Assembly: GCA_964188305.1 (NCBI GenBank) | Contig: OZ076896.1 | Direction: 5' to 3' (one strand) | From: Podarcis bocagei | Lineage: Eukaryota | Length of the DNA stretch: 64,000 nucleotides | Shown: positions 1 to 64,000 of the stretch, piece after piece | Layout: every line of letters begins with the position of its first letter | How positions within the stretch are numbered: the first letter of the stretch is position 1 | Made by a program: the position numbers and the translations under genes | The notes under the pieces: model-generated | What the model saw: only the letters and a program-made list of their open reading frames with translations | Database searches by the model: none | Told to the model about the DNA's origin: nothing

Positions 1-1027
1 ACCTCTCATAAGTGATTTTTTGTTTGTTTGTAGTATTTCTAGTTTGGAAGAATTAAGGCACGCACCTTCTTCCTCTTACAACACATCCCCACTTCCTGAT
101 AAAATGCTATGTGAGTTGAGCACACTTTTTAAAAAAAAGTATGGTTGCATCACAGAAACAGGGGTGAGGAGCCTCCAGACTAAATGTAGCCCTCTAGGTC
201 TCCTCATTTGGCCTGGCAGACCATTTTTAGCAAGCCACATAGGTGAAAGGAGGATTTCAATTGAGCAATTGGGAGCTTAAAGCTCCCCAGTTGTTCGATG
301 GATCCAGCAAAGCATGCTACTCTCTGCCTATCCTCCATCAGCTGACGGATGGAGCACAGTGCACCTTCAGTCCACTTGAAGGTAGGGCTTTCAAAGGCAT
401 ACTCCCATTCTCCATCATTCTCTGATGGGCAGATCAGAGCACATCCCCTTTCCCACTTCTCCTTCAAACTGCTGAGGTTTAAAAGAGAAACTGGGAGGAG
501 AGGGGGGTACGTAAACCCTTTGTAAACATCCCAGCCCTGCTCTGTGAATGTACACAAAGGGCTTTAAAACAGCCCATCCTCCCATCTGCTTCGAACAGAG
601 GAGGTAAGATAAAGCAGAGGACATAGGACAAAGCCATCATGACTGTAGCCATTATCCACCATTCTTCTAATCATATTTTTAAGCCATTCAAACTGGTGGC
701 CATTACTACATGTTGTGGGGGTGAATTCTATCTTTTGCTTGTCTCAAATCTTCCAAAATTCAGCTTCTTTGGATAACCCTGGGATTCTAGTATTATGCAA
801 AAGGAAGAAAAACATCTTTCTCCACCACACCATGTGCAATTTTATGCCCCTTTATCTTTACTTGCCTTTCCCCCTAAAGAGCCCTAAATATTGTATCCTT
901 TCCTCACAGGGCTAGAAAGACAAAATAAATGAAACACAAAAGATTCAGAAACCAGAGAAATCACTTTGGAACAAGTGGAGGGAAGGTTCAAGCAGAATCA
1001 CTTTAACAACTTACGTACAATATTTAC

Positions 1028-1111
1028 CTTTTTATGAAGAGCATGAAATTCACTATACCGCTTTTCAACAAAGTGCTTTCTTCCATTCATTAGTACCTCT
1101 ATCTTAAAGAC
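1028..1111 (-). CDS. SNX24: Sorting nexin-24, coding exon 2 (PX domain; [28 protein letters not shown])
   Basis: Reverse complement reads tttttacag|GTC TTT AAG ATA...CAT AAA AAG|gtaaat. 84 nt, phase 0/0, canonical AG/GT. Peptide matches recalled vertebrate SNX24 residues 21-48. The gene continues beyond position 1. Confidence 0.96.
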
Positions 1112-2315
1112 CTGTAAAAACCAATGCAAGAGATTACTTTACCTGTTCAAAACCCTGTTTGCTTTGTGACGGGTTTAAAGGAAAGAATTACTGAAGCTGA
1201 TTTGTTCCCTCCCCCCAAACACAAGACACTCAGGAGATATTGAGGTGTAGCCACTGATTAATGAGTGTGCTGGTTAAATCCCCTGCTAACCAGTGGGCTC
1301 CACAAATACATCCAAGGACAATTAAGATTTGTGAGGCTTAAAAAACTTCCACTATACAATCAACCTAGTAGAAGTGCTTTTTTAGATATATATATATATA
1401 TAAAGCAAAACAACTCAAGAATATCTGGGTCTTTCAGTGATGTGCTATATAGTACATCAACAACCTTACACACATACAATTCAGTGATAGTGGTAGCATG
1501 TCTTGTGGAACACATAAAATATAAATGCAAAGACTATACTGCAGGTTAATTTCCACCTAACCTACATATTCATCTCTAGTCTCAGCTGGGCTTGCTCTAG
1601 TGTTTACACCATTAAAAAATGGTTTGGGCTCATTTTCTTTGCATGATGTGTATGACAGCTTTTGCTTCCTCCTGTGGAAGGTTGAAAGGCCAGCTGAAGA
1701 TGCTCTCTAGTTCCACTAATTAGTAGCCACTAACATGACATTTTCTTGATTTTCAGGTCACTGGGTCAGATCTCAGGGCAGGTGACAAGAAGTATCTCAA
1801 AATGCTCATGAAAACATAACCTAGCAAAACCAAGGCCAGCAGAAAAGCATAATAATGAGAGGCCATTGCTACTGTAACCAAATGTGCCTACTGCCAGGAT
1901 TTGTTCTATTAGGAGATCCTTGGATTAGATAAAGTCAGGGCACCAATATTAGAACCCAATTCTAGACCAGAAACTAATGAATTTTTAAAATTAACTTGAG
2001 AAAGGATTTTGGATAGGGAACATTGGCTTAGCTGCTGTGCTGTGCTAAACTAAAAGGGCAAAGGAGGAGCAAATTGGATGCAATTTGCCGGGTTGCTAGA
2101 CATCGAAAGTTGGGAGAGTGCTGTCACAATCAGATTTCTGGCTGGTCACTGTGAGAACAAGATACTGAACCAAAGAAGGCCTTCAACCTGAACCAACATG
2201 CTTGCGACAAGCCATGGTTTGGCTTAGCATTACATGTAAACGTGGCCAATATGCCTGAAGACCCCTGAACCTGTTCTCTACATTGTCACGAGGATACTTT
2301 TATCACTCTAATGTA

Positions 2316-2503
2316 CTGTATTTTTCACTCTATAAGACGCACCAGACCACAAGACACACCTAGTTTTGGGAGGAGGAAAACAAGAAAAAAAATATTCTGA
2401 ATCTCAGAAGCCAGAACAGCAAGAGGGATCGCTGCGCAGTGAAAGAAGCAATCCCTCTTGCTGTTCTGGCTTCTGGGATAGCTGCGCAACCTGCATTCGC
2501 TCC

Positions 2504-2544
<41 letters not shown>

Positions 2545-2598
2545 TTCCCCTTACTTTTTAGGAGGGAAAAAGTGAGTCTTATAGAGCAAAAAATACGG
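2316..2598. mobile_element. Non-autonomous Tc1/mariner-superfamily MITE (TIR CYGTATTTTTC..CTCTATAAGAC) with internal (AC)18
   Basis: TA on both flanks (2314-15, 2599-2600), inverted termini, long internal hairpin at about 2405-2475. Sister copy at 8904-9162. Confidence 0.85.
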
Positions 2599-2661
2599 TA
2601 ATCTGTTCACATTACATGGAGAAGGGAGATAGTTAGATGAGTCAGCATTTCAGATCATGTA

Positions 2662-4163
2662 CAGTGGTACCCCGCAAGACGAACGCCTCGCAAGACGGAA
2701 AACCCGCTAGACGAAAGGGTTTTCCGTTTTGGAGGCGCTTCGCAAAACGAATTTCTCTATGGGCTTGCCTCGCAACACGACAGCCCATAGGGAAATCTCC
2801 GGGACAGCGGGGAAGCGCAGCGCGTCTTCCCCACTGTCCTCGGACCTCCGCCCGCCGCGGGGCATCGGAACGAAGCTCCGATGCCGGGCGGCGGGGGGGG
2901 GGGAACGCCTCCTCCCGCCGCGCGGCATCGGAACGAAGCTCCGATGCCGGGCGGCGGGGGGGGGGAACGCCTCCTCCCGCCGCGCGGCATCGGAACGAAG
3001 CTCCGATGCCGGGCGGCGGGGGGGGGACGCCTCCTCCCGCCGCGCGGCATCGGAACGAAGCTCCGATGCCGGGCGGCGGGGGGGGGGGGAACGCCTCCTC
3101 CCGCCGCGCGGCATCGGAACGAAGCTCCGATGCCGGGCGGCGGGGGGGGAACGCCTCCTCCCGCCGCGCGGCATCGGAACGAAGCTCCGATGCCGGGCGG
3201 CGGGGGGGGGGGACGCCTCCTCCCGCAGCGCGGCATCGGAACGAAGCTCCGATGCCGGGCGGCAGGGGGGACGCCTCCTCCCGCCGCGCGGCATCGGAAC
3301 GAAGCTCCGATGCCGGGCGGCGGGGGGGGGGGAACGCCTCCTCCCGCCGCGCGGCATCGGAACGAAGCTCCGATGCCGGGCGGCGGGGGGGGGACGCCTC
3401 CTCCCGCAGCGCGGCATCGGAACGAAGCTCCGATGCCGGGCGGCGGGGGGGACGCCTCCTCCCGCCGCGCGGCATCGGAACGAAGCTCCGATGCCGGGCG
3501 GCGGGGGGGGGACGCCTCCTCCCGCCGCGCGGCATCGGAACGAAGCTCCGATGCCGGGCGGCGGGGGGGGGGGAACGCCTCCTCCCGCCGCGCGGCATCG
3601 GAACGAAGCTCCGATGCCGGGCGGCGGGGGGGAACGCCTCCTCCCGCCGCGCGGCATCGGAACGAAGCTCCGATGCCGGGCGGCGGGGGGGGAACGCCTC
3701 CTCCCGCCGCGCGGCATCGGAACGAAGCTCCGATGCCGGGCGGCGGGGGGGAACGCCTCCTCCCGCCGCGCGGCATCGGAACGAAGCTCCGATGCGGGCG
3801 CGCGGCATCGGATGGCTTTCCTGAAGACTTGGGGTGGGAGGAGGGTTTTCCTTCCCACCGCCAACATTCAGAATGCTGTTCTGAATGTTTGCAGTGGGGA
3901 GGAAAAACCCTCCTCCCACGCAAGCCCCGGGAACAGAGGGAAAGCGCTGCGCGCCTTCCCCTCTGTTCCCGTACCTGTCCTGAAGGCTTGCGGTGCGGAG
4001 AAAAGCCCTTCTCCGCACCACCAGCCTGGCAAGCGGTTTCCCTAGGAACGCATTAATTGATTTTCAATGCATTCCTATGGGAAACCGTGCTTCGCAAGAC
4101 GAAAAACTCGCAAGAAGAAAAAACTTGCGGAACCAATTAATTTCGTCTTGCGAGGCACCACTG
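2662..4163. mobile_element. Tigger/pogo-like non-autonomous DNA transposon carrying a palindromic minisatellite
   Basis: TA flanks (2660-61, 4164-65). 22-bp TIRs CAGTGGTACCCCGCAAGACGAA / CAGTGGTGCCTCGCAAGACGAA (2 mismatches). No transposase ORF. Confidence 0.88.
2851..3812. repeat. GC-rich tandem array, about 16 copies of a 58-64 bp self-complementary unit
   Basis: Core GGCATCGGAACGAAGCTCCGATGC starts at 2861, 2924, 2986, 3046, 3110, 3170, 3232, 3290, 3353, 3413, 3471, 3531, 3594, 3653, 3713 and 3772. Length varies only through the G tract (about 7-12) and the AACG/ACG linker. Confidence 0.97.
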
Positions 4164-6342
4164 TACTGGAATCTGCATGGAATCTGTCTACACAGCACAC
4201 TTTTGGTCACCTTCACCTTTTCTCTCCCTTTTCTTAACCTGATTCTGGAAGCTTAAGCCATTAGTGCCAATGACTGTGAGTACTAATTCTTCAAATTAAA
4301 TGCTCTGACACACATGACAACAATGCTCCATCGAGCCAGGGTTGCAGAGATCCAAAGGACTAACAGCCAATGAGAATTGTAATGTCAGAAACAGCTTATA
4401 CTCACACATAGGCACACAGGCTCTTTCAGACATTATGCTGAAAGTGAATGGGGAAGCCAGTAGTAGAAAACTCTGTCTCTACTCCTTCCACATTCAGAAA
4501 ATATCTGAAGACTGCTATTCTTTTGGTTATGCATTCACGTCAGTATCCCTCAAAATAGTGTATTTATCATCCGTACTATTAATTAAATTTCAATTAGTCC
4601 TACTGTGATTATCTGATCACTATTTAGAATCTCAGCATGAGTACTATGGTCAGCCTAATGTAGAACATAGGTGTATTCTGAAGCAATACAGATTTGTGCA
4701 TAAAAGAAAGGGAAACTTTCCTTTAAACATTTTGAGGTTTTATGAAATATGGACATGCATGTAGAAATTTTCAAAATAAGCAGTAAATGTCATCTATAAA
4801 AGATCTTACCAAGCAACAAGTAATGAGTTTCTAGCAATTTAAACCCTAACAATTGTGTTTACATGACATGAACAATCCCCATATAAAATATTCATACATT
4901 TACCATACCATATTCTTATCTTAAAGTTGAGAGAATAATGGGACTTCCCATAAGGACTGGGAATCCCCGACAGCCTCCTGCCACCTCAATGTCTAACCAT
5001 CCAAAAATATTCATATCCCATTCTAGGAAGAGGTTAACCATTGCCTTCCCCCATCCCTGCCCTAGGACAGAAGCAGCTATTGGGAGAAATGGTAGTTTCT
5101 CTTTCAAGGAAAATGATAGACTTTGGGGGAGCAAGTAGAGTGACAATTTTCACTAGGACACAGGATTCAGAGTTAAGAACACTTCCTGCAAGCCATGGCC
5201 TCAGTTGTGAACAAATCCCATTTTTGATTGGCTGTAACTTCTTAAGTAAACAGAAAACTCGTTAATAGGTTAAATGTGTATTATTCATTTATCTGGTTTG
5301 ATCCATTTAGCAACCGGCAAACATACAGTGCTATACATTGTCTTTTAACTGCATAATCAGTAAGTGCATTAAATAGAACAGATAAGATCTACAACGATTT
5401 GTCAGCCAAATAATCTTAATTTCTCACCATTACCATAATAAAATCCATGCTCAATCCGTAGCAAAGTATTTTTTCCTGCATGGAGCCAATACCTAATAGG
5501 GATAACAATTAGACATTTAAAATGTCTGCCAGAATTTAACTCATATAAACCAAGAATAGGAGGAATAGCTTTTGGTTTGAAGTACGTGTGGAAACTCATA
5601 TTTTCCCCCTCTGACCATCATGCCAAGTAGATGACATTTTATTTTATAACCATCAAAAGGCTGGAGAGGATGAAATGGGGCCTATTAAATCAAAGTCCTG
5701 TTTTAAGAATTCTTTTTAGGAAGCCATAACAAAGTCTTTCAAGGTTCTTGGATCAATCTGCATAACAGCTGTCTTTATTTAAAATTATTTTCTAACATAG
5801 ACCAGTAAGTCATCATCTGATTACCAGTTATAATAAAAATATGAAAGACAGTCGTAAGTTGGGGAGACTATCTCCCATCTCAGTATAGCAAAAAAGCATA
5901 TCCATCCCAATTTCCAGAACCAGAACCATATTCCTTCTCTGTCTGCATTCCAATTTTAAGCCTTGTGATTGAGAGACAGTGACATAATGGGAAGGGCTAT
6001 AGCTCAGTGTAGAATATATGCTTTGGATCAGGGTCAAAAACTCATCAATATATAAGCGAATTGCCAAGTGACACCCTAAACCTAGATTACGGTTGCCACA
6101 ACAGAATGTCTAGGCGCCATTTTATTTTAAAATGAAATTAACATCATCATTATTTCATTTCAATACCACTTTATATTTTTTTAGAAAAATCTCAAAGTGC
6201 TTTACAGCACATTAAAAAATCAAATAAAACAAATTCAAGCTTCAAGGAAAATGTTTCAGATCCTTCTCTAAGTGACGGTTTCCTTTCCCTATATATATTT
6301 ACCTACTTTATTTAAATAGCTGCCCCATAGCAGCAGTACTCT

Positions 6343-6631
6343 AGGAAGCAAGTGTGGTGTAGTGGTCAGAGTGTTGGACTAGGACCTGGAGATCCGGGTT
6401 CAAATTTCGAATGTTCCCGAAGTTTAATGTTTTGGTTTTCGAATGCAGAAAACCCAGAAGTAAATGCTTCAGTTTTTGAACGCGCCTCAGAAGTCGAACG
6501 GCTTCTGCTGAGTTTCCCCCCAATTTTCTCTACTGAATTTGCAGACTGCCTTTTGTGCCTAGGTTTTCGAACGTTTCGGAACTCGAACAGTCTTCTGGAA
6601 CGGATTACGTTCGAAAACTGAGATACCACTG
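6343..6631. mobile_element. tRNA-derived SINE head (about 6343-6405) fused to a Tigger-like MITE lacking its left TIR
   Basis: A/B-box-like GTGGTGTAGTGG...GGTTCAAAT followed by a MITE body ending GATACCACTG-TA. Confidence 0.6.
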
Positions 6632-6969
6632 TACTCTCTGGAGAAAAAGGTAGGAGATAAATGGAGTATATAAGCTCTTCTGCTTACCTGTTTCAGACAA
6701 CTGGAGGGCCCTGCCAGATGGAGATGTCAGACGCCAACCTGGCATCCACAGATCTCCATGTGGTCGCAATTGGACCTGCGCCAGTTGCAAAGATTCCAAA
6801 GCACCTGGGGAACTTCGAACAATGCTTTGGATGCAGAAGGTCACAGGTTCAATCCAGGGCAGCTTCAGGTAGGGTTCAAAAAGATTCCTGCCCCAAACCC
6901 TGCAAAGCTGTTGGCTGGCAGTGCATATACAACAGTGAGCTGCAGGCAATGGTGAAGCCAGGTGCTTTT

Positions 6970-7268
6970 GTTGCTGTTGTTTAGTCGTTTAGTCGTGTCC
7001 GACTCTTCGTGACCCCATGGACCAGAGCACGCCAGGCACTCCTGTCTTCCACTGCCTCCCGCAGCTTGGTCAAACTCATGCTGGTAGCTTCGAGAACACT
7101 GTCCAACCATCTCGTCCTCTATCGTCCCCTTCTCCTTGTGCCCTCCAACTTTCCCAACATCAGGGTCTTTTCCAGGGAGTCTTCTCTTCTCATGAGGTGG
7201 CCATAGTATTGGAGACTCAGCTTCAGGATCTGTCCTTCCAGTGAGCACTCAGGGCTGATTTCCTTAAG
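6970..7268 (-). mobile_element. BovB (RTE) LINE 3' fragment
   Basis: Reverse complement of the copy at 39331-39720, with the same GACTAAACGACTAAACAAC tail. Confidence 0.9.
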
Positions 7269-8903
7269 TGATTTTAGACCCTGCATTTAATGGTAACTTT
7301 GTCAGTTTCCAACTGAACATTCAATCCACTATAGCTCTGGTTTTCTCACACTGTTCCCAAGACCCCTAGGATTCTCTGGAAGCTTGTGGAGGTTCCTCAT
7401 GAAGAACAGAAAACACTCTACTGATGGCTGATTCTGTCAGAACAAGGAAGAGGTCCAAAATTTGACCAGTCCATCCTTCAGAATAAAGGTTTATACAAAG
7501 AAAATGAAAGGTTCATGAAAATAAATTCTGATGTCTAAGTTGAGTTTGTCTCGTTCCAAATGCAAACAATTGCGTTTGTTATTTTTCTCCTATGTTGGTT
7601 AAAGTTTAAAATCGTGTTTTCTCTTTTAAATACCCTAATCACTTCTCTCTCATCTGTTTTTCTTTCAGCAAGCATTTGAATGTGACCCAGGAATGGTCTG
7701 CTTCAGCATGTAAAAAGTTTCTTTTTTAAAAAAGAAAATAATTGCTTTCTGTTAATGACTCATATACTCAAGAATTGTAGTAAGAGCTTATGCACAGTAA
7801 TATAATTCACTTCTAGTTCCTAAAAAATGACTTTGGATGAGTCAACAAACCATTCAAAAGAATGCTTTGGTTTTTAGAACTATTCTCTATAAAAATATAT
7901 AAGACATACGTTTAACGAAATAGCAATGATGTAATGATTTTAAAGTAATTCTAACTAGAAGAAGAACATACTGAAATCTGGATATTGACTCTTTAAGCTC
8001 CTCCAGTTCTGCCTACTGGATGCAGGAAGCTTTCCTGGGAATTAAAAAAATAAAAGCTGCTAGGTCAGGATAGGTGCCTGTGCTGGAGGCATGATCTTAC
8101 AAAGAATTTCGGGAATGCCTAAGTGTCAGGAAGTGAATCTTGAGAGGGAAAATCTATATAGATAATTCAAGGAATGACAACTGTTTTCTGACATGTGTCA
8201 ATCAGCTCATCCTCACTCCATTTAATATGAACTTTCCTTACCTCTTTTTGAAACCATCTTTTCAATCATTTCTGGAATCTCTAGTGACAGCAAATACAGA
8301 GTGCATCTTCTGTAGCACTAGCATTTTAATAATAATATGATGCAATGAATGAAATGCATATTTATTGTAGGTCCACGAATATACCCCTTAATACATAATC
8401 TGATTAAACACAAACACAGCCTAACTAAAAACAACAAAAGGAAATAAAAACATAAGAGGTCACCTGCTTGCGAACTAGCATTAGTCAACTTTACAAATCC
8501 TGGTTGAATGCTAATGAACCTAATCTGCATTTTTATTGGCCGCCTGTATCCCTTGAACATCATCACAACTAATTCCACTCAGGTCTAGATTTCTCATAGG
8601 CAACCTAGAGAGCATTCAAGAGATAACAACCCATTTCAGAATCAATTTTACAAAACAGATGAAACAGATCTGACTATAGTTCACTGACTAAAAGCAAGCT
8701 ATCCCTTCTAAGTATGTTGAACATAGCTATACAAGAACAAAAAGAAATAGCTATTCTGACCATAAAGAACCAGATGCGACCGAGAGGGGAAATCTTATTG
8801 GTTATTTTGTTATTCTAATATGTGATTACTGGAACTCTTAAAGCATCGGCAGGATCCAGTAATACAAAAACAGAAAGGATGCATACTGCACGGTCAAGGT
8901 ATA

Positions 8904-9162
8904 CCGTATTTTTCGCTCTATAAGACGCACCAGACCACATGACGCACCTAGTTTTTGGAGGAGGAAAACAAGAAAAAAAATATTCTGAATCTCAGAAGCC
9001 AGAACAACAAGAGGGATCGCTGTGCAGCGAAACCAGTGATCCCTCTTGCTGTTCTGGCTTCTGTGATAGCTGCGCAGCCTGCATTCGCTCCATAAGACAC
9101 ACACACATTTCCCCTTACTTTTTAGGAGGGAAAAAGTGAGTCTTATAGAGCAAAAAATATGG
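8904..9162. mobile_element. Tc1/mariner-superfamily MITE, same family as 2316-2598
   Basis: TA flanks, same TIRs and internal hairpin, only (AC)5. Confidence 0.85.
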
Positions 9163-10531
9163 TATTTTAATGGAAGTCATAAAAAGCAAGAAGCTTTAAG
9201 CTTTCTAGAATATTAAAGGATATGCAGAACTCAATGTACCATTGAATCCATTATAATACAAATGAGGAAAGTTCAAAGGGCATGGAGGAATGGGAAAGGA
9301 AAACTTGTAACTGAGCATTGTCTTAGCTGACAGATCTCTAAAAGAAAATTTTCTGATTCATCAATGATTTGGTACCAAAGGAAGACTAACAAAACAATTT
9401 AACAGGTTTCGTATTTATAAAGAAGTTCAAAGAAAGACAGAAGAACTTAGGGAAGTACAACAAAAACATCAAAACCATAGTGGGATATGAATAGGCCAGC
9501 TCATACCACCCTTCGAGCTCTGAAAGACATTCACAGAATTTAAAGAGAATTTAATTCTTATCTCGTCCAGCTTTCTGCAGGACATAACTGCAGTATCCCT
9601 GACAGTCTCAGTAGACCAAGAATCATGTTTGAACAACAACAAAACCTGGAATACATCTCAAAATCAACCCTTGCAAGAACAATTTCATATTAACATAACG
9701 AAGCAGCAATGTAATAACAAATGTAACAACATACAGAACAACCAACATTTCAGTACTGTAAATATAACAAGCTTACACTAACAACATTATACCTTCTGCC
9801 ATTTGGAGCAATGGAGGACGAATCTGCTTCATCTTCTGTACCCAGTAATTCCTATACTGCTCCTTCCATTCCCTTTGCCAGAATAACCAGGAAGGAGAAA
9901 TACTGTGAAAGTGAAACAATTGCAGATGGGAATTTATCAATAGTCCACTTTGAGAAGGAAGGTGGTTGGGCCCTGGGCAAAATAAAAACTGAACTTCTTA
10001 ATCAAATATTTCAAATGTTAAGAGTGCTGCTTATGTTTCTTTTAAAATTGTCAGGTTAAAATTATAGTTGAATATATGCACGTTAAAACCATACAAATGG
10101 ACTCTTAAAAGTGAATCAATGGCCCGCACATTGGTTTAGTGCAGGGATGGGAATCTAATTGGACTGGATCTTTATATTCCTTTACCCATCCCTGGGCCTA
10201 GTTTGGCAGGTGGGTGGGGTCACCCACCTGTCAACTGCCTGACGTCGCAAGGACACCAGGCCTACATGGTTTGAAATCAGGCTGTAAGGGCAAAGGCACA
10301 ATACTTTGCAAACACTGGTGATTAGCTGATAAGTGGGGCTTGCAAAGCTCCACACTCATGACTTTGCAAGCACTCACAAATTCCCATTCTCCCCAGCCAC
10401 ATCCTTCCCTGCACCATGCATGATGGCATAGATGAATTCAGGTGTAAGACAAGTGGGCATGACTTTGTGAAAATGGCCTTGTGGAAGGTCTGGCAGACTG
10501 ATGGATCCTCATCACTGGATTAGATTTAGGG

Positions 10532-10667
10532 CAGTGTTTCCCAAACTTGGGTCTCCAGCTGTTTTTGAACTACAACTCCCATCATCCCTAGCTAGCAGAA
10601 CCAGTGGTCAGGGATGATGGGAACTGTAGTCCAAACATAGCTGGAGAACCATGTTTGGGAAACACTG
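10532..10667. mobile_element. hAT-Charlie-type MITE (about 136 bp)
   Basis: TIRs CAGTGTTTCCCAAAC / GTTTGGGAAACACTG. Imperfect 8-bp flanks ATTTAGGG/TATTAGGG. Confidence 0.8.
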
Positions 10668-11935
10668 TATTAGGGAAACATCAGGTTTGTGTGCTCTCCC
10701 CTCCTCTCTCCTCCAGTGCGGATGCAAAGAGAAAATACAAAGTTTTCACTTCTCTTTTAAGTGGCCAAATTAGTTAATTAATTTTTAGTCCCTCACAGGG
10801 CAAGGCTTCTTCATTTGGGCTGCTGCTGCTGTTTCTCACAGCTTCTGGTTCCAGGTGCAAGAGGCCACAGGGAGAGGAAAGGTATTTAGAAATAAATGAA
10901 TTTGATCTGAGCTAATCTATTCTATTCATCAGACTCAAATAAAACACAAAAAGCTTAAAATGCCATATCTCCCTGGCAGATCATGTGCCCTTATAAATAA
11001 AATAAAATTGTGCCTCTTTCAATAAATACTAAAATGAAATGAGTTTACACAACTATGAATAAAAGCAAGCAAGCGATTAAAAGGATAAAACAAACTTTGC
11101 AAATTCTGAACCTCCCTGACAAGACACAGGAGTCTCTCTCAAGAATTCTCCCCTCTCATCAGCTACTGCAGATAGAAAACGTGCAGTCTTCACAGTTGTA
11201 TATTTATCTTGTCTGCCTAGCAGATAAATTACAGACTCGAGGTCAGACCTCTCTTCATTTCTCCCTAAAATTTGTCCCAAGTGTTGTTTTCCCAACGCAT
11301 TATACAAAAGACAACATATAATAATATGCACAAGGTCCCCACAACACAGTTTAAGTTACAACGACAGATACGTTCAGAATATGGCATGTTTTGGAAACTT
11401 GCTTTTAAATCATCTGAGGGCATCAGATTTAACTGGGCTTCACTAAAGACCATCCTATCTCTCAGTCTCTGCAAATTCTCAAAAGAAGATGGTAATACAT
11501 GAGGAATGCAAGGGAAATTCTTATGCAGTCGTGCTATTTTAGAAACAGATACAGTTGCTCTGTCCATCTGAAAGGTCACATCAGTCAATCCCTGCTTCAA
11601 AAGCTTTTTAACGAACTCCACACCCAAACTCTTTGCATATAGTTAAAGAAAAACCCCAAATTCACTACCAAGGATGAAATGACCCCCTGCAAGAGTGATT
11701 GTTCATTTCCTCAAAGGCTGCCATAAGAGGTCAAAAAAAGGTAAATTTCAGCCAAAAGTTTAACATCATTTTGTATACCACTGTTAGTATTGCTATATAG
11801 CCAGTTCAGCTCTGCATAAACCAGAAGGTACAGATGGGGGGTAGAGAAGCAACAGTAATGATAATTGAAATTTATTTTGAACTATCTTCAAGGACCTGGC
11901 CCCTGTACAGAAGCAGACAAATGAGTTTCCAACTA

Positions 11936-12177
11936 CAGTGGTATCTTTGTTCTTGAACTTAATCTATTCCGGGAGTACATTTTCTTTCCAAAACTGTTGG
12001 AAAACCAAGGCACAGCTTCCAATTGGCCACAGGAGCTTCCTGCAGTCATGCGGAAGCCACGTCGGATGTTCGGCTTCCGAAAAATGTTCACAAACCAGGA
12101 CAGTCACTTCCAAGTTTGCAGTGTTTGGGAGCCGATTTATCTGACAACTAAGCCGTTCGAAAACCAAGGTACCACTG
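11936..12177. mobile_element. Tigger-like MITE
   Basis: TA-CAGTGGTA...GTACCACTG-TA. Confidence 0.8.
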
Positions 12178-12464
12178 TATACAGCTCCAACACTGGTGTT
12201 ACCAGATGTCCAGACCTAGCTCTACAAAAATGTAAAATACCCAATGTAATCTTCTCGCTCCATCCTTTGAAAACTCTACATGTTGTATCCAGGTTTCTGC
12301 CTGAAAATACACCACCCCCCAAATTTGGGGAGGAGGGGAAAGAGAGGTGTTTACAAGTCTCCCACAGTCCTCAGACATAGTTGCCATTTTGGACAAAACA
12401 TTGAGTGTGTATTCAGGAATTACACAACTCAGCATGATGATGCATACATTAGAAGGCACTCTAG

Positions 12465-12805
12465 GTAAAGGTAAAGGGACCCCAGACTGTTAGGTCCAGT
12501 CACAGGCGACTCTGGGGTTGCGGCGCTCATCTCGCTTCACTGGCGGAGGGAGCTGGCGTACAGCTTCTGGGTCATGTGGCCAGCATAACTAAGCCGCTTC
12601 TGGCGAACCAGAGCAGCGCATGGAAACGCCGTTTACCTTCCCGCCGGAGCGGTACCTATTTATCTACTTGCACTTTGAGGTGCTTTCAAACTGCTAGGTT
12701 GGCAGGAGCAGGGACCGAGCAATGGGAACTCACCCCGTCGTGGGGATTTGAACCGCCAACCTTCTGATTGGCAAGCCCTAGGCTCTGTGGTTTAGACCAC
12801 AGCAC
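12465..12805 (-). mobile_element. Sauria SINE, slightly 5'-truncated
   Basis: (ACCTTT)n tail on the minus strand, TSD CACTCTAG, and homology to the other copies in the window. Confidence 0.92.
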
Positions 12806-12986
12806 CACTCTAGATCCTGCGTTAATACCACAAGCCTAGAAATGTTTCCTCCAAAGTAAATCCCATTTAGTTCACTGGGGCTTTCTCCCAGGTAAGCAGG
12901 TATTAGGACTGCACCCATGGCCCATTTGGTAACTTTTCTGCTTTTTGCATAATACTATTGGTTTACAAAGTACTTTTGCTTAGTTA

Positions 12987-13348
12987 AAAGGTAAAGGTAC
13001 CCCTGCCCGTACGGGCCAGTCGTGTCCGACTCTAGGGTTGTGCACCCATCTCACTGAAGAGGCCGGGGGCCAGCGCTGTCCGGAGACACTTCTGGGTCAC
13101 GTGGCCAGCGTGATGAAGCTGCTCTGGCGAGCCAGCACCAGCGCTGCACACGGAAACGCCGTTTACCTTCCCGCTATAAAGCGGTACCTATTTATCTACT
13201 TGCACTTAGGGGTGCTTTCGAACTGCTACGTGGGCAGGAGCTGGGACTGAAAGACGGGAGCTCACCCCGCCGCGGGGATTCGAACCACCGACCATGCGAT
13301 CGGCAAGCCCTAGGCGCTGAGGTTTTACCCACAGCGCCACCTGCGTCC
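12987..13348 (-). mobile_element. Sauria SINE, distinct subfamily
   Basis: Same head, body and tail, with diagnostic differences in the 3' half (GGTACCCCTGCCCGTACGGGCC). Confidence 0.9.
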
Positions 13349-13732
13349 AAGTAATAGCTAGCACAGCTAGTCAGGTAGAAAAGGAGAGGCCAGTGAGGAT
13401 AGCTTTTTAAAAACTTCAAATTGTATGTCACCTATGAGCCAAGTATTCAGATAAACTTCTTTGTACTATTGATATTTGCTACATTTTTCAATGAAACATT
13501 TTTCCTTTCTAATTTAAAGATGGTTTCACTCCATTAGCAGAACAGCTCAGTTTCCTTGTTTCGTTACACGCCAAAAGAGAAAATTCAGTGCCCCTCCACC
13601 CCAAATTCAAAAGACTTGCATTCAAATTGGAATTGCATTATCCTCTCAAGACAGCTATTTACATGAAATCTCTTATAGTTTCTCTGTCGGTATAAAATGT
13701 AGATGCCACTGCACATCAGGCCTCTGTTTGGC

Positions 13733-13968
13733 NNNNNNNNNNNNNNNNNNNNNNNNNNNNNNNNNNNNNNNNNNNNNNNNNNNNNNNNNNNNNNNNNNNN
13801 NNNNNNNNNNNNNNNNNNNNNNNNNNNNNNNNNNNNNNNNNNNNNNNNNNNNNNNNNNNNNNNNNNNNNNNNNNNNNNNNNNNNNNNNNNNNNNNNNNNN
13901 NNNNNNNNNNNNNNNNNNNNNNNNNNNNNNNNNNNNNNNNNNNNNNNNNNNNNNNNNNNNNNNNNNNN
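13733..13968. other. Assembly gap (236 N)
   Basis: Run of N. Confidence 1.
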
Positions 13969-16900
13969 ATGCCAGGAATGGTTAAAAATAATTAATAATA
14001 AAAATAATAATGTAAGTGATTGTGGAGATGACATGAGACTTCACAGAACGACATCAAGTAAAGGCTTAGGGCTGTGATCTAATTCAGGCCTGTTTCACCT
14101 TACCATCACCCAGCGTAGCTGCTTGTTGTGTTGTGCTTAACAGTCTGCTTCTGAAACTCCTTCTTTTTTCAGGAGTGGTCTTGTTGGATAGCAGGGTTTG
14201 CCCTGCCATCCAGTCCTTTGGATTGGGGCTTTAATCTAGTCCTGTTTGGACATTGTAATGGTTGAGTTGTACATGGAAGTGGGAAGTCAGGTGTGCCGAG
14301 TACCTCCTTTCCCTGGCGTCACTCAGAGTTCCAGATAATTTGGAAATCTGTACCCTCCCTTCTGATGTCTGTGCTGTACGTGAGGGGAAATCACCTGAAA
14401 TTTGACAGAGAAATCTTGAACCAGAAGGAGTATGTGCAATGTGCAAGGGATCCAATCAGAAGCCAGGGTGACTTCTATAATACTGGAATATGCTGCTCAA
14501 AGCAGAACAGTTGAGGGGTATGAAACTGGAATATACCAATAAAATTAGAGCTATGAAACGAATTAAATATCAGAAACAAAGACGGTCATTACAGCAAATA
14601 AACCAATATATCCATCTACAAAAGCCAGAATTTAAATATAATGTCTTCTCCTGAAATCCATCTTTGGGTTGGGATGAGAATCTAAACTCTAGAAGTTTAA
14701 TCCAGACAAGACAGATGTACCTGCTGGTGAAAGATTCCAGTGAACCAGAAATAGGTATTCAAACTGTTCTGGGCAGCTTTATACTTGTTTCAAAGCAGCA
14801 GATTCATAATTTGGGTGTACTTCTGGATCTTATTTGAAAGCTGCAGTACTGATTTTGAAAATAAATAATAAATTAAAGGAAACTGAATAGCTCGGTTAAA
14901 CAGCCAGGATAGCTCCTTCCAGAATGGAATGCCAGAGAATGAGAATACAGTACCGGCAATACCAGTGGTATATCAAAGCAGGGAACACCTTGAAAGATCA
15001 AACATCATTCCATGCTCATCTTCACTGAGAGAACGGTTACATTCAAGCTTAAGCAAGCAGAGATTTTCACCTCCTCTACCATATGGGAGGTTGATGACAT
15101 AAACCTGATGTAAAAATACTATTTAAAAGGTTTAAAAACTCCACTCATTCATTTTATAACAAGGTTAATTATTTAATAGAAGAGTTCTGCAGTGCTTTGT
15201 AAAAGCATAACAGAATGGCCTAGAGGCACAGTGTATTGATCCATATGGTTAACTGCGCAGAAAATAGTTTTATGTATTCATCCTACTTTTCTAAATATCG
15301 GGAAGCAAACAGCATTCCTCAACTGTAGCTACATGGTTTATAAAGTTAAAAATAAGTAAGTGAGGTGCAGTCTTAGAAGAACAATAATTATACAAGTACT
15401 TTCAATTAAACAAATGTTCTGTTTTCTATATATGCATGTCCTTGGCTTAGTGGAGATACGACGCTTTCAAATTTCTTAACCAATAAGCAACTGGGAGTAA
15501 CCTTCAGGAGCACATTGTTAAACATGGCATAGCTTCAAAGCACATGTTCAAACTCTGGTTTAAAGCTTACTATGGGCAGTATTAGATACAAGCTGATATT
15601 ATGGCTGCCTTGGGATTAATTAAATCCTGCCTTAGCACATAGCTCTATCATTCCTCTCTGAACGGGAATGGGGAAACAAGCCAGAAAGTCAGAGTTAACC
15701 ACAGTTTCCTGTTACACGCAAAGATGAAACTATGGCTAATGGTTAGACCAGAAGCCAGGATACAAAGTAGAAGTCTAAAGCTGGCTTATGAATCCTGGTT
15801 TGTTTGTTTGCAAGCTATTATGCATAACCTGGCTTATTAAGGCAGGATTTGATTGTGCAAACCAGGTCACAGTCAAACCATGGTGAATGCTGAAAACGGA
15901 AAAGAGGAGAAAATTTGTGAGAGAAAGAGAGAAAGGAACCATTATTAAGCAATACCTGCATGAAGCCTTATTGCTATGGAAATATAACATATTGCAACTT
16001 TTTTAAAAAGAAAACAACTGTATGAGCAACGCTCTGAGAGCTTTCCATTTCTTATTTTTTATACTAGGCTAAATGCACCAACTACTGTTACTGCATAATC
16101 TTTGATTTAACAGGGAAACTGTAGCATTTTTAAAAAGTTCAATATGTGCAAAGCATTTCAGCTTGCCAGGTAGAATGACCCCCCCTCTCCTTTCCCCAGG
16201 AATTTTCTTGACCCCCTGAGCCAATTTTTTTTGGGGGTGCAGGTAAAGGGGAAAGTTCCATTGCAGGGCTTGTTAGGTAAATCCTGCGCTATATGTTTAA
16301 ATCCTGAATAATTATCTGTGTATTAAAATCAATAGATTGTATCCAACAGTAGTCATATTCAGAGTACACCCAATGAAATTAATGGACATTACAAAACTTA
16401 GTTACATAAATTTTACTTGGTCTGTTCTGAGTAGAATTTTGCTGGATACAACCCAATATTTTTAAACTAGATACTTGAAAATATGAACGGTTTTGTTTCT
16501 TTGAAGTAGTTACCAAGATTTATCGTATTCAGGGATGTACATTTTCGAAGTTTTTTTTTAATATGACTGTGTATTCTGCAAAACTGGACCTAAAATTTGG
16601 ACCTAAAATCCGTCAGTTAATGGTAATTTAGTGGTATGTTCACAGACAATAGAAAAGAAGTTGTGTGTGTAGCGATACCAAATAATTTATACACAGCAGA
16701 TGTCAGCTGTCATCTTTGTCAATTCCACTAGTCTGCCCTCCCTCCTTCCTTCCCTCCTTAGTCTGGGTGAGCTGTCAAGTTTCTAGTTTCTGATGTGTAT
16801 TTACATCACTCAATGATACTTGACAGTAGTGAAAGGCCACAGAAAACTGCTTATTGATCAGAGCAAAACTAGTTGATGGAACAGATGAGGTTGTATTACT

Positions 16901-17499
16901 GAATTGCGGCTACACTCAGGTGATGACATTTTGTTCCCCTGTATACAAGTGCTTAATGGAATACAACTTCATTATATCATGCCACTAGCGCTTAAAACAT
17001 TGCACAGATTTCATGACTGCTTTTGTGTACGTAGTGATGAAGACAATCTATTTGCACTGGTATGTGCTCATAAACACTTGCAAACTATCAGCCAACTTGC
17101 CAAGATGAATATACCAGACAGGCACTGAAGTCACAATCTTGCAAAATCCTAATTGAGCTGACCTTTTTTTGTTTTTTAACTCAGTGTTACCATTTAGCAG
17201 GGAACAATGGCTCTGGTTTCAACACTTTTAAAACTTTCACACCTCTCAGTGTACATGCTTACATGGCTTTTTAAATGTTTGGAATGGGTATCTTTGCCAG
17301 TGACTAAGATCTAAAAAGTCTCATAGAATCTTGAGTTAGGAGCTCAGATGGGAAGGTAGAGCTGGACACCAGGCAACTGGAAAGAGACATATTAAAGGTA
17401 AAGAGAAGAGGGGATTACAGGAAGGATATGGAATATTAGATTGTCATCTTTTCATGCAGTGTCCAAAGCCTTCCGCTATTTGAAATTCAGCTCTTAGAA

Positions 17500-17739
17500 C
17501 AGGGGTCAGCAAACTTTTTCAGCAGGGGGCCAGTCCAGACCTTGTTGGGGGGCCGGACTATATTTTGGAAAAAGAAGAACAAATTCCTATGCCCCACAAA
17601 TAACCCAGAGATGCATTTTAAATAAAAGCACACATTCTACTCATGTAAAAACACACTGATTCCTGGACTGTCCGTGGGCCGGATTTAGAAGGTGATTGGG
17701 CCAGATCCGGCCCCCGGGGCTTTCGTTTGCCTACCCATG
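17500..17739. mobile_element. hAT MITE
   Basis: Termini CAGGGGTCAGCAAAC / GTTTGCCTACCCATG and a perfect 8-bp TSD TCTTAGAA. Confidence 0.9.
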
Positions 17740-19785
17740 TCTTAGAAGATGGAAACCATTTCCCCACTGCTGAGTTGAACAGCTGTCCTGCTTTGGGACC
17801 AATATGAAAGCCAACTCCACCAGCAATATCCCATCTTTTCCTCCTGACGGCTACTGCACGGAATTAGCACCACTAGGCAATGCATCAGATGTTGGACTGA
17901 AACTAGAAACGGCGCAACTTCATTCACTTATTGAAACATACAAATTAAAGTGTATGTATACAAGCTACCATACACGCAAGTATGTAGCCAAAAGTTTAAA
18001 CAGCGAATCTCAGAAAAAATCATTTTTGTTCATTACTACATTATGTATTTTTTTGTGTTTTTATATGGTAAACTGGCCTGTGATCCTTGGATGAAGGACC
18101 GTACAGGAAATAAATAAATAAAAATACTGCTTTAAATCATATTGGTATTTGTTGAAAAGCATACCAGGGAGTGCATATAACAAACATGTTAGATACTAGG
18201 AAATAATTAATAGGAATCACAGTCCCATTGTTAGAAACATCCCTATACTTGATGAATCTAACCAATAGTAAGTGAAAATAAAGTTACGGTAAGCACTTCA
18301 TGTAAGTGTGCTAATTATATTAATATATCATTAGTTGGTGAACTGTGATACAATGTGAACATTTAAACAGAAGGGACCCTCCCCTGTCTAGTGAATACAT
18401 TCAGATTGCAGGGTCCCCCCCCCATATTTTTATATAACGGCCCATATCCTGTTCTGAAAGTAGAATTTGTTCATAGGATACAGGCACCTAATTACTACTG
18501 TTGGGTTCAGCCAGGTGGTTAACAATTCAAAGCAACACTCTACAATATAAAAGCCACCACACAATAAAAAAGGAAGTAATGGTCTACTTTTTTTTAAAAA
18601 AGCCACATAATTTTGGGTTTCAATTTGTTGTTTTGAAATATCCTGTACACCACCATGAGATTTTTATAATGAAAGACAATTTATAACGAAAGGCAGTATA
18701 AACATGCTTCTAACAAATTCTGAAATCACTATTTCCCCCCATACTTTTATTAACACTGCTAAATTTGCAACACTGCCTTCCATCACTAGAATCCAGATCC
18801 CTTGTTTGAAATGCCTACAGTATTGTCAAATGAACATATTTTTGCCTGACCTTATTTTTAAAAAACAAATTGAGAAATTGTTTTTACTCAAACCTTGACG
18901 GATTGGGGGGGGGGGAATCAGCCTGAGGCAAAGACCTGGTATGGAAATTCCCAAAAGATGAAAGCTGGCAAAGCTATAAGCAATTAAAAATAACAGGAAA
19001 TAACAGTTCTTAATAATAGCAGTTGTATCTTGAGATAGAATGGATCTACATATTTGCCAGTGTCAACATTTTAATGGCAGCCATTTTAAAAAAAGTTTTG
19101 AGTGTGTGTTTACACAGACTTATTTTACAATACACAGAGCTGGAAGAGATTGCAGAGATGAGAAATGGAAAAACGTGTTTAGCTCTTGCAGCTTTCCCAA
19201 GCACAAATGGATGAAAAGCTTAGACTAGGTTACAGCTGGGAAATGGTGGAACTGTCCAATGGAGAAACTAACAATGAGGCAAAAAATGTGGAAAAAAAAA
19301 TACAAATGGTAAAAAAGACATGGTAAAAAATGCACACTTGAAAAGGTAAACTGTCAGGAAAAAAACCTTTGATTTCCAAATGTTCTTTCTAATGTCATAT
19401 TGGGTAACAGCCAAGGTTAGTTAGATTACACCCACTAAAATCAGTGTACTTAAGTCCACTGAATCGAATGTGTCTACTCAGAGTATGACTAACATTGAAT
19501 ATTGCCCAGTTGATTTCTCCGTCCCATGCCCTTTGGAGAACATTTAATAGAAATGCTCCACAAACTAGGGAAATATTTTACGGTCTTTCCTGTACATAAG
19601 CTTCCATTCCCATAACTAACATATGCGAAATTTTAAATGACCAGATGTGTCTTCTGCCAGAGCCTCACCTGTGAAGTACTATTATTTATCAAACTATTGA
19701 TATAAGTTTCTATAGCCACTGGCTCTTTTCCCAGCTACTCTAAGCAGCACATTATGTGGGAATGATACCTGGCACTCTCTATATA

Positions 19786-20027
19786 CAGTGGCACATTGGT
19801 TGTCGAATGTAATCTGTTCCAGAAGACAGCTTGACTTCTAAAACGTTCGACAACCGGGGCATAATGGGCGGTTGGCAAATTCCGTTGAGAAAACGGAGAA
19901 ACGTGCCTCAGAAGCTATTCAACTTCTGAGGTGCGTTCGAAAACAGAAGCATTCTCTTCCGGGTTTTCAGTGTTCGAAAACCGAAATGTTCGGCTTTCCT
20001 AGACGCTCAAAAACTGAGCTTCTACTG
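19786..20027. mobile_element. Diverged Tigger-like MITE
   Basis: TA-CAGTGG...CTACTG-TA. Body is related to the element at 6405-6631. Confidence 0.7.
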
Positions 20028-21474
20028 TAGTCCCAATTACCCCAAATGCTAACTGTGAAATAAAAATGGGAAGTATGTGAGAGAGGCAGAGAGAGATAAA
20101 CAGACCGAGAACGACCCCCCCCTGCACACCCACCTGGAATTGTGACTACAAAAGCACCTCAGTACACATGATGAAGAGTGAAGGGCTTTTTCAAACTCTA
20201 TTGAAAATCTTCTTCTAGGAAAATATAAATAGATATCTAGAAACATTTCGCAACCAAACCTTTCACCAGCTTGTTTGCTTTATAAATGACGTTTGACTTA
20301 ATGGAAAAATATTAAGCCGCTTCCCCCTGTACTCAGTATTTATAGAGAAAACAAGAAATTCTTAGCCATTCTATATGTTTATAACTTAGCAACTTTGACA
20401 CTCATAATGAAAACAGATAAGGATGATGAAGGGCAATGGGTTCTCATATGGCCTTGTTAAGTAAAAAAGGGAAAGAAGCCAGAAAACGAATTAGTTGTTC
20501 CTCGATAGTAAAACTATGCATCCAAAGGCACAACTAGGACCTGCCTCAAACTGAAAAACAATGCCTTTAATTTCCAGGCACTTTCAGACACTTTAAAATT
20601 GTGTCTTTACCCAAAGTCTTTCTGCGATAGAAAAGAAAGATTTGCTGCTACATGCTTAGGTGCCTTATTCTGTTCTCTTCAATGAATTTGTAATTCTACC
20701 GAAATAAACATCCATTGAAAGGTGACCCAAGTGAGTTGCCTGCGTTTAGCACCACCCCTGACTAGTTTTATAGCACTAATAAACAATATTCATTTTGTTG
20801 GTGGGGGAAAATGCTACAGCGGTTTGCAAGATGCTCACATCACTGTCTAAGACTTCAAAAGGGCAGAAACTGACTCTTTGTGACAGGGATATGTGAACTG
20901 GGTAAATACCTGAGCCACTGCTCTAAGCATGCCTGCAGCAGTATCACTACTTATTTTCAAAAAAAGCACCGTAACTGGAGCAATGACTTTTACTGTTTTT
21001 TTTTAGTTAAACTCAAAGGAATCAAAACAATATTTTCTTAAAGCGAACAACACTTGATACTGTCTGGAAACGAGCACATCCTAAACAGTGTGACATTCTG
21101 TTTTTTCAATTGTTTTGTTTCTAAATGGTGCACCCTAAGAACCTAAGAGCTGGCCGGAAGAAGTTCCTGCACAGGATTTCAGTTCCACAAAGAGATGGAG
21201 CTCTTCCATTCATACGAATGGCAGCGCCGTATTCAACCCATTGACTAGCTGGTGGTATGATTTACTTACAGGTCTGATTTGCATCTTTGCATTTTTTAGT
21301 GGCACGGTGCATTGCTTTATTGCCTCTTCTAGAAGCAAAACAGAGACCAATTCCCAACCCCACTCCCAAAAAATCAGATGTCAACACACACATTATGAAA
21401 ATAGAGCTAACAGAAAATTATCCAGCTTTGATGTAAGGCTGGTTTCACTATTTAAAGGGCAGGTGTACACTGTA

Positions 21475-21715
21475 CAGTGGTACCTTGGGTTAAGTACTTA
21501 ATTCGTTCTGGAGGTCTGTTCTTAACCTGAAACTGTTCTTAACCTGAAGCACCACTTTAGCTAATGGGGCCTCCTGCTGCTGCTGCGCCACCACTGCTGA
21601 TTTCTGTTCTCATCCTGAAGCAAAGTTCTTAACCTGAGGTAATATTTCTGGGTTAGCGGAGTCTGTAATCTGAAGCGTATGTAACCTGAAGCGTATGTAA
21701 CCCAAGGTACCACTG
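21475..21715. mobile_element. Tigger-like MITE
   Basis: TA-CAGTGGTACCTTGGGTTA...TAACCCAAGGTACCACTG-TA. Confidence 0.9.
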
Positions 21716-24700
21716 TACTGATTTTGCCACTCCCACTATGCTTCAGACAGGCTACTGAACAGTTCCATATGAAGGTTTCATAACCATTCCATAGCCAGAG
21801 TTACCCATCACTGAGTCTAAGAAAGTCACTGGGACCCTGTTCAGATAAGGCTTCATGGAAGAAGTTTTCAAGCTTGCATAGCATGTTTCCAATCCCCTAG
21901 AAAGCAATGCTTGATCCATGGGTTCCACTCATTTTGGATTTTCCAGGCTCCCCTGCCCCACACACTATTTCTGGAATTAGAATTATCTGTTCCTGAGAAG
22001 TGAGGCATGCTAGGTTTATTCAGAGAGATAGATTATTCAAATAAGCACTTGGTGAGAAATAGGATGCAAGACCAGATGGTTTGATCTGGAAGGGCTCTCC
22101 TTGTCTCCTTTTGTTGTATCCTCTCTTGATATTTCATGATAAGATTACATCATACAAATGGCCCAAGCCAGCAAAACAAACAAACAAACAAACAAACAAC
22201 AACAACGGAAAAAAGAGACAGGCAAGAAACATGCTATTTATTTGTGCTAGTGAGAGGTATTAGTTTACCAATAAACAGACATTAAATCTAGTACCTACCC
22301 TAATACTTACTGCTGCATGTATTGTGGCATTTACAGAGACTTGCGCTTACAAGCATCATGATAAAAGATATGAACACTTTTTTCATTTTGAAGTAGGCTG
22401 TCAAGGAGATTAATGCAACAGTGTCAAGAAAAGGGAAGATTTAAATTTTTCAACAGACAGTAACAAAAGAAGCCAGAAGACCCTGAGGAAAAAAGAAAGT
22501 GGAAAAACTATGATTCAGCTAAACTACTGAGAATCCACAATAGATGCAGACACCACACAGAGCATCAAGAGATACTAGTATGACACTTTAAGATACTTGT
22601 TAACTAATGTCAAGATCATTTGTAAAATGAGAACATCTGGTTAGACATGTCAGAGTTACAATTGTGTTCCTGTCAAAAAATTACCACTTGCCATTTGAAG
22701 GAAAACAAAATTAGGAAGCAAAGCATGAAGAGAGCAATCACCACACTGAAAACAAATATTACCAAGTGCACATCAAAATATTTCCAGAGCTAAAAGACAC
22801 TGTCAGCATTGCATGAAGCACTGACTGCTTTGTCATATCTTTAGCATTCAGTTAAGGGGGTGGGAAAATACAGCTTCCTGTATTGTAGAATTTTGGCCTT
22901 TTTCATTCATTCGATGTATCCTCAGACTGATATCTCTGCATACTTAACGTATTCAATGGAAATCAACACTGTCATTAGAAATTCTCGTTTTAGTAAGTCA
23001 CTCATTATTCATGGAATCAGACGTAGGGCTCAAATGTTAACAAGGTCACATGAGAAACACACTTAAAACAACTTTTATTCATTTCAGAACAGCGTGTGCA
23101 CATCTAATTTTCTTCTTTTCAAAAGAGAGGGTTGTTAGGGGGCAAGTTTATGTGTCTCCTCTCTTAAACTTTGCTTGAGCATGCAAGTCTTTTAAGATAA
23201 TTTTCAGATGTCATGTCAAATTCAATGTACACAGTGACCCCTACTGTTACTCAAGTTGGATATCCAAGGAAAAGCAATGACAGCCCAACCTGGTAAATGA
23301 TTCATTGTCGGTGCAAAGCTTATGGGTACAGTCATTTCCCAACAATGTTTCTTAAGTTTCTGTTAAAATATAACTAATTGTCTTTCCTTTAGTGTGAACT
23401 GATGATACAGTTCACGTATCATCCTTATTTCTAGTCCATAGAACAGATCAGTAATTACTCAGCTCTTCGACTATGTAATGTTTTTCCAGTGATGAAGATA
23501 AACCTTTGGATATATATTATTATACTAACAGTTTGCTCATTTCAATTCTAAAACTTTATTTAAAGATCTCCACTCTGATATCTGTACAAGATACAAAAGC
23601 ATGAATACACCACTTTTTAGAATGCACTTTGTTAATGCATGGGAAAGATAGATGCATGGACCCTAGAAAATAAGAGTTCTAGACAAATAACTTTTGAATT
23701 TGATATTTTGCTGTTTCAAATTATTTCATTTTCTTATTATTCTTGTGTTTTTGGTTGGGTCTGAACTTACAGAGGCTGCCTCTGGTTAAAGGAGAGGAAA
23801 GGCAATTCTTTATGATTCCCCTATACACCTTTCTCCAGAACTGCTCCTGTAAATAACTCTCCATAAGTGTGGCAAGTGACACTGGACTTGCAAAGGGGGT
23901 AGGGAGGAAGGAAGAATAAAAACGCCCCCCCCTGATCTCTTCTAGCATGAGTCTCCAATGGATCAGAACTACTTTTGTTAGCCATCTTGGGCATGGGTCA
24001 TGGAAAGGCAGAATTTAAATGTTTATTATAAACAAAACAGAAAGTAACTTGACCACAAACAAATCCAAAACCAAGGATCTCTCTTCTATTTGCAACACAC
24101 TGGAGTGGCCTGCAATTTCCAGTAGTAGCTAATTTACTCAAGAACATATAGAGAGTGAACTCCCCCCTCCCACTAGAAACTGAAAGTTTTAGGATGTAGT
24201 GATGACAAGCAGAGGAACAAAGATAGCCTTTCAAAGAGGCATGCCCAATGTGTGAGAAAAGCACCCATGGATTGCTCAGCTTATGTGCTTCCTATAGGCA
24301 TATGACTAGCCATATGAGAACAGGATGCTTGGCTAGATGGGGCTTAATTCTTATGGGCATGTTGCCAAAAGAGATGGTTGATACATGCTGTCATGAGCTC
24401 CACAACACTGTTGGGATTGGGGTGAGTTGGCAGGGTCTGACAGAGAAGGGGAAGAAATGGGGGAAGGGGCAGCTGTGTGGGAACTTGGGTTGGGGATGGA
24501 GGGAATCTCCCATTTCCACACCAAATTCTTTCTCTTTGGAAGAGGGAGCAGGGATGTTGGCTTTCCTCTCCAACCTTCCTGTAGAGTGGGACACCTCTGT
24601 GAAGGCTATGGAGTGCTTTGAACAGCTGAGGGGAGAGGCTGAACACAAGGCGGTAGTGTCTGAACAGGAGCCTGAAAAGCAGGGTGCAGTCTTCTCAGCA

Positions 24701-25326
24701 ACAGGTGCCAGCTTCACAGATGGGAGTAGACCCACTCACTCGATGGCCATTGCGCTTGCAAACCCAACTTTCCTACAAGGCAAGAGCGGCTTGCGGATGA
24801 GCCATACCTCATCTTTAAAAGCTTGTTGGGGAAAATTTGTTGGGAGACATAATCTTCAGTTCTGAACTTCTTGCTTTGCTCCCAAACTCCCAAACTGTGA
24901 TTTCTGAGCACAGTGTCTGCTGCCGATATGTCCTGTTCTTTGCCTGACTAAAGATTTCTTGCTTACTTCCAAGTAAGAGTCTGTGTGTGTGTGTGTTGGT
25001 GTTGGGAAGGAACCAGGACACATGTTTCATGATAGTTTCCCTCATGTTCTACAATCCACTCATACAATCTGCCCAGGGTTGGAATGAGCAAACATTAAAG
25101 TAAGAAGTATATTATCAATGCTAAGGAACAGGTGAACCACCTTGAGGGTGGATTTTTTTAAAACAACAACAATCAAGTGGTATATAAAGTTTATGAAATA
25201 AATAATAATAAATACTGAAAATACTGATTAAGCAGCTTATACAAGTTTCTAAATAATTTTTTTAAAAAAAGAATGATATATCCTTTTAAAAAATTCAGTA
25301 AATTGCTTAGAGATTATTCATGTAAG

Positions 25327-25477
25327 GTAAATTGACATACAAACTGCGGGACAAGGACAACTGTGACTTTAAGGAAGAATGGGAGCTTTTTACAAATTAT
25401 CTAAAAAGACAACAAAATGAACTGGACTCCTTGGCAGGTTTTGAATAAACATACACAAATTTATTGGTTGATAACAT

Positions 25478-25518
<41 letters not shown>

Positions 25519-25723
25519 GGTAAGGATATGTATAACTTTATAAAATGCAGAGAATAATATGTGCAGAGAAATCAGAGAGAGGAACTGAGTGAAGTCCCTG
25601 GTGGGAGGGGGGAGGGAGGGATGGAAGGGGGAGTGGGGAAAAAGGGGGGAAATAATGTATGTGATTATACGGTTTGATAATTTGTTATGTTGAAATTGCT
25701 TAATAAAAATATTTATTAAAAAA
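25327..25723 (+). mobile_element. 5'-truncated L1-like retroelement 3' end containing a (GATA)~10 tract
   Basis: 18-bp TSD AGAGATTATTCATGTAAG (25309-26, 25724-41), G-rich 3' UTR, AATAAA and A-rich tail. Confidence 0.8.
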
Positions 25724-26862
25724 AGAGATTATTCATGTAAGCAACCATAACAGTAAAAACAATGATGAAATAAAGTAACTGTCCATGAACACACACCCAG
25801 AAGAAAAGTTCCCATGTGGGCAAGTATATGCTCACTGCTTTCATCTAATAATTTTTCCCATACCCTTAACAGCTGTTGCTAAATTCTCCCAGAGATCAGA
25901 TAGGCCAACATGACTTAAGGTGAGCAGGGTGTACGTTCAGCATCTTAATGTGACAGGAAGTTCAGGGTCAGCCAAAGATTTATTATACTCCACTGACTTG
26001 ACATTCCTGGATAAAGTTTGGTGGAAGGGCAAGAATAAACTAAATAGCTTACGTAGCATAATAGCTTTGCAATTTGGTTGTTGGCGCTGCTAAACTAGTG
26101 AGCAAGAACTCTTGGTGGGATGAGGTAGAGAGATGTTGCTGGTTATCTGAACTTAACAGCATTTTAAAGAGAGAGAGAACAACCACTACTTCTTCAAGCT
26201 CTGCTTACTTTGCTGCCAACTGGAAATCTGTGCACACAGGAAAAATCTAACCCAATCAGCTCTACTTAACACTTCCTCCATTCCATCTTAAGATGGGCAA
26301 GCATCTGGCTTAGGCTTTTGATTATTTCTTGCAACATTCTTCCACCGCTACCTTCCCCTTTTCTTTTTCTGCTTAACATCCAGCTTAAAGAACAGTTCTG
26401 GTGAAAGCTTGCTCACTATGCTTTCACAGGTCCCAATAAAGATATTAATCTGTTTGGACCCCCCCATGGGCCTAAATGACTAATTGTTTGGGATGCTAGT
26501 ACATGCTTTGAAGAATAAATTAGCCTCCGTTACACCGACAGTAACGGGAAAACATGGCAGCACATCATTTACAGAAACAGGTGACAAAATAATGCACTTG
26601 GGTCATCCTTAAAAAGTATTTTTTTAAAATATCTATGCTATGTTTCAAAATATCTATGCTTAGCCTTGTAGAGCAATGCTACAAAAGCCTTATGAAGCAC
26701 AATAAAGACAAATATCTTCAGATTTTGATATTTCTACATGAATCATAATCCTATATCTATAGAACAACTTACCTTGGAAGGTGAGAGACCCTGGATTTAA
26801 CTGACTACAGGTTCATCAATTTAAACATTTCCTGACAGATCAAAGTTGGCCAACACATACTA

Positions 26863-27111
26863 CAGTTGTACCTTGGATCTCAAACACCTTGGTACTCAGA
26901 TACTTTGGCTCCCGAATGCCGCAAACCCAGAAGTGAGTGTTCCAGTTTGTGAACGTTCTTTGGAACCCGAACGTCCAATGGGGCTTCCACCGCTTCCTAT
27001 TGGCTGCAGGAGCTTCCTGCAGCCAATCAGAAGCCGCGTTTGGTTTCTGAACGTTTTGGAAGTAAAATGGACTTCCGGAATGGATTCCATTCGACTTCCA
27101 AGGTACGACTT
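26863..27111. mobile_element. Tigger-like MITE
   Basis: TA-CAGTTGTACCTTGGA...TCCAAGGTACGACTT-TA. Confidence 0.8.
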
Positions 27112-30100
27112 TACTGGACTTCTAACCAATTTCTAATTAACTGTCCAAAATCAAGAACATAGAAGAAGAGGCCTTGTATCAGCTGGTTGAATCAGATGAC
27201 ATTCAGGTTCCTTTTCATCTCTACAATTCTATGATTCTTCACCATTAATCAGGACAAGGGGAAAGGATTGAAATATTTGTATAGAGGACATAGATGGGAA
27301 AGCACCTTGGAATTCTAATCTGTACAAATTGATATCTGCATACGTGAATGTTCCTACAAAATTATAAACCGATTGCAGCTGTGGTCCACAGCATCTCCAC
27401 TGTCTCTTGGGTTTCAGGAGTCTTTCTCTAACCTGACCTGGAGATACTGAGGATTTGAGTCAGGACCTTTGGCTTGTTGCTCTACCACTAAGCTCCAGCC
27501 CCCACCCTATCCCCATCTCCTGTCCACAGAGAAACATGTTCAGGAGTGGGTGGGGAGAGAATGAAACAGGATGCTGAACTGCCCTCTCATATTCTCACAG
27601 ACTCACAGAGATTGTAAATGCTGCAAATAATGGCTGAAAAATTCTTCTCTGCGTAAAAAAAGCAAAAAAAAGCTAAACCAATGTGTGCATGTGTGTGTAG
27701 GGAAAAGAAACTGACAAGAGCTCAGACTAGCTTCAGGGATGCTCCAAGTTACTTTGCTGTCAGACATTCCCTAAGGAAAAGTCAAAAGAAATGGTCTGTG
27801 CCTGAACACATCTTGCGTGAATTCCATGGAGAGAAAATAATGAATGTTAATAGATACTTTTTAAAAACACTGAAATCTAAACATTAATGTGTTTGTATTC
27901 CACACTTAATACAAAATTACAACTAGCTATTTTTCAAGGACTCAACTCATACTTCTCTAGACAAGTCCATGCTATTCAACAGAAGCTCAAAACAACAAGC
28001 TTGCGAGCTTTTAGCTACAGAGTTTTGAATGTTTCTTGGATGAAATCACCAACATTAACACCTTTACGGTAATCGATGAGTGTCAACAGACATCTAGAGA
28101 GCTATGCTGCAGGCTCTGATATCACAGAAGTGATCAATTAAAAGAGTCAGTTAAAAAAATGATGTAAAGATCAGAGTTGTCAATGGTAAAATAATCTCAT
28201 CTGGCAGTGTCAAAATCAGAATAAAATATGCCATTTGTTTCATAACACTCCTGAATTCTCTCAGACAACTAAACACTCACCTTCCTGAACAATTTCCAAA
28301 TGTCCTAATTTTCAAACTATTAAATTATTGATTTTATCTTCTCATTAGTTCAGAAAGTTAGAAGCACCTGCTCCATGCAGCACAGATCAGAAGATGAAAA
28401 GAATGACAATGATATATGTCTGTTACACTAATAAGAGGAACTCAAATATTAAATCTCAGTTATTAAAGGGTATGTACTTTAGCCCAAAATGTTTGGTATT
28501 TTCCCCCTCAGTTAATAATACTATTGGTGCAACCCTATACTTCTCTACTTAGAACTCCATTGTGTTCAGTGGGACCTAAACTCAGGAAAGTGTTATAGGA
28601 TTTAAAAGTATTTATTAAGCATAAATGTACACAACATCAGTATTTTTTTTTTAATGTATGAAGTATACGGTTAGGTTCACTGCTGGGGAAGTCTAAGAAA
28701 CCTCACACATTCATACCTGCATTTTAACTGAAGATGACAAAACGATTTGTAAGAAAAGAAACACTGTGCTTTAAAAACGGGGATAATGATTAAGCAAATT
28801 TTGAAATTTCCTTTGGAGATTTGTCAATGCAAGCTTTTAGCAAAAACCACACAAGACAGCCTCATTTCCTCTGTAGTCCTTCTGACTGGGTATCACCAGC
28901 ACGAGGTCGTCTACAGAAAGAACCACGAAATGACACAGGCTACAGTGCATTCTTTGCTCCCACAAGCAAACCATCAGAATCTATTAAAATTACCTTAAAC
29001 TGATAGCACCAGAGACATGACAAATCACAGGCCAAGAGTCAGATACCAAGGAATGTGTATCAGGGCTTTGGGGCCAGGCCCATTTGCAAGCAAATGATAT
29101 TGTGTAGAGCTGGCATGCTCAGTGCATGACAAACTGATGCAATTTCAGCACTGTCGGAGAAGCTGGGCGAGATTTCTCTGATGCCGGCCATGCTTAGCTT
29201 AGAGAATTGTGCAGAGTTCCCAGATTTGAATCACTAGGGGCCTGAAAGGGCGTCACTTGACAAGTCACAAATAATTACACTGCACTCTTTCCATTGTACT
29301 CTATTATTTTGCCCCTCTTATCTCTAGACTTTGAACACTTGTGAACAAGCAAGGTCGCCTCTTATTTTGACCACAACACAGCAAAACATTGTTCTTTTCT
29401 GATATGATAAATAAAACAAGGACCAAGGGACTAACCATTTTATCAAATCTATTTTCTACTTTTATAAGCAAAAACAACTTTCCTGTTGTGCTCGTTAGAA
29501 GAGTTGGGTTAGAAATAACAACAGAAGCAGGTTCATGAGCTCTTCTCTTAAGAGGGTTATGTAGTTATCTAGTTAACTGAGAAGAAGAGTGATTTTAGAA
29601 ACAGGGCATTGAGTTCGTAGACCCTGACAGATAAAGTTATTTGTGGATTTTAGAAGAGCCCTTTCTCCTTTCAAATGAGAGAGTTTTGACAATTTAGTCT
29701 ACAACTAGCAGAAAGAAAGAAAAAAGGTTGAAGCCTCTTCTTCTTGCTAGTTTCAAGAAATAAGGAATATGTCCACTGGGCATTGTGAAACTTAAATTTC
29801 TCATAATTCATAGAGAAAGTGTGTCATGAACATGTAATCCTATTATATACGATTGGCTCATTTCAAAAGGAAAAGAAAGAAAATGAGCAAAGAGCCTGTT
29901 AACAGGAAGATGAATCTGTGGTTTTGAATCAATGGCTTTATTGTTTCGTCTCTTGTCTTCCCTCCAGTCTATACAAGGAAAAATCCAAATAAACAATTGT
30001 AGTAAAAAACCCCAGCTCGGTTTGCATACACTACACTGAAATTAGTAACACAGCAGGTGCTAAAATAAAATTTAGATTATTGTTCCAGCTCCGACTGATA

Positions 30101-30240
30101 GGAAAGGCTTAAACAAGTGTGATGAGAATCTCATTGCTCCTGTATTCTCTCACAACATCAACCTACCTAAACTGCTCTTTTTCTCCATTATCCTACAGTG
30201 CGCACACACACACACACACAGCAGTGTGGGTGGGTGTATA

Positions 30241-30590
30241 AAGGTAAAGGGACCCCTGACCATTAGGTCCAGTCATGGCCAACTCTGGGGTTGCGGCGCT
30301 CATCTCGCTTTACTGGCTGAGGGAGCCGGCGTACAGCTTCTGGGTCATGTGGCCAGTATGACTAAGCCGCTTCTGGCGAACCAGAGCAGCGCACGGAAAT
30401 GCCGTTTACCTTCCCGCTGGAGTGGTACCTATTTATCTACTTGCACTTTGACATTCTTTCGAACTGCTAAGTGGGCAGGAGCAGGGACCGAGGAATGGGA
30501 GAGCACCCCGTCACAGGGATTCGAACCGCCAACCTTCTGATCGGCAAGTCCTAGGCTCTGTGGTTTAACCCACAGCACCACCCGCGTCCC
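30241..30590 (-). mobile_element. Sauria SINE, full length
   Basis: Complete head GGGACGCGGGTGG, ACCTTT tail, TSD GGTG(G/T)GTGTATA. Confidence 0.93.
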
Positions 30591-31294
30591 AGGTGTGTGT
30601 ATAGGAATACATATATTCCTACATTGTTGGATTTTTGTATCCACCACTGTAGGAATAGTATCCCACTCAAGTAACATAACTTTCTTTCCCTTCCTTTCCA
30701 CTCCCCACATGTTCCCAAGATCTGCTTCAAAGGGTCTCCCAACCCTCTGGAGCAGATTTTAAGAGTGCACAAGAGGCTACAGAGGAGGGGGAAATCTTGC
30801 TGCATAAGTGCAAGTCTTTTGTGGAGCTTGAACGGCAGAGTTGGATACAACCCATTGTATATGAATATGAAATCAGCCTCTCATTTCATGGGAAATCTTA
30901 TATAAAATATTTCCTCACCCTATCACATTCTGTTTCCTGGTAATTGTTTTTGAAGCATTGCTTATTTTGGATCCACATAATGTATTCTGACTTATCCTTC
31001 ATGTGACATATTTATTTAAAATTTGTTGGCTCCGCAGGAAGAGGATTATTTTTGTACTCTTTTAAACCAAAATCAATATTTTTAAAGACTGGTGTATATT
31101 ATTAAATCCAAGTCTTTACTCAAAACAAATAAAGGAAAATGTTATCAACTAATATGTAAGCCTACACACATTGATAAAATACTAATGCACATAACTCTCT
31201 TTAAAGATTGGTGCACATATATCATTATGGGATGCTTTAGTTTCATTTTCTGTATGAATGGAACTGATTTAAGTATTAGATCAATAAGTATCTA

Positions 31295-31527
31295 CAGTGC
31301 TATCTTGGGTTATGAACTTAATTCGTTCTGGAGGTCCGTTCTTAACCCAAAACCATTCTTAAACTGAGGTGCACTTTCGCTAATGGGGCCTCCTACTGCC
31401 GCCGGCGTGTGATTTCCGTTCTCATCCTGGAGCAAAGTTCTCAACCCGAGGTACTACTTCCGGGTTATCTGAGTTTGTAACCAAAAGTGTTTGTGACCTG
31501 AAGTGTTTGTAACCCAAGGTACCACTG
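31295..31527. mobile_element. Tigger-like MITE
   Basis: TA flanks and CAGTG...GGTACCACTG termini. Related to 21475-21715. Confidence 0.82.
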
Positions 31528-31888
31528 TATTTGAATGAACCTAGAACAGACAATGTATTCTTTCCATTGTGGCATTTTGAACAGAAGTGTTTTAGATTAC
31601 AACATGAATCAGGACTAGTGGTCTGTGCTGAGTTTAAATGATTTTGCATAGCCATATCTCAAGCAGAAGCTACCATAGCAAACCACTTCCAAAATGGATG
31701 AGTCCCTAAGCCATGTGGCATGTCACATGGAGATCTATGCTTATAAAGAACCAAAGGGGTTGCTGTCTGGACCCTGACCCACATTTGCAAGGCACATGCA
31801 CACATTTTCATCTGGATAAAATGCAGGTTTGGAACCTGTATTAACTACAGAATTGCAACAGTTGGCCACATATTTCAAACAAAATGTA

Positions 31889-33088
31889 CCGTATTTTTCG
31901 CACCATAGGACACAGTTTTTCCGTCTTAAAAACTAAGGGGAAAAGTGTGCGTCCTATGAAGCGAATGCAGGGGGGGAGGCAAGCAGGAAAAGCCCCCAAA
32001 AGCCACACACAAGCTTTGCGCGGCTCTTGTGGGCTTTTCCCCAGGAGGGAGAAGGGACTGACGCGGCCAGTCAGTCCCTTCTCCCTCCTCTAGAAAAGCC
32101 TTGCGCAATCTCTCCAGCCATGGGGAGGCTGCACAAGGCTAAAGAGGAAGCCCGGGCAGCGAGCGCGATCCATCCCCTCGCTGCTGCCCGGGCTGCCTCC
32201 TTAGCCTTGTGCACCTCTCCAGCAGCGGGAGGCTGCGCAAGGCTAAAGAAGCCAACTTTTAAAAAATCTCTCTATCTCTACCTCTTTTTCTTTTTTCGTC
32301 CTTTCTCCACCCCCTTATTTTCCTCTGGATCAGTGTTTTTATCTAGATTAACGTTTTAGTTTGGAGGAGGGGGAATATTATAAAAAAGGAAACTTTGCAG
32401 ATTTTATTTTAGTATACAATAAAAACAGATTAAACAAAACACAAGAGAAAGAACTAGCATAGAAGAAGAGAAAAGGGAAAGAGGGAGGATACAAAGCCAT
32501 TTACCAGAGGTAGATCTTAACCCTTGCCTCACCCGGGAGCTTCTCTGGGCAGGTATTCCCTCGGCTTAAGTGGGGTAAGGGAAGAGTGGCAGGTAGGAGG
32601 GTACCTACCTAGACAGTGAAGCCACATGTCTCTCCAATGAAAATTGGGAGTGGGCATTGTGTGAAGTGGCTGTGGATCTCCTGGCGCAGAAGTGTAGGAC
32701 TGTATAGAGTTGGGAGGGCCACCCGAGGGTCATCTAGCCCAGCCCCCTCACAATGTAGGAATCACAGCTAAAGAACGCCAGGCAGATGGTCCCCCAACCG
32801 CTGCTTAAAAGCCTCCAGTGGTGGAGACCCCCAACAACTTCCGAGGTCACAGAATTGCAGGGTTGGAAGGGAACCCCAGGAGTCATCTAGTCCAGCCCCG
32901 GTGGACAGCGGGCACGATCCATCCTGTTGTGCAAGGCTAAAGATGCTGCTCAAGGCTAAAGAGGAAGCACGCAGCCTGTCCGTTGCTCTTTGGGGCTGGG
33001 GGGGGGATAATATTTTTCCCCTTGATTTCCCCTCTAAAAACTAGGTGCATCCTGTGGTCCGGTGCATCCAATAGAGCGAAAAATACGG
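31889..33088. mobile_element. 1.2-kb composite Tc1/mariner-superfamily element with about 660 bp of unrelated internal sequence
   Basis: TA-CCGTATTTTTCGC...GCGAAAAATACGG-TA. Hairpin-rich arms, and CR1-type 3' ends at about 32703-32900. Confidence 0.78.
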
Positions 33089-34705
33089 TAATTTAAAATT
33101 TTGCTGTGTATATACAGAAATGTGATCACACTTTTGCCGATAGGAGGCAGTAATAGGGACTTTCCTTGGCATTGCTTTGCCATTAAACCCTGAGAAGCAG
33201 TAATTAGTTAGTTAGTTGTGAGCTGTTGCTTGGAGTGTTGGCTGGTGCTTGGTGGTCATGGACAGCTAGAAGAAGACAGTAAAGGAAGAGGACCAGGAAG
33301 CAGGAAGGAAGGAGACTTGAAAAGAAGCCAAAGTAGTTTGGTGGCCAAGTACTTGGTGGGCTAGTCAAACCACTTGGCTTAGGGAAAAACCTGGCTACAG
33401 AGTTGAGTAGTAGTACGGAGAGGCAGTTTGGAATATGGAATATCCCAGTTACCCGAGTTATTGGTAAACTAAGTGTGCTAACTTCTTCAAGTGACATCAA
33501 ATGTTGACAGTGGTACAGGTTAGGGAAAACCAATGGAGTAGAAGTTGGGTTTTGTTAATAAAATAAGCAATGAAATATCCCCCTGCCCTTTGGGATTTGT
33601 CTGCAAGAATACCATGTCATAGCTACTTCCTATTTTTATTGTGTAACTACCCGAAGAATATTTATATTAAAGGACAGCGCCGACATTTACAAATAACCTC
33701 TAAAGAGTAGTACAGCATTTTACAAGGAAGAAGAATTGTTTTTCAATCAGCACTCCGGCCATTCACCTGTAATTAATGCTGTATGAGTAAGTTTAGTTAT
33801 GAGTCCTCTGGAAGGGGCAACAAAGTATGTTACAATTTCTATCCATACATTTTTTTCGGGGAGGGGAGGAGAAAAAGAACACACACACACATATACACAC
33901 ACTCTTAAAGCAGTGTTAATTGTCTCACAAAGATATGTGAAATGTGTCTTAAGAGTGGAGATAGAATTCTGCAAACTATTCTGTGTGCATTGCACAGAGT
34001 GGAACATAAATAAATGAACGACTGTCCTTTGAGATATGCTTATATGATACAGAGTGCAGACACAAAGATGGTGCCACAGCTAAGAATGCCATATGTAAGA
34101 TGCTTGAGCACTGTGCAAAGCTGTAGTGTTACACATCTGGTGCTAGACATTGTTAAAAGCAAATTCAATTGATCTTAGCGCATTCTATTATGCGTGCTAT
34201 TCTAGATCATATGAACTGTCATCTCAGTACTGCAGTTCATAGGATCGGGCCATGAGAGAAGGCAAGTCAGCTGAAATGAATCTGATTACTTTTTATAAAA
34301 GCAATTTTCCTAATCAATACATACTCGCTGCTACCCTATCGATTGTTTCACCACACAATCAAGATTCTTAATTTGTGTTTATGTAAGGGATTATGAGGTG
34401 ATGTTGGATTCCATTATTCTCTTGTATGAAGACACTGCAGTGTATGATTTGCTTCGGTTTAAAAAACTAAACTTATTTCAAACAAAAATGAAATGTCTTT
34501 CATTAATTTTTTATGTTAGAATTTTCATGGCACATTAAGGGATGAGCTTCCAAGATTCAAGTATCATGCCATTTTGTACTACAACATTTCATCATTCCCA
34601 CCTACCCCAGTTCAAAGCATGATAGACACGTCTGCTTATATGGCACTGACAATAAGTGAAACAGGACTTTAACAAGAATATTTAGTGTGGTCTAACTGAA
34701 GGAGA

Positions 34706-35054
34706 GGGACGCGGGTGGCGCTGTGGGTTAAACCACAGAGCCTAGGAATTGCTGATCAGAAGGTCGGCTGTTCGAATCCCTGCAACGGGGTGAGCTCCCG
34801 TTGTTCAGTCCCAGCTCCTGTCCACCTAGAAGTTCGAAAGCACGTCAAAGTGCAAGTAGATAAATAGGGACCGCTCTGGCGGGAAGGTAAACGGTGTTTC
34901 CGTGCACTGCTCTGGTTTGCCAGAAGCGGCTTAGTCCGGCTGGCCACATGACCCGGAAGCTGTACGCTGGCTCCCTTGGCCAATAAAGCGAGATGAGTGC
35001 CGCAACCCCAGAGTCGGTCATGACTGGACCTAATGGTCAGGGGTCCCTTTACCT
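34706..35054 (+). mobile_element. Sauria SINE, full length
   Basis: TSD TAACTGAAGGAGA, with complete head and tail. Confidence 0.94.
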
Positions 35055-35796
35055 TAACTGAAGGAGAGGAGACCAAGACATACATGCAATAGCTGCATAT
35101 TTCAATATATTATCTATCTCAACTCTACTTTGGGAATGAGTAACTTTTTAAAAACATCCTCACAGCATAGGTATTCACTGTAGAATTCCAGCCTAATACT
35201 GGACTTAGTACACAATCACACATCTCCATCCTCAATATGTTTTAATAGAACTGTATTAAAGTTCCATTATCAACATGCTGCAGAAATTCTTTAAAAGTTA
35301 TAGCTTTCACAGAACTATCGGAACTTGCCCTGTTGATGTGAAACATTCTGATCCCCTATCACTGACAGAAAACAGCATAGACAGCAAAGAGGAGCCAACA
35401 CTGTTGAGTTGAGAGGGCCAAGTGAGGATTTTTTAAAAGAAAAAGGGTGTCCGTTAAGGCACATGAACAAAATTTCACCACATAGTTGTTTAAAGTGGAC
35501 CAAGTGGTTGAAAAGGACAGAGGTCCACATTATACCAAGGATCTAGGTCTTGGAACTGATATATTACCAAAGGTTGATGCCCAGCAGGACAAGAATCAAA
35601 TAAAGTCTGGCTACAAAAGCCAGGAGTAGGATAAAGTATCACTAAAGTATCCATTACTGACGTGCTTAAAAAATGAAGGGATTATTAGCAGTCTTTTTAA
35701 TGACTGAAACTTTCTAAGACTTCAAGAGCAAGTTTCCATTCAAGAAAGCGAGACGTGACCGATATTCCAATTTGTAAAGAATTACCTTCTCCTTAA

Positions 35797-36155
35797 GGGA
35801 CGCGGGTGGCGCCGTGGTCTAAACCATAGAGCCTAGGGCTTACCGATCAGAAAGTCGGTGGTTCGAATCCCTGCGACAGGGTGAGCTCCCGTTGTTTGGT
35901 CCCTGCTCCTGCCCATCTAGCAGTTTGAAAGCACGTCAAAGTGCAAGTAAGATAAATAGGTACAGCTCCGGCAGGAAGGTAAATGGCGTTTCCATGCGCT
36001 GCTCTGGTTCGCCAGAAGCAGCTCAGCCACATGACCCGGAAGCTGTCTGCGGACAAACGCCAGCTCCCTCAACCTATAGAGCGAGATGAGCGCGCAACCC
36101 CAGAGTCATCCGTGACTGGACCTAACGGTCAGGTTTACCTTTACCTTTTACTTTA
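35797..36155 (+). mobile_element. Sauria SINE, full length
   Basis: Head GGGACGCGGGTGGCG and tail TTTACCTTTACCTTTTAC. Confidence 0.92.
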
Positions 36156-37792
36156 TCCTCATACTCTACTGTTCAGCTTCCCATCCAGCTGTCAGACTAT
36201 TTTAAACCATAGACCTACATACTGCTGAATTGAATTGACAGAGCAGCATTAAAGGACTTGGACTGAGAAGCCTTAGAAATGGAGGAAGGACACAAATCAT
36301 GTTTTCAGGGCTACACTGCTTTTTACCTTAGGACACTGCTGCACAGGAAAACTAAGCATAAGGGTAAGGTAAAGCCCAGAAGCAAAACTGACGTAGCTCT
36401 GTACTTGTCCTGTATTTAAAGTCATTTTCTGGTAAAGCTGGGGAGAACTAGCTAGCTTGACGTCATCTGCTTATCACAGGATCAACAGATTTGGAATATT
36501 AGCATCAGGAAGTTACAGTGTTTCCTCCTGACTTGCAACAGGAGACTCCTTTCACTGCTATGGTGCACAATCCACAGCTAGAGCAGATTTAAAAGGAAGT
36601 GGGAAACTATATAAACTAATATAAAGAATAAATCTTTAATGATTTTATAGACAAGAGAGAGATTAATAACTTAAAAACGAAAATATCTGACATCATATCC
36701 CAGCTCCATAATTCAACTACCTCAAAAAGCAATTAAGGGATAGCATTAAAAAAGTTAATTAAAAACACTGCAACCATGTCAGTCAAGTGTGCCCTTTGCA
36801 CCTCGGTCCACTTAAACACATGTCACCTTGACCTGTAACACACCAATGCAACATTTTTGGTCAATATAAATCAAGTACACACTAATTTATTCGGCCAGTG
36901 TCCAAGTATCTGAATCAACATTAGAAATCTAACTAGTACTTGCTATTCTGTTATTGACAAAGGAAGCATATTTAAATGATAACAAGTGCTCATGGGTGTC
37001 ATTTTGAAGTTAAATTGTTCCCCAAGGATATCTTTACAAAACGTCTACATTTAAAGGTCATTCACTGCCAAATTATGAACAACTGTTGCATTTTTAAGTA
37101 GAGGTTCAATAGTTTGGAGACCCACTCATCAATTTAAAGTGGCAATAAAAAGTTTAGCCGTTGACTGGTATTAACTGAGGAAAACAAATATCACCAACAT
37201 CTTGTCAAGCACAGTGTCAATTTGACTTGCTTAAAAGGAAAAACGTACAAGGCGATCTCACTGTCAAATGGTAAGCTTTGGAAGTCATGTTGCTGGCTCC
37301 CGACATAGCCAACAAGAGAAGGTCAAAATTGGTGCTGTATAACTGGGCAGCAAGGAGGAGAGGTCCAGCTTAGGAACATGCGAAGCTGCCATTGGTCCAT
37401 TTAACTAAGTACTACAATGACAGGCTGCAGCTCTTCCAGAATTTCAGCAGCAGTCTTTTCTGGTCCTACATGGAGACACTGGAAATTGGACCTAGCACTA
37501 TTTGCATACAAGTTTGCCAAATGAGCTACAACCCTAAATTTTACCTTCTCCCCAACATGCCAGTTTTGCATTTGGAGGGATTTTTCTTTCCTTATGGAGA
37601 AACATTCACTCATGTGAGTCCCCACTGAAGAGCAGGTCTAACCCAATGGTTTTTAATATTTAATCCACTACTGCCCACCAAGTATACAACATTAGCATCA
37701 AATGTCTGCTGAGCACAAGACCCTTGTGGCCAATATGAAGTTTGGTATTAGTAGACAGCTAATTCAGGCAGCCATTTCTTGCCAAGCAGATG

Positions 37793-38090
37793 AGTGGATA
37801 GCTCAGCTGGTTAGAATGTGGTGCTTATAATGCCAAGGTTTGTAGGTTCAATCCCCATGGGACAGCTGCATATTCCTGCATTGCAGGCAGTTAGACTTGA
37901 TCAGTGTTTGCCAAATTTGGGTCTCCAGCTGGTTTTGGACTACAACTCCCATCATCCCTAGCTGGCAGGGACAGTGGTCAGGGATGATGGGAACTGTAGT
38001 CCAAACACAGCTGGAGACCCAACTTTGGGAAACACTGGACTAGATCATCCTCAAGGTCCCTTCCAACTCTACAGTTCTATGATTCTATGA
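37793..38090 (+). mobile_element. tRNA(Ile-like)-headed SINE with CR1-type tail, interrupted by a hAT MITE (37902-38037)
   Basis: TAGCTCAGCTGGTTAGA...GGTTCAATCCCC head and (TTCTATGA)2 tail. The MITE is flanked by GACTTGAT/GACTAGAT. Confidence 0.85.
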
Positions 38091-39330
38091 CTGTGCTGAA
38101 GGCACATTTGACTAAATATAATGAGAGGAATGGCAGAAGCAGATTCTGCGCATGTACCTTTTACTGAGGTGAGTATTTAGCATTTAAACCCCATTGTCAT
38201 GTGCTACTTTATGTATATGGGGGATAGAGAGGTGTCTGGGATTTTATCCTCAGGGCAGGGGATGAGTAGTAGATCAAAACTTTCTTCTGCTGAATTTCAG
38301 ATGGCATTTCAAGAGCAGTGAAGGAGCTGTCAAAAATACCCCTAATGCTTACCTTTGCCTCCCCCAAAGCTCTGGATTCCCCCCCCCCCCATTTGTAGAT
38401 AGCAGCTCTACGCCCTCTGGGCAAGAACCACTAGTTTACACTCAGCGGCAACTAGACCCCAGTGTCAGATCACAAATTATATGAAGCAATATGGAATACA
38501 GAAGCACAAGAAACTCTTGCTTCCTGCTACAATGTGTGAAATGGGACTTGAGCATGACACTTGTAATAAGGTCAACGGTCATTGGAAACTCTAGGAACTG
38601 ACTATGAAAAATGCTTATCCTGGCTTTACAAGTGTCAGATGTGGTTTTGGTTTCTCTGCTATATCTTAGGCAGCACTTTTGGGAAATATGCTAGCTCTTC
38701 CTTAAGACAGTTTGTTTCTTGCTCACTGCAGTAGCCAATATCATTTTAGAATATTATTTCAGCTAAACCAATAAACAAATTATATCAGGCTTATTTTCTT
38801 GAGATAAAATAGCAGGTGGTGAGACAGTCAAAACAGCTTTTTTAAAAAAAAAATAGCATGCAATTGCCGCCCCACCGCAGCAGCTTCACTTACAATTGAC
38901 AAGGATCTCTGTGCAACTTAGTTGATGCCATCCTTCTTTGAAAACTCTGAACATGAAAGCAGTTGGGAGAGCTCTGACACTTTTTGCAAGCTGAGAACCT
39001 GGTACTCAGAAGCTGTTGTATCGCAGCGAGTTTTTATCTCGCCTTACTTAAAAGAACTTAAACATGAGTTGAAAACCCATCCCAAGTCACAGAGATGTAT
39101 TCTTCCCAAGCATGGAGCCACTGCCAACAGGGCCAATAAGCATATTTGTTTAGCATACCTGGGCAGAAGCCCCCAACTTCACATAAGCCCTCTGCACATG
39201 CTCAAGGGGACATTATCGTTTCTCAGGGGCCAGAGTTTTGGCAAAGAAAAAGTGGCAATGCAACCAAGTCTAGGAAACGACCCCAGGTACTTTGCTTCTG
39301 ACCTGGCTGATGCCAATTCTACCAGTCTAC

Positions 39331-39720
39331 AAGAAGGCTGATAGCCGAAGAATTTATGCTTTTGAATTATGGTGCTGGAGAAGACGCTTGAGAGTCCCAT
39401 GGACTACAAGAAGATCAAACCTAGCCATTCTGAAGGAAATCAGCCCTGAGTGCTCACTGGAAGGACAGCTCGGGAAGCTGAGGCTCCAATACTTTGGCCA
39501 CCTCGTGAGAAGAGAAGACTCCCTGGAAAAGACCCTGATGTGGGGAAAGATCACAAGGAGAAGGGTATGACAGAGGATGAGATGGTTGGACAGTGTTCTC
39601 GAAGCTACCAGCATGAGTTTGACCAAACTGCGGGAGGAGGTGGAAGACAGGAGTGCCTGGTGTGCTCTGGTCCATGGGGTCACGAAGAGTCAGACACGAC
39701 TAAACGACTAAACAACAACA
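39331..39720 (+). mobile_element. BovB (RTE) LINE 3' fragment
   Basis: ORF 39292..39570 contains AFELWCWRRRLRVPWT...LKEISPECSLEG...LQYFGHLVRREDSLEKTLM, typical of the BovB RT C-terminus. CAA-type tail. Confidence 0.93.
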
Positions 39721-39773
39721 GAAATGGCCTGTCCATTGAATGTCCAGTTCCCTGCGAGCAAACTCCATTAAAT

Positions 39774-39915
39774 CAGGTTATCCCAAACTTGGGTCTCCAG
39801 TTGTTGTTGTTTTGGACTACAGTTCCCATCATCCCCCAGCCAGCAGGACCAGCGGTCAGGGATGATGGGAATTGTAGTTCCAAAACAGCCAGAGACCCAA
39901 GTTTGGGAAACCCTG
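39774..39915. mobile_element. hAT-Charlie-type MITE
   Basis: CAGGTTATCCCAAACTTGGG / CCCAAGTTTGGGAAACCCTG termini. Confidence 0.8.
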
Positions 39916-40245
39916 CATGAAACAGTAGCCAACGCACCTGACTTGTTTTTCTCTCTTACCAACCGGCATAGGGGGAACCTCACACCGAAGAGCTCTCGCC
40001 TTACTATTGCGGGTCTTTATACAGCCTTGTAGCGCAGGACGCAAAACTGAGGGAATTTGGCTGGTGCTTAGAGGTGCGTCTCACAGCTTTTCCCGCACCA
40101 CCCCCTTAGGGCGAATGGAATGCGCCATGAAAGCCTCACGGCGGCCCGAGCTGTACCAACCCGCTCCTTAAAAGGGGGGGGGGGAACGGAGGGTAAAGAA
40201 AGAGGAGGGAGAGTTTAACCTCGCCTTTTCCCGCCCACCACTCAC

Positions 40246-40305
40246 CGTATAGCCCCTCTCCAACTCGCTCTCCTCATAGCGGAACGACGGGATGAAAACC
40301 TCCAT
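40246..40305 (-). CDS. SNX24: Sorting nexin-24, coding exon 1 (MEVFIPSFRYEESELERGYT)
   Basis: Strong Kozak context GCACCATGG, 60 nt, donor ACG|GTGAGT. Joins exon 2 in frame and matches the recalled SNX24 N-terminus. Not in the ORF track. Confidence 0.96.
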
Positions 40306-40640
40306 GGTGCGGTCGCTGGTGCGCAAGAGCGCAGGCTCCGGTTATGGAAGCGACTCCGGGACGGGAACGGGGGCGGGGGAATGGGAAAAGGGGCGGGGAG
40401 AGCGCGCGGCCGCGGGAAAGGGGCGGGGCGGGGGAGCAGGAGACCCTCCACGGCCCCGAGGAGCGCAAAGCCTGGCGGAAGGCGCCGTCGGCCAGCGCCA
40501 ATCATGTGACTGGCAGGGACAGCCTTTTCCTATTTCTATGGGAACCGCCGATGCTCCCCACGTGATTCCTGGTGCAAGATGGCCCGGGAAAGGGGAGGGG
40601 GCCACGGGGAGAAAGAGGCAGCGGCCGCATCAGGAGGGCG
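40306..40640 (-). promoter_or_regulatory. SNX24 CpG-island promoter / 5' UTR
   Basis: CpG-rich. GGGGCGGGG boxes at about 40370, 40390 and 40420-40433, CCAAT at 40498-40502, TCATGTGAC at 40502-40510, CACGTG at 40559-40564, YY1-like CAAGATGGC at 40575-40583. Confidence 0.8.
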
Positions 40641-40907
40641 ATATGCAATGATGATTTCTACACACGAGAGGAGTTTCCCTTCAACAAAGTGGAGGATCGT
40701 GGGAACGAAAATAATGAATAGAGTTGGGGCATAACACAACTGATCCCACTGTGAATGGTTCACTTTGAGGTTGTTGCTGTCGTATTATCATGGAGGAGCC
40801 GAATGATGTTCACAGATTTATCTGGGCAGCCAATTTTCAGGAGCACAGGCATTACGATTCACAGTGTCGAAGGCCTTAGGTCAATAAACACCATATGCAG
40901 AGATTCA

Positions 40908-41590
40908 ACATCAACTTCGTTTAACTGGTCATGTTGTGCCTTCCAAAGCAACTAGAGTGGTACCTCTGGATACGAACGGGATCTGTTCTGGAGCCCCGTT
41001 CGCATCTAGAAGCAAATGTAACTAGCGATGGCACGTCTGTGCACGTCGCTTTTCACCGCTTCTGCGCATGTGCGTGACGTCATTTTGAGCGTATGCGCAA
41101 GCGGCGAAAGCCGGAAGTAATGCGCTCCGTTACTTCTGGGTTGCTGCGGAGCGCAACTCGAACGCGCTCAACCCGAAGCGCATTCAACCCGAGGTATGAC
41201 TGTACTCGATTCCAAACTTAAAAATGGAAAGCGTAATGCTGGTGGTCAACAAAAGGTTTAAAGACTCTCAAGGCAAACCTAAAAAAATGTAGTATTAACA
41301 CAGACAACTGGGAAACACTGGCCTGTGAGCGGTCCAGTTGGAGAACAGCCTTTACCAAAGGTGTCATGGGCGTTGAAGACGCTCAAACTCAGGACGAAAT
41401 GGAGAAACATGCTAAGAGGAAGGCATGCTTGGCAAACCCTCACCATGATCAACTCCCGCCCAGAATCCTATGTCCCCACTGTGGAAGGATGTGTGGATCC
41501 AGAATTGGCCTCCACAGTCACGGACTCACTGTTAAGACCATGTTTATGGAAGACAGTTTTACTCAGCTACGAGTGATCGCCAAAGAAGAT
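40908..41590 (+). mobile_element. RTE-clade LINE 3' fragment interrupted by a Tigger-like MITE (40955-41202)
   Basis: Decayed peptide motifs (GHVV, PKQL, KLKNGKRNAGGQQK, WETLACERSSWR, CPHCGRMCGSRIGLHSH). MITE flanked by TA. Confidence 0.75.
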
Positions 41591-41651
41591 ACAATGATAT
41601 ACAATGAATTGCAAAAAAATTGTTTAAAATAACCTTTTCTAAAACAAACAA

Positions 41652-42430
41652 ACCCAGAAGCTTTCCTTTTGGGAATTATAGGGCCAAAGCTGCCAAACTG
41701 CATAGAAATTTATTCATGTATGCAACTACAGCGGCAAGAAGGTTACTTGTCCAAAAATGGAAAGAAGTCGTCCCAGCAAAAGAAGAATAGATACAAAAAC
41801 TTATGGACTATGCAGAAATGGCAAAACTTAGCGGAAAAATAAGAAATCAAGATAAACTTTTTTTAAAAGAATGGAAATGGTTTATTGAATATTTACAAGT
41901 AAACTGTAAACAGATTGGCAGGATTATTGTAATAACCCGCAGTTTGATAAGAGTATATATTTAAAGTAGATGAGTAAATAAGTAGATTAAGTTACAGATA
42001 GGTAGCCGTGTTGGTCTGCCATAGTCAAAATAAAAAAATTCCTTCCAGTAGCACCTTAAAGACCAACTAAGTTAGTTCTTGGTATGAGCTTTCGCGTGCA
42101 TGCACACTTCTTCAGATACACAAGTAGATTAAGTTAATTTGGAATATGCAGGAAATATAAAAAATAAATCCAAGGAACCGCAGAATGAGGGGGAAGGATG
42201 TCAAATTTTGAAATGTTAAAATGATTGTAAAATTATTGAAATGTATAAAACTGAAAATCGTAAGAAACCAGAAGCTTTTCTTTTAGGAATTGTAGGTGCC
42301 AAAAGTCCAAGTGTATGCAACTACTGCTGCACGGATGCTATTGTAGCCCAGATATGGAAAGAAGGCACAGTCTCTAATAGAGAAGAATGACAGATTAAAC
42401 TGATGGATTATGCAGAGATGGCAAAACAAA
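41652..42430 (+). mobile_element. Two L1-clade ORF2/3' UTR fragments; the first is interrupted by a Penelope-like piece (41995-42121)
   Basis: KPEAFLLGI and YATTAAR motifs occur twice (about 41652 and 42266). The insert is flanked by a 15-bp duplication AAGTAGATTAAGTTA. Confidence 0.75.
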
Positions 42431-42671
42431 CTGATGTTTGTTTGCTTGATGAATGTTTGTAAATTTAATTATTATTTTTTAAAAGGAGGATGTCCTCCCC
42501 TCTAGCGTTCTGGCACTGGTGGTGGCTCCAGGGAGAACACCTTGAGGAAAAATGGTAAATTAGCAGGATTGCAGTTAGAGCTCAAAAGCACTTAGCCCAC
42601 AAGACAAACCTAAGAAAAGGTGGAGATGCACAAAGATCAGGGATAGATCAGTCAGCAGAGCATGAGACTCT

Positions 42672-42865
42672 GTCAGAAATGGTATCTTTATTTTTCTTCC
42701 ATAATGGTAAGCTTTCTTCAATGATAGTATTTACTTGTGGCCATAAGAAAGGTTACTTGCATGCCCTCCAACATTTCTCCAAAGAAAATAGGGACATCCT
42801 ATGCTATTATTATTATTATTCCCCATCCATCTGATTGGGTTGCCTCAGCCGCACTGGGCAGCTTT

Positions 42866-42908
<43 letters not shown>

Positions 42909-43458
42909 AAACATTAAAAAACTTCCCTACACTTGGCTGCCTTAAAGGTTGTATAGTTACTTATCTCCTTGGCTCAAGGGTCTCATGATTCCATACTCTA
43001 CGATGAGAAGAGGGATGTCCTACCATACCCTCCAATGCTTGTCTGATGAAAATAGCAACACCCTAAGGAACAACAGGGTATTATGGGATCAAATCAGAAA
43101 CCAGGACAGCTTCTGTAAATCCAGGACTGCCCCTGGAAAACAGGGACACTTGGAGGGGCTGTACTTGACCAAAAAACCAAACAAAACCTGACAACTAAAT
43201 TTAAGGTTTTTTTGTTTTTTTTTAAGTTATCCTCTCATTTCTCCATCTTCTTCTATGCCATTTATATAAAGGACATTATTGCACCTTATCAGAACACCCA
43301 GGTGTCCATCAATATATTTGTATTTGCAAGCTGCATATTCATGTAGCCATTGACAGACGAGGTAGCCTTTGTATTCCATTCCCCACTTCAGCTTCACCAT
43401 CACTTGCTTCCCAGTCATCCAATTTAAGAAGGGTTAAGAGGCAGACTCATAGCAACCC
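42672..43458 (-). pseudogene. SNRPF: Processed pseudogene of snRNP protein Sm-F (decayed CDS 43450-43227 plus putative 3' UTR)
   Basis: Intronless MSLPLNP...[20 protein letters not shown]...[25 protein letters not shown] with frameshifts and small deletions. AATAAA (minus strand, 42687-42692) lies 15 nt before the insertion end. Confidence 0.9.
42760..43161. mobile_element. Non-autonomous DNA transposon (hAT-like) containing an (AC)n tract
   Basis: Termini CATGCCCTCCAA / TTGGAGGGGCTG and a 6-bp duplication TACTTG. Confidence 0.65.
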
Positions 43459-44678
43459 TGGGTTCAAGCCCCATGTTGCGGAAAAGATTGCTGCACTGCA
43501 GGGTTCTGGACGAGATGACCTTCGTGGTCCCTTCCAACCCTTGCGATTCTATGAAGCCTGTCTTCAGACCAACCAGAAAGCACTTTTAGTAATTTTAGTG
43601 ACCTCACCAATAAAGAGTACTGTGCTAGTGGCATTTAGTGGCTAGGGTTCATTCTTGTATAAGCTTGTAGTTACAAGTGGAACGAGCCTTCTTTATTCGT
43701 ATCGCCTATAGATGTCCCACAAGTAGTGGTTTTGAATTATCCTCAACTCTTCAGGGTGAATTTTAAGCAAAATGAGAAAGGGGGCAGCTAAAGGAGAGAA
43801 GCGGGGAGTCAAGGGAAGCTGGGAAGATAGTGAAGCCGAGCAGTTTGCAGGTAAGATACAAGGTAGGTGGTGGAATGCTAGACGTAAACACATTTTAATT
43901 TGCACTCCTCCTGAAGACTTTCAAACTACTTGGCTTTTTGCAAAGTGCCCTGCTTTTCTCTCTTTCCCCTCTCCACTTGGGTTAACATCCACCTTGAAGG
44001 GCAATTCTAGGTAACATACCTTTTAAACTAAAAATAATTGCCTTTCTGTGGATTCCACCCACCCTTATAGGTCAACATTTCCACCTATAGCTATGCTGTA
44101 TGGGCTCACAACATGTGGATTAATTTCTCCACCATTCATCTTCCTCATTCTACTGTACTTGGATCTGTATGGGGAAAGTCTCATTAATGGACAGCTCAGA
44201 CAGAGATACTGCAATTGACTACCACCTGATAGTACCAGTTGCTCTTGTTCATAATCACATAACTGTGATGCTGTTAAAAAGGTGAATGTGTGTTCCTGTT
44301 ACTTTTTCCCTGCTTGGACTCCAAGGAACCATAGTAGACAGTGCTTTGTTCTTGGAAACCAGATGCACGTCTTGCTATATGCCCTCAGTATACTGAAGGA
44401 CAGGAATGAGCAGCTTACTATTTTGTCTCCTGCAGTAGCAAAAGAAAGCCATAAACCCACCACAAAGGCCTTCCAAAAAGCAAACATTTACAGTACAGTG
44501 GAAAATCAGAAGTGGAGGGCAAAATCACAGGGGAAATTATAGTAGTAAGTACTGAGCAGTAATGGGTGGGTGGAGGTTTGGAAGTTGCTGCTCTTCAAAA
44601 AGATTCAGCTCAAAACTAAATTAGTTCAGGAATCTGTTTCAGATGTTGCACTGCACATTCAGTGTCCAAAATCAAGTT

Positions 44679-44904
44679 CAGTGGTACCTCAGGTTACATA
44701 CGGTTCAGGTTACAGAGTCCTCTAACCCAGAAATATTGCTTCAGGTTAAGAACTTTGCTTCAGGATGAGAACAGAAATCGTGCTCTGGTGGCGCGGTGGC
44801 AGCCGGAGGCCCCATTAGCTAAAGTGGTGCTTCAGGTTAAGAACAGTTTCAGGTTAAGAACGGACCTCCAGAATGAATTAAGTACTTAACCCGAGGTACC
44901 ACTG
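44679..44904. mobile_element. Tigger-like MITE (first of an inverted pair)
   Basis: CAGTGGTACCTC...GAGGTACCACTG-TA. Same family as 21475 and 55927. Confidence 0.9.
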
Positions 44905-44927
44905 TAGATGGGTATCAAAAACATATA

Positions 44928-45139
44928 CAGTGGTACCTCGGGTTAAGTACTTAATTCGTTCCGGAGGTCTCTTAACCTGAAACTGTTCTTAACCTGAAGC
45001 ACCACTTTAGCTAATGGGGTCTCATGCTGCCAGAGCACGATTTCTGTTCTCATCCTGAAGCAAAGTTCTTAACCCGAGGTACTATTTCTGGGTTAGCGGA
45101 GTCTGTAACCTGAAGCGTACGTAACCCGAGGTACCACTG
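44928..45139. mobile_element. Tigger-like MITE (second of an inverted pair)
   Basis: TA flanks. Opposite orientation to 44679-44904. Confidence 0.9.
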
Positions 45140-45770
45140 TATGCATATTATAGACATAGCTTCATGAGAGAGGTGTGCAGAGTAGGGAAGATTTGAATTT
45201 ATCCAATTTTTAAACAAGCAGTTTAAAAGAGCTGCAGAAATTTAGCATTAACCCCCCCCCCCAATATAATGCTATGAATACTTAATAATTGTAAATAGGA
45301 TTGTTATAATTTCAGTTCCTGGTTTTGTTAATAAACTAAGCCCAATTGAAATGTATTCCCCCCCCTGGTGTTAGGATATAGACAATTATGATCTGTGCAG
45401 ACAGGAAAGAACATACAAGGGGTTGTATGCAAAGCTGACCATACCCCACAAAAGATCAATTAAATTAATGGGCATTACTTAAAGTTAGGTGCATGGATTC
45501 CAGTGGATCTACTCCAACAAGAACTCAGTTGGATAAAACCCAGCGTTTCCCCCCCCAAAACAGGAAACACAATTTCCTGCTGAGGAGAGAAATCTTAACA
45601 TCCTCAAATGTTACTTTATCAACAATTTGTTAGTGTAACTATGCTCTTAGGTTCTTTTGCAAGCCCACAATTCCTCCAAAACTGAAACTCTGTTACTAGA
45701 TGTTGGTTTGCAGGTTCTATTTTAGAGTGAAACATTTGTTACATTTAAGTCAAAGTCTGTAGATTTAGTA

Positions 45771-46540
45771 CAGTCATACCTCGGGAAAAATATGCTTCAG
45801 GATAAGTATTTTCGGGCTGTGCTCCGCGGCGACCCGGAAGTAATGGAGCATGTTACTTCTGGGTTTCGCTGCTCGCGCATACGGTCAAAATGACGTCACG
45901 TGCATGTGCAGAAGCGGCGGGGGAAAAAGACACAGAGGCATACCAAAAAATGAATGTGTTTGCATTAGGGGATGTTCTGAAGTAGAGGACCTTATGCATT
46001 ATATCTTGCACTGTCCTTTATATAATGATGCAAGAAAAAGATTTGTAGTACCTATAATGACAGGGTCCCCTGGCCAGAACCCCTTTGACATGATTTTATA
46101 TCTCCTCGCAGACACAGATAAGTATGTGACCTGGCGCTTTTTGCAACTGCTGCTAGGAAAATTAGAGCAAATTATATAGCCAAGGTAGCCCTTAACTGTA
46201 GAGGAGATGAATTCATATGATCCTATCTATCTACCTCAGCCTATGCTCTATCTTTGTTACCAAACTCTGAGTATAAATTGCACACTGTATTAATTGATAT
46301 TGTTTTTAACATTAGTGACCATGTGATGATTTTAGCTTATGAATGTTATTGTTTAATGTTTTTATTTGTACATTGGGGTACTTTTATAGCTCTGTTTAGA
46401 GTACGTAATGTTTTAATAATATAAATGTTTTAAGTCTTTTTTATAAATTCAGTATATATATTTTTTAATTGTCAAATAATTCTGTGTACATTGCGGCAGC
46501 CTTTGGCTATGTGCAATAAAACTGACTGCGACTGAGACTA
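45771..46540 (+). mobile_element. Truncated Tigger-like MITE (45771 to about 45920) joined to a non-LTR retrotransposon 3' end
   Basis: TA-CAGTCATACCTCGGG start, then a CCHC-knuckle-like peptide C..GCSEVEDLMHYILHCPLY, an AT-rich UTR, AATAAA and an (ACTG)-type tail. Confidence 0.65.
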
Positions 46541-46741
46541 TTCAAGTGTAGTTGTTTAAGAAATCCATTTTTTAAAGAAGCTAGACCATGTAAAAAAGTG
46601 TTCCTTGTTAGGAAAACTAATCCAAATTCTTCTCAACCTAAATCTGCATAGCTGCTACAACTACTGAGTGCCAAATACACTTAAACGAGCTAGGAAATGA
46701 AGAACAAAATTAAGGATTAATGTTTCACAAGGTACATCCCT

Positions 46742-46747
46742 TTTATT
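46742..46747 (-). terminator. Candidate SNX2 polyadenylation signal (second candidate at 47040-47045)
   Basis: AATAAA on the minus strand about 400 nt after the stop codon. No transcript evidence. Confidence 0.5.
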
Positions 46748-47141
46748 ACTGAAATCACAAAATCTTGATTATGTACAGGAATGTGTTATGTGAACATTAA
46801 TAAATGCAATTTGTTTCATAAAGATCAGGTAGACAGAACATAGAGTAAAGAACAAAAATAACTTTCTGGCCTTGCATCGCACATTTTAGTGCAAGTATTA
46901 AGACACAATAGTGTTCAATTCAGCAAGTATTGCAGAATGTCATGCCACAGTCCACTTCAAAGAGGGTCAGGACATGCAGCTGTTAATAAAATGCTGTAGT
47001 ATATAAAAAGCCACATGTTAAATTCAAAATATATAGTGGTTTATTTGGATAATTTTAAAGTGATTTTCACTATGGAATTTAGCTCAGTTGGGACAAACAT
47101 CCAAAGAGTCTTCATATTTTGGAAGAGTCTTCTTCTTCTTC

Positions 47142-47192
47142 TTAGGCAATGGCTTTGGCTTCAGGTAGGAATGCCTCCCAGTATTTTATCAG
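47142..47192 (-). CDS. SNX2: Sorting nexin-2 terminal coding exon (LIKYWEAFLPEAKAIA*)
   Basis: Polypyrimidine tract ttttcccaag|CTG ATA AAA...GCC TAA. Matches the SNX2 C-terminus (SNX1 ends ...AIS). Confidence 0.97.
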   Translation of the reverse strand: MIKYWEAFLPEAKAIA

Positions 47193-47899
47193 CTTGGGAA
47201 AAGAGGAGAAAAGATTAAACATTTCAATTACTTACAAAATCATCACCAGTTGCTTTACTGCATCTCAAATGGCAAGAAAGTCCTTCAATATTATAGTATC
47301 ACTTTCAGAAGCTTAGACTCTTTTCTTTTCATGCAACTATTAAGTAAATAAAAGTCTGAACTAGGCTGCTCCCTTCTTCCCCTAAAGAAAAATGCGTTCT
47401 TAACGGTTATGGTACAAACAAATCTGAAACCACGTTTGCTTGTAAAATGTACACACCAGCTTTCATTTTAAGATATACCCAATTTATGCATTACTCATAT
47501 GACCCAAGCCTACCTTTTATCCAACTGTGCTGTGCTCCACTGACATTAGGAAAGATTTTTTTATTTTTTAAAATGTCTTTCTAAAATAGAAATGCTATGA
47601 CCAGCTTTATTGTTCAGAGTTGCAGAATATTTACATTACGTAAACTTATTAAAGAAACAAAAGTGCAATGTGATATTTGCCTCTACAAATACGTTACACA
47701 GAACACACTGAATTTCTCTGCCAGCTCCCTGCTGAATTAGTAATGTTTAATCAACCAAGTAAGAAAGACTAGAAGAGACAGACTTAAAGAGAAGCTCCTG
47801 AGCAGCAGGGTGTGTATGTAAAGTTCTTTTAATTTATTCATCCAGAGTTAGGAATGAAAACCCCACCAAATGAATTACAAACACAGATATCAAGTTTAC

Positions 47900-47971
47900 C
47901 TGTTGTTGTGTTTGCACTAATGATTCCAAATACTTGATTATAACAGTTTTGAAGTCTCTCACGCGTTCTTT
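47900..47971 (-). CDS. SNX2: SNX2 exon (KERVRDFKTVIIKYLESLVQTQQQ), BAR domain
   Basis: aacag|AAA...CAG|gtaaac. 72 nt, phase 0/0. Confidence 0.96.
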
Positions 47972-48077
47972 CTGTTAGCACACAAAACATAATCACATAT
48001 AGAAGAAGTTAGCCAACATTTTTGCTCCGTCATGATTTTCTGAACGTTTACATTGTTTATTGATAATGTATACGTGC

Positions 48078-48158
48078 CTCAAATCTTCCTACTTCTTTGC
48101 GTATTGTCTTGGAGATTTGTTCAAAATCCCTTTCTCCTTGTAGAACTTTTGTTTCCCA
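48078..48158 (-). CDS. SNX2: SNX2 exon (WETKVLQGERDFEQISKTIRKEVGRFE) with GC donor
   Basis: ctttcag|TGG...GAG|gcacgt. 81 nt, phase 0/0. Confidence 0.94.
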
Positions 48159-48694
48159 CTGAAAGAGAACAGGCACAAACAAAGCTTAAATACGAAGCAT
48201 TCAAAAGCTCCCTGCTTGGTAACATTGGCCCAGCCTTTTACAGCAGGGGTGGCTAACTTTCTTCTGCCCAAGGGTCACATGCCATAAATGGGTGTGTCTA
48301 ATATATGCATTATACACATACAGCAGACATGCAGGCACACAGCAGTCTCTCTCTCACCTCTCCTGGATGCATTCGGAAATGCTGCGTTTTCCTTTGTGCT
48401 CAAGATCCACTGTGATCTGTGCAAAGCAAGATCCCCATCACCCCTTCAATGTTGGGGTGGGCTGGGCGAAAATGTAGCCTTTTACTCTAAAAAGCAGGCA
48501 GAGGGCTTAATTATGGCCCTGTGGTTCTTAGCACTAAGATCAGGATAAAGGATCAGAGGCTCTCTAAGGAGCAGGTAGAACCAACCAGGAGATTAACAAC
48601 AACAACAACAACCACATCTCTTAAGGACTGGCAGGCCACTTCCTGTGCTTTGGGCAGGTCAGATGCAGGCTGTGTGATAGCCACACATCCTTTG

Positions 48695-49055
48695 CAGGGG
48701 TCAGCAAACTTTTTCAGCAGGGGGGCTGGACTATATTTTTTGGGGGGAAATGAACGAATTCCTATGCCCCACAAATAACCCAAAGACGCATTTTAAATAA
48801 AAGTACACTTTCTACTCATGTAAAAACACCAGGCAGGCCCCACAAATAACCCAGAGATGCATTTTAAATAAAAGCACACTTTCTACTCATGTCAAAACAC
48901 CAGGCAGGCCCCACAAATAACCCAGAGATGCATTTTAAATAAAAGGACACATTCTACTCATGTAAAAACATGCTGATTCCTGGACCGTCCGTGGGCCGGA
49001 TTTAGAAGGCGATTGGGCTGGATCCGGCCCCCGGGCCTTAGTTTGCCTACCCATG
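48695..49055. mobile_element. hAT MITE (family of 17500-17739) with a triplicated 71-bp internal unit
   Basis: Same termini. The unit starts at 48766, 48837 and 48908. Confidence 0.88.
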
Positions 49056-49874
49056 CTTTACAGGGTTGTTTAAGGATTACTAATAATTACACATGAAGCA
49101 CTTTTGTTCACCATTAAACATTTAATAAATGCCACAAGAGTCTACTGTGAGGATTGCCAACACATATGCCCTCTAATGATAAACCCACTACAGTTCAGTT
49201 GAGTCTGTAGACTATAACAGGCAATGCATTGCTACTGCTTATTCACCGTGTATTCTAGCTCAAGACTAATAGTACCATTTGGTCCCAATGCTTGAAGTTC
49301 AGGCTAAGCTGTAAAAATGACAATACTAATTGAAGGAGACATGTGTATGTACTGAACTGTAGTGTCTATAGGCTGGAGAAAGTTGGCCGCCTTTATAATG
49401 CTCCTCTCATAATACTCTTGGCTATTGTTAGAGGCTTTGGGTTTTAAGAACACTTAAAAGTGAACTGTAACAGGTTTTATTTTAAGACACTAACTGAAGC
49501 CCAGGAATCAGCTGTCAGATCCAATTGCTTCCCTATGAAAACAAGCCAAGAGTACACAGCAGAAGTTCAGAAATATCTATTACGGTGTGAGGAGCAAAGG
49601 AAAACTCTGCCTTTCTCCAAAGGTCCCTAGAAAAGGCACCAATGAGCAGAAATAAGGTTACAGCACAAAATATGCTGAGCAGTAAATTACTAACGGAAAT
49701 TAAAAGGGTTTAATTGTGAAGCAACCAATAGTAACTTGGGCATACACAGTTAACCCCAAAATGTAAGAAGATTTAACTTTCAAAACTCTTTACCCCTGTC
49801 AGATCAAAGTTACACCAAGCACAAATGTGTAGAGTCACAGAAATAGAATTAATCTGGTGGCAGACACCCTAGGC

Positions 49875-50197
49875 CAGGGTTTCCCAAACTTGGGTCTCCA
49901 GCCATAGAAACCAGCTCCTGTGGGCCAAGGGATCTCCCCCACAATAAAATATTTGAGGGGATTGCCCCCCCCCAGTTGATGAGCATGGCCATTCAAATGA
50001 TGTTCATGCACTGCTCCATGTGATCAATTATGTGACGCAGGGCTTACCTGCCCCCCCCCCTGCAATATTTTATTCAAGTTGGCACCCCTGTCTCCAGTTG
50101 CTTCTAGACTATAATTCCCATCATCCCTGACCACTGGTCCTCCTAGCTAGGGGTGATGGGAGTTGTAGTCCAAAAGACCCAAGTTTGGGAAACCCTG
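49875..50197. mobile_element. hAT-Charlie-type MITE with a nested hAT-like element (49903-50090)
   Basis: Outer TIRs CAGGGTTTCCCAAACTTGGG. Inner element flanked by TCTCCAGC/TCTCCAGT. Confidence 0.8.
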
Positions 50198-52199
50198 TCC
50201 TGGAACCTGCAATCCTCAACCTGGTGCCCACAGTTCGTATACTCTGAGCATTGGCCATACTGGCTGAGTCTGATGTGAATTGCCATTCAGAACTGCGAAA
50301 AGGCACCAGGTTGCAGGAAGCTGCCCTAAGACGTAGGTCTCCCACAACCTGATGCCCTTCAGATTTTTTGAATTGCAGCTCAGACTGAACACAGCTAGCT
50401 TAAGGTTTACGATGTATTAGTGGTTCCGTGAAGCTGCCCTTTAATATTAAACATCCATATTAAATACTTCATTTTTCAGTTTACACACAAATATATTTGG
50501 CAGTGGGCCACTTTGCATGTAATGATAAGGGCACACCAGCAAGCGTGTGGGTTACTGGAGAAAAGACTGTGGCTGCTTTGCTTCTCCTCCTGACATTTTG
50601 CTGCTGCCAGTGTTCAAAACTTCCATTGTTCTAGGCGTATTTCGCAACAGGAAATTTCATTAGCACAAGCAGTTTCTGAGCTCTGGGCACAGTACTGCAC
50701 CTAAGATTTCTGATTAAAACTGCAGAGTAGAAGGAAAGGAGGAACTTTTCCTGCCTCCCCATTTCCAGCTCCTCTCTGAAGACTGCAGAAAAGACCTTCT
50801 TAATAATATTAGGGGGGTGGGCAGGGGAAGGACTACTAGACCATGTGAAAAGTGAACATAATGTTTTAGATGCAGTTCATTCATTTTCAGCTCTGTATTC
50901 TTGTTACAAAAAAGCATGCCTAGACATTCTGTTGTTGCGCCCATAACCTAGGTTTAAGGTGCCATTTAGCTCCTAGCTGTCATATCTCAGTTTCTCACAC
51001 TGGCTGCTGCACTGCACTGCACTAACCCATGGTTCTACTTGCATGCTGTCCAAACTTGGGTCCATGGTTTAGTTCTCTAGATAGAAGCAAACTTAAAACT
51101 GTAACCATGGTTTTCAGAGCTAAACCATAAGCCTTGGGTTCAGATGGCACACTAAGCCAAACCATAGCTAAGCAAAGCAGAACAACTTGAGGAGCAAAGC
51201 AGCCATGAATTCCTCTCTGGGAGCCCACACATTCCCATTAAGCCATGATTCTTCGTTCATGTGCATTAAGACATGACATTGTTTAGTGTCACATGCAGAA
51301 GAGGTCATCGTCCACCCTACAAAGAGTCATTTCCAACAGAGAGAATTCCACCAGAAGAATAAAGATGGACTGAGCTATGTGGATATTGCAATGAGCATGT
51401 CAAACTGGCCATACAAAGCTTCCATCACAAAAGCCACAATGGAAGGCTTTCCAAACACATGCAGGCAACAGCAGTGTGATAGCAACTTTATACAAGGAAC
51501 TCACAACATGAATGCAACTTTTACCACCAAGGCCTTTAGAAGAGAACTTAACTGCGATCAGACTTAGCATTTTGATTCTGCACACTTAGAAATAATCTTT
51601 AGCATTAAAAAGAGGATTAGGCACCAATTCACAAGTCATTAGCACGTCAAGTTCACTTCAGGTTTAAGCTCCTAGTGCTCCAAGCAGCAGTCATGTACAG
51701 AATATGTTGTGTAGGATTGCAACGGCATGCAACAAACTGCTAGTGCAAACAGCAGCCAGTACAAGAGGGCTTAACAAGAGTTCAAAGCTGCACCATGCTC
51801 ATATTTGATTTTCACCCTATGTGGCTAAAGGGTGCTTATATACCAAATCTCCTTTTATGGGAACCGAATCTAAATCTATGTAATGGGATTTTGTGGGCAT
51901 TCGCCCTACTAAACAATCAGGAGTTTGTGCCCCCTTCCTCATCCCTAGCTTAAATAAGGCTACTGGAAGTGGCAGACTTTGGGCTCTCAAATTTCAGTGG
52001 TGCTCTGCCCAACACTAAAATTTGTGGTCCCCCTCACCCCAATACCTCTTGCACTGCATTCCAGAGCATTTTTATGGCACCCCCTGCAGCACTGCACCCA
52101 GGGCAGCCGAACCAGTCACGCTCCCATAAAACCACCTCCGGGGCCAATAAGTCATGCTTGAATCCATGTAAGGCAGAAGCCCTTTGGGTGTTTCCTAGA

Positions 52200-53160
52200 A
52201 CTGGAAACTTTGGCTGTTCTGCACTGAGTTGCACTATCCTGAAAGGTGCAAGGACATAGTCTAGAAATGGTCTTTAACTCCCCTTTGTCATTGGAGGCCC
52301 CAGTAACCCCAGTGGCTTGGACTGCCTTGTGCCAGCTTCTGCTTATATATCAGCTACAACCATTCCTTGACCTAGATAGCTTTGCCACTGCAATTTATGC
52401 ACTGCTAACCTCAAGAATGGGCTGCTGCAATGTTATTTATGTGGGGCTGACCTTAAGGCTGGTCAGAAAGCTGCAGATAGTGCAGAATATAGCAACTGCT
52501 ATGATGCTAACTGGGACGCGGGTGGCGCTGTGGGTTAAACCACAGAGCCTAGGGCTTGCCGATCAGAAGGTTGGCAGTTCGAATCCCCGTGGCAGGGTGA
52601 GCTCCTGTTGCTCGGTCCCTGTTCCTGCCCACCTAGCAGTTTGAAAGCATGAAGTGCAAGTAGATAAATAGGTACCGCTCCAGTGGGAAGGTAAACGGCG
52701 TTTCTGTGCGCTGCTCTGGTTTCGCCAGAAGCAGCTTAGTCATGCTGGCCACATGACCCAGAAGCTGTACGCCGGCTCCCTTGGCCAATAAAGCAAGATG
52801 AGCGCTGCAACCCCAGAGTCGTCTGCGACTGGACCTAACAGTCAGGGGTCCCTTTACCTACCTTTATGATGCTAACTGGGGCACACTATTACACAAACAT
52901 TACACCACTCTTAAAAAGAGTTGTCCTGGTTACCTGACCAGGTTTAAGGTTTTAGTCAAAGCCCTAAATAACTTGAGCCCAGCTATCCACAGGAGCACCA
53001 ACCACACTACCCTGACCAATAAGTAGGAATGCCTGGTGTGTCCTTCCTGGCAATGCCACAACCTGCAGAGATTTGTCTCATGGCGATGATGGAAGGACCT
53101 TTTCAGTTGTGGCTCCTTTCTATGGAAATGCCTCCCTTCTAGTCTAAGGCAAGAGTATCA
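52200..53160 (+). mobile_element. Decayed L2/CR1-group LINE RT fragment interrupted by a Sauria SINE
   Basis: ORF 52246 contains QLQPFLDLDSFATAIYALLTSRMGCCNVIYVGL.LRLVRKLQIVQN, an L2-type RT C-terminal motif. Boundaries approximate. Confidence 0.72.
52513..52864 (+). mobile_element. Sauria SINE, full length
   Basis: TSD TATGATGCTAACT. Confidence 0.94.
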
Positions 53161-54231
53161 GTGTGTTGTTGTCATTGCTTGTAAGAGTGTTCTGATCTAC
53201 TAGCTGCTATTTTATCTTGTACTGCATATTTTATTTTATATTTGTTTTCCTTATTATTTATCACCTTGCTATTTCAAATGAAAGGAACTAGAGAAACACA
53301 TAAATACTTTTAAATATATATTAGTATTAACATTAAACCCTGTTAAACCATTGCCCCTCATTAACCATAATTTGCAAACTGTTTCAAACTCTCCCTTCAG
53401 TGGGAAAACCTGACAAGTGTTAACTGCCAAACCCTGTACCAACGTTATACTTAGTTGCAATTAAGATAGCAGAAAGCAGGCATGATCAAAGAGCCCATTC
53501 TCAATTATGTAGCCACAGGTAAACAATCAGGAATGCTGTAACTGTCCTTGTCTATACAGAACTACTGCATAGTTGGAAAAGCTACCATTCTGACCCACAG
53601 GACTCTCAGCTGAAGAGAATGAACTATTTTGCTGTTTCATAAATGGAGAACTTGCATATTCTTATACTGTGATTAGTTGCATTCCTTATGCAACTTATGA
53701 AGCAGCCAGAACAGGAAAAAGAAGCATGGAAATAAGTTATCCTACCTCTTCGATTTCCTTAGTGAAGCATAACAGAAAAAGTGCAGAGATTATGATAACT
53801 TCAAAATGTTTTGACAGTTTTACTGAAGTTATACCATACATATATAAAAGGTATATATATATATATGGAAGGAAGTGTTCCATCAGTAAGTAAAAACATT
53901 GAGTATTCACCATGATTTTGCAGGATTATGTGTTTTGGAAGTACGTACTTGACTGCATTAGCAGAGAAGCAACTGACCTTTGTCTCAATATATATATTTA
54001 TTTCAAATAAATGGAAGTCTCCCACTCACTTTGTAAAACATCAGAATGAAGGCATGTTTCAGAATCCATAGAAGCCTAACTTAAGCATGAAACTACTGAA
54101 CCATTTGCTGCTCTGATAATGGAACACACAAGCAATGATTAAAATTAATAAAAAATAATGCACTCAAAGCCAATGAATGGAGGGGAAAACCGCAGCCTTA
54201 CATAGGAAAAGCACTGTATTCCAAAATTTAC

Positions 54232-54375
54232 CTCTTTGATTTCATCTTTCGCTTGTTGCAACTTGTCAGGCTTGTTGGCGAGCTGAAGTTTAGCTTCAGC
54301 CTCTCGTTTTTTCTGTAACATGACCTGAGCATCCTGCCATTTCTGCCAGCATTTCATTCGATGATCAAACACTCC
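54232..54375 (-). CDS. SNX2: SNX2 exon ([48 protein letters not shown])
   Basis: ttacag|GGA...GAG|gtaaat. 144 nt, within ORF 54145..54480. Confidence 0.97.
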
Positions 54376-54599
54376 CTGTAAGCAATAGTGTTGACAACTG
54401 AAAAGTGATGAGTCTTTACAAAATCTTAGACTTAAACAGGTAAACATCCTGTCAATATTAAACTGTGCTTTGGCCATCATCTACCTCTCATATTAAAGCC
54501 ATCAAAATAGCAAAAATCTCAAGAATCTCAACAGGTAAAAGTTTGATTCTGATCACATGCCACATTAGTTTTTAAACAGTATGAGACCATTCGATAAAA

Positions 54600-54870
54600 A
54601 TCCAGTCTAAAAAACCAGGCAGAGGACCTTCTTGGTAGTGGCACCCGCCCAATGGAATGCCCTCCCAACAGATGTCAAGGAGATAAACAGCTATATGACA
54701 TTCAGAAGACTTCTGATGACAGCCCTGTATAAGAAAGTTTTGAATGTTTGATGTTTGACTTTGCTTTTATATTTTGTTGGAAGCCACACAGGGGGGCTGG
54801 GGCAACCCAGTCAGGTGGGCGGGGTACAAACAATAAAGTTATTATTACCTTTACCTATTATTATTATAAT
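54600..54870 (+). mobile_element. L2-type LINE 3' end
   Basis: AGGACCTTC..GTGGCACCC..TGGAATGCCCTCCC motif and an ATTATT-type tail. Boundaries approximate. Confidence 0.6.
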
Positions 54871-55424
54871 TTGAACTTTGACCCATTGGTTTTGATGTCT
54901 ACAAATGTTAAAATTTCGTTCATCTTGCATTCAAAGGGCTGTGTAAAAAGCTGTAAGTGCTGTTCCAATATAATGACAAATAGGGGCTTTAGGATTATAG
55001 CCTCAGAAGATGTGAATTAATCCCCTATGTCAACAGCTGGGTGTGGTGTGGCATGTAGTATCTTCTCTCTATCAGCAGAGCAGAGTAACACTGGCAGGGT
55101 TGTACCAGAAACAGCCATGATGAAACGCCCTGAAACAGGAAGTGTGGAGATATGATGCTGGAGGCTTCAAATCCACTGCAGCCCAAGTCCCATGGAGCCA
55201 ATCATGGGGGCAACCTCGGCTACATCCATCTTGAGAAGGAAAAAAAAAGAGAAATCCAACTTCTCGTCTGGCTGCTGGAACTGGCAGGGCTTCAGATGCA
55301 GTAGAGGATCTGCTGCTCTAGTTTCTTGATAGGATTGCTCTCTTAAACCCAGCACTTGGAAGTATTTTACAATTAATATAACAAGATGGATGTTGAGGGG
55401 AAACTGTCCCTGAAGAACCTAGAA

Positions 55425-55549
55425 CACTGTTTCCCAGACCTGGGTCTCCAGCTTGGGTCCCATCATCCCTAAGCTAGCAAGAGCAGTGGTCAGAAATGAT
55501 TGGAACTGTAGTCCAAAAACAGATGGAGACCCAAGTTTGGGAAACACTG
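55425..55549. mobile_element. hAT-Charlie-type MITE (internally deleted)
   Basis: Same family as 10532-10667. Confidence 0.7.
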
Positions 55550-55710
55550 ACTGAGAATGAGCACAACCTAGTCAAATCCACAGAACATTTCTAACTACGG
55601 ATGGGAAACTTTTGACCTTCCAGATGTTGCTGAACCATAGTTCTCATCAGTTTCAGCCAGTGTGCCCAACGATAAGGGATGAAAGAGTTGCAGTCCTGCT
55701 TCATTTAGAG

Positions 55711-55847
55711 CAGGCTTCCTCAACCTCGTCCCCTCCAGATGTTTATAGACTACAATTCCCATCATCCCTGACCACTGGTCCTGCTAGCTAGGGCTCATGG
55801 GAGTTGTAGGCCAAAAACATCTGGAGGGCTGAGGTTAAGGAAGCCTG
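55711..55847. mobile_element. hAT MITE nested in an older related MITE (about 55600-55880)
   Basis: CAGGCTTCCT / AGGAAGCCTG termini and TSD ATTTAGAG/ATCTAGAG. Confidence 0.85.
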
Positions 55848-55926
55848 ATCTAGAGGGCCACAGGTTAATCATTCCAGCTATAGACATTACTTTCTGTTAC
55901 AGAATGCCATCCTGCACACGTTTATA

Positions 55927-56143
55927 CAGTGGTACCTCGGGTTACATACGCTTCAGGTTACAGACTCCGCTAACCCAGAAATAGTACCTCGGGTTAAGAA
56001 CTTTGCTTCAGGATGAGAATAGAAATTGTGTGGCAGCGGCGCAGCAGGCCCCATTAGCTAAAGTGGTGCTTCAGGTTAAGAACAGTTTCAGGTTAAGAAT
56101 GGACCTCCGGAACGAATTAAGTACTTAACCCGAGGTACCACTG
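55927..56143. mobile_element. Tigger-like MITE
   Basis: TA-CAGTGGTACCTCGGGTTA...TAACCCGAGGTACCACTG-TA. Confidence 0.92.
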
Positions 56144-56219
56144 TACTGTGCAAACACTATAACCTTCAATGTAAATATTGTCTTGCAAGGTCATTAAGTA
56201 GTTTTTAAACCGGGCTTAC

Positions 56220-56425
56220 TTTTACTGCACCAATAAGGCGAACATAGTCACTGAGCAACTCAGAGAACACATAGAAGTCAGCAAAAGCTTGTTCTTGATG
56301 CAGCTGATCAATTTTTTCTTCAACTTCAGCAAGCTGAGACAAAGCTCTTGATAAAGCAGTGTGGTCTTCTGAGTTCCCTAGCATGGCAGCACTTTTAGCA
56401 AAGGCAGCTGTGTTGGCTGAAAGTT
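56220..56425 (-). CDS. SNX2: SNX2 exon ([22 protein letters not shown]...[10 protein letters not shown])
   Basis: gtttcag|AA CTT TCA...GTA AAA|gtaagc. 206 nt, phase 1/0. Confidence 0.97.
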
Positions 56426-57741
56426 CTGAAACAAGAATCCGTCTAAAGTTGATGTCAGCTGTCACAATGTGAGTCACAAAATGCAAGTCCTTTAAATGCT
56501 ACTTTGCATACAATGGCATTTTCGTGTACAGAGATAGAACAATTGGCTTGAGGGGGAAAGCTCAACAGAGCAAAGAGAAAGCTTGCTTCAAAGTAATTCA
56601 GCTTAATAGAAATTAACATTCATAAACTTTGCTGTGTACTAGAAGATAGTTTTGATAAAAAAGGATTTCTGTTGCCAACAGTTGTTAAATAAATCCATTT
56701 AAAAAACACCTGCCTCTTTCTGCAAGTCTGTGACCTCATATAATTGGCATTGTGTAAAATGTCATAGTCTTTAAGAATAAGCATGCTTAAAACAATATCT
56801 GACTAATACAAAAATTTAAAGTTAACATTTTGCCTTAAAAAAACAGGTTAACCTATTTCTCATTGCAAGAAGAAAGTGGGGAGAGATATCTTGCTAGAAA
56901 TCAAACACTTGAGAGGTGTCCTATTGTGTCATTTATATTGCAGCATGTAAAGACAACTTATACCTGCCAGACGCCATGCACATTTATGCACAATCCAACT
57001 TGCGCTATGCAATTAAGTCTACTGACTTTAAGTTAGCCCAATGCTTAACTCTGATAGAAATCCATTTAGTTGCAAACTGGTATGTTTGTGTTTTATAAAC
57101 CTATAGGGTTTATATCCAACCAAGTTAAACTCAGATTTGAGCCACTGAAATGTATGGACTTTGATTCAATGCATCTACTCTGATTGTGACTAACGTATCG
57201 CCCATAAATGAGCATGCATTGTTCAGGAAATGTGATTTAGGAAATGAAAAAAGCATAAATTGACGACACAAATAAGTTATTTTGTAAGCTTCCCTAAATC
57301 CCCTAAATTATGGTGTGTAAGCTCCCCTAAATTCTAGAGCGACATTTTTTTTGAAAGGTAAACTGAGCATGGTTCCACATGTGTTAAAGAAGTATTTTGT
57401 ATAGGTTCCTGCTTCAGTGCACTAAGAAGGGTTAGGTGTTCCTAAAATCTCAGGCAGAACAGCTGTAACCAGATATTGTGCAGGTGTGCCTCATTGACTA
57501 TGCATCTAGGTATACTAATCTGGTAGCAAATTTCATTGAAAAGTCTTGTGTTACCGTGCAAAACATACATGAGTTGGGCGAGATACTTACTATACCTGGG
57601 GAGGAAGAAAATAATGTATGTGTTATAATGAATTCATACTATAGTACATGCAGATACAAAACAGTACTCTAGTCTGAAGAAAGAAAACTTGGAACATCTG
57701 ATGTGATGCAAAGGGTACAATTGCCTGAATAAAACAGCTAC

Positions 57742-57835
57742 CTTTTCTATGACAGACCAAGGCTTCTACGCTACCGTGAAGTTTCCGGAGCTGCTGATCC
57801 AAATTTTCAAATTGTTGCTGTTTTTCTTCAAACCA
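57742..57835 (-). CDS. SNX2: SNX2 exon (WFEEKQQQFENLDQQLRKLHGSVEALVCHRK)
   Basis: ttgccag|TGG...AAA G|gtagct. 94 nt, phase 0/1. Confidence 0.96.
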
Positions 57836-58037
57836 CTGGCAAGAAGTGAAATTCAGCCATTACAAATTACGTTACTATTGCAAAATACAACCCCCCCCCA
57901 AAAAAAACCCACAACCCCACCCCCCCAAGCAGGAAACAAATTAACTGGGTCCAAACATGGTAGCCAACTGATTCAGTTGAGAACCCAAGCCAATAAGTAA
58001 ATTAATATCCCATTTTCTACTCCTACGGTCTTAAAAT

Positions 58038-58201
58038 NNNNNNNNNNNNNNNNNNNNNNNNNNNNNNNNNNNNNNNNNNNNNNNNNNNNNNNNNNNNNNN
58101 NNNNNNNNNNNNNNNNNNNNNNNNNNNNNNNNNNNNNNNNNNNNNNNNNNNNNNNNNNNNNNNNNNNNNNNNNNNNNNNNNNNNNNNNNNNNNNNNNNNN
58201 N
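58038..58201. other. Assembly gap (164 N)
   Basis: Run of N. Confidence 1.
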
Positions 58202-58209
58202 CTCGGCAG
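58096..58209 (-). CDS. SNX2: SNX2 exon beginning LPR, mostly inside the N gap (lower coordinate inferred)
   Basis: Only caattccag|CTG CCG AG is visible (58209-58202). The 114-nt length is inferred from the 38 residues missing relative to recalled human SNX2. Confidence 0.75.
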
Positions 58210-59635
58210 CTGGAATTGAATGACAAATAAGTGCAAACAAACCGGTTAAAAGGCTGGAGGTTTAACTGGGCACCAAAGGGACTGAAAAGGATGTAGTGTT
58301 TTCTTCCCCCTCGTACATTTCAATATAGTGGAACCTAATTTCTTAAATTTACTACTTTTACATTCTCAGAGGAAAACTTAAAAAAATAGACTTTCAATTT
58401 GCTTTTCTCCTGCACCTTTACATTTAGATGGAACACAGAGACCATTTGTCAAAAGTTGTTACAATGCCGCCAAGTGCCTTAACTGGTCACCTGTATACCA
58501 ACCGCAACAGTGGCTTTTAAGGCTGCTCTGCTGCTGTTTCCAAGTTACAGGTGCAGCAACAATCTGTCTCAAAATGCTTCATAGAAAACACTGCGTCTAT
58601 CTTGCTATACAAATATAAAAGTTCCTCAAAGATAATGAACTGCTATCTATACTTTCCTGAAAACACACGCAAATATTAGCCATAGCAGTCTTTTCACTAG
58701 CCGTTGTAGCCCAGAAGTATGGCGAAGCACTTTCAAATCCCACCCCGCAAAGGTCGCTACAGGACTACAAAGATCCTCTGCCTATACCTGCCTTATCGAG
58801 TGAGTACCAATTAAAGGACTTATGCCTACTACTGGCAACCTTACAAAAACCTTTGCCACATATTGAGATTTAAGGGTTTAGCTATGCTCTTCTGCCAATT
58901 ATGTGTTTGTTGCAGATGCGGTGGTCGGTTGATAAGTTTTGGAAAGCTACAAGTGATTGATGCACCAGGGACACAGGAATTAACATGGTCCTACCTGTAG
59001 GAAGTGAAAGCTGCAGCTTTTTAAATAGGTCAAATTTAAACTTGTAAGCCCTAATGCATGGTTTCTCCCCCAGGATATGCTCAAACTGTAGTTTTTAAAA
59101 GTATTTGCAAAATTCTATTTTTTTACCAATATAAACAAACTGGTATGCAAAAAAAGGTTACTGAAGTATCTGGTACAGTATAACATTCTCATAGAGTTGG
59201 GTGGATTTTAAGAGAGATTTCCACTTGCACATGAAAGGTGCCAGACTGACAGCACTGGTGACTGAAGTCCTCTATCCATGAACTAATTACTACATAGCAG
59301 ACTGCAAAACTTTTATATGGTTGTGGTAGAAGGATCAAGTCTATTTAGCTTCCATGTCCCAAGTTAGTGAGTTTTGAGATCATTCCCCTATTTTACAGAG
59401 AGATCAATCAAGTTAAATCTCATAAACCAGAGCGAATTGATGCTCCCGCTTGCCTTGCACTAGATCAAATGTCTGGCAACTTAATTTTTTTGTAGCTTGA
59501 AGTCATTCAATTCCTATTTTGAGGGCACAACTGAAATTTATGAGCTGGAGGACCAGATTTCCATATATGATGAGAATGTTCCTTTTGTGCAAAGCATCAT
59601 TGTAGGTTGAAAGAAAAATAGGATAATTTAAATAC

Positions 59636-59711
59636 CTCAGAACTTTCCAAGAACTGCCTTAAATCAGGATCCTGTAACAAGGTTGGGTGTTTTACTGTTC
59701 GTTGTAGATAC
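59636..59711 (-). CDS. SNX2: SNX2 exon ([26 protein letters not shown]), end of PX domain
   Basis: ccatag|G TAT...GAG|gtattt. 76 nt, phase 2/0. Confidence 0.96.
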
Positions 59712-60761
59712 CTATGGTTTTAAAAATTAGATAACATTTAATGTTCCTGACAATACTAAAAAAATGTTTGCCATGCACAGAAAGCATGTCGGCAGCAGTG
59801 CCATTCTTCAGCAGGCAGACAATGTGCTTTAAGTGTGCATTAAGATGGTTACCTCTAAACTTTAGAGGATAGTTCAGTTTCAATGCCCCTTCAATCCTTT
59901 GCCTCTCTGCGGAGACTACCAACTAAGGATGAGCATTTGCCTAAAATATCAAGTTTGCCAGCAAGCAATTAATAGATGCAAATAGCCTGCCTGCTTCCCA
60001 CCCATCTGCCCTCCCAACAAAAGGTCAGAGCACTGAACAGGATAGAGAAGGATGATTTAAGCAATGTCATGTTCATGGTATTGTGTATCTATATGACTTG
60101 AAAACTAACACTGTAAGCCAGGTTTGTGCAACACAGAATGCACAACAGGAGCATGCAAAATAGCTTTCTTTCTCTAATTAACATTATCTTTGAATATCAA
60201 CTCTTAAGTCATCCAGTGTTCCTGGAAATGACATGAAAGGAGCTGCAACAGGAAGAATTCTGCCTTTTCAGAGTTAAAAGTGATTCAGCTAGGCATCCAC
60301 AGAAGTCAGTTTCAGAAGCTTCAGAAAACCCTTCTCCATGCCATTCTTCATCAAGCACACCCTAGATGTTAGGGTAGATTATTCTCGGTGCATCTATTTG
60401 CCATTCTTCTGGTTCATTTGTAGGAATACGAAGCAGCAATGTAAAATGCTTTTATAAATAAGTAAGAGTGGGTAGTCAGAAAAAAGGCTTTCTTAGGAAA
60501 GATCGTCTATATTTTTTGGTGAAAAACATAGATCTCCAGCCTCTGAAATCAGAGGCTGCCCCAAAGGTGAGGGCATTAGTTCCAACCCCATTTCATTTAA
60601 CCAACACAAGGCAGCTAATTTCAAAGGCAAACCCCAAAAAGGGTTATAGACTTTCAGTGAGTTCTATGAGAGGGTGTTCCGCTCACCAGCACTAACCTGA
60701 TTTGTACATTGCACTGCTCAGGACTCTCAAGAGCTCGGGGGCAATTTAGGTTGGTTTGGGG

Positions 60762-60897
60762 CAGGCTTACTCAACCTTGGCCCTCCAGATGTTTTTGGCC
60801 TACAACTCCCATGAGCCCTAGCTAGCAGGACCAGTGGTCAGGGATGATGGGAATTGTAGTCTCAAAACATCTGGAGGGCCGAGGTTGAGGAAGCCTG
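60762..60897. mobile_element. hAT MITE (family of 55711-55847)
   Basis: CAGGCTTACT / AGGAAGCCTG termini and flanks GTTTGGGG/GTTTGTGG. Confidence 0.85.
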
Positions 60898-63122
60898 GTT
60901 TGTGGGGAATGAAGGGTCACACATTCTTGCCAACTGAATTAAAACTCTTCTCACTAGCACAAACCAAAGCCACCTTCTCTGCTCGCATGAAAGCCAAGGA
61001 CAGTCAGTCTAGTCTGTTCTGTCCAGGAAGTCTATACGGTCTCCTGCTACACTTAAGCCCACCTCCTTAAGCGGTCCTCAACAAGGAGCAAGACCCAAGA
61101 GTTTGTCTCCCCATCTCCCTTAGTGAATCTATGCTTGTCCCATCCACTAAATTGTATTTTCATTTCCAAGAATGCATTAACCAATCTTTGGCTGTAGCTC
61201 GTGGCTAGCAAGAAGAGAGCTTAAATGTCAAGCCTGGGCACAGCCACCACGCCACATCAAACCTTGGCTTAGCATGGGACAAAATGACTAGGGAGGATCA
61301 AATGAGTTGTGGGGTCCTCTCCAGAAGCCCACACATTGGCTTACTGTGTCATGCAAACCAGGCTATTACATCCTTTTTATGATAGGGCATATTATTTATA
61401 CACAAGAGTCCTATGCCATTGGTGCTTTGATATCTAGTAGCCTGTTTGGCTTTAATAGCTTCCACAGCAGCTCTGCATACTTTTCCTACTTAGATGATCA
61501 AGATTCTGAACAGGGCACAGGGGAATTTTGTATCATTAAAACAGGGAAATGCAACATTTGTTCAATCCTGCCCCATGGACAAGTTGTATTTCACCATCCT
61601 TCTAAATGACTGTTTAGGACATAAAAGATGCTTCCTGCGGCAAAACAGTCCAGTCAAGTAGATTTCTATGATTACAGAACTGTAGGAGATGAAGGTGCTG
61701 AAAATTATTCAGATTACCATCCCAACTATGAGTTGATTCCTCAATGGCAACTAAATCAGGGGACCATAAAATATAACATATTAAGAAAAAAATCAATTTC
61801 TGCCATCAAAAAAAGGTTCTTATTTTTATATGTAAGCTGCCTTGTGTCCTCTAAGGGGAAAGGGTAGGATATAAATAAATATATAAATAATATATACATA
61901 CATGACATGACATGGTTAATTTACATACTCTAGCTTAGAAGTGCAGTTTGCTTGTGAGAATGGTGAGAACAGTGATATTAAAAACCCATTTACGGAATGC
62001 AAAAAGGGCAAATTTTGATCAATGGATAAACATTGCAGCTCCTCACATTGCGGAATACATATGCAGGAAGACTCCAGCCATTGTGTTACAGGTATATTAA
62101 CTGCAAAATGAGTGCTAGGTTTCAAATAGTTTCGGCAAGTGTCCAAAAAGGAGCCCTACAGAGATAGCCTGGTTTTCCAAATAGTTGGAAAATTGCACCT
62201 TGGTGGGTGTTTTTTTTTGGGGGGGGGAGGACAGGGATGAAGGTACAGTGCCTCTGAACATTAATAGCTTTCATCTACAACAGGACCAGGTACGTGAGAA
62301 TTCTTCAGATACAGAAGAGTGCCAAAGTGCTTCTTCCTTTGCAGGAAAACGCCAAACTTTATGATCTTATGGGCTCCAAAATTCTATAAGATGCATCATC
62401 ACAGCAACATTAAACATAACTTTTAATTGAGAATCCCAACAGAATTGCCTGCTATGGAGGATTAGACTTGAAACGACTGAAAAGCTGAATGGACACGTCT
62501 TCCTTAGGAGTAAAACAGTTACATTGGTGAACTCCCCATACATAAAAAGGACAGTCCCAGAATGCCAGATAAGCCTTGGAAGGCAAGAAGCCACCATTAA
62601 ACAATTGATACACAAGAAAATGTTTACACATTGCAATTTTTCATTCACTGCAGTGGAAAAAATGGTCTACTAGCATGAGGGAATGATGTACCAAGCTTTT
62701 TAAAAAGTTATGTACCCATGGCCTACACTTGGAGCACTCCTGTGAAAAGTAGTTAGCGTACTTGAAGTCTATCCAATAAAATCTAAATCAAGATTTCTCT
62801 GGCTACAGTGTCTATTACCTGAAGAATATTACATTTCTAAATCTTCACAGCAGCATTTGGAAGCTTTAATTTTAGAATGTGTCTCTTAAAATTTACATAT
62901 ACCCACCCATAGATTCCCACTTAATTTTGCCCCTATTTGTTACATAAACAGTACAGTTTCGTAAACTGTTGTATGAAAAATACACTTTTGTAGCTTCTGT
63001 TACACCTAATGTATTTTATACAATTGGGTCTATGGAGACTTGAAACACCTAAGCTTAAGGCAACACAGGACAAGGATCCCACTTTAGTATGTATTTGTTT
63101 ATTAGCTGAAAGTATAAAGTAC

Positions 63123-63201
63123 CTTTCTAGTGCCGCTCTTCTTTTTTCTACGAATTCTGTAGAAGACGAATCTTCCTTGCCTACTTTTACCTTAGTCATG
63201 C
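63123..63201 (-). CDS. SNX2: SNX2 exon ([27 protein letters not shown]), PX domain
   Basis: cttcaaag|GC ATG...GAA AG|gtactt. 79 nt, phase 1/2. Earlier exons lie beyond 64000. Confidence 0.96.
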
Positions 63202-64000
63202 CTTTGAAGAAAGACAAAAGATTTTACACTTTGATGTAGCTCATTAACTGAACTTCATAACTTATTTCTCAGTCACAAAAGGTAAATGAAACCATTAAAA
63301 GTTTCAAAAAAAACAAAGCAAAAACATTTTAAAAGCTGCTGTGAGTTAGCCATCACATCAGTAAAACCCAGTCCATGGTTTACCATTTATCTATCTCATG
63401 TTAAAACCTTCAGTTTTCCCAAGTCCATTCCGCTAACAGACAGCAAGTATTGGATGCCACCCTGCATTAGCAAATATATGCGGTTTTACATTTCCTAAAG
63501 AACGTGGCATATAGACTTCACTCAGGCAGTTCTTCTTCAAATCACCTTCCAGATTAATCTTGATTGCATTAAAAAAAATGGAGGGGTGCTTTTCTAAAAG
63601 GTGCTTTACTATTGTAGACAAGAAGGAGGCCCTGAAACAAAATGCTGTGATAGATCTAACACTTTAGCAGGAGCACTCTTGTTAAGAATTCTAGCCTCTC
63701 CTCTCCCCTTGGATACCTTAAGCTGTTAAGAGGCTCAAACAAGCCAATCTACTCTCCCTCCACCGTTCTTTTCCAACTGACACCAGTAACTCTTGGTGAA
63801 GAATGAACATGCTCAGTCATTGGGCTGTGTTGGGAAGGGTTAATGCTTTCAAATTTCTTATTACTTTATTATTTATTAAATTTGTATACCACCCCCTTCA
63901 CCCAAAGATTACAGAGTGGTTCACAACAGAAACATACAAAAAAAGAGAGAACATAATATACTAAATAAATAAATAAATAAATAAATACACCAGAATTAGA

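Follow-up and report, generated by a model that had tools for sequence, protein, structure and literature searches.

A DNA transposon carrying an array of hairpin-forming, CpG-dense repeats has very recently inserted into the first intron of SNX24 in the genome of Podarcis bocagei. The locus lies in a 64,000-nt stretch of contig OZ076896.1 (assembly GCA_964188305.1), here called the window, whose positions are used throughout. The element is 1502 bp long (2662-4163) and the array sits in its interior. It is best understood as a long, non-autonomous Tc1/mariner-superfamily variant of an abundant family of short MITEs, recently inserted and bringing the array along as cargo from a donor copy, a reading to which we assign a probability of roughly 0.8. 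That the locus represents a real and very recent transposition follows from the empty site found in related genomes, and the exactness of the TA duplication argues against misassembly.

The ends of the element are terminal inverted repeats of 22 nt, identical at 20 of 22 positions (chance expectation, 0 matches), and a TA stands immediately outside each of them (Table 1). This bears out the sequence-only reading of the window, an initial inspection of the letters, which had placed the array between intact terminal inverted repeats of a DNA transposon. A 12-nt motif, TCGCAAGACGAA, recurs with its variants eight times in the element, always in the arms, and 12 times in the whole window, where chance predicts 2.4 occurrences. 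Past the terminal inverted repeats, the two arms are just 63% alike. When the whole element is folded as a single strand, its non-array interior forms a string of robust hairpins, including one at 2799-2845 with a folding energy of -18.7 kcal/mol (z -6.5). In the same fold the array has no single preferred pairing, and the centroid structure leaves it open; a specific long-range structure of the array was dropped as a candidate because of this ambiguity. None of the ORFs of the element gave a Pfam match, and the window contains no transposase ORF. A protein-coding reading of the array was likewise set aside, given the absence of a Pfam match, unit lengths that shift the frame, and long ORFs in all six frames, which arise because the repeat is free of stop codons.

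Table 1. Features of the element and of the neighbouring SNX24 exon, in window positions
Feature	Position	Strand	Basis and remarks
SNX24 exon 2	1028..1111	-	Splice borders and 4az9 match; element lies upstream of the exon, in intron 1
TA target-site duplication, left copy	2660..2661		Sequence; empty alleles join 2657->4162 and lack 1504 bases (element and one TA)
Left terminal inverted repeat, 22 nt	2662..2683	+	Pairs with 4142-4163(-), 2 mismatches
Left arm	2662..2844	+	12-nt motif x5 (2672, 2688, 2704, 2740, 2770) and three hairpins
Left-arm hairpins	about 2680-2742, 2751-2796, 2798-2844	+	Folding
Fifteen full tandem units, 58-64 nt	2845..3755	+	Near-palindromes, each with G run and AACG/ACG spacer
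16th unit, truncated (40 nt, 3756-3795), then 17-nt partial left-stem repeat	3756..3812	+	Right edge of array
Long composite hairpin, right interior	3830..3925	+	Paired in MFE and centroid; self inverted match 85% over 87 nt
Hairpin	3928..3972	+	-19.7 kcal/mol, z -7.5; resembles left hairpin 2799-2845 by eye
Two more hairpins	3980..4085 (about 3985-4025, 4032-4085)	+	Folding, self inverted matches
Right arm	4086..4163	+	12-nt motif at 4092, 4108 (+) and inside terminal repeat
Right terminal inverted repeat, 22 nt	4142..4163	-	Match to left terminal inverted repeat
TA target-site duplication, right copy	4164..4165		Sequence and empty-site joint

The array was delimited in two ways that agree. 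TRF reports a repeat at 2845-3805 with a period of 60, 15.8 copies and 94% matches (score 1660), and splitting on the invariant core hairpin yields 16 units of 58-64 nt, of which 15 are full and one is truncated. The array thereby spans 2845-3812, where the sequence-only reading had seen about 16 tandem palindromes of some 60 nt at 2851-3812. The units differ very little from one another, with five substitutions in total, of which units 1 and 7 have two each and unit 10 one, and the most divergent units are those at the edges of the array. The remaining variation concerns the spacer, which takes both of the forms originally described (AACG or ACG), and the length of the G run. The expected run of 7-12 G residues is present in most units, and a run of six occurs where an A interrupts it. 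Units 7 and 10, which are three units apart, have an identical C>A variant, and a further TRF period, of 181 nt, has 95% matches. The shared variant and the longer period suggest that the history of the array included at least one three-unit duplication step. None of the unit variants represents a compensatory change between hairpin arms, and in unit 7 the C>A and the G>A change both affect unpaired partners.

Each unit is a near-palindrome that folds on itself from end to end. The stem can be read directly from the letters as 27 positions with an A.C and a G.G mismatch, two G.T pairs and a GAA loop, as initially proposed, and minimum-energy folds of the units form 21-23 bp of it, with loops of 3-7 nt and spacers of 3-4 nt. 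The hairpin is stable on both strands, as DNA and as RNA. Folded as DNA, the unit reaches -29.6 kcal/mol on the plus strand and -26.0 kcal/mol on the minus strand (z -7.9 and -6.4; 0 of 200 shuffles equal), and the corresponding RNA folding energies are -52.8 and -46.0. All tested units fold end to end, with z from -5.5 to -7.9, and no shuffle did equally well. Because each unit is itself a palindrome, the array as a whole is palindromic about two alternating kinds of symmetry centre, a property that had also been anticipated: its long inverted repeats are centred either on unit junctions (I1, I2 and I13) or on a hairpin loop (I5).

The composition of the array sets it apart from its surroundings. 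Its GC content is 0.79 and its CpG observed/expected ratio 1.16, against 0.41 and 0.37 for the window, and 173 CpG dinucleotides fall within 961 bp. The array is a CpG island by the formal definition (length > 200 bp, GC > 0.5, CpG observed/expected > 0.6), in keeping with its earlier description as very CpG-dense and CpG-island-like, and it contains 15 GGGCGG boxes. The suggestion that it is prone to G4 formation holds in part, since the canonical pattern is present, albeit in just 5 of the 16 units and on the plus strand alone.

SNX24 is encoded on the minus strand. Its exon 2 runs from 1111 to 1028, bordered by an AG at 1113-1112 and a GT at 1027-1026, and matches PDB 4az9 (sorting nexin-24, PX domain) with an E value of 2.5e-14. 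Exon 1 lies near 40246-40305(-), which makes intron 1, the intron that holds the element, about 39 kb long. The edge of the array is 1734 nt upstream of the exon-2 acceptor, in agreement with the 1.7 kb given in the sequence-only reading, which also correctly placed the array within the pre-mRNA. It is the template strand of SNX24 that contains the G runs, and the pre-mRNA contains the C-rich sequence complementary to the array. Separately, four canonical G4 motifs cluster at 40174-40609 around SNX24 exon 1, whose coding start is near 40305 on the minus strand; this cluster is presumably the gene's own promoter CpG island.

The evidence for transposition comes from sequencing runs of related genomes. 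Twenty runs from ten studies share at least part of the stretch, 12 of them half or more of the sampled words, and the 24 listed runs carry seven organism labels. Contigs (k=31) of four runs, X1, X4, X5 and X11, were compared with the window. In X4, X5 and X11, one contig each joins 2657 directly to 4162, skipping 1504 bases (1502 + 2), at a depth equal to that of the single-copy flanks. The joint contains five ambiguous letters, as the sequence at both ends of the element predicts. These three genomes have a precise empty site, which establishes the mobility that had been proposed for the cassette.

X1 does not appear in the table of joints, and its state was assessed from contig geometry and depth. 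Here the 82nd and later letters of a 265-nt contig (depth 67.5) match 4164-4347, and the sole depth recorded at 2619-2630 is likewise 67.5. In the empty-site contigs of X4, X5 and X11, 78-83 letters lead back to the boundary of the upstream repeat, and the geometry in X1 is alike. Since 81 letters running into a repeat of about 10^4 copies would break a contig, X1 very probably has the empty site as well. The upstream repeat is another very high-copy sequence, at window 2284-2600, which ends 61 nt before the element and reaches a summed contig depth of 2-4.5x10^6. It contains a near-perfect hairpin of about 85 nt at 2397-2481 (best Rfam score 38 bits, far below gathering) and an (AC)18 tract at 2507-2543.

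The flanks of the insertion show how close these genomes are to the window. Over 4162-4700, X4, X5 and X11 differ from it by 7-9 letters in 539, and X1 is nearly identical, with 0-1 differences per listed piece over 4164-4700. The occupied site was seen in none of the contigs of the four runs. The insertion, known from the assembly alone, is very young and private to the assembled haplotype, individual or population. At 4318-4442, X1 yields two contigs, with depths of 59 and 39. One agrees with the window at every letter, and the other has four differences, three of which are also found in the other organisms. The X1 individual is heterozygous, and carries the haplotype of the window adjoining the insertion site. 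A further local difference lies a short way downstream. All four runs have AT at 4538, X1 and X4 also have a 19-nt insertion at 4544, and gap counts of 21-22 in the contigs of X5 and X11 imply a matching 19-nt insertion there. At 4538-4544 the window has either a 21-bp deletion or an assembly omission.

The element belongs to a family that is abundant in all four genomes. Over the terminal ~150 bp the contig depths add up to about 3x10^6, compared with 60-100 in the flanks (~3x10^4 times single-copy), which implies some 10^4 copies with a likeness of at least 90%; contig depth differs from copy number, and such depth-based figures are orders of magnitude. In many contigs nine letters separate 2755 from 4088, so the usual family member is about 180 bp long. 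Other contigs join 2800 to 3933 or 3973 and represent intermediate forms with one hairpin and no array. Depth is 10^5-10^6 over the inner hairpins and 0 to 1.5x10^4 over the bins of the array, and integration of the latter gives roughly 25-50 kb of unit-like sequence per genome, again as a depth-based order of magnitude. The unit is rare compared with the arms, yet it is present in genomes that lack this insertion (array-bin depth up to 1.5x10^4). In the empty-site genomes, contigs show differences in G-run length at 2893, 3018 and 3563, so they must span the G run into the sequence that follows. This suggests that unit-to-unit junctions exist elsewhere in those genomes. Since the insertion is young and the unit also occurs in genomes without it, the array most likely came as cargo from a donor copy rather than growing in place.

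Searches for further copies of the element or its parts were negative within their scope. When the arms and the unit were compared by BLAST with the remainder of the window, no second family copy emerged. Exact scans of a metagenome collection with a 25-nt unit core and a degenerate terminal-repeat pattern gave no match, nor did an exact scan of a viral collection with the unit core. A full-text literature search with the tip of the terminal repeat retrieved cloning primers with a KpnI site and nothing else.

The window also contains at least five other MITEs of about 210-250 bp that carry the 13-nt tip CAGTGGTACCTCG in exact or near form, at 21475-21715, 40955-41202, 44679-44904, 44928-45139 and 55927-56143. 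Four of them have TA on both sides and one has TT/TA. Their interiors are unrelated to the element studied here and carry subterminal repeats of their own, 16-17 nt long. Further matches to the tip occur at 6619, 12165, 26861, 31515 and 45769. From the common tip we infer that one transposase lineage may serve several MITE families. Among other features of the window are a 71-bp tandem repeat at 48766-48970 (2.9 copies, 94% matches) and runs of N at 13733-13968 and 58038-58201.

The assignment to the Tc1/mariner type is based on the TA duplication, the terminal inverted repeats, the non-coding interior and the contrast between occupied and empty site, all of which are present here. The pogo/Tigger group is defined by its transposase, which has a pogo-type DDE domain and CENP-B-like DNA-binding domains; the tip of the terminal repeat presumably resembles Tigger ends. 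The TA duplication and the terminal inverted repeats are features of the Tc1/mariner superfamily at large, and the narrower Tigger/pogo-like label of the sequence-only reading is at best a candidate. MITEs are small, usually under about 600 bp, and reach high copy numbers. At 1502 bp the element exceeds this usual size, whereas the short form of ~180 bp and the high depth at the ends, a rough guide, point to an abundant family.

MITEs that carry repeats are well described (PMC3879986, PMC12628747). The kind is already known in frogs, clams and flies, and the element is clearly a fresh example of it, neither a new kind of element nor a new function. It has a central tandem array between transposon ends, as in MITEs of the miDNA4 and Xstir type. 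Unit-less forms of the family are common, and unit-bearing contigs occur in genomes without this copy (k=31 contigs), so that the number of units may vary within the family. In kind, the element is closest to miDNA4 (Scalvenzi & Pollet 2014; summaries in PMC12628747, PMC9659126 and PMC12054243), a Tc1/mariner MITE of Xenopus tropicalis with a satellite motif. According to these summaries, miDNA4 is, like the present element, vertebrate, Tc1/mariner-type, non-autonomous and mobile, with an internal tandem motif. The miDNA4 motif occurs singly or in arrays of variable number, as may also hold for the family described here, and it has been proposed as a seed of satellite DNA. The same accounts give miDNA4 a length of 300-600 bp, an AT-rich composition and a single motif in 61% of copies, whereas the present element measures 1.5 kb and its array has 16 units at 79% GC. 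Unlike the miDNA4 motif as it is summarised there, the unit here is an end-to-end near-palindrome, and the likeness is one of description rather than of sequence comparison.

Other systems are similar in part. The Xstir and Xmix elements of Xenopus (Hikosaka & Kawahara 2004, as reported in PMC12628747 and PMC3879986) also have tandem repeats derived from a MITE interior, with stem-loop formation during replication as the proposed cause. The model reported for them joins two neighbouring elements, whereas here the multiplied part is the central hairpin of one element, and nothing points to a second. As reviewed in PMC3879986, PMC12628747, PMC9659126 and PMC12054243, the mechanisms proposed for such arrays all invoke stem-loops that disturb replication (Izsvak 1999; Hikosaka & Kawahara 2004). 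DTC84, pearl and DINE-1 (PMC3879986) share with the element an inverted-repeat cassette around a central array of core repeats, and in DTC84 a palindrome near each repeat junction has been proposed as a hotspot for change in array length. In these elements, however, the target duplication is AA and one end of the array is flanked by a tetranucleotide microsatellite; they may be related to Helitrons and carry core repeats of about 160 bp, usually at most 5-6, compared with the 60-nt units in 16 copies here (PMC3879986). Membership in this group is ruled out by the TA rather than AA duplication and by the absence of a microsatellite flanking the array. Foldback elements such as FB of Drosophila and Tetris (PMC9659126, citing Dias et al. 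2014) are likewise described as non-autonomous, with self-complementary repeats, and able to seed satellites. In that description their long terminal inverted repeats are built of tandem repeats, whereas the element has 22-nt ends and a central direct array, which rules out membership. A report on lacertid Tc1/mariner remnants (PMC10058329) was found to have no bearing on the family of this element.

A plausible origin can be outlined from these features. In a donor copy, multiplication of the central hairpin, a GC-rich near-palindrome of 60 nt, would have produced a minisatellite of 16 units. Growth of the array may have proceeded by tandem duplication, for which the stable hairpin could have prompted replication slippage or template switching, with unequal exchange as a further candidate. 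The small number of substitutions, the divergence of the edge units and the variant shared by units 7 and 10 are signs of recent expansion. The whole composite would then have been moved by a transposase supplied in trans, for which the 22-nt ends and the repeated 12-nt subterminal motif would serve as recognition sites and which would duplicate TA at insertion. In this outline we infer the duplication mechanism, the array-carrying donor and the trans-acting transposase, as well as the lack of function discussed below.

It is also conceivable, though unlikely, that the element arrived with one or a few units and that the 16-unit array grew here by slippage. Near-identical units, the greatest divergence at the edges and variable G runs are the pattern of a locally homogenised, fast-mutating array, and depth at places 2859/2860 relative to the array bins suggests that unit-to-unit junctions are outnumbered by copies in which the central hairpin is single. 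Against growth in place, the insertion is missing in four close relatives, one of them nearly identical in the flanks, which leaves little time for about 15 duplications, and the genomes without the insertion have contigs that run across G runs into the following unit sequence. Arrival of the array as cargo from a donor copy is therefore preferred. A different concern is that GC-rich hairpin repeats and homopolymers are difficult both to sequence and to assemble, so that the number of units, the lengths of the G runs or, with still lower probability, the entire insertion could be wrong. Such an artefact is improbable, although no contig of the four runs (k=31) spans the occupied site or the array, variation between units is mostly in homopolymer length, and the 21 extra letters that all four runs have at 4538/4544 show that the window locally differs from every run. 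The precise TA duplication and the exact skip of 1504 bases are a signature of transposition and not of a chimeric join, and the substitutions that mark units 1, 7 and 10 impose an order within the array, which one would not expect if a repeat had been collapsed or inflated. A broader idea, which we regard as quite doubtful, is that a lineage-specific process repeatedly turns the central hairpins of several unrelated MITE families into palindrome arrays in this genome; hairpin-primed template switching in the course of gap repair that follows excision would be one candidate for such a process.

The possibility that the array acts as a functional cassette, supplying small-RNA precursors, ADAR targets or a mobile CpG-island, Sp1-box or G4 module that affects SNX24, is highly improbable. 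The hairpins are very stable as RNA on both strands, the array qualifies formally as a CpG island with its GGGCGG boxes and five canonical G4 motifs, and the element resides in a transcribed intron. However, an Rfam search of 2000-6500 at permissive thresholds returned nothing beyond generic hairpin matches, all below threshold, the best at 30 bits against a gathering score of 70. Canonical Drosha substrates have a stem of ~35 bp, a large apical loop and single-stranded flanks. The unit hairpins are shorter, with stems of 22-27 bp and loops of 3-7 nt, and have no single-stranded flanks. A canonical cluster of miRNA precursors was rejected on these grounds of stem, loop and flanks, together with the lack of a match to a curated family. 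The original proposal that hairpins of pre-miRNA size might serve as Drosha or Dicer substrates has accordingly been weakened, also because the locus is absent in relatives. The unit variants, moreover, are not compensatory, and any GC-rich insertion that is still young should have CpGs that have yet to decay. Recent arrival accounts for the CpGs retained here as well as protection from methylation does. A conserved host function is impossible because the locus is empty in relatives. The default and most likely view is that at this locus the element is a passenger of the intron, neutral or mildly deleterious, and has evolved no function in the host.

If the doubtful idea of a lineage-specific process were true, active MITEs would be mobile starting points for GC-rich satellites and for DNA of CpG-island type inside genes. 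The locus itself is a clean example of a cut-and-paste transposon carrying a structure-prone, CpG-dense minisatellite into a gene. With an insertion dated by the empty site in close relatives and with an almost undiverged array, it is a convenient natural marker of DNA-transposon activity that is still under way in wall lizards. Questions that it could help to address include the expansion of palindromic repeats, the speed at which a new CpG-rich insertion becomes methylated, and whether such an insertion disturbs intron transcription.
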